From contig CM000436.1 of assembly GCA_000165345.1 (NCBI GenBank), forward strand, positions 640,001 through 704,000: a DNA stretch of 64,000 nucleotides, written 5' to 3'. A program made the position numbers and the translations under genes. A model generated the notes under the pieces. It saw only the letters and a program-made list of their open reading frames with translations. It was not told where the DNA came from and ran no database searches. Below, piece by piece: positions 1 to 64,000 of this stretch (position 1 is the stretch's first letter; the number at the start of each line of letters is the position of its first letter).

Positions 1-1086
1 CAACAATGAGATGGAAGTATTAGTGGACATTTCATGGTCATATTTAGAAGCAACTTCAAAGTATGCTGCTAATGAATTTTCAAGTACTAATAAAGTGCAA
101 TCAGAGAATTCATTGAATCCAAATTCTCGTTTCTCCATCTTTTTCTGTAAGTCCTTAATAGACTTCTTATACTCATCTAAGATATCATCTTTTGCTTGTT
201 CACATCTAAATCTTGAAACAAGCTTGATTTGAGACGGTATATTTAGCTCTTGGCAATCCACAATACACTTCCAGACAGTTTTACAATACATCTCAAGCCC
301 TTCTAAGGGAATACGTCTGGTATAATCCTTTGGTAGAATGGATGTAGTTAGATCATACCTGATTGTAGCAACAACTTGCTTAAATCCATCATAATCATTT
401 GGTAAAGATGGGATTCCATATACTTTGACTTCAAATATATCAGAGAAGGAAGCAGGAATTTGATTTCCAAGAGAATTCTGTGACTCAGCAACTTGTCTCC
501 AAAGTAAATCCAGAATCTGAACAACTTTCCTTCCAAGCATTTCATCGTTATCATTAATAGTAATATCTCTAACGGCAAATAGTAAGGTAGTCTTTCTGAT
601 ATTTCCTCTAGTTATTCCATTTTGGTCAAGTTTAAGACTAAACCAAGAATTTAAGATAGTTTTTAAAAGACCAAAGTTAGAAGAACTATAGGTAGTTAAA
701 TTCATCAATGGGATATTTAAGATCATACAGTCAGAAACTGCGAGAGAAAATAGGGCAGCTCTATTTTCAAAAGTAGCTCTGTCTTCACCCCTCTCTAAAC
801 TATCAGTACCTTCAACATCCCAAATTAAAATAGGAGAGTTAAAACTCTCTGTTCCACATCCAAGCCATAAACCTTTAGTTGTCTGGCAGTATCCAGATGT
901 AAGTTTATCTAGAACCTTAAAATGAGTGCCAAAGAGAGTATTCAGTAAAGTACTCTTCCCAGTACTTTGACATCCCAAAATACTAATCACATTAAATCCC
1001 AGTGTATTTTGACTAGTTGATATATCTTTAAGAACTTCTCCCACTTCTTCTTTGAAGTTGCAGTCGTAGTCAATAATTTGTCTCAT
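1..1086 (-). CDS. SEY1: Sey1/RHD3-type dynamin-like GTPase, N-terminal part only; the gene continues past the window start
   Basis: Minus-strand ATG at 1086..1084 opens a frame that stays open to position 1: MRQIIDYDCNFKEEVGEVLKDISTSQNTLGFNVISILGCQSTGKSTLLNTLFGTHF... The P-loop GCQSTGKSTLLN matches the Sey1/RHD3 G1 motif (GxQSxGKSTLLN), followed by a DVEGTD switch region. The track's ORF 348..578 lies in a different frame inside this gene. Confidence 0.7.
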   Translation of the reverse strand, partial: MRQIIDYDCNFKEEVGEVLKDISTSQNTLGFNVISILGCQSTGKSTLLNTLFGTHFKVLDKLTSGYCQTTKGLWLGCGTESFNSPILIWDVEGTDSLERGEDRATFENRAALFSLAVSDCMILNIPLMNLTTYSSSNFGLLKTILNSWFSLKLDQNGITRGNIRKTTLLFAVRDITINDNDEMLGRKVVQILDLLWRQVAESQNSLGNQIPASFSDIFEVKVYGIPSLPNDYDGFKQVVATIRYDLTTSILPKDYTRRIPLEGLEMYCKTVWKCIVDCQELNIPSQIKLVSRFRCEQAKDDILDEYKKSIKDLQKKMEKREFGFNEFSDCTLLVLENSLAAYFEVASKYDHEMSTNTSISLL

Positions 1087-2494
1087 AATTTTTTTTTCTT
1101 TTTTTAAAGTCAAAGACCCTTTTAATATGTAATTTAGCTTAAAAGGTTTTGTATTGGAATAAATATTATAAAGCTATTTGGAAGAAGTAATGATTAATTA
1201 TCTAGTGTCTCCTTGTAGCAAGAAACACAAATTTAAATCTTCCAAAGACTTTGCAAAACCAAACAACAATTTAGTTGTGGAGATTTTCTTTTAATTGTTT
1301 TGTTTATAACTTTATTTATCACCCTCACTGTTTTGGCGCGTGAACCTGGCTTCAATTCAAAGTTCAAATGATTTTTGACTTAAAAATGATCAGGCTATTA
1401 TCACAGGTAAAAGCTAAATATAAGCTCTATATGAGAAAACAATCATTTAAATTCTTTCTTGATTTTATGAACCTTTGTTGATCTTTCTTTGAAATGTATT
1501 TTTTTCCCACCCAATTAACATTGAAAATGCATGCAAGTTTTACCGCCAAATGTTTGAACAAAAAGAATTATTGCTTGTATTTGATGGTGAAATAGACTGA
1601 ATTTGAATTAAATAAATGGGTAAATACAGATAAAATTTAGGATTTTCTTAAGATTTTCTAGAAATTAGAATAGATGATCGCTTAATATTTGTTCTGAGGT
1701 AAATGGCATTGAGAGAGATTGATCAAGAGTGAAGTTTAGTTTATCGGCTGTTTATCTGAAAGCAGGTTGGTAATACACGAAATTGAATGCTAAATGGGAA
1801 CAAATGCGTTAATTTTTCAACTTATGGCTAATAAATAACTAATGGAGTTTCAGAAATTTTAATAGATATTGTGAATTGCACGGTTTTGTTGTTTTCCATT
1901 TCCAAATTAAAAACTAATAATTAAATAAAGTAGAAACTATGGATGAAAATTGATTGCCATTGTTTAGTTTTAATGGCGACATTAGATAGGGAGAAAAAAA
2001 AAAATCATTTTTTTTTAGGGGAAGAGGGGATAATAATAGTTTTATTTCATTTCTTTAAAGCCAACAAAGTCATTCACAAACGGAAAAAAAACTCCAGAAT
2101 TATCACAAAATCATATTTTATCTTTTAAATTAATTTACGCATTGTGCCAAATATTGCATGCAAGAATATGACAATCTTTTTTTCATGTCTACTATTGCTC
2201 TCCTTACTGACTCTATCTCTATCTTTTCTTGTTATCCACTCCTCTTTCATACAATCTATCAATAAGGTTTATATTTAACTGCTATAGTTTTAAAAAAATA
2301 TATATTAATAAATTATTAAGGCACACGGTTTTGGCGGTAAGTTGATATATTTTCTAATTTTTATGACAAACCAATAGAAATAAATAATACAAGATTCGAA
2401 AACTTGGAGTGATAGAATTTATTCATTTTATAAATAAAATAGGTTAATATCCAAGTTTTGTATCTTAATTGGTCCATACAGGAATTAGAAGAAA

Positions 2495-3419
2495 ATGGAG
2501 TTATCACTATGTTTCGAGAACCAAATGATTATTAAGGTAAGTAATTATATATAAGGATTAATAATAGAATAACTGAATACTAAATGATTAGCTACCTTCT
2601 TCAGTAATGGAGAAACTTAGAGAGAGAAAACATGGAGAAGTAGTTGGCTCTCTTAAATATGATGAAGATGGAAAGGTATGTTACTTTTTATATATGAGAA
2701 AAAACTGTAACAATTGTTAATTTTGTCTTATATCCTTGAAATTACTCTAATATCTATAGAGGGAGTGGGAAATTCTAAACTCAAAATTTTCAGAAACTAA
2801 AACAGGTAATACAGAAACTGATTCATTAAATCAAAATGAAAAAAGTGGATATTTGTTTATGAATACACCAGATAAACCAGATAAAATTTCAATGTACCCT
2901 TCCAAAATTCATACATTAGTTAGAAAAGGGAACTTTGTAACCGATGATATTAGACGTAGAATTAAAGAGAAAACTAAGAAGTCATCCACCATTGAGGATA
3001 CTAAGAGAATCGTTGGAGCAATGTACGAATCAAACTCTCAACCATTCATTTATTATGATATTAAGTCTGACCAGATGTCAGACGAGCCCAGAAATAGCTC
3101 GCTTAGCTCAATATATAAGAAGAAGCCGGCCACATCAAGTAGTCAATCTTCTGCTAATATAGAAGGTAATAATTATTCTTCAGGATTAAGCTCGAGTGCA
3201 AACAATTTAAATAGTAGTTCATTAGAAAGCTTAAAGGAGAATATTTTCAAAATATTCGAAGAAAAAGGAAGCGAAGGAGTTTCACTCAAGGAAATTGAGG
3301 ATAAAACAATGAAGCCCAAACATATTCTCAAGAAAATTGTTGAAGAAATTGCAGTTCAAGCAGGTAGAGGCGGAAGAAGGCATATATGGTATTTGAAACC
3401 ACAATTTATTGGTAAATAA
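2495..3419 (+). CDS. TFIIF beta (RAP30)-like winged-helix protein. The main ORF is 2859..3419; a putative 3-exon model is join(2495..2536, 2592..2675, 2805..3419)
   Basis: The C-terminus ENIFKIFEEKGSEGVSLKEIEDKTMKPKHILKKIVEEIAVQAGRGGRRHIWYLKPQF follows the RAP30 winged-helix pattern (FEKHQYYNLKDL...KQPVVYLKEILKEIGVQN...WELKPEY). Upstream, two in-frame candidate introns are 2537-2591 (GTAAGT...TTAG) and 2676-2804 (GTATGT...AACAG). They extend the frame to ATG 2495 or 2607. Confidence is good for the main ORF and low for the upstream exons. Confidence 0.45.
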
Positions 3420-3819
3420 TTCAAAAAAATTTTGTTTTATCATCACTTTTAAAAAATTTCTATTTTTAAAAATAGTATTTCTATTCCTAAACATTTTTTC
3501 CTGCATGCGATGTTTTTTCATTGGTGTTTGGCGCCATGTGTGGGGAAATTGAACACCTATGCAAATTTGCGTTGTCAGAATGCAAAATTGCAAATTTACC
3601 GGCGCACATAGGAAATAAATTATCGGGTTTTATTAAATATAAATAAAAAAAGTTAATTGTTTCAAAATTTCGGAATACTTGACCAAAATTTATTTCCTTA
3701 CAAAATGTTTAGAAGATGGCTGTTTTAAAAAAAGTATAATAAACAAAAGAATTAATTATTGCAACAAATTCTTCATAGTGAAAAACTGAATGGTGATGTA
3801 ATTTTCATTGGTTTCACTG

Positions 3820-5799
3820 ATGAGAAGAGTATTTGGATTTTTACAAGCCTACTTTAATGGTTTTTTTGATCTAATAAAGGATGATTTTGGAACAAATGAG
3901 ATAAATCACAATAATTTTAATAGTGCAATTAATTGGGTAGGTAATAAAACAATATTAGAGGCAGAAATTGAAGAATTAGAAGAAGAAAAGGAAGAGGAAG
4001 GTGAAGAAGGATCGCCTAATGAGAATGTTTTCCTTTATTCAAATTGTGATGCCTATGCAGGAGAGTTTCAAATGTCCAAAAGAAATGGTTGGGGTGTTTA
4101 CTTGAAATATACAGGCCAAAAATTCGAGGGACTATGGAAAGATAATGTAAGGAATGGATTTGGAATGCAAACAATTGGAAATTCAATCAAATTTGTTGGA
4201 CAATTTAAAAATAATGAATGTGACGGACAAGGAATAATATTTCATCAAAGTGGATTAATGTATTCAAGTAACTGGTCAAAGGGAGAGTTAGTTAACAGAA
4301 AATTATTATTTGAGAATTGGAAGGATGAACTATTGGAGTTATTCCCTGAAAACTCAAAAGAAGAGGTAAATGAAAAGTCTGCTCAAGTTACTTCAAATAA
4401 TATTGTGGATGATAGTAATGGAATATTAAGGAAAAAAATTAAGGATGAACTTGAAAATCTGCAAAATAAAAGTAACTTCAGGCCATATAATTTAGAGGAG
4501 AAGTCAGAAGTTACTGCAAAATCTGTAAACAATGTTAATTTTACTGAAAATATTATTGGAGAAGAAGGTCGTATTCAAACTATAAGTTCAAAAATTAATA
4601 ACTACAATGCAATAAAAACTTTATCTAATGAAATTGAAAGTAAAACATTAAGTTTTTATAATACAGATAATTCTGCAGAATGCTGTTTAAGCTGGAATAT
4701 GTACCAAGTTGCATATTTTGTTAAATGTATTGGATTGTCAAAATACGTTAAAAACTTTATTTTGAATGAAATTGATGGTTGTACATTACCTTATATTGGA
4801 TTTGAAGAATTAAAAGAAATGGGAATTACAGAAATCACTCATATAAAGTACATTCGTATGTCACTTTCTTTGTTACTAAAGCTAAGACTTAAATGCATTA
4901 GAAAACAGACTTTCACTCCACAGAAATTGATTGATGATGAATATCTTAAAAGTTTTGAAATTCCTGCAAATGAACTTAATTTAAAGTGTAGGATTGGGGA
5001 AGGAGGATATGGAAAAGTATACAAAGCAATTTGGACAACTAGAGGAATCACAGTTGCAGTAAAAGCGTTTAGAAGAAGAGATAAGCATGCTTTGGCTAGG
5101 GAGTTTTACTCGGAGTTAACAATAATTTCTAGGATTAGGCATCCAAATGTGACTTTATTTTTAGGGGTCGTAATGTCCCCACTGTATTGCTTAGTTACAG
5201 AATTGGTTCCTAATGGATCATTATTTGACCTACTCCACACAAAGAATTCATATTTGACATCCACCCAATTATTGAAAATATCTAGGGATATTTGCTGTGG
5301 TATGGCATATTTACATGAAAATGGAGTCTTACATTGCGATCTAAAGAGCAGCAATATACTTTTATCTGGGAACTTTAATGTAAAGATTGGTGATTTTGGT
5401 TTATCTACTCTTATGGAGTCACCTTTAGAAACAAGAAAAATGTTGGGATGTATCGGAACGCATCACTGGATGGCTCCAGAAATTTTAAGAGGTGAAGGAT
5501 TTACCAAGTATGCTGATGTATATAGCTTTGGAATCATTCTTTGGGAGATGATTACAAAGAAAATTCCTCATGAAGATCTTAATATAAATCACATTGTTGC
5601 GTCTGTGGGATATGGCCACAAGGAATTAATTATCCCAGAGAACATTCCATCGACAATAAAGACTGTAATAAAGAAGACATGGAGCAGGAACGTAAGAAAT
5701 AGGCCAAATTTCAAGCAATTAACAAATATATTTGATCAGCTTTATCAGAGTAGTATTTTGGATATTGAAGAAAATCTATTAGCATTTTTTGGCCAGTAG
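3820..5799 (+). CDS. Protein kinase (TKL-like) with N-terminal MORN repeats and a central SAM domain
   Basis: First in-frame ATG is at 3820; the track's M at 3808 is TTG. MORN-like repeats: YAGEFQMSKRNGWGVYLKYTGQKFEGLWKDNVRNGFGM. SAM-like segment: WNMYQVAYFVKCIGLSKYVKNFILNEIDGCTLPYIGFEELKEMGI. Kinase motifs: GEGGYGKVYKA, VAVKAF, HCDLKSSNILL, DFGLS, HWMAPE. Confidence 0.8.
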   Translation: MRRVFGFLQAYFNGFFDLIKDDFGTNEINHNNFNSAINWVGNKTILEAEIEELEEEKEEEGEEGSPNENVFLYSNCDAYAGEFQMSKRNGWGVYLKYTGQKFEGLWKDNVRNGFGMQTIGNSIKFVGQFKNNECDGQGIIFHQSGLMYSSNWSKGELVNRKLLFENWKDELLELFPENSKEEVNEKSAQVTSNNIVDDSNGILRKKIKDELENLQNKSNFRPYNLEEKSEVTAKSVNNVNFTENIIGEEGRIQTISSKINNYNAIKTLSNEIESKTLSFYNTDNSAECCLSWNMYQVAYFVKCIGLSKYVKNFILNEIDGCTLPYIGFEELKEMGITEITHIKYIRMSLSLLLKLRLKCIRKQTFTPQKLIDDEYLKSFEIPANELNLKCRIGEGGYGKVYKAIWTTRGITVAVKAFRRRDKHALAREFYSELTIISRIRHPNVTLFLGVVMSPLYCLVTELVPNGSLFDLLHTKNSYLTSTQLLKISRDICCGMAYLHENGVLHCDLKSSNILLSGNFNVKIGDFGLSTLMESPLETRKMLGCIGTHHWMAPEILRGEGFTKYADVYSFGIILWEMITKKIPHEDLNINHIVASVGYGHKELIIPENIPSTIKTVIKKTWSRNVRNRPNFKQLTNIFDQLYQSSILDIEENLLAFFGQ

Positions 5800-5890
5800 G
5801 CCTTTTTATATTAACATTTATATGGTAGAAAATAATTAGTAGTCAATAATTGTTGTTATAATTGAGAAAGTTTTAACAGTAAAACTCATT

Positions 5891-8632
5891 TTACTCAAAT
5901 TCCTTCCAAAAATCATCACTGTCTAAGTCTAATTTAGTAGATAACTTTTTCCCAGGCATTTTTTCTACTTTTGAATTCTTGCTAGTAGAAAATTGATCAG
6001 TAATTAATGGCAGATTGTCCATTATTTCCTTCTTTCTATCATTATTGGCACTATAACTTGGCAAGTTAGTGACGCCGGTAGGTTCACTCTGGTACAAAAT
6101 ATTATTCCGAGAATTACTACCCAAATTTAATGATCCAAAGTTAGATTTCACTCTAGAATTGTCACTCTCAATTATATTAGGATTAGAAGAAACTGACTTA
6201 TTGCCATTATTATGATCACTTGAAATACTAAAATCAAATAAATCGCTTTCAAAGTCATTCCAATCTACATCTTTCTTATCATTAGAGTTCCCGCCGGCTG
6301 CCGATATTCCAATTCCCATACCGGTGTTGTAAGCAGATTTTGATTGCAAGTTTTGTGCATGCGCATGCATTTTGTTATTGGCTGACATGCAATTATTATT
6401 AATGGCGGGAGTTTCTTTAGTTTTTGGCAAGTTATTTTTTTCAAGAGTAAAGTTAGAGTTGGAAATATGTTTATTTTGAAGGTTAGCAGATTGTTGATCA
6501 AATACATTGCTTGATGACTGGGTAATATTATTATTATTATTATTATTATTGCTATTAATTCCAGTATTTGGTTTTGGTTCTTTTTGGGATGCTAGTTTCT
6601 CTTCTTCTAGTCTAATTCTATCTTGCTCCTGTTTAAGCTTGATTTGTTCTTCAATGTATGGAGCTAAAATATTGGTCACATTTTTAATCAGAGTCAAAGA
6701 TATTTCCATAATTTCGGGTTGGCCTTCCATAAAGCCATTAGCAGAAACACTTGGGAGAATTTGTTGAGTAATTATAGTTGGAGAGTAAAAGTGAATGGTA
6801 GATAGAAGAGCCTGAATGGCAGCCTTTCTGCAAATGGGGAAAGGGTCCTTAATCGTTGAAAGGTATACCTTATTTAAAATTGTCGCATGGTATTGCTCTG
6901 GTAAGACATTCATTAATTTAGCAAAGCAAATAACAGTGTTGCTTCTAATAATGACTTCGGGGTCTTTTGAAAGAACAAACATTGCACACACAAGCTTATC
7001 AACAGCTATTTGAGATCCACTATTCCCTCCAAAAGCATTTAATAGGGCAGCACTATTCTTTTTCCAACCCTCCTTTATGGAGTACATAAAATCATTGGAT
7101 GTATTTGACTTGGAGTTTTGGTTTTTCAAGGTTTGGCCATCATCCTCAATAGAACAGCTTTTCTCAGTATCTTCCTTAAGAAGAATAGGAATAATTACAA
7201 TCATGCTTTGAAGAGTTGTTTCTCTTATCACATTAGTGGTATCTTGAAACCCAACTAAGATGGACTCAATGCAGCTCTGGAAAATCTCTTTCAAAAGAAA
7301 CCTTTCATATTTTGAAATATTCTTAAGTAAAGTATATCTAATGGATCTATCATTTTGACAGAGAAGAAATTTTGTTACTGTGTAGAATGACCTCAAAATA
7401 AATTTCGGGCATGTTGTAACATCTTTAAAAGGCTCCATCAAGGTTAATACTAAAGGGAATACGCTCGGGGTGCACTGACTAAAGTTTATTAAAAGCTTTT
7501 CAAGAATCCTTTGGATAATAATAATGTTGGTAGAGCTATCTCCATGCACTTTAATACTAGTAAGTAAATGTGGAAGGTACTGAGTACAAAAAATTTGTTT
7601 GTCTTCTGGAGACTTCAACATAAAATCATTTAATTGGTTCATAAGCTCTACAAAAGGTGAGTTATTATTAATTAAACTTAGACCATTTTCTATATCAATT
7701 TCTCTATTTGTATTCATACAAGTTAACAATTCACTTAACCAGTCATGAAGCCAACGTGGAATCAAATCGTTTTCAATAGTAAGAACATCTCCATTCATAT
7801 AAGGTAACTTCAATGACTCAATAAAACCTTTTCTTTGCATGATTTTTGATTGGTTAGCAATATTACTGTATATATCTGATGGGTTCAAATTGGAAGATAC
7901 TTGATATGACCAATAAATCAGGCATCCAAGATTCCAAAGATCAAGACTCTTAGGGTTTCTCGATACTCTAGCAAATTTCCATCCCATTATATTATAAGCA
8001 GTACTTTGTTTTGAAATATCATCCATATAATAACTACTTGTATCACTCAGAGATATAGCGTTTTCAAATCCACCAAGTTTCCAAGAACCCTCAAAATTTA
8101 AATAAATTGTCAAAGGACTAATATTCCCATGCAAAAGTTTTCCATCATTGTGCAAGAACTTTAGCCCTTTAATGATCTCATATAATCCTGAAATACAGTC
8201 CTTTGGAAAACCTATTTCATATTCTGATTCCTTTGAATTATCATCATATGTAACAAAAGAATGATTAATATTTACTGAAAGGTTATAAAGCGACACACAT
8301 GGTTCAGTTATAATATAATAAGAGTTTGGAACTTCTAAAGTGTCATATACCTTCAAAATACAGGGATGTATTAGGCTCTTGCATTTTTGAAATTGGTTTT
8401 TTGCAAGCTTTTTTGCTGTTTCAAATGGAATAAACCCAAGTACATTTTCATTACCAGAATTTTGAGTTTTGTCAAAAACAAAAACACTACAAGTTTGCTC
8501 TGGTTTATTCTTCCTGCAGCCTCTATAATGGGTCCAAATACTATAGTCCTCCCCTTTTACTTTCTCGCCTATAGTATAACCAAAGTTACTTGGCAAATCG
8601 TTAAATAGCTTTGAAATCAAAGAAGAAAACAT
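5891..8632 (-). CDS. SCY1-like protein: N-terminal pseudokinase, HEAT repeats, C-terminal low-complexity and coiled-coil tail
   Basis: ATG at 8632 (the track's first M at 8635 is TTG). The N-terminus GEDYSIWTHYRGCRKNKPEQTCSVFVFDK...LKFLHNDGKLLHGNISPLTIYLNFEGSWKLGGFE has the SCYL1/NTKL layout and lacks canonical catalytic motifs. A poly-Asn (AAT)n tract and an N/S-rich tail follow. Confidence 0.7.
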   Translation of the reverse strand: MFSSLISKLFNDLPSNFGYTIGEKVKGEDYSIWTHYRGCRKNKPEQTCSVFVFDKTQNSGNENVLGFIPFETAKKLAKNQFQKCKSLIHPCILKVYDTLEVPNSYYIITEPCVSLYNLSVNINHSFVTYDDNSKESEYEIGFPKDCISGLYEIIKGLKFLHNDGKLLHGNISPLTIYLNFEGSWKLGGFENAISLSDTSSYYMDDISKQSTAYNIMGWKFARVSRNPKSLDLWNLGCLIYWSYQVSSNLNPSDIYSNIANQSKIMQRKGFIESLKLPYMNGDVLTIENDLIPRWLHDWLSELLTCMNTNREIDIENGLSLINNNSPFVELMNQLNDFMLKSPEDKQIFCTQYLPHLLTSIKVHGDSSTNIIIIQRILEKLLINFSQCTPSVFPLVLTLMEPFKDVTTCPKFILRSFYTVTKFLLCQNDRSIRYTLLKNISKYERFLLKEIFQSCIESILVGFQDTTNVIRETTLQSMIVIIPILLKEDTEKSCSIEDDGQTLKNQNSKSNTSNDFMYSIKEGWKKNSAALLNAFGGNSGSQIAVDKLVCAMFVLSKDPEVIIRSNTVICFAKLMNVLPEQYHATILNKVYLSTIKDPFPICRKAAIQALLSTIHFYSPTIITQQILPSVSANGFMEGQPEIMEISLTLIKNVTNILAPYIEEQIKLKQEQDRIRLEEEKLASQKEPKPNTGINSNNNNNNNNITQSSSNVFDQQSANLQNKHISNSNFTLEKNNLPKTKETPAINNNCMSANNKMHAHAQNLQSKSAYNTGMGIGISAAGGNSNDKKDVDWNDFESDLFDFSISSDHNNGNKSVSSNPNIIESDNSRVKSNFGSLNLGSNSRNNILYQSEPTGVTNLPSYSANNDRKKEIMDNLPLITDQFSTSKNSKVEKMPGKKLSTKLDLDSDDFWKEFE
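6524..6553. repeat. (ATT/AAT)n microsatellite of about 9 units inside the SCY1-like CDS, coding poly-Asn
   Basis: Direct read: atattattattattattattattattattgct. On the minus strand this is AAT codons giving NNNNNNNNNN. Confidence 0.85.
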
Positions 8633-8913
8633 CAATATTTACATCTAACAGAAGCACTTGTTATTGGATAATCGGAAAATCTTGAAGGTAATTAACTGGC
8701 TCTTTTTAATTATTTATTTTACTCACTAAATTAATTAATTACTTGGAGTTATTTAATCAAAGTTACTTTGAAAGTTAAAAAACACAAAATTTAAAGTTTA
8801 CCGATCTCAGAAGCTAATCAAACCAATTAATACCCAAAACAACCATTGCTCAATTATTCCTGCCTTTTTGTTCTTTTGTAATATATTTACTGTATTAAAA
8901 AATGTAATAAAAT

Positions 8914-8925
8914 TGGGCGGGAAAA
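8914..8925 (+). promoter_or_regulatory. E2F/DP-like box TGGGCGGGAAAA in the divergent spacer between the SCY1-like gene and the formin gene
   Basis: GC-rich core in a >85% AT spacer; same motif class as the other 18 intergenic occurrences. Confidence 0.5.
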
Positions 8926-9272
8926 ATAGAGATCTAAAAGCAATTTAATTAATTTTTTTTTTTTTTTAATGACGATACTACCTATACCGGTATTTTATAA
9001 TTATAAAGAAATAATTTCAAAAGAAAACAAATCGAATCAAAAATTTATTATTTGAAGATTAATCATCTTTTTGAGATTTGTGAAGTTAAGTAAATAATAT
9101 TTCTTATTAATATTTAATTCAGTTATATGGTTACAGAGATTAAAAGCCGATAGCAATATTTTAAGAGTATTTAATATAATGCAAAATAAATAGAATCTGA
9201 GAGAATTTGGTCTGAAAATAAATACAGAAGTGAATTAGCAAATAATAGCTTCTGGATTCACAAGAACGAACG

Positions 9273-12200
9273 ATGATTACAAGCTTGGTGAGCAGAATAC
9301 TTGGAGGTTCTGGAAATGGATCGAGCTCTGGAATTACTACTGGAGATGATTCGTCTTTGAAAATTTCTGAAGAACACTCAATATACTGTGCAGCATCTTT
9401 AACAACTTTCTATAGGCCAAAAAGGCTGAAGATTGCTATATTAGACCATATTCCATGCGATTTAGATAGTTTAAGTATCGAGTTCTTTACGATTCAAAAG
9501 TCAGGAAATTTCAAAGAATTTATCATGTCACACATTCATGACACTAAAAAAATTAAAATTCCTCGGCAAACTTTGATAATGAATGGATATTCATTTTACA
9601 GCGTAATATCATCCTCGAAAACTGAAAATTGTCAAGAATGTGGTAATAATGTTTGTTCGTCTTTGGTTGTGGATTTTACTCGAAATGCAGATAATGGTGA
9701 ATCTACTTATTTGATTTTTCAAGGTGAGATCATTTTAAGGATTTATGATAGAAAGAATCGGCTCAATATTTATTCACTTGCAAGAGGAGGAAATATTGAT
9801 GACGTTATTCATATTACTAAGGATGATATTATACTTTCAATCCCTAGTTCATTTGTTCCATCTCAGTGTTTTAAGCTGGATCTTATCATGTATTCAGCTA
9901 TTGGTTGGGCTAGGCATGGTGAAATAAATCAAAACCATTCTACAAATACTGATTACTCTTCAACAAAGAAAGAAAATGTCATTTTAAATAAACAATTTTC
10001 TGTATCATTATCTCAAAATTTATCTATTTGTAATAATGAAGAAAGCCCGAAAAGAAATTCTAGCATAAGCAAAGAAGTGAACTCTAACGTTGGGAAGCCC
10101 TTGGACTTTGCTGTTTCAACAGAAATTGATTCTGATACAAATAAGGCAAGTAGCAATAAAGAAAGCAAAATTCATCCAATTGCCAAAGCTCTGAGCTCTT
10201 TAAAATCTGCAGAAATTAATGAGCAGGATGATTCCAACAATAAACCTGCGTCTATAGAAGAACCGGATTCTGCAAATGAGAAAACGTCAGATTCTAAACC
10301 AGAGATTTCTCCACTTGCTGCATTGCTAAGAGCAAAGGCTCCTCCATTACCATTACATATGAAATCTGGAATGAAGTCAAAGTCATGCCCTTTCAAGGGA
10401 ATTGGGAAGGATTCACAAGGTAAATCTATTGGTGACAAAAAGAAGGTTCTTCCATTAGGCAGAAGAATTCACTGGAAACCATTAACTGAAGAGATGGCTC
10501 AGAAAACAATATTTCGTGAAATCTTATATACCTCTCTAAGTTCTCATCCCCAGTCCCCTCCAGTATCCCCTTCAGACTCCAGTAATTTGAGTTCTCCATT
10601 AACTTCATCTGTTGAAGATTTTTACCCAGGTTTTGTAGATGATTCAAAGACAGGAACTACTTCTCCTATGTCAGATTCTGTTTCGCCAATTGCAATAACA
10701 GATATTCATATGGCAAATACTTTAGTTCATATGGAAACTTTATCTAGAGTATTTACAAAGCCTGGAAGTACCATGGGAGGTAAGGGAAAAGCTTTGGAAA
10801 ATTTAAATTCTAGAGAATCTAGTGGTGAGCCTAATAAAATTACAGCAAAAGGAAGCTCGGATGATCCAAATTCATTGAATCATAATCAATGTTTGACCTC
10901 TTCTGAACAAATCAATGGATCTTGCGGGAATAATGGTAATAGTGCCAAATTACCAAAGGATGACCAAAATAACCAATCCAATAATTCTTCATCTCAAAAA
11001 CAGCTACCTCTGACATTTTTATCACAAAAGAGAGCACAAAATATGGCGATAGTTTTAGCCAGATTGTCTGTGCCTACTGACTATATTATAGAGATATTAA
11101 ACTCTTTCAATATTTCAAGCCTAACTCTCGAAGATTATGAAAGGATCGAACAAGTTTTGCCAACAGAGATGGAATTAGAGAAAATTAACAGTAATCCAAA
11201 GAAAGAACTTCATCAATTGGAACAATTTCTAAGCAGGTTCTCTCATATTTCAAATCCAATGACGAGACTTCGTTTCCTTAAGTTTGAGCATATTCTTGAT
11301 GCATCGGAATTTGATATTCAAAGGAACTTAAATACTCTTTATTCAGCTTCAGTTCAAATTAGAAATTCTAACAAATTGAGATTAATTCTAAAAGCCTTCT
11401 TGTTACTGGGAAATTACGTAAATCATGGAATCAACTTTTCTACAATGAGTAATATATCTTCAATTTCCCACGTTGCTAATAATGGTTCTATTAACTGGTC
11501 TCTACTTGAAACCAAAGGGTTCTCACTATCATCACTATTAAGATTGGTTGAATTTAAGACAACTATTGATCCTTCATTTACTGCTCTTCATTATATCATA
11601 GCCAATTTATCTCTAACAAATCCAAATCTTAATTTAAACCAGTTTCCTTCAGACCTTCATGCAGTTTCAGAAGCATCCAAGATTTCAGTTGAAGCTTTAT
11701 TCACTTGTATTAATGATATGAGAAAAGAGCTTGCTATTTTGGAAGTAGAGAAGCAAAAATTTACCAATGACAGAGTTGAGAATCTTTTTGAATCATATTC
11801 AAGGCGTCTAGATGCTTTTGTTGAAGGATATCATAGAATTGTTGAAAAAGTCGTTGATACTGCATTATATTTTGGTCAGAACTTACCAGAAGGAAACAGA
11901 GCATCCATAATTCAACCATTTTTTGAAACCATGAATATTTTTATCTTACAATTTTCATCATGTTGCAAAGAAATCCGAGAAAAGCCATCAAGATTCTCTC
12001 CTTTGCTTGTTGATTCTTCTTTGGTTTTCCCAAATGATAAGAGTTTAAGCTCTTCAACCTCAAGTTTAATGTGTGTCCCATCAAAGATGAATTCCACAAG
12101 TACTAATTCAACATCATCCACAAATTTGGCTGAAAACTCTCCAAACACATCATTGATCAAAATCCCAGATATCCCCGATTCAAATTCCCTGGAGAAATTA

Positions 12201-12437
12201 GATAATGATGCCTTAGATAAAAGAGAAATTCAGCCTCAATTAGAGTTAGTTTCAAAGAACTACCAATCTAAAGAACCATTCTCTTCTAACATTATGAATA
12301 ATAAAAAGAAAAAGGAAACTGGCGGTCTTATTTTTATCCAATCCTCAAGAAATAATAATGCTATAAAACTACCTACTAGGCTTCCACCACCTCCACCACC
12401 TCCTATATCCCCGTCGCCTCCTACCTCTAAGGATTAA
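9273..12437 (+). CDS. Formin (FH2 domain protein) with a proline-rich C-terminus
   Basis: ATG at 9273. FH2 entry motif RRIHWKPLTEEMAQKTIFREI; RAQNMAIVLARLSVPTDYIIEILN...LPTEMELEKI; and LKAFLLLGNYVNHG (the GNYMN motif). The C-terminal tail is PPPPPPPISPSPP. Confidence 0.75.
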   Translation: MITSLVSRILGGSGNGSSSGITTGDDSSLKISEEHSIYCAASLTTFYRPKRLKIAILDHIPCDLDSLSIEFFTIQKSGNFKEFIMSHIHDTKKIKIPRQTLIMNGYSFYSVISSSKTENCQECGNNVCSSLVVDFTRNADNGESTYLIFQGEIILRIYDRKNRLNIYSLARGGNIDDVIHITKDDIILSIPSSFVPSQCFKLDLIMYSAIGWARHGEINQNHSTNTDYSSTKKENVILNKQFSVSLSQNLSICNNEESPKRNSSISKEVNSNVGKPLDFAVSTEIDSDTNKASSNKESKIHPIAKALSSLKSAEINEQDDSNNKPASIEEPDSANEKTSDSKPEISPLAALLRAKAPPLPLHMKSGMKSKSCPFKGIGKDSQGKSIGDKKKVLPLGRRIHWKPLTEEMAQKTIFREILYTSLSSHPQSPPVSPSDSSNLSSPLTSSVEDFYPGFVDDSKTGTTSPMSDSVSPIAITDIHMANTLVHMETLSRVFTKPGSTMGGKGKALENLNSRESSGEPNKITAKGSSDDPNSLNHNQCLTSSEQINGSCGNNGNSAKLPKDDQNNQSNNSSSQKQLPLTFLSQKRAQNMAIVLARLSVPTDYIIEILNSFNISSLTLEDYERIEQVLPTEMELEKINSNPKKELHQLEQFLSRFSHISNPMTRLRFLKFEHILDASEFDIQRNLNTLYSASVQIRNSNKLRLILKAFLLLGNYVNHGINFSTMSNISSISHVANNGSINWSLLETKGFSLSSLLRLVEFKTTIDPSFTALHYIIANLSLTNPNLNLNQFPSDLHAVSEASKISVEALFTCINDMRKELAILEVEKQKFTNDRVENLFESYSRRLDAFVEGYHRIVEKVVDTALYFGQNLPEGNRASIIQPFFETMNIFILQFSSCCKEIREKPSRFSPLLVDSSLVFPNDKSLSSSTSSLMCVPSKMNSTSTNSTSSTNLAENSPNTSLIKIPDIPDSNSLEKLDNDALDKREIQPQLELVSKNYQSKEPFSSNIMNNKKKKETGGLIFIQSSRNNNAIKLPTRLPPPPPPPISPSPPTSKD

Positions 12438-12790
12438 AATGTAAACAAGTTATTTTTAACATTTACTAACTACCATGAATTGAACTAAAACAATAAAGAT
12501 CAGAGGAAGAGGGGAATAGAAGAAACCGATCAGGTTTTAGAACCCCATATCTTCTTATTCTCAAGTCTTTTTTGGCACTATCAAGGTCTTAGCTTGTCCA
12601 AAGCTGATTTTTCCTTTTAAAAGGTTTCCTTATTTTATAAGTTAGCTAATTTTACCTAGTAGAATTCAATGAAATTCCTTAATACTTATTATAAATAATT
12701 ATTTTTTTCACTTAACTTTTTCTCTAAACTACACATATAATTAATAAAATACAATTTTAAAAATAAATTTAAAGTTGAAAAAAAACATGT

Positions 12791-12802
12791 TTTGGCGGGA
12801 AA
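12791..12802 (+). promoter_or_regulatory. E2F/DP-like box TTTGGCGGGAAA, 52 bp upstream of the SAP-protein ATG
   Basis: Exact match to the canonical E2F consensus TTTSGCGCS/TTTGGCGGGAAA in an AT-rich spacer. Confidence 0.55.
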
Positions 12803-12853
12803 TCCCACTGAATGTTAATAAACTGAATGAATGAAATAATTAAGTAGGTAGAG

Positions 12854-14083
12854 ATGAACGGAAATTACCATCAAGAAAGGAGTCGTTTGATTCAACAACA
12901 TAAGGAGGAGATTAAGTCAATAGAGAAGGAAATTAAATCAAAGAGAGGGACTTTAAAGGAGCAATACCAAAGACAGTTAGAGGAGGCACAGAAAAGACAT
13001 GAGGATGAAATGAAAGAATTTGAATCAAAATATGGTAACAGTGAAGAAAAGACAAAAAAGGGAGCCAAACCAGCTTCTTCGTCATTTTCTTTAGGGGGAG
13101 AAGAGAAATGCAATTCTGAAAAAACAGTCCTATATGAGGAAAGACAATGGAACAGTTTAAGTAAGTCAGAGCTAGAGGCAGAATGTAAGCTGAGGGGCTT
13201 GAATTCAAAAGGTAGTAAGGAGGATTTGGTGACTAGACTTTTCATATTTACTGCAGATCAGAAATCAAAGCTAAGCAAGATATCTCAAAATGATCAAGAT
13301 AGTATTAAATTGGTTGAATCTAGAGGGAAAACAAGTGGTCAATTGGAGTCATCTTCAATAAAGAAATTCACAATGGTCTCAAGTACAAACAAATTTACTC
13401 CACCTGAAATTAACTACTCAGAGGCAGGAGGAACTGGCAGAAGAAAGGGAAGATCTCAGAACAGAAAGGTTGATCATAGAAAGAATGCAAAACCAGGACA
13501 AAATTCTTGGGCAGCTTTCTGTGCCAGAAATGATATACCAAGAAAGAAGAATGCTGATTTGAACATTCATGAAAATTCTAATTCTGAGAGTTCTGATGAC
13601 GAGGAGAATGAGAAAGAAAAACAATCTTCTTCGGAAGGAAGTCATTCTGAAGGCGAAAGTTCTGTTGAAAACAGTGAAAGTGGATCATCGGAATCAGACT
13701 CTGATTCTGAAGATATTGATGAGGAGGAGCTTGCAAAAAGAAATAAAAGAAGAGCAGTTATGGTTAAGGTACTAGAGAAGATGTTTTCAAGCATCACAAT
13801 TAATGAGAAGAAAAATGGCTTAAAACTTTCAGAAATACAAGGACAATTAACTAGACTTAATGTTAAGAATTTTAAGCCAGAGCTTCTTGGATATAAATCT
13901 GTGGAAGATTGGGTGTCTTCTCAACCTAAGACTGTTTTAACTTATGATGAAGGCAACCAGCTTATTTTCCCTCCTGGATACAAAATTCCGGCTTCAAGTA
14001 AAAGCAAGAAAGAAGACCCGTACTATGTAGATTCCTTAAGTGAAAAAGAGGAAGAAAAAAGTGATGATGATTTCTTCATGTAG
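12854..14083 (+). CDS. SAP-domain protein, acidic and Ser-rich, probably nuclear
   Basis: ATG at 12854. SAP motif LSKSELEAECKLRGLNSKGSKEDLVTRL, followed by an acidic Ser/Glu/Asp tract (SESSDDEENEKEKQSSSEGSHSEGESS...DSDSEDIDEEE). Confidence 0.55.
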   Translation: MNGNYHQERSRLIQQHKEEIKSIEKEIKSKRGTLKEQYQRQLEEAQKRHEDEMKEFESKYGNSEEKTKKGAKPASSSFSLGGEEKCNSEKTVLYEERQWNSLSKSELEAECKLRGLNSKGSKEDLVTRLFIFTADQKSKLSKISQNDQDSIKLVESRGKTSGQLESSSIKKFTMVSSTNKFTPPEINYSEAGGTGRRKGRSQNRKVDHRKNAKPGQNSWAAFCARNDIPRKKNADLNIHENSNSESSDDEENEKEKQSSSEGSHSEGESSVENSESGSSESDSDSEDIDEEELAKRNKRRAVMVKVLEKMFSSITINEKKNGLKLSEIQGQLTRLNVKNFKPELLGYKSVEDWVSSQPKTVLTYDEGNQLIFPPGYKIPASSKSKKEDPYYVDSLSEKEEEKSDDDFFM

Positions 14084-14618
14084 TTTAGTTTAAGACACTG
14101 ATTAGAAGTCTTGCTTACTCATTGTAGGCATTTATTTATATTTAATTTCCTTCTCATTTATATATAAATAATTCTCTAAAAATATATTTATTGTTCCATC
14201 AAGCCCTTTAATTGAAAAAAGAAAAATTTTGGGAAGAAATCTCCAAACAATTTTGCAATCAAATTAATCGCCAAAAGAGGAAATATTTTCGGAATTTATT
14301 TGCATGCAAAATGTTTGCATTCCGGTATGGAAAAATTAAAATTATGAAAACCTGCTAAATTCCAGGTCGTTAGGAATTTGGCGCGCAATTTGCCCACAAA
14401 AAACTGTAAAAAAAAAATATGTAATTAAAAAGATTGGGAAAAAGTAGAAAATTTGGTTTTTTTTTTCGTAGAAATTGCAAATAATTAGGGTTTCAGGGAA
14501 ACTTAAAAGTATTTTTTGAGGAGTTGGAATAAGAAGGGTATGTTTCAGTTTCCCGGGTTCATTTCAAGGTTTAAGTGGAATAAAGGAAACGAGGCCAGAA
14601 AATAAGAAACTAAATTTG

Positions 14619-16403
14619 ATGTTTCTTTCAACAATTAACAGGCTAAGGGAGGAGCAGGAAAAAAGCAATTCTTTAAGAACTTATAGTAGAGCTGATGCGG
14701 CAAAATTGACACTACTTAATATTGGAGAGGAAGAAGAGGGAGGAAGAAGTAGCGATGAGAGAGGTAGTAAGCGTGTGATTAGATCTTCAAAAAAGTCAGA
14801 TAGAGGAAAGAATAGGTTTTCTAGTTCTAATAATGACGAACAAAATTTCTCAGATATTCCTAAAAGTAAAGGTCCAAATAAAGTTGTAAGCGATGGTAAA
14901 AAGATTTCATCCTTTCAACAAATTCTAAATATTGCAATGACTTCCAATAACGTCTTAAAGAGTTCAAATCGGAAGAAAACAGTAAATAGAGAAATCCATT
15001 CAAATAAGCTCATTCCTCCAAGTTCTTACTATGATTCCATTGAGAGTTCTCCAAATTCCAGTTATAATAGTGACGAACAGAGAAGCCAAGAAGGAAGTCA
15101 AGAGACTTGTGAAGATACTGAAGATGAGAAAAACTCTCCTAAGATTAATTTTGTTCGAGTAATTTGTAACGGGAAAGTGAGTGATAATAATAAAAGTACC
15201 ATAAGTAGAACAACCTCCAGTATGGAGAAAAATGAGAAGAAGAAAGAGAAGGAAAATAGCAGAATGAGTTCTAAACCAAATAGAAGATCAAAAAGAAGTG
15301 ATTTAGATAATGTTACAAATTTAGAATCTGCCTCCAAGCCTTCTAAGATCAAGAAGATTACTAAGAAGGATATTGGACAGTCGCTGAAAGAATCTGAGCA
15401 AGTATTGGATAATAACGAGGAAAGTAAGAGTAAAGATAAAAGCAAAACTGAGGAAAGTCTTGGAAAAAGAAAGACGATTGATTCTAAGATTAAGAAGACA
15501 GTAGCTAATACCCCTAAACATGTAAAGAAACGTGAGAAGGTAGATACAAATCCAGGAGCTGCTATTCAGAACTCAGGAGAGAAGCCTGAAACTTACAAAC
15601 AAAATATTTTGACTTTAAAAGCCAAAAATAACTTAATTAAAAAGAGATTTAAGGAACAAATTGATGATGACTTCTTTAGTAATATTCTGGTTTTAACACC
15701 CAGTAGCTCAAGCTCTAGAAAGCCTAGAAAGAGCTTGAACTTTGAGCAGAGTCCCAGTCTAACTATTTTTAGTCCTGATATTTTGGATGCTAGGCTATTA
15801 AAGACAGGCCTTACCCCTGTGAATAATAAGGAATTATCTAGCTCTGGAATGGCCAATAATAAAGTTTCCAAACGCAAAGAACTCGCAAAGAAAGGTTTAG
15901 AATCATTGCACTTATCACCTTTAAGTTCATGTTTAAAGGAAATTGCAAGTGGAGAAGACACAAATCGAAACTCATCATATTCAAAGAGCTCTGCATCAAA
16001 GTCAATTGGCGATATACTCGGCGGTTTAGAAAGTACGACTGGATCCAAAGCTGGAAGACTTGGAAGGCTTTGTTGTGAGAAACAAAACAAATTTGTAATG
16101 CAAATACACGAGAAACTAACGTGCGGAAACTTCGGTGATGAAAATAAATCAGAGCAGAATCCCTCTTTACAAAGCAAGAAGAGTAGAACAAGTACTGATA
16201 AGTTCAAAGCACCCAAAGGTTCTTTGGATCTAAAAATGAATCTTGACTCTGTATTGGATCAAGAAATGGAAAATAACACTAGAATTGCTGATCAAGAAAA
16301 GCAGCAGGAACTTTTGTGGAGTATTACAGAAGATTCTTCTATTCAAAATGAAGACAGAAACCTTCTTGTGGAAGAACTGATTGCTCATACCAGCAATCAA
16401 TAA
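14619..16403 (+). CDS. Hypothetical Lys/Ser-rich low-complexity protein
   Basis: Long ORF with an ATG at 14619 (track start 14616 is TTG). Basic K/S-rich composition; no recognisable domain. Confidence 0.45.
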   Translation: MFLSTINRLREEQEKSNSLRTYSRADAAKLTLLNIGEEEEGGRSSDERGSKRVIRSSKKSDRGKNRFSSSNNDEQNFSDIPKSKGPNKVVSDGKKISSFQQILNIAMTSNNVLKSSNRKKTVNREIHSNKLIPPSSYYDSIESSPNSSYNSDEQRSQEGSQETCEDTEDEKNSPKINFVRVICNGKVSDNNKSTISRTTSSMEKNEKKKEKENSRMSSKPNRRSKRSDLDNVTNLESASKPSKIKKITKKDIGQSLKESEQVLDNNEESKSKDKSKTEESLGKRKTIDSKIKKTVANTPKHVKKREKVDTNPGAAIQNSGEKPETYKQNILTLKAKNNLIKKRFKEQIDDDFFSNILVLTPSSSSSRKPRKSLNFEQSPSLTIFSPDILDARLLKTGLTPVNNKELSSSGMANNKVSKRKELAKKGLESLHLSPLSSCLKEIASGEDTNRNSSYSKSSASKSIGDILGGLESTTGSKAGRLGRLCCEKQNKFVMQIHEKLTCGNFGDENKSEQNPSLQSKKSRTSTDKFKAPKGSLDLKMNLDSVLDQEMENNTRIADQEKQQELLWSITEDSSIQNEDRNLLVEELIAHTSNQ

Positions 16404-16592
16404 AAATAGTTATTAGTTCGTCCAAGTTAGTGGCTAAAAAGAAAGCCAGTTTAAAATTCACTTTTTTGTTACTTTCCATAATCTGAACATTCCAGATGTT
16501 CATTTTGATTAAAAAAAACAGAAATAATCATAAAAGAATTTATGATACTATTTATATATCATTTTAAATTAAATAGATTTATTTGAAATAAA

Positions 16593-17336
16593 TTAGACTA
16601 GAGACTTAATCTCATTATTATTACTGACATTGTTGTCTGTAGAGTTCCCTCCTATAGATTTGGAGCTAGATCCCAACGTAACAGGTTTCTCGTTTGATGC
16701 AGAATTCTTGCTTCCAGAAAGCTTGTATCCTTCGCCTCCAAATGGAACAAATCCTCCAGAAGAGCCAATGTTCGATCCAGTGAATGGATTTGACATGCTT
16801 GCTCTATCGTTTGTCATCTCAATTGGTCCATTATTCATATTTGAGTGGCTTGAAGGACCATTATTTGCATTAGACGTTGCTGTACCAAATATATAAGCTC
16901 CTGTAGTACCAGTAATAAGTGGAGAGCATAACATAAGTTCTTTAAATAATTGCCAAGAAATTCGAGTGCAAGCTGCTAGAACCAAAGCATTGACTGCAAA
17001 AAGAGTACAAGCTGCTATACTTAAAGGTGACCCAGCAATAGAAAGTGAAACTGCAAAGTAAATAGTACAGAAAAGAGTTCCTAAAGCCGATATAAATATA
17101 TACATTTGCAATATTGGAGGTCTATATGCATTAGCATCCTTAACTGAAATATATGCCAAAATTATAGAGAAAACCTGTAATAAAACCCAGACTGTTCCAC
17201 CGGTTGGGACCAAAACAAACAATATTATAAGGGTCATAAACTCAATTATCAATAGGAACTTGAGCTGCCTTGCATATTTTCGACATTTCTCGGAAGGAGG
17301 AACTGAATATAAACCCGACGATCCAAAACTACACAT
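16593..17336 (-). CDS. Four-pass membrane protein with a G/S/N-rich C-terminal tail
   Basis: ATG at 17336 (track start 17351 is GTG). Four hydrophobic segments: FLLIIEFMTLIILFVLV, VWVLLQVFSIILAYISV, ILQMYIFISALGTLFCTIYFAV, LSIAACTLFAVNALVLAAC. Confidence 0.5.
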   Translation of the reverse strand: MCSFGSSGLYSVPPSEKCRKYARQLKFLLIIEFMTLIILFVLVPTGGTVWVLLQVFSIILAYISVKDANAYRPPILQMYIFISALGTLFCTIYFAVSLSIAGSPLSIAACTLFAVNALVLAACTRISWQLFKELMLCSPLITGTTGAYIFGTATSNANNGPSSHSNMNNGPIEMTNDRASMSNPFTGSNIGSSGGFVPFGGEGYKLSGSKNSASNEKPVTLGSSSKSIGGNSTDNNVSNNNEIKSLV

Positions 17337-18429
17337 TTGTTCAATATTCACTGTATAATGTGCTCAACAAAATTCTTTTCTTAAAGTTTAGTATAATGCT
17401 GACAGAAGAAATATACGAGAATTAATATTATTGAAAATGATTTGAATTTATTTTAAAAGCACTTTAAACTTAACGGAGTTAAATATTCAAAATTACAATA
17501 TTTTTCTCAAATTTAGAACAGCTCTTCAAAAATGTTGGTTCACTTTCCCCGTTTTTGAAAATATACTGGATGATTTTCAATAAGACTTTAACTATATTTC
17601 CTCGTCCAAAAAAAAATTACTCAAAGGAAATGAGCTTGAAATGAAAATATGTCAAAAAAATGTACCTTTTATGCCACAGTTTGCTCAAATAATCTGCAGT
17701 TATATTCGCTAATGTCCTATTAGAATTGTATTGTTGACATACTAATTCCAATTATTTTTGATTCCATTCACATATTGTGCTAAAGTATTATTAATCCATT
17801 AAATATTAGGTAAAGCCCGCTCAACGTAATTGGCGGGAACCATATGAATTAATTATATTTTTAATATAATAAATAACCAAGTAAATGCATTAATAGTTAA
17901 GTCGATATCGTTTGATAAAAATAAAATGATTTTTATGACAACATGAATAAATACATATATTCTTATGATCGCATGAACAATTAGAATGCATAGGGGGGAG
18001 GGAAGTAGTTAGATGAAAGTTTCTTAGAAACGCGTTGAATTTCAGCAGTATACTTGATGGAAATTATGAAATAAACTTAGCAAACTATTTATGAAATCCA
18101 CTTGTGTAGAAAAGAGTTGTGGGAAGATGAATATTGTAGCTAAATGAATTCTAGAGTGAAATTTGGAGAGCTAGGAGTGTTAATATTACTAATCAGGAAT
18201 AAGGAACACAATAAAAAAAAAAAGCATTCCATACTTTGGCATTTAATAGCTTCTATTCATCATTTGAATATTATGCTTATTATCCAAGGATAACTCTTCA
18301 AATTCCTTGTTAGTTAACAAAATTATTTATTCATTAATTTGAAATCAAAACAATTAAATATTTATTTAAGGGTTAGTTATAGGAGCAATAACTCTTCATT
18401 ATAAATATCTAATTTGAATCAATATTGCC

Positions 18430-20169
18430 TTAATCAGCAGCTCCAACAGTTTGAATACCACTCTTACCACTTTCTTTAATAGCAATATACCTACTACCTT
18501 TACTTTCTAGCCTATCATCTCCGGATGCTTCAGATTCTTCAGTTTCTTCATCATCATCAAAAATTAATTTACCTTCTTGAGAGTTGCTCGAGGTAATACC
18601 TTTTAAAGACTTTCTTTCTTTGAAAGGTACTTTTGATTCAACTTTAGCAGTGAATTTTAGAGTATCAAATTCAGTAGTAGGTAAATGCTCTGATTCATAT
18701 TCAGTATTTTGAGTAATAAAAACCTCGCTAGGACCTTGTGTTTCAGTTGAAGTAATAGAAGGCTCAATATTTGTTTCAACAACAGTAGAATTCACTAGTC
18801 TCTGGGTTGCCTTTGATAACTTTTCTAGATTGCTCTTTTCAATTACAAATTGGCCATAAACTTGAGGAATTCCTTGCCATCTAATGAAGTAATAATAAAC
18901 AGCGGCAATAACATAGTCCATTTCGTTCCACTTTCTTGTATTATACTTGATATTTGTTAAAGTACAGTATCTGGTTTTTTCAACAGAATGAACCCAAGTC
19001 TTTAAAGGAGATTTCTTCCAAAGTGAGTCTGGATACTGCTTCCATGCTGCTCTAGTCATTGGTTTCTTCTTTTTTTCTCCTCCATATGTTTGTTTCCCAA
19101 AATCTAGAAAACGGAAGATTTTCTGCTTTAAATCTCTAAACCATTTCTTAATACCATTTTCCTTGTAATTTGATCTTTCTACATTACCAAGAAGATATTG
19201 TAATTGCCTTTCATAGAGAATTACTGAGAGACCAAAAAGTCCTTCAGGAGAAAGTAATAAATTGGGTGAAAGTTTCTCTAGAGCTTCAGATGAAAGCTCA
19301 TACTTTTGTAACTCAATATGTTCATAAATATTTCCAAGATACTCAATTGAAGAAGGAATTCTCTCCAGATTTACAGCATTCTCATTATTGCCTTCCTCTG
19401 GTGGTAAAGTCGTACTTTCGGAATGTATTTTCCATCCAGGTTCACAGTAAACAACATTGGGATTTCCAATACCTTTACATCTTTCTTTAGAAAAGCATCT
19501 TCCTTGAAAGAAGTCTCTCAAAAATGGCTTAATTTCACAATTTGGACAGTAATACTTCTTCTGAAAAGCTGATAAGGTATTTTTTCCACTATAACCTTTA
19601 CGTTTTCCTCTAAACTCGATATATTTTCTAATAACAGCCAATGGATATAAATCATATAATGCAACTTTATCCAATGGAATATTTAGCACTTTACTTTCCT
19701 GTCTTGTGATCCAAGATCTTATTTGAGAAACTGTTACTACAGGATGTTGATATGAATATAGTGGACCCCAAGGAAATAATGGCTGGCTATCCAGATCTTT
19801 TGGTTGTCCATTAAAGTTTCTCATACTAGACAAAGAGAAGAAATAAAGCATGATTGAAGTCATTGTAATTGTCTCTCCATCTGCTCCTGTTAAATCTATG
19901 CTAGTACTTGTTGGCACTCCATTTGTATAGTTTGGATCCTCTGGATTAAGTGGGTAAAACAAGCTTGATAATACTTGTGGTACAGTTCCTCTCTTCATTG
20001 TTGTCATGGAGAGATAAATATTCTCTCCAATAGTACCTGCTAAGCTTCCAAACAATGTCACACCTGCTCCAGCAATGAGTGCAACATCCACTGATCCTAA
20101 TGATCCACCAGATACTAACACAGCTAATAGCCCAATTACAAAGCACAATAAAATTACTTTTCCTTTCAT
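18430..20169 (-). CDS. Secreted protein, member A of a three-gene tandem paralogue family
   Basis: ATG at 20169. Signal peptide MKGKVILLCFVIGLLAVLVSG. Shares motifs with the next two genes: MTTMKRGTVPQVLSS, DGETI, LFPWGPL, ILYERQLQYL, AAWKQYPDSLWKKSP, GIPQVYGQFV. Confidence 0.65.
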   Translation of the reverse strand: MKGKVILLCFVIGLLAVLVSGGSLGSVDVALIAGAGVTLFGSLAGTIGENIYLSMTTMKRGTVPQVLSSLFYPLNPEDPNYTNGVPTSTSIDLTGADGETITMTSIMLYFFSLSSMRNFNGQPKDLDSQPLFPWGPLYSYQHPVVTVSQIRSWITRQESKVLNIPLDKVALYDLYPLAVIRKYIEFRGKRKGYSGKNTLSAFQKKYYCPNCEIKPFLRDFFQGRCFSKERCKGIGNPNVVYCEPGWKIHSESTTLPPEEGNNENAVNLERIPSSIEYLGNIYEHIELQKYELSSEALEKLSPNLLLSPEGLFGLSVILYERQLQYLLGNVERSNYKENGIKKWFRDLKQKIFRFLDFGKQTYGGEKKKKPMTRAAWKQYPDSLWKKSPLKTWVHSVEKTRYCTLTNIKYNTRKWNEMDYVIAAVYYYFIRWQGIPQVYGQFVIEKSNLEKLSKATQRLVNSTVVETNIEPSITSTETQGPSEVFITQNTEYESEHLPTTEFDTLKFTAKVESKVPFKERKSLKGITSSNSQEGKLIFDDDEETEESEASGDDRLESKGSRYIAIKESGKSGIQTVGAAD

Positions 20170-20760
20170 TCTAATATTTCCTTATAACTCAAGTTGTACT
20201 TTCTTTTTACAAAATTACTTATATTTTAATATTGCTCTTTTAGAAGTTCCTTTGTAATCAATCTATGCTTTAAATATATGTATATGCATAAATACAAATA
20301 TTAACTTTAATTTGTGTAAGCAATAAAATGCAGCTTCTAGTGTAAACCCCACTAATTTCTTTCTTAATTCCTTTCAAAAATTTTATTCTAATGTCTCCAT
20401 TAATATTCGCTCGTTATCATCTATTATATAATTTTTACTATTTATTGTCTATTTAATACATTGCATTTATGCATTTTTTTAATTCGATACCTATTAATTA
20501 ATTTAACAGGTTTATCTACCCCTCCTTTCTTTGTTATACTTAATTTCAACGCATTTATTTATTTTGCACATAATAACTTACATTAGCTATAAGCTTGACA
20601 AAATTTATGTCAAGTCTATTGTTAATTTTAGATTAAAACTTCATTCTTATTCAAATATAATTAACAGTCATTTCTTTAATTCATTAACTCGAAATAATTA
20701 AATGGGACTAACCGCCTATTTTCCCGCCTAATGTAATTTCTGTTAGAAGTGCATGTAATG

Positions 20761-20774
20761 GGGGGAGGGGAAGG
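20761..20774 (+). promoter_or_regulatory. G-box GGGGGAGGGGAAGG; a near-identical copy lies at 17994-18006
   Basis: Isolated G-run in an AT-rich spacer. A G-box (GGGG core) is a described Cryptosporidium upstream motif class (established knowledge; not searched here). Confidence 0.4.
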
Positions 20775-20822
20775 AGTATGTTAATACTTTGAATTATTAA
20801 TATTATATCTCATGATTAAAAA

Positions 20823-22472
20823 TCAATTGTTTTTTTTATTTTTTGCAAGTTTCTTTTTTTTATTCTTTCCTTTGTCTTCGCCCTTTTTCTCGTCCAACTT
20901 TCTTTTTTTGCCTTTGTTCTTTTTTTTGTCATCATTTTGTTCTAATTCTAATTGTTCGGATGATTCTTTCGTCTTTTCACCATCGTCCTTAATGCTGGTC
21001 TTGTTTACATCAGATTCAGAATTTGATTGGACAGCCTCTTCAGCAGTTTCTGTATTATCTATAGCTTTAGACTCTTTTTTAGAGCCCTTCTTGTTTTCAA
21101 CAAAAGATCCGTCTTCTTGTGAATACTTTTTGATTTTTAGAGGGTTGAAACTGTACAATTTGCTAAATTTGGAAACTTTCTCCTGGTATTGTCCAAATAC
21201 TACAGGAACTCCGAGATCTCTTGAAAATGTGTTAAGTACTACTCCGATTGAATAGTCATACACATTCCAATTAAGTGAATTATACTTACTTTTCTTAATT
21301 TCATCAGAATATACTGCATAAACAACTCTTTCAAATGATTGGAATGGACTGTGTTTCCACATAGAGTCTGGAATCATTTTCCAAGGTGCAATTCTAATTC
21401 CATTGCGTTTTCCATGGCCTAAGGAAGCAATATCAGTAACTGCTGCATAAGATCTCTCAAATACTCCAAGAGACTTTCTGAATTTACTTGCATCATAGTT
21501 AATTGGATCAATTGATGAAATATCATATTGCCTTTCTCTCCAGTAAAGTATTAAAGCAAGAGCAAGTTGTTCTATCTTCCTATTTTTGTATGTAACATTT
21601 TCTTTTGAGACTACATACTTATTTTCCATTACTCTCTCCAAGTAATCATATATAGCAGTAAGCTCCCCCCATGATGTGTCATCTGATGGAGTCCAAGGAG
21701 TTTCTTCATAATGAACTTTATTGCTGTCTTTTTTTGCATGTACTGGAGATCTTGATGAAATCGCCCTACGATGTGACACACTAGTCATATCAGAAAGACC
21801 CCCTTCAATGGTATTTTTTTTTTTCTCTTTCACTTTCTCCTTCTCCTCCTCTTCCTTTGGTTCTTTTTGCTTTTTTTTATCCTTCTTCGAACTTCCTACT
21901 GCATTTGATGCTTTGTTGATTGTATTGGAAATGGATTCTTCCACAACATTAATAGTCTTATCTCTATTTTCTGAAATGAATCTTGCTACTCCAATTGGAT
22001 AAATATTCCAAGAATCAGCCTCTGTTATGTTTAAGCGTATAAACCCTCCGCCTATCGATGTTAGATAGTCCCTGATTTTCTCAACTTCTTTAATTGGATT
22101 ATTTTCTATTTTGAAAGAACCCCATGGAAGCATTGAAGCTTCAACATTAGAATTTGGAGCTTTAGATGCAAACTCTGAAACAAGCAATGAGTAAAAGTAC
22201 ATTAACCCAGCAACTGTAGTTCTTGTTTCTCCATCCCAATTATTTGCATCAATATATAATAGTCTTTCATCCGTTCCATTTTCTAGTACAGGACACCTTT
22301 TACTTGCTAAAATTTGTCCAAGAGTTCCTCTATCTGTTTGGGTAAGCATGTAATATACAGCTGTTCCTCCTAAAAGTCCTAATGTTGTGGAAACAGTAAC
22401 CGAGGCAAAACCATTGGAAAAAGAAAACCATCCAAATAGAATTTGTAATATTAATAAGGCCTGCAACTTCAT
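20823..22472 (-). CDS. Secreted protein, member B of the tandem paralogue family, with K/E-rich internal and C-terminal tracts
   Basis: ATG at 22472. Signal peptide MKLQALLILQILFGWFSFS. Family motifs: YYMLTQTDRGTLGQILAS, NWDGETR, MLPWGSF, LALALILYWRERQYDISSID, GHGKRNGIRIAPWKMIPDSMWKHSP, DYSIGVVLNTFSRDLGVPVVFGQY. Confidence 0.65.
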   Translation of the reverse strand: MKLQALLILQILFGWFSFSNGFASVTVSTTLGLLGGTAVYYMLTQTDRGTLGQILASKRCPVLENGTDERLLYIDANNWDGETRTTVAGLMYFYSLLVSEFASKAPNSNVEASMLPWGSFKIENNPIKEVEKIRDYLTSIGGGFIRLNITEADSWNIYPIGVARFISENRDKTINVVEESISNTINKASNAVGSSKKDKKKQKEPKEEEEKEKVKEKKKNTIEGGLSDMTSVSHRRAISSRSPVHAKKDSNKVHYEETPWTPSDDTSWGELTAIYDYLERVMENKYVVSKENVTYKNRKIEQLALALILYWRERQYDISSIDPINYDASKFRKSLGVFERSYAAVTDIASLGHGKRNGIRIAPWKMIPDSMWKHSPFQSFERVVYAVYSDEIKKSKYNSLNWNVYDYSIGVVLNTFSRDLGVPVVFGQYQEKVSKFSKLYSFNPLKIKKYSQEDGSFVENKKGSKKESKAIDNTETAEEAVQSNSESDVNKTSIKDDGEKTKESSEQLELEQNDDKKKNKGKKRKLDEKKGEDKGKNKKKKLAKNKKNN

Positions 22473-23015
22473 GGTGTCACTAATTTAAAAGAAAATTAAA
22501 ATATTACAACTATTTATATTTTTAGTATCCAATTTTTTTCGAGCAAAATTGCAAACAAGAGACGTTACCATGTCAGTATATGCCAGGCAAATTACATAGC
22601 TATTCAACTAATTATTAGAAATTTAATTTTTAATCAACTTATCACTAATTATTCAATTTACAATAAAAATTCTACACATTGTATGCTAATTATTTCATTC
22701 TTTGCTTTTCCTTCTTCATAATACAATAAAAATTTTCTTCAGTGCAATTACCGTTATCCAGGGTTGCATACATGCAAGATATTTATTAAAGAAATTTTAA
22801 TTCCCGCCCAACACATAGCAATAAAATAAATAAATTTATTGCAATAATACATACATTAGAGTTATTCAAAGCAATAAGATTATCATCAATGGATTAGTAG
22901 AACAGGTTACAAATTAAATTAAATTTAAAAATTAAACGAGGGTAAAGATTTAAAAAACAAAATTATCAGATATTTGCTAGTAATAGGATGTTAGGAATTA
23001 GCATAAACTAAACTA

Positions 23016-24566
23016 TTATAAATAAGTGTTTTGAGTAATAACTATTTCTGCATCGTATCTAACTGAATGCGGAACCGGCACATTATATTTCTGTAGATTT
23101 AAGGCTTCTCTTTCCAAGAGGAAGTGTTTTCTGCTTACTTTACTAACATATTGCCCATAGAGTATAGGAACTCCAAGTATGATTGAAAAGAAGTGAACAA
23201 CTGCTGCAATTGCAAAATCAAATTCTGACCATTCAGACGAACTGTAGATATCTGAACGAACTTCCTGTTGATGAGATCCGATAATGAGGTATTCTAAAGT
23301 CTTTGAAGGATTTAATTTCCAGTGTTCTTCTAGAATACGTTTCCAAGGTGCCACATTGACACGATTCTTTCCGTGAGCCAAGCCAAAAATATCAAAAAAG
23401 CATAAAGTAAACCTTATAACTTTATCTTTAAACCTGGCAAACGAGCATTTTTTGAAATTAACAGCATCGATATAATTAATATCGTATTGTCTCTCTCTTA
23501 GATATAAAATTAAAGCTAAGGTGAAGTTAACCAGCTTTTCATTCAGTTTGTTCTTTTGACAAATCTCATTTAGAGAACTTCCCTCCAAAGTATTTGTATA
23601 TTCGTGTATAACTTTCAACTCTTCAATTGCTGTTCTTTCACCTGGAATCCAAGGAACTGAAATATAACTAACCTTAGGATTTAATTTGTTCTTGCAAACT
23701 ACCGAAAGCCCCCCAATACAATGTTTCCTTCTTATTTTGAAATCAGAAATGACAGATGATGAAGATTTCAGTTCTTTTGTTTGGAAATATGAATCTAATG
23801 TAGATCTCTGTCCAATCACAGTAGAATATGTTGAGTTATTTTCGTTTACTTCTTCAAAATTGGTTCTATTCCTCTTCATTTCTACAGATGATTCATTCTC
23901 CATAAGTGGCAGCTTAATATTTTCAGAGATATCTTGTTCTTTGTTGTCAGTTTTGGATTTGTTGTTGGAATCTTTTTTCAGTTTTGGATATTTTGCCCTA
24001 AATTTAAATTTCCCATTTCGCATAGAGGAATATTTTTGTATAACAGCCAAAAGATACAATTGCCAAATATCCACATTACTTAGGGGTATTCTGATATATC
24101 CACCTTTAAGTGAAACTAAATAGTCGTAAATCCTGGTCATAGCTTGAAGAGGGTCTTCATCTAAATTAACTTCACCCCAAGGTAATGCAGGCATAATTTT
24201 ACTAGAGTAAATTGAATACTTATCATTTAAATTGGGGTTTACTGCTAAGCTAAAATAATACAGCATACACGATGATACCATAATTGTATCTCCATCCCAT
24301 TTATCAGTCCGTATGCTAAAGGTATAGTCGCCAGTTCTATCTTTTTGAATAGGCAAATAAATACTCGCCAGAATCTTTCCAATTGGGCCCCTCCTGGTTT
24401 GAGATAGCATGTAATATAAAGAGACAGTCGAAGATGCTACAGAATAGGCTGTCAAACTAGTGCTGACTGATGGAGATGCGGATGCACTATAAAACCCCTC
24501 AGCTACATCGAGATTAAGGGTATAAATGCAAATTAAAAAAATAAACAGTGATCCCAAAAAATTCAT
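23016..24566 (-). CDS. Secreted protein, member C of the tandem paralogue family
   Basis: ATG at 24566. Signal peptide MNFLGSLFIFLICIYTLNL. Family motifs: LYYMLSQTRRGPIGKILAS, DKWDGDT, ALPWGEV, LALILYLRERQYDINYID, GLAHGKNRVNVAPWKRILEEHWKLNP, DFAIAAVVHFFSIILGVPILYGQY. Confidence 0.65.
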   Translation of the reverse strand: MNFLGSLFIFLICIYTLNLDVAEGFYSASASPSVSTSLTAYSVASSTVSLYYMLSQTRRGPIGKILASIYLPIQKDRTGDYTFSIRTDKWDGDTIMVSSCMLYYFSLAVNPNLNDKYSIYSSKIMPALPWGEVNLDEDPLQAMTRIYDYLVSLKGGYIRIPLSNVDIWQLYLLAVIQKYSSMRNGKFKFRAKYPKLKKDSNNKSKTDNKEQDISENIKLPLMENESSVEMKRNRTNFEEVNENNSTYSTVIGQRSTLDSYFQTKELKSSSSVISDFKIRRKHCIGGLSVVCKNKLNPKVSYISVPWIPGERTAIEELKVIHEYTNTLEGSSLNEICQKNKLNEKLVNFTLALILYLRERQYDINYIDAVNFKKCSFARFKDKVIRFTLCFFDIFGLAHGKNRVNVAPWKRILEEHWKLNPSKTLEYLIIGSHQQEVRSDIYSSSEWSEFDFAIAAVVHFFSIILGVPILYGQYVSKVSRKHFLLEREALNLQKYNVPVPHSVRYDAEIVITQNTYL

Positions 24567-24672
24567 TCTTTATTACTATTGAAGATTCCTCTACTAAACC
24601 CTTATTTTTCTCTTTCTATTTTAAAGTCGCTCTAGCTATTGACCGTTAGCGCCCTAAACTCCTCAATTATTA

Positions 24673-24684
24673 TTTGGCGGGAAA
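24673..24684 (+). promoter_or_regulatory. E2F/DP-like box TTTGGCGGGAAA, 107 bp upstream of paralogue C
   Basis: Exact 12-mer identical to the box at 12791-12802. Confidence 0.5.
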
Positions 24685-24872
24685 TGCTAAAGGTCATGCA
24701 TTAATAATTCTTTAAAAAAAATGTAATACGATATCGAAATTGTTTAATTACGAGACTTTCATGAGCTTTGATCCTTTTTACATTGAGTTTTTTGAATTAA
24801 TCCAAGCAGTATCTACAAGACCTATAAGCATAAAAAAAATTGTCCAAAAATGATTAATTCTACTTTTTTATT

Positions 24873-25360
24873 TTATATAGAAATCATACCTGTTTGTGGA
24901 TTAGTTCCTAGAGGCCTCCTAAATAACAAAATGTGGGGCTCAGGCCTAAAGTTGATTTGTTTTTAATTGTTTAAATCTTGTAGCTAACTTACTTATGTAC
25001 CAAGTAATGTTGCCATCCCCTAGATTGCTGTACTCCAAGCATTCTCCACTCCTGCTCAGAAAGTAGTCCAGTAGGTTTTGATTGGATTATTGCTTGAGCC
25101 TTTTTCGAAATCTGGAACAAATCAAGTAAAAAAAATCTTAATATTTCGAAAGACGAATCAAAATCAATCCACTTAATGAAATAGAATATTCGCAGTTTCG
25201 TCCTAGCTTCGTACCTAACTTACAGCTTTTGGTAAAGTTACATGCCTACAATTGTCCTTAATTTTCTTCCTTCAATTAGACGCTTCCTTACTTACCTGTA
25301 CTCATATACATCATCCTCGTATTTTGATGAATATAAGATATCATCAGGATAGTTCACCAT
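24873..25360 (-). CDS. CKS1: Cyclin-dependent kinase regulatory subunit (Cks1/Suc1), 4 exons: join(25360..25296, 25245..25224, 25111..24993, 24945..24873)
   Basis: Absent from the ORF track. Spliced minus-strand product: [21 protein letters not shown]|RHVTLPKA|[39 protein letters not shown]|[24 protein letters not shown]. It matches the CKS signature YSxKYxDDxYEYRHVMLPK...[35 protein letters not shown]. All three introns (50, 112 and 47 nt) start GTAAGT and end AG, and all phases are consistent. Unspliced, the frame stops at EYR-TAA. Confidence 0.75.
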
Positions 25361-25447
25361 TTTTACTTGCCCAATAGTTCAGCATTAATAAATATTAGTT
25401 ATTAATTTATCCGCAGGAATATTCTACACATACGAAAATGAACTACC

Positions 25448-25455
25448 TGGCGCCA
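25448..25455 (+). promoter_or_regulatory. Palindromic E2F/DP-like box TGGCGCCA, 88 bp upstream of the CKS1 ATG
   Basis: Perfect palindrome in the spacer between the MTR4-like 3' end and the CKS1 5' end. An E2F site upstream of a cell-cycle gene is a biologically coherent pairing. Confidence 0.55.
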
Positions 25456-25609
25456 AAATGCATTTAATTCAGCTAAATTTCGTCCGAAAATACTAGTGCT
25501 AAAAAAAAGGAATGAAGGGAAAATGTCTAAATAAAACTATTTAAAACATGATCTAATGAGGCAGGGGGAAAACAAAATAAACTCAAAAGGATATACCTAA
25601 CAATTCTGA

Positions 25610-28600
25610 CTAAAGATACAAACTTGGAGTAAAAACGATGCCCCTCCTGATAAGTGCAATACCTTCTTTGAGCTTTTTCTCAAGGTCATCATTTCCAATA
25701 GATTTTGTCGCGCTTGCAACTTGTCTGAGTAGCTCCTCCAGCCTCCTCAGACACCTTATTACGCTTCCTTCGTAAAAGCTTGTATTTTCAAGAATAGATG
25801 CAAAACTCTCTCCTTTACTCCACTTAAGAATTATAGGCATAATTTGGGGTCTAAATTTACTCATATATTGTGTTGAATCAATGTTTAAACCCGATTCTAA
25901 TGAAATCTTTACAATCATTTTTGCAACGTCCAGAATATTATCATATCCCACTGCTAAAGTAGAATCTTCCAACTTTATATCAGGGCATTTCTCGTCATAT
26001 AATAAGGATGATAAAATAGCAACAATATATTCAATTTTTAATTCTTGGAAAAAGACATTGTTGAACAGTAATTCAGTGATTAGAAGTTCATCTGATGTTG
26101 AAATTTCACAAGCTATTCTCCCTTTCAATTGCACAATGCTATTTTCATCAGTATAATCTAAATTCTTTAAGACCTTTCTCATTCCAAGCAATTCCTTCTG
26201 CATAATAGTATCGTATTCGTGCTCCCTCAAATCTTTTTGTATTTCATCTACTCTTTCTTTCAAGTGACGTCTGTGAGAGCTAATATATAACAATAGCAAA
26301 GCTAAAAATGGACATTTGTTTATTAAAATAGACTCTCGTTGTATCTTCTTTTGTAGCTCCTTGAATTTATCTAGTTTATTGCAAATTTGAGAATCTGATG
26401 ATGCATTTCCAATGTTGATGATTTCATCACCATAGTAGTCTATTAGTGGAATCTTATCCTTGCCAAGATGTTCGAGTACCTTATTTAATGAAATCTCTAA
26501 TGACATCAAGCCTGGAGTATTTTTATTGGTAATATTACTTCTATTCTGAGGAATATTTAATCGAACAGTACTAATTTCTTGTATTGACGAAACAGTGCAA
26601 TTAAAAACACAATAATCAGTGTTCTCATTAATAGAGTCTTCAACATTCTTCTCTAACTCTTTAACAATCTTATCATATACTAGTTTTGGGAAACGCTTCT
26701 TGTTCAACAGAACCCTAACATAGAACTTTTCAGAATCTTCTATACCTGTTGAGTTAGAGTTTGAATTTTGCGTTTCACCTTCCTGCTGATTGTTGCAATA
26801 TTCACTTTGATTCTCAAGATTTTTGTTCTTATTTGGTTCAATTAAAAATCCAGTATCCACCTTTTTGTTTCTGGGGTTTGGATTGCTAAGCAAAACTCCC
26901 CAGCCTAAATCTAAATACTGGTTTTGGCTAAACCCATTTAAAACATTCATATCAAATATATATTTTGGATCTTTTAAACCAAGTTCCAAAGTCTCATTTT
27001 CATTTTGAGACTCTAAATTCTGTAAATTCAGTGAATTTGCTTCTTCTTGTTCTAAATATGGTAATCTAATATATACTAATCTTCCTGGATTAAGGAATCT
27101 GTGGATTATCCTAGAATTGATAATGAACTTTTTTATATATTTATTAAGCTCAATCATTTCTGTAAAATGATTGAAAAGAGTGTCTCCAATTCGAATCAAT
27201 GCCTTTTCTGACTCTATATGATACCCAGTAGCTTTCTCATTCATAATAATGTCGATATCCGCTTGGTTTACTTGAGTCTCAAAACCACAACTCTCTTTAC
27301 AAAGATCGACAAAATTACTAATTTTACTATGTATTGAGGCTTTATCCCTCAAAAATTCTTTTTCAGAAGGTAACTCAACCTCTAATAAGTTTGAAGGGCG
27401 TGGATTCTTTGAATAAAAGTCTTTTGAATCAAATAGGTTTTCATCTTTACAAATAACTTTATATCCTGAAAAATGTAAAAAATATGCATAAGCAGTTAAA
27501 AGTTCAGAAAAATTTGAGAATTCTGGTAATATCAAGCTTTCCTTGAAAGAGCCATAGATATCATCCACTCCTTCAACTTTTCTACTCATAACTACAAATT
27601 GATTTCCTTGGGAGTTGCTTTTATTCAAGCTGGTTCTACTTTTTTTAGTAGGACTTTCTGAATGATTTTGTTCTTGATTCGAGTCAATGACTTTAATAAT
27701 TGGCTCTGAAACTTTGTAATTATCCAAAATGCTCTGAATCCTATTAATTTCTTCGTGTAAAGATACAGTCTTTTTCCTCTTTAAGAATTGTGAAAATGAT
27801 CGGTTAATCATATATTCAGGATCAGCCCCTTCTAATCTTAAAAGGTTTAAAAGCATATTATATCCAATATAAAATTGGCTATCAATTCTTAAAGGTTGTC
27901 CAGTAAGCATTGACTTGATAGCCCATGGATCAGCAAGTTCATCAATCATAGTAATTGTGATACCTCTATCATCAAGACCTCTTCTTCCTGCTCTACCACT
28001 CATTTGAATAAACTCTCCAGAGTTAACAATTCTGTACTCCTTTCCATCAAATTTTCTAAGTGAAGTAAAGATAACCGTTTTTGCAGGCATGTTAATTCCC
28101 ATAGAAAAAGTCTCTGTAGAGAATAGTACTTTAATAAATGACTCTCCAAAAAGGAGCTCAACTATTTCCTTTACAACAGGAAGTAAACCTCCATGATGAA
28201 TTCCGATACCCCTTCTCAATAATGGAAGCATTCCAACAACCTGAGGAATGTTTCTATCTTCCTCCGCGAGAGTTGCCAAGGCACTATTAAAAATGAAGTC
28301 AATACTTTCCTTTTCTTCTTCAGTGGATAAATCAATGTTTTTCAAAGATAATGCATTTAACTCGCAATCTTTCTTTGAGAAGGAGAAAACGATTATCGGA
28401 AGATAACTCCTTTCTTGGCACATATTCACAATGCTTTCAAGGTCAACTCTTAGCTGAGCTTTACCTGCATGTTTTTTCTGTTCTTTCTGAGAGCTATTAC
28501 TCTCAGCAGCAATTTTCAGAGCTGACAACGCCTTCATATAGTTATCTTGTTTGAAAACCTTATTTTCATCCATAACTAAATAAACTCCATTACCTCCTGC

Positions 28601-29452
28601 CGGGAATATAAAATGTTGTAGAGGAACAGGTCTGTAATCTGTGTACACAACGTGACAAGGTTGATGTTTTGTCCTACAAATCCACTCCGCAAACTCTAAA
28701 TGATTTGGAATGGTAGCGGACAAGAACACTAGTCTTACAGTATCTGGCAAAAGAATGATAGACTCTTCCCAAACAACGCCTCTTTCTTTATCTCTCATAT
28801 AATGGATTTCATCAAAAATGACCCAGGCTATTTCTCTTACTAATTCGCTTCCTCTATAAAGCATAGATCTAAGAATTTCAGTAGTCATTACCATAATTGA
28901 CCCAAGTGGATTTACTGTGACATCTCCAGTAAGAAGTCCCACATTATTATCACCAAACGTAGTTCTTAAATCTCTGTACTTTTGATTACTCAAGGCCTTA
29001 ATAGGAGATGTATATACAACCCTCTGATTACTCTTTAGAGCCATTGCAATAGCATACTCTGCTACGCAAGTTTTCCCTGCTGAAGTATGCGCTGAAATTA
29101 ATACACTTTCTCCTATTTCCAAACAACCTATAGATACAGCCTGAAAAGTATCTAGTTTAAATGAGTATTCCTTTGCAGGAATTTTTTTTCCATTCTCATC
29201 ATACTGAACTCTGAGCTTAGAATCTGTTGGAGCAACATAACCGCATGGCCTAATACATTCATGTACGCAATTCGTCCCTGACTCATATACAATATGTTCA
29301 ACTTTCATGCTCTCATCGAATCTCGTGTGATTAGCAACGATATTCTCATTTTCATCAACCAATTCCTCTAAATTATCATCATTTTTGCTGTCAACTTTAG
29401 CTTTCTTTTGAGTCTGAGGTGAATCATCAAATGATCTTTCTTCCCTTTCCAT
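25610..29452 (-). CDS. MTR4: Ski2-family DExH RNA helicase, closest to MTR4 (exosome cofactor), carrying a large low-complexity insertion
   Basis: ATG at 29452. Helicase motifs AHTSAGKT, TSPIKALSNQKYRDL, GLLTGDVTVNP, VIFDEIHYMRD, LSATIPN, HHGGLLP, SGRAGRRG. The C-terminal DSHCT tail SVIRCLRRLEELLRQVASATKSIGNDDLEKKLKEGIALIRRGIVFTPSLYL closely follows the MTR4 ending (IIRCMRRLEELLRQ...DIVFAASLYL). An N/Q-rich insert gives the 1280-aa length. Confidence 0.8.
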   Translation of the reverse strand: MEREERSFDDSPQTQKKAKVDSKNDDNLEELVDENENIVANHTRFDESMKVEHIVYESGTNCVHECIRPCGYVAPTDSKLRVQYDENGKKIPAKEYSFKLDTFQAVSIGCLEIGESVLISAHTSAGKTCVAEYAIAMALKSNQRVVYTSPIKALSNQKYRDLRTTFGDNNVGLLTGDVTVNPLGSIMVMTTEILRSMLYRGSELVREIAWVIFDEIHYMRDKERGVVWEESIILLPDTVRLVFLSATIPNHLEFAEWICRTKHQPCHVVYTDYRPVPLQHFIFPAGGNGVYLVMDENKVFKQDNYMKALSALKIAAESNSSQKEQKKHAGKAQLRVDLESIVNMCQERSYLPIIVFSFSKKDCELNALSLKNIDLSTEEEKESIDFIFNSALATLAEEDRNIPQVVGMLPLLRRGIGIHHGGLLPVVKEIVELLFGESFIKVLFSTETFSMGINMPAKTVIFTSLRKFDGKEYRIVNSGEFIQMSGRAGRRGLDDRGITITMIDELADPWAIKSMLTGQPLRIDSQFYIGYNMLLNLLRLEGADPEYMINRSFSQFLKRKKTVSLHEEINRIQSILDNYKVSEPIIKVIDSNQEQNHSESPTKKSRTSLNKSNSQGNQFVVMSRKVEGVDDIYGSFKESLILPEFSNFSELLTAYAYFLHFSGYKVICKDENLFDSKDFYSKNPRPSNLLEVELPSEKEFLRDKASIHSKISNFVDLCKESCGFETQVNQADIDIIMNEKATGYHIESEKALIRIGDTLFNHFTEMIELNKYIKKFIINSRIIHRFLNPGRLVYIRLPYLEQEEANSLNLQNLESQNENETLELGLKDPKYIFDMNVLNGFSQNQYLDLGWGVLLSNPNPRNKKVDTGFLIEPNKNKNLENQSEYCNNQQEGETQNSNSNSTGIEDSEKFYVRVLLNKKRFPKLVYDKIVKELEKNVEDSINENTDYCVFNCTVSSIQEISTVRLNIPQNRSNITNKNTPGLMSLEISLNKVLEHLGKDKIPLIDYYGDEIINIGNASSDSQICNKLDKFKELQKKIQRESILINKCPFLALLLLYISSHRRHLKERVDEIQKDLREHEYDTIMQKELLGMRKVLKNLDYTDENSIVQLKGRIACEISTSDELLITELLFNNVFFQELKIEYIVAILSSLLYDEKCPDIKLEDSTLAVGYDNILDVAKMIVKISLESGLNIDSTQYMSKFRPQIMPIILKWSKGESFASILENTSFYEGSVIRCLRRLEELLRQVASATKSIGNDDLEKKLKEGIALIRRGIVFTPSLYL

Positions 29453-30305
29453 TTTCGCTCCTCCTTAATCGGTAATTATTATTAACCTCAATAAACAGAG
29501 ACTCAATAATTAGCCTAGCCTAGGGTAAATAATAATCTAGGCAATAGTGGTTGATATTCAAACGAATAATAATTATTGGATAAATTTTTGTCAATTTTTT
29601 TTTAATTTTTGATTTAAAAATGAAATTGTCAAAAATTACAAGTAGTGCACCGCCAAAATTGCTACCCCGCCAAATACTTGTGTTCTACCGGTACATTATA
29701 GTGATTGTCAAGTATTGCATGCAAACATGCATGAGAAAATGATAATTGATCATTTAACTAAAATTATAGATGAGAGATAATTGCTTCCTTTTTATTTTAT
29801 AATTTATTTAACAAGGGATTTTTTTTAAAAATTTTTATCAAGTGTAAATTTAACACGAAAGAGTCAGTAATGTTAAATGAATTAACTGATTTTTAAAGAA
29901 AAATTCAATTAAACTAATCGAATTAAGTCATTTCAATATTATGGGAAAGTTGTAATTTAATAACTTTCCAAATATTGGATTTTATCAAATATATTATTGG
30001 CACATAAATTAATACAACTATCCAAACCCATTAAAAATGGTTCAAATAGCAGTCATTTACCAGAAAAAAATAAATATTTAAATCAAATAATATATAAAAT
30101 AACTTCAAATCCATTAAAAAAAATGATAATTTTTTGGCGGGCATATATTTGTGTGAATTAAAGTCTTGTCCATTATGTCTTGCAGGGTCATTTTTGCCCA
30201 CTAAATTGAATGCATGGTACTAAATAGCCATTGGGATTGATGAATGTATAAAGAAAAGAATATTCTGGTTAACTTTTGATAAGATAATAAATTTGTTTAA
30301 GATAG

Positions 30306-49104: not shown

Positions 49105-51741
49105 CTAATAGAAATCAATTAAATCGTGTTGATTAATTGAATTTGAAGCTAACCTCGAAAAAATGTGGCAATAACTCTGAACAGGGAATAAGCTAGCCAG
49201 AAATACATCTAACTTAGAAACCAAGTTCAGTTGGTTGCCGCATAAATTGAATAGTAGATTTCTTTGTTGAAATTTACTAGCAATAAAAATCTCCAGCAAT
49301 AGTGAAAGAGTCAAAAGATTTTCCCAGGTAAAATTGTTTTTGTTTAATATATCTTCTAAAATTTCTTGATCAAAAACGGATAGTTCATTAATGTTCTCAA
49401 TTGCAAGTTTAATAAGACCAGAAGTGGGGAAATGAACACTTTCTCGCTCACCTTGAAAGTTGTCTGACTCTATGAAAGATTTAAAAGAGCAAACCAACCC
49501 AAAAACGTTCTTCCATTCTATTAAAGAGTAAATAAGACGCCTAAAACCTGTTAAACTCTCATCTGCTTCTATATTTGGGTTTCCACTATCTAATACAAAC
49601 TCCATAATGTTTAGTGCAGATTTCATTGGCCTAATGTTACTGGAAACAAAGGCTGAAAGTAACTTTACGTCATTGCCAAGAAATGACAATCCAAGCAGAA
49701 TTTCTAAGTGTTCATTATTCTCTTTAAATCTAAAAATCTTATGGTATGAATCTGACTTGCTTTTCATAATTGCTTTTCTAAGAATAGAAATAACCTCTAC
49801 TGATTGGTTAATAGACCATGAATATAATACATTTGAAAAGTTAGTTAAGTTGTTTTTAGCAAATTCAAATAATCGTTTTTCAATTCCATTTTTGGTATAG
49901 ATATCAATAATGTTGAAAAACAAATTTATATCATTTCTATCCAGATTCTGAAAGTCCTGAATAGTTTTAATCGAATTCAATGCAATCCAAAGAGAAGTAG
50001 GTTTTGTAGATTTTGACTCAGGAGGCAATAAAGTGAGCCTCTTTAGTACATGAAGGTGCATTTGAGGAGTTTTCAAAATTGAATGTAAATTATTACTAAG
50101 GTAATTAAACACTCCCTCATACCAACAAGTGTAATTTACTTTAACGATATTCTGGTTTCCATTAGAGTCGCAAGCAAATGTTTTAATTGTGAAAGACATA
50201 CAGCTGTACCAATCATCTGGTAAATTTGTTATATTTTCGTTAGGTTTAATCCCAAGTACAGGAGGAAAAAAAAAGGGGAGACCAAAAAAGATGAATTGGT
50301 CCATATTCCTTAAAATGAAGTTATCTGAAGCCAAATTGCTTTCTTTTTTATATTTCAATACGGTTTTAGAACAACTTTTCTCACTCAAAAATATTGAGTC
50401 TATAATATTTTTGATCAGCTGTTCTTCTTTCTCAATATCTCTTACTTTAAGTGAATCTGAAAATATTCTACTATGTATCTTCAGAATTTCATTAGTTCTT
50501 TGACTTGAAGAGCTGAACTCAGATTCGTCAATATATATTAATGGAGCATCTCCATAAAGTAAGGATGCTAAATCTCTATAATTTGTCTTGTTAGAAAACT
50601 TTTTACCGTAGCTATCATCGCTTAAATGACTACTATAGTTTAAAAAAGACTTTTGAAAACCGTTGAAAAAATTATTAAAAACATTGACATAAATCTGATT
50701 GTTTGATTCCCAAATAACCCCTAACTGTCCATTTTCAAATACTTTGCATGATAGAATATGACAGAGTTTACCAGCATTCCCAATTGTTGATAATTTATCA
50801 AAGTGATATTCGCAAGCTCTTGAATCAATCTTAACTTTTAGCAAAGATAAATTTTTCAAACCAAAATGCTTTTCATCATCCTGTATTATATATATCAACT
50901 CGAATTGATCGCCATTAATTAATGTTTCATAAGATACTAAGTTATTTATCGATAAATTAAGGGATTTATTGCTTCTTTCTTCATCAATATCTAATATATA
51001 TACCTGTTTTAATTGAAAATCAGAAATTCGTTCTTTGTCTCCTTGTGGAAATTCTAGTTTAAAAATTTCATTGAAGCATGAAAAATAGAATCTTCCTAGT
51101 GATGTAACACAGCATTCTCCTAGCTCCCCATCAAAATCAGGTGTTACTTGTTTGTAATACCTCAATTTAAAGTCTGTTTCATTGATATTAAGGTTTTCCA
51201 TTGAATTTTGAGATTCATTTATCTGGCAAATAGCCTCAAAAGAACTATATTGAAAGTTTGAGATCAAGAATATATCTGAATCAGTCATTACTATCACAAT
51301 CAATATGCTGTTGTTCACTTTAAAAGCAGATACTTTTTTAATCAATCTTCCCACAAGAACCATGCAATTAAACAGAAAGCTTTTCCCATCGCAAAGAGAA
51401 TAAATCTCAACCCCACCATCTTTGTCTTCTATGAAAATTAGATCTCCATAATTTATTTCTTCGTTGAAACTTTTATCTTGATTAATATTTCGGTTACGTA
51501 CAAGATTTATATTTCTTACAGACTTAATACCATTTTTAAATGTTTTAATATGCGAATGGCCGCTAAGTGAGTCGTATATTTCCAAATAATGTTCGCTTGA
51601 CAATTCTTTATATTCTTTCAATGTGATGATGTACGCTCCAGATTGAGAATATCTAGAGTACGGTCTTACTAATGAACTGTCTGAAAATGAACCGCTTCCA
51701 AGCGAAGAACCACTGAATTTAGTTTCCTCAAGTCTTAACAT
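49105..51741 (-). CDS. Hypothetical 878-aa protein; possibly a beta-propeller N-terminus with a helical C-terminus
   Basis: ATG at 51741 opens a long uninterrupted ORF. No confident family call. Confidence 0.45.
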   Translation of the reverse strand: MLRLEETKFSGSSLGSGSFSDSSLVRPYSRYSQSGAYIITLKEYKELSSEHYLEIYDSLSGHSHIKTFKNGIKSVRNINLVRNRNINQDKSFNEEINYGDLIFIEDKDGGVEIYSLCDGKSFLFNCMVLVGRLIKKVSAFKVNNSILIVIVMTDSDIFLISNFQYSSFEAICQINESQNSMENLNINETDFKLRYYKQVTPDFDGELGECCVTSLGRFYFSCFNEIFKLEFPQGDKERISDFQLKQVYILDIDEERSNKSLNLSINNLVSYETLINGDQFELIYIIQDDEKHFGLKNLSLLKVKIDSRACEYHFDKLSTIGNAGKLCHILSCKVFENGQLGVIWESNNQIYVNVFNNFFNGFQKSFLNYSSHLSDDSYGKKFSNKTNYRDLASLLYGDAPLIYIDESEFSSSSQRTNEILKIHSRIFSDSLKVRDIEKEEQLIKNIIDSIFLSEKSCSKTVLKYKKESNLASDNFILRNMDQFIFFGLPFFFPPVLGIKPNENITNLPDDWYSCMSFTIKTFACDSNGNQNIVKVNYTCWYEGVFNYLSNNLHSILKTPQMHLHVLKRLTLLPPESKSTKPTSLWIALNSIKTIQDFQNLDRNDINLFFNIIDIYTKNGIEKRLFEFAKNNLTNFSNVLYSWSINQSVEVISILRKAIMKSKSDSYHKIFRFKENNEHLEILLGLSFLGNDVKLLSAFVSSNIRPMKSALNIMEFVLDSGNPNIEADESLTGFRRLIYSLIEWKNVFGLVCSFKSFIESDNFQGERESVHFPTSGLIKLAIENINELSVFDQEILEDILNKNNFTWENLLTLSLLLEIFIASKFQQRNLLFNLCGNQLNLVSKLDVFLASLFPVQSYCHIFSRLASNSINQHDLIDFY

Positions 51742-51977
51742 ATTGTTTTCATCCAGAAAAAGCCGTTAAAACAACAAGGAAGAATAATGACTAAGTATTT
51801 AATTCATCTAAAGCAAAATATTTTTTGAAAATAATTTATACCGGTAAAAATCAGCATACGTATATTACATGAAATATTGGGGAGCTGACAAAATTGTTAA
51901 ATTAATTGAAAAGAAAATCAAAAATAAAGTGTAAAATATTGGTAACAGCTTGATAAAAAGATTTATGTTTTTATTTA

Positions 51978-52706
51978 ATGCAATCTATAACGCATAGATT
52001 AGCAGACCAATTCAGAAGTGTGGTGGGAAACTTTATCCCAATTGACTGTTCCAACTCCAAATTTGAATCTGATGGATTTCTAACTCCTAAAGAATTTGTT
52101 GATTCTGGGGACTATTTGATTCTTCAATTCCCGAACTGGTTTTGGAGAAGCGCTTCTGAAGAATATATTGTGAGGTGGCTTCCTCAAAATAAGCAATATC
52201 TGCATATAGATAACGTACCATGTAGAAAGAGACTTGACTCTTCTAAACTTTGTATTTCAAAAAACTGTCTCGATATTACATCAGATAGTAAAGGAGATGA
52301 ATGGATTTTACCCACAAACGAAAATGTAGAAAAGCTCGGTAACATCAATATAAATGATGATGTCAGATATTATGACATTAGTGTTACATATGACAAATTC
52401 TTTCAAACCCCAAGAATATGGCTTTTTGGATACAATAAGGAGGGATATCCTTTAAGTACTGAGGAAATGGTTGAAGATATCATTAGCGATTACGCAACTA
52501 AAACAATCACACTAGATCCCCATCCATTTACGGGAATATTATGTGTGTCTATTCACCCTTGTAACCACTCAAGCTTGCTTAAAAAAATGGCCAAGAACCA
52601 TCCGCCGCACCTTTCAATAGTTATATTACTGAAATTCATTACTACTGTTATTCCATCAATTGAGTTAGACAATACAATAGATATCGATATTAAGTTTGAT
52701 ACATAG
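51978..52706 (+). CDS. ATG3: Autophagy E2-like conjugating enzyme Atg3
   Basis: ATG at 51978. MQSITHRLADQFRSVVGNFIPIDCSNSKFESDGFLTPKEFVDSGDYLILQFPNWFW...YLHIDNVPCRKR aligns with the human ATG3 N-terminus (MQNVINTVKG...[22 protein letters not shown]...FLVTKNVPCYKR). The catalytic HPC motif is present (VSIHPCNHS). Confidence 0.8.
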   Translation: MQSITHRLADQFRSVVGNFIPIDCSNSKFESDGFLTPKEFVDSGDYLILQFPNWFWRSASEEYIVRWLPQNKQYLHIDNVPCRKRLDSSKLCISKNCLDITSDSKGDEWILPTNENVEKLGNININDDVRYYDISVTYDKFFQTPRIWLFGYNKEGYPLSTEEMVEDIISDYATKTITLDPHPFTGILCVSIHPCNHSSLLKKMAKNHPPHLSIVILLKFITTVIPSIELDNTIDIDIKFDT

Positions 52707-52733
52707 TTTATTCTTTAAACTTCAATTATTTCT

Positions 52734-53348
52734 CTAGTCTAATAAATTCTGTATACCTTCTTGAACTTCAGACTTAACTGCAGAATCACACTGAATCTGA
52801 TCAAGAACTTCTTGGTCTCTTTTTAAAAACTTCTTAACTACCAGAAAGTTGCATCCTGCAATCGGACAGATTTTTTTTTTGCTACTACCCAAATACTTAA
52901 GAAGGGCGTCCTTCTCGTAAATATGATTTTTGCACATATTCTCAACCTTTTCTGATGTGTCATATCTGTGTGATACAGGGTCCTTGAAAACATCTCTAGT
53001 CAAGCAACATACTTTAGGAAGAACTTTTCTTGATACTACAGAAACCTGGTCTTTTTCTTTATTTCTTCGTGTATTGCATGTTAACTCTAATCGTGCCATC
53101 AACATTTCTTTGAAATATTCAAACTCCGCACTCGGGGAATTAAAATTCTCAAATTGCTGATCATTTTCTCCATATAAAACACTTTTGATCCACAACTTCA
53201 TTCTTTCAAAGCTTACAAACAACTCATATAATTTTTTTCTTTCATCTTGACTCAAGTTTTCACCCAGCTTATATTTCTCTGATAATGAATCGTATTTTAT
53301 TGAAAGCCCATTCAAGCTATTCAAATAATTCCTAAGAATATCGTCCAT
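52734..53348 (-). CDS. NSE2: NSE2/MMS21-type SP-RING SUMO ligase of the SMC5/6 complex
   Basis: ATG at 53348. SP-RING region: CCLTRDVFKDPVSHRYDTSEKVENMCKNHIYEKDALLKYLGSSKKKICPIAGCNFLV. This follows the Mms21 pattern CPxTxxxxxxPVxxxxCxHxFExxAIxxYLxxxxxxxCPxxGC. The stop lies only 27 bp from the ATG3 stop (convergent genes). Confidence 0.6.
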   Translation of the reverse strand: MDDILRNYLNSLNGLSIKYDSLSEKYKLGENLSQDERKKLYELFVSFERMKLWIKSVLYGENDQQFENFNSPSAEFEYFKEMLMARLELTCNTRRNKEKDQVSVVSRKVLPKVCCLTRDVFKDPVSHRYDTSEKVENMCKNHIYEKDALLKYLGSSKKKICPIAGCNFLVVKKFLKRDQEVLDQIQCDSAVKSEVQEGIQNLLD

Positions 53349-53622
53349 ATTTTTCTTAAAATTTCATTTTAGTAATATTCCTATTCTTAATTTCATGTTC
53401 CCACACAAAATATTTTTTTAGTAAAACTTCCAAATTACCGGCATTAACACGTTTCAATACGTCTCATATACCGGTATGCATGTCACATGCAAGAGTACTA
53501 AACAACTAAAAAAAATATATTTATTACTAAACTTTTTAAACATAAACTTAAATTAATAACTAAAAAATATGATTATATTCTAATAACTCCAAATAAATCA
53601 GGCCAACGCTTATCGATACTTT

Positions 53623-56600
53623 TTATGGTTTAAAAGAAATATAGACTAAATTGGCAAGAGCCTTTGCAAAACGGTGCCTGCTTGGAGACTGAGATTGAGC
53701 CACAAAAGTTGATATTTGCTTGCATATGGCAGCAACTAATGACTCTAATGAAAGCAACTTATCAATTGTTGCCATTAACTCCTCATTATCCAAACAGTTT
53801 GAAAGTTGTTCTCCGCTCAAGTGCTCTTCTAAATGAAAATCCGAATCTAGGTTAGAGTTTGTGCCTGAAATGGCGTCAACCTTAGAAATTTCTTTACATG
53901 CCATAAGCATGAACACTTCAGACGTGTATAAATGTTGAAATAGTTCAGTAGAAATGTATTTAATAAAAGTAGAAGCTAAGATGGCAGAAATTCCTTCTAT
54001 CTCTGCATTAATTTCTTCATTATCCTCTTTGTACTTTTCTAAGCTTTTAAATATGCTAGGATACTTTATATATTCAGAAATTAGCTCCATTTTTTTAATG
54101 TTTATTTGTTGTTCCAAACTTTCAGGCAGTCTATCGTCCTTTGGGATGAAGCTCAAAGAAACCGGCGAATTTAAGTCTTTATTTGTATTTTTAGAAGCGT
54201 CTTCCAAAAAGAACTCATTAGAAGAGTTCATATCCATTCTTTCATGACCAGAAGTATCTACTTTTCTAGATTCGAGCTCTTCAATTGTATTCAAAGAATT
54301 TGAACTCGATAAGTTATGCCCTAGCTTTTTTTTGTTAGAACAATTCTTGATATCCGTTGTTTCTTTGGATAACTCTGGCTCTATAGCTAAATCTGTGGCT
54401 TTTGCAACTTTTCTGGGTCCATCAAAGTCATCTTTTATAGCTCCTAATGCCTTATTATTGTTCCATAGAGTATTAAACCTAGATAAAGCTGTCTTTGCGA
54501 AAGTTGGAATTGAAATCATCCCAGAATTTGGAGAGTAGTTGCTAAATGAAAAGTGGTTACTTTGCGAATCAGAATACGGAGAAGAGTTTAAATCTGAAGT
54601 TTCAATATCTTTGTTTAGGAAGCTCTTTTGTCCCAAGACTCCAATCCCAACATTTGAGTCAAAGTAATCATTTACCATCTCGCCAAAAATGTTCCTATTA
54701 AACAGTAAATGCTGAGTCTCTGCCTCCTTTCTTATTCTATCCAGCTCCTTTGGAATTGTTGAAAAAGCTGTTTCTGTTATTTCCCAAACTTCCTTTGGGA
54801 AATAATAACGGCATTTATTCAAATACATATGGCAATCATCTATTTTTCTTCCTAGTTCCTTTAGAGTTAACTTGCTTAGTTTTGTTCCAAATCCTGTGAA
54901 ATCTTTCTCGCTCCTATCATGGCGATCCGAAACAGAAACAATCATATTTTTCCCACTTCCCCTTCTGAAATTTTGGTCAGACCTTTGGTATTCTGGCTTC
55001 AATTTCAAGGATCCATCCCTCAAAATCTCTGAATAAATAATGAAAGGAACTATGCAGTTTAGAAATTGCTGATAACTATTTGTTTCTACTGGATTAAGAA
55101 TAGGCAACAAGTAGTCATTTAATACTTCGCATTCACCTGAATACTTAATCTGGATAAACTTGTTTGAAGGATTGGCTTCACTACTTAAATTCGAATCAGT
55201 GATTCCGTTATGGAATATGTCCATTATTGTGCTAACTCCATCTTTAATTATTGTTTTGGAGATCTTACTATATTTACTTGGTAAAATATATTGATACATA
55301 TCATCGCCAAATAACTCATAAGATAAAGCAATGCTATCAACATTAATTACCTGAATATTATCTGCATTCGGCCTTTCGTCAGTCTGTAACCTACTATCAA
55401 TTCTTCTCAATGAGTCACTACTAGATAACTTTTCTGTATTTATTCCAGAAAGGCTTTTCGAGATCCTGACCTTGTTCATTGATGTGGGGCTCAAATTCGT
55501 GGAGATTGGCGAGCCTATTGAATTTTGATACCCCATTAAAGACAATGAGGAAGAGTTCTGAACAATCAGATCATCAAGAATCATCTTCCTATGGATTTCG
55601 TTAACGACTTTTGACCACTCATGTTCATCCAAAATTATTGACAAAATGAGTTGCACTGACCTCCAAACTGACCTACTCAGCTCTAGAGTAGGACCTTCTA
55701 GCCTAACTAAGAGAGGAATCAAAAGCTTTTTTATGCTAGATCTTAATTGTTCAATTTCTCCCAGAGATGGTTTCATCTTCTCCCAATTCTGCTTTATTAA
55801 AATCAAAATATCTAGCAAAAGGTACATTTTTTGGCTAGTTATATTCATATCCATGTCACTATTTGTGATGAAATCAACAAATATTTCCGGAATTTTATTC
55901 TTACATGTCAGAGCTTTAGAGAGTTCTTCAGATTCAAATACAGCAGTTTGGAAGCTTTCAACTTGTACCTGGCCATCATAAGATTCTCCTTGAGATAAAA
56001 ATAGTAGTTCAATGAATTCTATGTAAAAAGAATCCCCTTCTTCTGTACCAGTTGGAACTCTTTCTTCTTGAACATACTTAAGATATATTGTAGGATGATC
56101 TGGAATAAATTGAAGAGAAAATCCTATACTTATTTTTGAAATTAAGCAAACCAAGTATCTAAGACAAACAAGGCACTCCTTCAAATAATCTGCAAATACT
56201 AATCTATTTCTTGTAGTAATTGGAGTTTCTGTTAAATCAAATTTATCCAAACTCGATTTTCTTCTTCCAAACTCTTCCGGATCAATTTCATTTGAGCTTT
56301 CCCCCCCGCTTAAATCTGTAAATGAATTTGACATAGAATCATTTTCATCAGTATCCTTATTAATTGATTCATCAGAATTTTCTTTTTCATGTTCGCTGAC
56401 TCCTAGTTTAATTCTGTTTCTAAAATCTGCATTATCTTCATCATCAGTTCCATTTCTAGATTTATATTCCTCAAAGGTATCAAAATCTCTAGAGCCATTA
56501 AATTCTTCTCGACTTTCGTTAAGTTCTTGGTAATTTTTTTCTTTCAATCTAAAACCTCTCAGATTTAGATTTCCCCTAGCAGTTTTATTTGTTTCTCTTC

Positions 56601-59600
56601 TAAACAGTGAACTTCCTATCACGTTTGTAAAGCAAATATTTACAAACTTGAGTAGAAAGTCTTTGCTCGGGTATCTTCTTGATTCTAAGCAATACCAAAA
56701 GTACCATTGGAAAAATATAAACCCACTCTTTTTTGAATATGGGTTATTTGAAGTCTTGATAATATTCAAAATGCAATCTAAGAAATCCAAATTATAAATA
56801 TTGTCTGGATTATTCTCGTCAGAAGAGACATGGATTTCCGAGTTCGACTCTTCAGTAGCTTTCTCATAAGGCTTTGTGTATTTCATGAAATCCTTATAGT
56901 AAATGCCTAAAGGAGTTGGGGCAAGTAGAATTAATGCACTCATACTGTAAATTGAATTCACTCTTTTTAAGAAAGGCTTAATAAAAGAGATCATGGATGT
57001 TGTGATGTCTGGGTTATGAATGAATAAATAGCACAAAAGCTTTCCAATAGCATAATCAAATTCGTTTGGCTTTATTAATGATAACTTAAGTTGGTTCGCG
57101 TCAAAGAATGTTAGAATTGCGTCCGAATCATTTAAAGCAAGGAACAATGATCTCAAAGCGTTGCTGCTTTCTAAAGCTCCCATATTGATGTATCCCAATG
57201 TTGAACAGCATCTTAAAAGAATGGTTGAAATAAGCTCTGGAAAATGTCGCTTTGCAAGAATTTTAATTGCTGAATCATTTGTCTGAAGAAGGATATCCAA
57301 AGCAAGAGTACTAGACCGAACATTAATATGTTCACTAGATAATATTGAAAATATTGAAAATGGAAAGAGTAAAGACTTATTTGCCAAAGAGAAGGAACCT
57401 GCTGAAGCAACGCCGCCAGCACTAGCAGCAATCCCCATAGAGAAAGTGCCACTAACTACTATTCCAGTTCCAATAAGATTTGTAACAGAATTATGCGTAG
57501 GAGACATTGCAGTGTTTAAAGGTGCTTGAGTACTAGAGTTAGTGCTTGAAATATTAATATTTGAAGACGAAAGTATTTTAATGCACAATTTCTCATTCAT
57601 CTCAATTATATCCAAGTACTTCTGCTCAGTGTTATTTAGCACGTCCGTAAGGTATCGGAAAGACTCCAACAAAAGGGATTTGTCCTTACCAATATAAGAG
57701 ATGGCTTTTGAGTAGATAGGATCTACTATGCAAATTACATTTATCATATTTTTTAGGCCTCTTACCATCGCTGAGTTTGCTGAGCCTTCTAAAGTATTCG
57801 TATTCGATTTTCCATTTTCCAATGGAATTTCCACTGTTGTCCATTCGCTGCTCAGACCTCCACTGTTATTTGTCAAAGCATCTCCAATGAAATCTCCGCT
57901 CAAAGAGTCATTAGCAACAATATGATTGATATACTTTTGAGGCTGGATACATTTCCTAAATATCTCTGATATAGCTGCCTGGAATTTGAAAGAAACAACA
58001 TTTCTTATGAGCAAATAGACAAAGTGCTGAAGTTCAGAATCTTTAATTGATGATATTTCTTCAAATAAAGATGAGACAATTTTGCAAGCAAATGATTCGC
58101 TTTCTAATATATTCTTGTTTATGGAAAAAAGAACTCTAACAGTCTCCACGCTGGAACGAGCAGTTATCTTATCTGCATCGTGGAATGATGGAAGGATATG
58201 TTGGCACAATGGTCTTAAACAGTACGCTGGAATGCAGCTCGCCAAATTATACAATAAGTCCAGATAAGTGGGCGGAAGAATCAGAGATTGGATATCTGAA
58301 AGTATTTTTTGTTGGTCCCCCGTTGGCTCGCCATTTATTCTTTTTTGATCGTTTTCAGATTCAACTTCCAAGTTATTAGAAAATGAAGCCCAAGACATTC
58401 TGTTATTTGAATACTTAAGGCTATCATCCGCTCCAAAATCAATCACCATTATTTGTGACAAATCAATTTTCTGAGTCCATATACATCTCTTCATACATTC
58501 TTTAATACATTCAAAGGCTATTAAGCGTACATATAGACAGGAATCACATGTTCTACCCAAAACTAGAGCTATACAATGCATCCAAGAAACCCATGTTCCT
58601 TTTGGTGGAACTCCTTCAGAGTTTTTATTATTAAACAAGACAGAATCATTTTCAGGCTTTTGGATGATTTGGGATTGCTGGAATATTTCAACAAGAGGGG
58701 CCTCACACAGCAAGCAATACACAACATGGATGCAAATGCACCTTAATACTGAAGAAGTTGATGTAGCTGCAAGTCCAAGTAGACCCTCAAGAAGATGAGT
58801 TAGTCCTGCCCAAGAAGGCATGTGCGACTTATATATGCTCAGATATAGCCTATCAAGAGATTCAAGTATTTTGAATACTGAAACCTCAGAGCTACTAGAT
58901 GGGACAGAAGAGTCTTCAATAATATTCATCATCTCTTCCAACCTGTATCCTCCATCAATAATATTCAATGAAGGAGTTGGAAGATTGAATGTATCAATAT
59001 TCCTTTTGTAAAATATCGAGAAATCCTCTCTTGTTAAACATCTGAACTGAATCCTAGAAGATACAGTTACCAAAATAGTCAGACAAGAGCTAAGAACCAA
59101 AGGGATATGTTGCGGTAAAAGCGGAGAAGGGAATGATATTAGTGATATAGAAGCATCCAATGCATCTAGCAGAAGCTTATTAAAGACAACCGAATTTGCC
59201 TGGCTGTTTGTATTTCCAGTAGCGGAATTATTGTTACTATTTGATAAATTACCTGAACTAGAGATTAGACCACCACTAGTTCCAGTTGTTGTATTATTTC
59301 CTGTTGTATTTCCGCTTGTTGTATTGACATTTGAATTGTTTCCGGAATTCATTGTGTTAGCAGGGCCTATATTAGCACTCCCAGTAGCTGTGTTGTTTGA
59401 TGTATTAAGGTTAATATTACTCAAGTTCTTGGTTTGACCAGAAGTTCCAAGACTATTGGGGAAAGTATTGGATATTCCAGAAGGCTGTTGAGTTGAAGAT
59501 GATATATTCGAATTAATCTTTGAATCGACAGAAGTAAGTCCGCTTATTTCAGTGGAGCCACTACCCGAAAAAGAGTTAGTTTGTTTAAATGTGTCAGAAA

Positions 59601-62600
59601 GCCTCTTATTTCCATCATGAGAACTTTTTGACAGAGAATTACCATTCTGAATTCCGTTGTAATGGTATCTGGCCAATCCTATTTTAGCTCCGCCTGGTGA
59701 GATTTCAATAGAAGAACAGCTATCTCCAAAAGAACCATTCCTGCTGTTAATCCCCAAGCTATTCTTATTTTTCATATAGCTAAGGTTTGAAATCACATTC
59801 TTTAAGGCAGGGTTTGCAGAGATAGTGCTGCTGCCTAGATTGGGAGACATATCTAAAGATGAGCAGAAAACATCTGAAAAATTAACATTTCCAGAATCTG
59901 AAATCATATGTGGGTTTTCACTTAGAACCGATAAGACAGAAAGAGTCAAATTAAAAGGACCAAACTTTGCATCTTCGCTTTCCGAATATTGATTAGAGCC
60001 ACGTCCTAGCTTTTCTGAAGATGGAATTTCCCCACAAGGAGTATCAAAATCATTTATTGTGTTAATAGTTCCCAAATCTTCATGTGAATACTCCAGACTT
60101 TCAAAACTACCTATGGAAATATCTCTATACTTCACCATGCTTCTAATGTAGGAACCAGAGGGATCTGTGTGAATCCTTTGAGAAGAAATTGAACTAGATG
60201 TGCTGTATGGCATTCCAGATGCAGCCTTGAGCAATAACATAGAGTTTAGGGGAGCAGGTGGGAGTTCGATACTAGCTGAAAATACAATAATGGTGAGCAA
60301 ATATGGGAATATACGATCTCTAAAAGAGCTGAATAGTTCCAAGGAAATGTCTCCACAGTCAAGCCCATAAATACCCTTTTTGAGTTTGGTATTTCCTTCT
60401 CCAGAATGGAATCTACTGAGAACTGAATTAATTCTAGATGACAAAGTAAGCTCTTGATTACTCTCAGAAGAGGACAATGCCTGAAAAGCTACTTGGATTG
60501 CCTTCAATGCGGAGCATTGTAATTGTAATTCTTTCTCCTCCTTTACAGCAGTTTCTAGTACTTGAAGTATTTTTCTTACAGTTTCTGTGGCAGAATTGAA
60601 TAATAGAATTGGTACTTCTCCTATCGAATGACCAAGTGAAAGGATTAGTGTAGATCTGAGTTGTTCTGCTTGTACAACCGCTAATGATTTTCCGAAAAAG
60701 CTAAAAGCCCCAGAGCGCTTGTTCGCTGCATCTGACCTAATTAAATCCAATAGATACTCAGATATATGAACGAAATGGTTCTGGTGACTACTTGCATACC
60801 CAATACCCCTGCCACAGCTTCTTTGCAATATAGTTGAGTTGATTCCAATGGCATGGAAGAAATGTTGAAGATCAGAAAATCGCTTAGAAAGATCTTTGAA
60901 TATTTGAATCTCATTTGAACTTAATAAATCTTTGCTTAGTTCACCGCCGCTTCTACCCTGTGATCCAGCCAAACTCCCTCCAGATGCAGCTGCAACATTA
61001 GTCACGTTAGATTCATTTGAATTAATAATATCAGGAGTTAGTAGTCCATCAAGAATATTTGAAATAAGAGTTTCTCTCAAAAAGTTTAAATTTGTTTCCT
61101 CCGGCTTTTCAGAATCTGAAGATTCATGTGAGCTAATTTCTCTTAATAAAAGCCCTAATAGAGAATACATTCCTGCTCTCTGAAGCTCTGTAGGAGTTTC
61201 AGAACTTTTTTGTAATTTATCAGACCTAATGTCTTTGCAGGCAGAAAACAAAGCTAATAACAGATTGGTCAATGTATCGTTAACAATATCAGAGCTTTTA
61301 ATTCCGGCTTTATGTTCCTTCTCAGCTTCTCCAGTAGATGAATCTGTCTTTTTTGTTAGCAAGTCTTGCCTTTCAACTTGATTTAATGGACTGGATGAAA
61401 CTCCACCACCAGAAATCCCTGAAAATATATAGGAAATGCACTCATCAACAAGTGGAAACCAACAGTCAATATCAATTTTTGACGAGAGGTTAGATATTTC
61501 ACTTGCTTCATGTAATGAATTTGAGAATGTTTGAGCAGAAACGCAATTTTGAGAATCTTTAACTTTTGCGGGAGATATTATTGTGTCAGCTATCTCTATA
61601 AGTGATTGAAGTCGTTGGGAAGGAATACAAGCCCAAATACAGCTTGGAGTGGAAACTACCATTGGAGATATCCATTGAAGGCATTGGAGTGACCAATATG
61701 CGAGTACACCATTATAAATATGAGGATCATGTGCATACATGCAAAGCCAAATAAAAATTTTGAATGGGTCGCTAACTGTTAAATATTTCGTACTTTGAAA
61801 CTTAAATGCTCTGATAAACACCTCCGGTGTTGTCTTTCGATACAGGTTCTGGCAGGATTTAGACAGTGATTCGCAAACGGTAGGCATAGCAGATCCAAGC
61901 TTCAAGTGATTAACAGCGTCAATTAATAATGGCCACAGCAAATCTGGAACTAATGCTGTTAACTCTTCAGATAAAATTAACTGCGCATTACACCTGAGAT
62001 CCCAAAGGCTCGGAGGATAAATCACAGGTATTTTAGTTCCCTCGCACCCCTGAATTGTCTTAAGGTAATCTGCCTTTTGTCTTTGTAAATGTCTTAAGTG
62101 TTCATTCTTAGCTTTTTGTTCAGGAACTGCAAGCAATCTTAGAAAATATGTTAACATTTCTGCTGAAGAAGGGGATGGTGAAATCCAAATATCTTTATTT
62201 CCGCCTTTATTTGTTAAATGAATACCTTCTTGCTCTTCTGATTCATTCGCTCCTTGCTCAGTCTTTGAACTTCCTTTTCCTAAATCTTCAACAATAGAAC
62301 ATTCTGAAGTTGCGCCAATATGCAAAAATCCGTGTTGGGATAGCTCGCAAATTATTCTGCATAATATAAATGCTATCGAATAGTCCAATCCCTGTTCAAG
62401 AGTGGTTCTGGCGAGTCGAAACATAAGGCATCCAAAAGGCGAATTAGAGTTTTCTGCAACTGTAATCTCAGATTCACCGATTCTAGAAACTTTTTCAAAT
62501 GGAATATCTTCAATAACATTACTTAATATGAACATTGTCGAGAGACGATTAGCTGACTTTATATCAATATTTTCAAATAAAAACCTAATTACTGTTTCTC

Positions 62601-64000: not shown

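Follow-up and report, generated by a model that had tools for sequence, protein, structure and literature searches.

Cks1 is a universal eukaryotic adaptor of cyclin-dependent kinases (CDKs). In yeast and animals, Cks proteins bind CDKs and dock substrates that are already phosphorylated; the roles of the residues in their anion pocket and hinge are known from published CKS1 structures.

In Cryptosporidium parvum, introns are present in 10.8% of genes, and the intron-bearing genes have 2–10 exons, with a mean of 2.6 (2015 reannotation, PMC4637869). A CKS gene is already known in this organism (cpbgf_8002510, XP_001388430.1), and in C. muris it has been known since the RN66 annotation. We found nothing specific on Cryptosporidium Cks1, or on a cyclin-dependent kinase regulatory subunit of this genus, in the literature, and the CKS gene does not appear in the supplement to the 2015 reannotation.

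Here we analyse the gene within a window of 64,000 nt, the whole stretch of DNA considered, from C. parvum chromosome 8. A reading of the sequence alone had proposed that a spliced CKS1 gene of four exons lies hidden in an apparently empty spacer. We conclude that the feature is real and was correctly identified as CKS1, that its structure needs revision to five exons (101 aa), and that the gene was known before.

The locus and its neighbours

Each of the two flanking ORFs encodes a protein identical to one from C. parvum Iowa II. The CpBGF locus tags here start with cpbgf_800, which places the locus on chromosome 8. The features of the locus, in the order of the minus strand, are as follows.

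25610–29452, minus strand: gene for a 1280-aa 'Mtr4p like SKI family SFII helicase', exact match to EAK89441.1 of C. parvum Iowa II
25448–25455: E2F-type palindrome TGGCGCCA (also given as TTTTGGCGCCA), 88 nt upstream of the CKS ATG
25296–25360, minus strand: exon 1, 65 nt; ATG at 25360; ends with two bases of the R22 codon; phase-2 donor CAG/GTAAGT, its phase conserved in nine genomes
25246–25295, minus strand: intron 1, 50 nt, GTAAGT..TAG; identity to C. muris ~50% (exon 1: 86%)
25224–25245, minus strand: exon 2, the micro-exon, 22 nt; finishes R22 and encodes HVTLPKA; 20 of 22 bases as in C. muris
25112–25223, minus strand: intron 2, 112 nt, GTAAGT..CAG; holds an in-frame alternative acceptor with its AG at 25173–25172
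24993–25111, minus strand: exon 3, 119 nt; ends with two bases of the K69 codon
24946–24992, minus strand: intron 3, 47 nt, GTAAGT..TAG; read and spliced by script
24890–24945, minus strand: exon 4, 56 nt; finishes K69 and ends with the first base of the G88 codon
24822–24889, minus strand: intron 4, 68 nt, GTATGA..TAG; same phase in nine genomes
24778–24821, minus strand: exon 5, 44 nt including the TAA at 24780–24778; finishes G88 and encodes LVDTAWINSKNSM
23016–24566, minus strand: gene for a 516-aa membrane protein, exact match to EAK89440.1 of C. parvum Iowa II

The CKS gene thus sits between the Mtr4-like helicase gene and the 516-aa gene, with all three on the same strand. The spacer between the two larger genes (24566–25610; 1,043 nt) contains no ORF of 60 aa or more, as the sequence-only reading had stated, and to this extent the description of a hidden gene is apt. 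It does not extend to public annotations, which hold the exact protein for C. hominis and several models for C. parvum; a gene at this place in existing annotation, which the sequence-only reading had proposed to look for, is present as cpbgf_8002510 and XP_001388430.1.

Several other features of the window were recorded in passing. The 516-aa gene and a 549-aa gene (20823–22472), both on the minus strand, form a tandem pair of paralogues (35% identical over 222 aa, E 3e-37) whose products are, according to one source, membrane proteins with signal peptides; the ORF at 18430–20169 (579 aa) may be a third member of this family. The 2970-aa ORF at 53623–62535 stays open in frame for 269 further codons 5' of its first ATG (62536–63342, minus strand), so its N-terminus may be longer, or an upstream exon may be involved. 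No obvious hidden domains were found on a quick look at the remaining spacers of the window.

Exon–intron structure

The sequence-only reading had placed three exons on the minus strand at 25360–25296, 25245–25224 and 25111–24993, and had named three GTAAGT..AG introns of 50, 112 and 47 nt. Splicing by script reproduced these exons and introns exactly. The same reading had a fourth and last exon ending at 24873. The start of that exon stands and its 3' end does not: a fourth intron (24889–24822) and a fifth exon (24821–24778) follow, which puts the end of the gene 95 nt beyond 24873. The length of 69 codons given for the gene also has to be abandoned, because the exons proposed with it total 279 nt, or 92 aa, and the conserved structure has 101 aa.

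Past ...GTNPQT the DNA reads ACAG/GTATGA and, 68 nt further on, TATAG/GTCTTGTAGAT. Splicing of intron 4 gives a 101-aa product with the C-terminus GLVDTAWINSKNSM. The GTAAGT donors of the other three introns are stronger than the GTATGA of this one. The five exons (65 + 22 + 119 + 56 + 44 nt) form a reading frame of 306 nt, or 101 codons, within a gene span of 583 nt (25360–24778). In the predicted product, junction 2 is covered by the peptide ...LPKAISKK... and junction 4 by ...NPQTGLVDTAWINSK. Five exons in 101 codons is a dense arrangement, yet it lies inside the known range for C. parvum.

Micro-exons are commonly of 30 nt or less. Exon 2, at 22 nt, is preceded by AG and followed by GTAAGT, and is conserved in this form in 9/9 genomes. 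Its skipping causes a frameshift and a stop after 29 aa, and retention of intron 1, 2 or 3 brings a premature stop in each case, for intron 1 directly after R22. Splicing rebuilds the CKS blocks EYRHVxLPK and EWRxLGVQQSxGW, together with a third block, as had been claimed, and micro-exon skipping or retention of any of these introns truncates the product. A 33-nt probe across both micro-exon junctions had no match in JGI metagenome contigs, and no protein from sequencing-run assemblies that was at least 90% identical to the CKS product was found in the protein collection searched.

The U1-like string ACTTACCTG at 25290–25298 is the complement of the intron-1 donor CAG/GTAAGT (25298–25290), as had been proposed. 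A U1 snRNA or other RNA gene at 25290–25298 was considered and rejected: an Rfam search of 24400–25800 in E-value mode returned no matches, from U1 or any other family. Across the whole window, neither Rfam families nor tRNAs were found.

Family membership and predicted fold

The identification of the spliced product as Cks1/Suc1 is firm. With the Pfam CKS profile (PF01111), which the sequence-only reading had put forward as a check, it scored 119.1 bits (cut-off 27; E 9.3e-35), and the match takes in positions 1–67 of the 68 in the profile. Among PDB entries, human CKS1 (1buh_B) matches with E 8e-27 and CKS1/CKS2 matches lie at E ~1e-26; CKS2, Saccharomyces cerevisiae Cks1 and Schizosaccharomyces pombe Suc1 also match.

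We then built an AlphaFold2 model of the 101-aa protein from an 18-sequence alignment; its mean pLDDT is 89.8. The model has the CKS fold, with a predicted four-stranded beta-sheet and two helices that superpose on solved CKS structures. When the predicted fold was compared with the PDB by Foldseek, the best 16 matches were all CKS1 or CKS2, and the next match had E 0.1. The best human CKS structures match the model with a target-normalised TM-score of 0.88–0.94, an rmsd of ~1.6 Å and 60% identity.

Residues K13, R22, S59, W62 and R79 align with K11, R20, S51, W54 and R71 of human CKS1, which form its anion/phosphate pocket; in the 18-sequence alignment R22, S59, W62 and R79 are invariant and K13 is nearly so. 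The beta-hinge, H68-K-P-E-P-H73-ILLFRR79 (HxPEPH followed by ILLFRR), is complete only across the junction of exons 3 and 4.

From these features, the locus is probably the single-copy C. parvum Cks1/Suc1 gene (cpbgf_8002510), encoding a cyclin-dependent kinase regulatory subunit. A minus-strand transcript would lose four GT..AG introns (50, 112, 47 and 68 nt), and its five exons would be joined into 101 codons. The product would presumably bind the parasite's Cdc2-type CDK through the beta-sheet and the HxPEPH hinge, and would dock already-phosphorylated substrates through the conserved anion pocket K13, R22, S59, W62 and R79. We infer both the splicing of the C. parvum mRNA as in the five-exon model, which has comparative support, and this biochemical role.

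Conservation across Cryptosporidium

The DNA of nine genomes from eight species was compared: C. parvum, C. hominis (two assemblies), C. tyzzeri, C. meleagridis, C. canis, C. xiaoi, C. muris and C. andersoni. The lengths of the first four exons, 65/22/119/56 nt, are kept in 9/9 genomes, and the last exon varies between 38 and 56 nt. All eight splice sites are intact in every one of the nine, with GT..AG at identical phases for all introns, whose lengths range from 46 to 118 nt. The gene order Mtr4, CKS, ~500-aa gene is conserved throughout the genus.

The C. hominis gene has the same 583-nt span, the same five exons and the same neighbours; its exons differ from those of C. parvum at 4/306 positions, all synonymous, against ~8% of positions in the introns, and its deposited proteins (OLQ19317.1 and PPA64692.1) are identical to the C. 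parvum five-exon product at 101/101 residues. At the greater distance of C. muris, exons 1–4 are 74–91% identical to those of C. parvum, whereas introns are about 50–55% identical. The 105-aa proteins of C. muris RN66 (XP_002139993.1) and C. andersoni (XP_067068832.1) are 82% identical to that of C. parvum; their genes also have five exons, with the first four of the same lengths, and the same phases and synteny. Their last exon is longer (56 nt, with the tail ...NPNKKEVEKQ), and their introns, of 59–106 nt, cannot be aligned with those of C. parvum.

Two further loci were read individually. In C. xiaoi (JAWDEY010000008.1, locus ~3001–3613) the 22-nt exon, ACATGTTACACTACCCAAATCT, is present, and its use gives a canonical CKS of 99 aa. 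In C. meleagridis (CM077714.1, locus 1501–3811) the DNA contains an intact five-exon, 101-aa CKS gene, and the orthologue of the 516-aa gene comes after it as a gene of its own.

Deposited gene models

The exact 101-aa sequence is deposited for C. hominis as 'Cyclin-dependent kinase regulatory subunit' (OLQ19317.1, PPA64692.1), and correct five-exon models are deposited for C. muris RN66, C. andersoni and C. serpentis. For C. parvum-type genomes we found four models, which contradict one another; 0/4 match the conserved structure, and all contain exon 3 and most of the CKS domain. Models that depart from the conserved structure include the following.

EAZ51470.1/XP_001388430.1, C. parvum: 86 aa, 'Cyclin dependent kinase regulatory subunit, partial'; lacks exons 1 and 2
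WRK34005.1 (cpbgf_8002510), C. parvum CpBGF: 121 aa; 60 nt of intron 2 added
KAL5366986.1, C. parvum: 103 aa; the same 60 nt added, PEPHILLFR lost and intron 4 read through
WKS79505.1, Cryptosporidium sp. 43IA8 (source label): 91 aa; starts within intron 2, intron 4 read through
C. tyzzeri/C. hominis model: 78 aa; exon 4 frameshifted
C. xiaoi model: 108 aa; lacks the micro-exon
C. meleagridis 'CKS family' model: 569 aa; micro-exon skipped and fused to the neighbouring gene, an artefact

Genus-wide there are at least nine differing deposited models, with 78, 86, 91, 92, 95, 103, 108 and 121 aa and the 569-aa fusion. The gene cpbgf_8002510 has been described as a putative CpBGF-specific singleton, and that of C. 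meleagridis as a fusion, a single long gene (PMC11655656). The consecutive numbering of EAK89440/EAK89441 and of QOY40007/QOY40008, taken alone, suggests that this gene is missing from both the 2004 annotation and the GenBank annotation of CPATCC.

We considered the 121-, 103-, 91-, 86- and 78-aa models and the 569-aa fusion as candidates for the conserved form and rejected them; in the DNA of the nine genomes, either their sites are absent in sister species or invariant CKS residues are destroyed.

Weighing the alternatives

The best explanation of the locus, to which we give a probability of roughly 90%, is a five-exon, 101-aa C. parvum Cks1/Suc1 gene with four introns. The multitude of contradictory deposited models, and a spacer with no ORF of 60 aa or more, could be read as signs of a decaying pseudogene or of a chance assembly of ORF fragments that yields no functional CKS. 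Chance splicing choices could not produce a Pfam E-value of 9e-35, the eight splice sites are intact in all nine genomes, and the CKS model at this locus was the only one returned for these genomes; we regard decay or chance as scarcely credible. It is also very improbable that intron 4 is kept and exon 4 runs on to the TAA at 24875–24873, giving the 92-aa protein ending in GMISI that follows from the four-exon proposal. Read-through ends do occur in KAL5366986.1, WKS79505.1 and C. canis KAJ1615083.1, the CKS domain (Pfam positions 1–67) is whole even when exon 5 is left out, and the GTATGA donor is the weakest of the four. However, the read-through tails (GMISI, GMIFYTK and GMTYEIVS) are unrelated between species, whereas the exon-5 peptide conforms to G-x-VD-x-x-W-x-N throughout the genus, even in C. 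muris, behind GT..AG boundaries of the same phase in 9/9 genomes. Intron 4 begins with GTAAGT in both C. muris and C. andersoni, while C. xiaoi has GTAGGT; the phase is unchanged. The start of exon 5, TG-L-V-D, fits the motif TG-x-V-[DE] that is common in CKS proteins of distant lineages (Amoebophrya, Vitrella and others). In a collection of 15 billion proteins the 101-aa sequence is present and the exact 92-aa sequence is absent, and we dropped the 92-aa model for the 101-aa model on these grounds.

The choice of acceptor for intron 2 is the more serious question. An alternative AG at 25173–25172, 60 nt upstream of exon 3, adds 60 nt (25171–25112) in the 121-aa and 103-aa deposited models; its use would give a 121-aa protein with a 20-residue insert, as in WRK34005.1. 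The CpBGF annotation that contains this model comes from RNA-seq-trained BRAKER2 prediction with manual curation supported by Iso-seq tracks (PMC12179316), and KAL5366986.1 shares the –60 acceptor. Against its use as the main site, C. meleagridis, whose intron is likewise 112 nt long, lacks the –60 acceptor, as do C. canis, C. muris and C. andersoni; in the last two, a TAG stop is found right at the exon-3 acceptor. In the 20 insert codons, C. parvum differs from C. hominis at 3 residues and from C. meleagridis at 5; the corresponding figures for the 101 exon codons are 0 and 2. An insert at A29/I30 would break the helix predicted at 28–40 in the AlphaFold2 model, and no other member of the 18-sequence CKS alignment has a hydrophobic insert at this point. 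We therefore consider the 121-aa product unlikely, though clearly less so than read-through of intron 4. By comparative evidence the 60 nt would be intron, but because the CpBGF model was curated with RNA-seq and Iso-seq, the –60 site may be used in C. parvum. A less ordinary reading, which we offer with considerable doubt, is that either all C. parvum-type models retrieved are structurally wrong and the true product has 101 aa, or the parvum/hominis/tyzzeri clade recently gained an intron-2 acceptor that yields a second, 121-aa isoform with a 20-residue insert in helix 1. If this is true, under either alternative few conserved exons of this genome, in which ~90% of genes are intronless, would be shorter than the 22-nt one.

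The upstream palindrome

The sequence-only reading had pointed to a perfect E2F palindrome 88 nt upstream as fitting for a cell-cycle gene. The palindrome and its distance, counted from the ATG, are as described, with TTTTGGCGCCA at 25448–25455; the argument drawn from it does not hold. TGGCGCCA occurs in 5 copies in the window against 0.13 expected, 5/5 of them intergenic, and it is the most over-represented upstream motif of C. parvum, found at genes of 163/200 expression clusters (Oberstaller et al. 2013, PMC3734150) and tied to no particular expression pattern (PMC3734150). Its core, [GC]GCGC[GC], was not found within 260 nt upstream of the C. xiaoi CKS gene or within 1,480 nt upstream of that of C. 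muris. Because the motif is genome-wide and absent at these two orthologues, it is not a marker of cell-cycle regulation for the CKS gene, and we set it aside as uninformative: the site is neither conserved upstream of C. xiaoi and C. muris CKS nor, from the expression clusters, specific to the cell cycle.

The other perfect TGGCGCCA palindromes of the window lie at 3529, 34654, 43780 and 46522, all in intergenic gaps. A TGCAT at 25458–25462 (minus strand) lies directly 5' of the palindrome near the CKS gene, on the gene strand; TGCAT is an over-represented ApiAP2-type motif (PMC3734150). A textbook E2F-type site, TTTCCCGCCAAA, is present in the 3' flank of the CKS gene at 24673–24684 (minus strand), 107 nt before the start codon of the 516-aa gene (ATG at 24566).

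Comparison with other CKS genes and proteins

The new biology in these results is slight. Their practical value lies in curation, as one model fits nine genomes and could correct the inconsistent records. The locus also shows that short genes dense in introns are poorly handled by ORF tracks and automatic predictors in this compact genome.

Outside the genus, the CKS gene of Vitrella brassicaformis (CDMY01000446.1, 501–1154) has four introns, as in Cryptosporidium, and a second exon of 42 nt. Its intron after nt 87, in phase 0, is at the exact position of Cryptosporidium intron 2, and its intron in the HEPEPH hinge is 3 nt from that of Cryptosporidium intron 3, but intron 1 of Cryptosporidium, which creates the 22-nt exon, is not common to Vitrella. 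Because the position of intron 2 is common to both, the intron downstream of the micro-exon may be old. The CKS gene of Gregarina niphandrodes, by contrast, contains just one intron, located elsewhere, and is without a micro-exon.

At the protein level, human CKS1B and CKS2, S. cerevisiae Cks1 and S. pombe Suc1 (PDB 1buh, 4y72, 1qb3, 1sce) share the fold predicted for the C. parvum protein, together with its K/R/S/W/R pocket and HxPEPH hinge; the two human proteins are ~60% identical to it. Compared with human CKS1, the loop and helix past LPKA are six residues longer in C. parvum. Unlike the human and yeast proteins, the C. parvum protein has a 14-residue C-terminal tail that comes from a separate exon, and its CDK binding is putative, by analogy with them.
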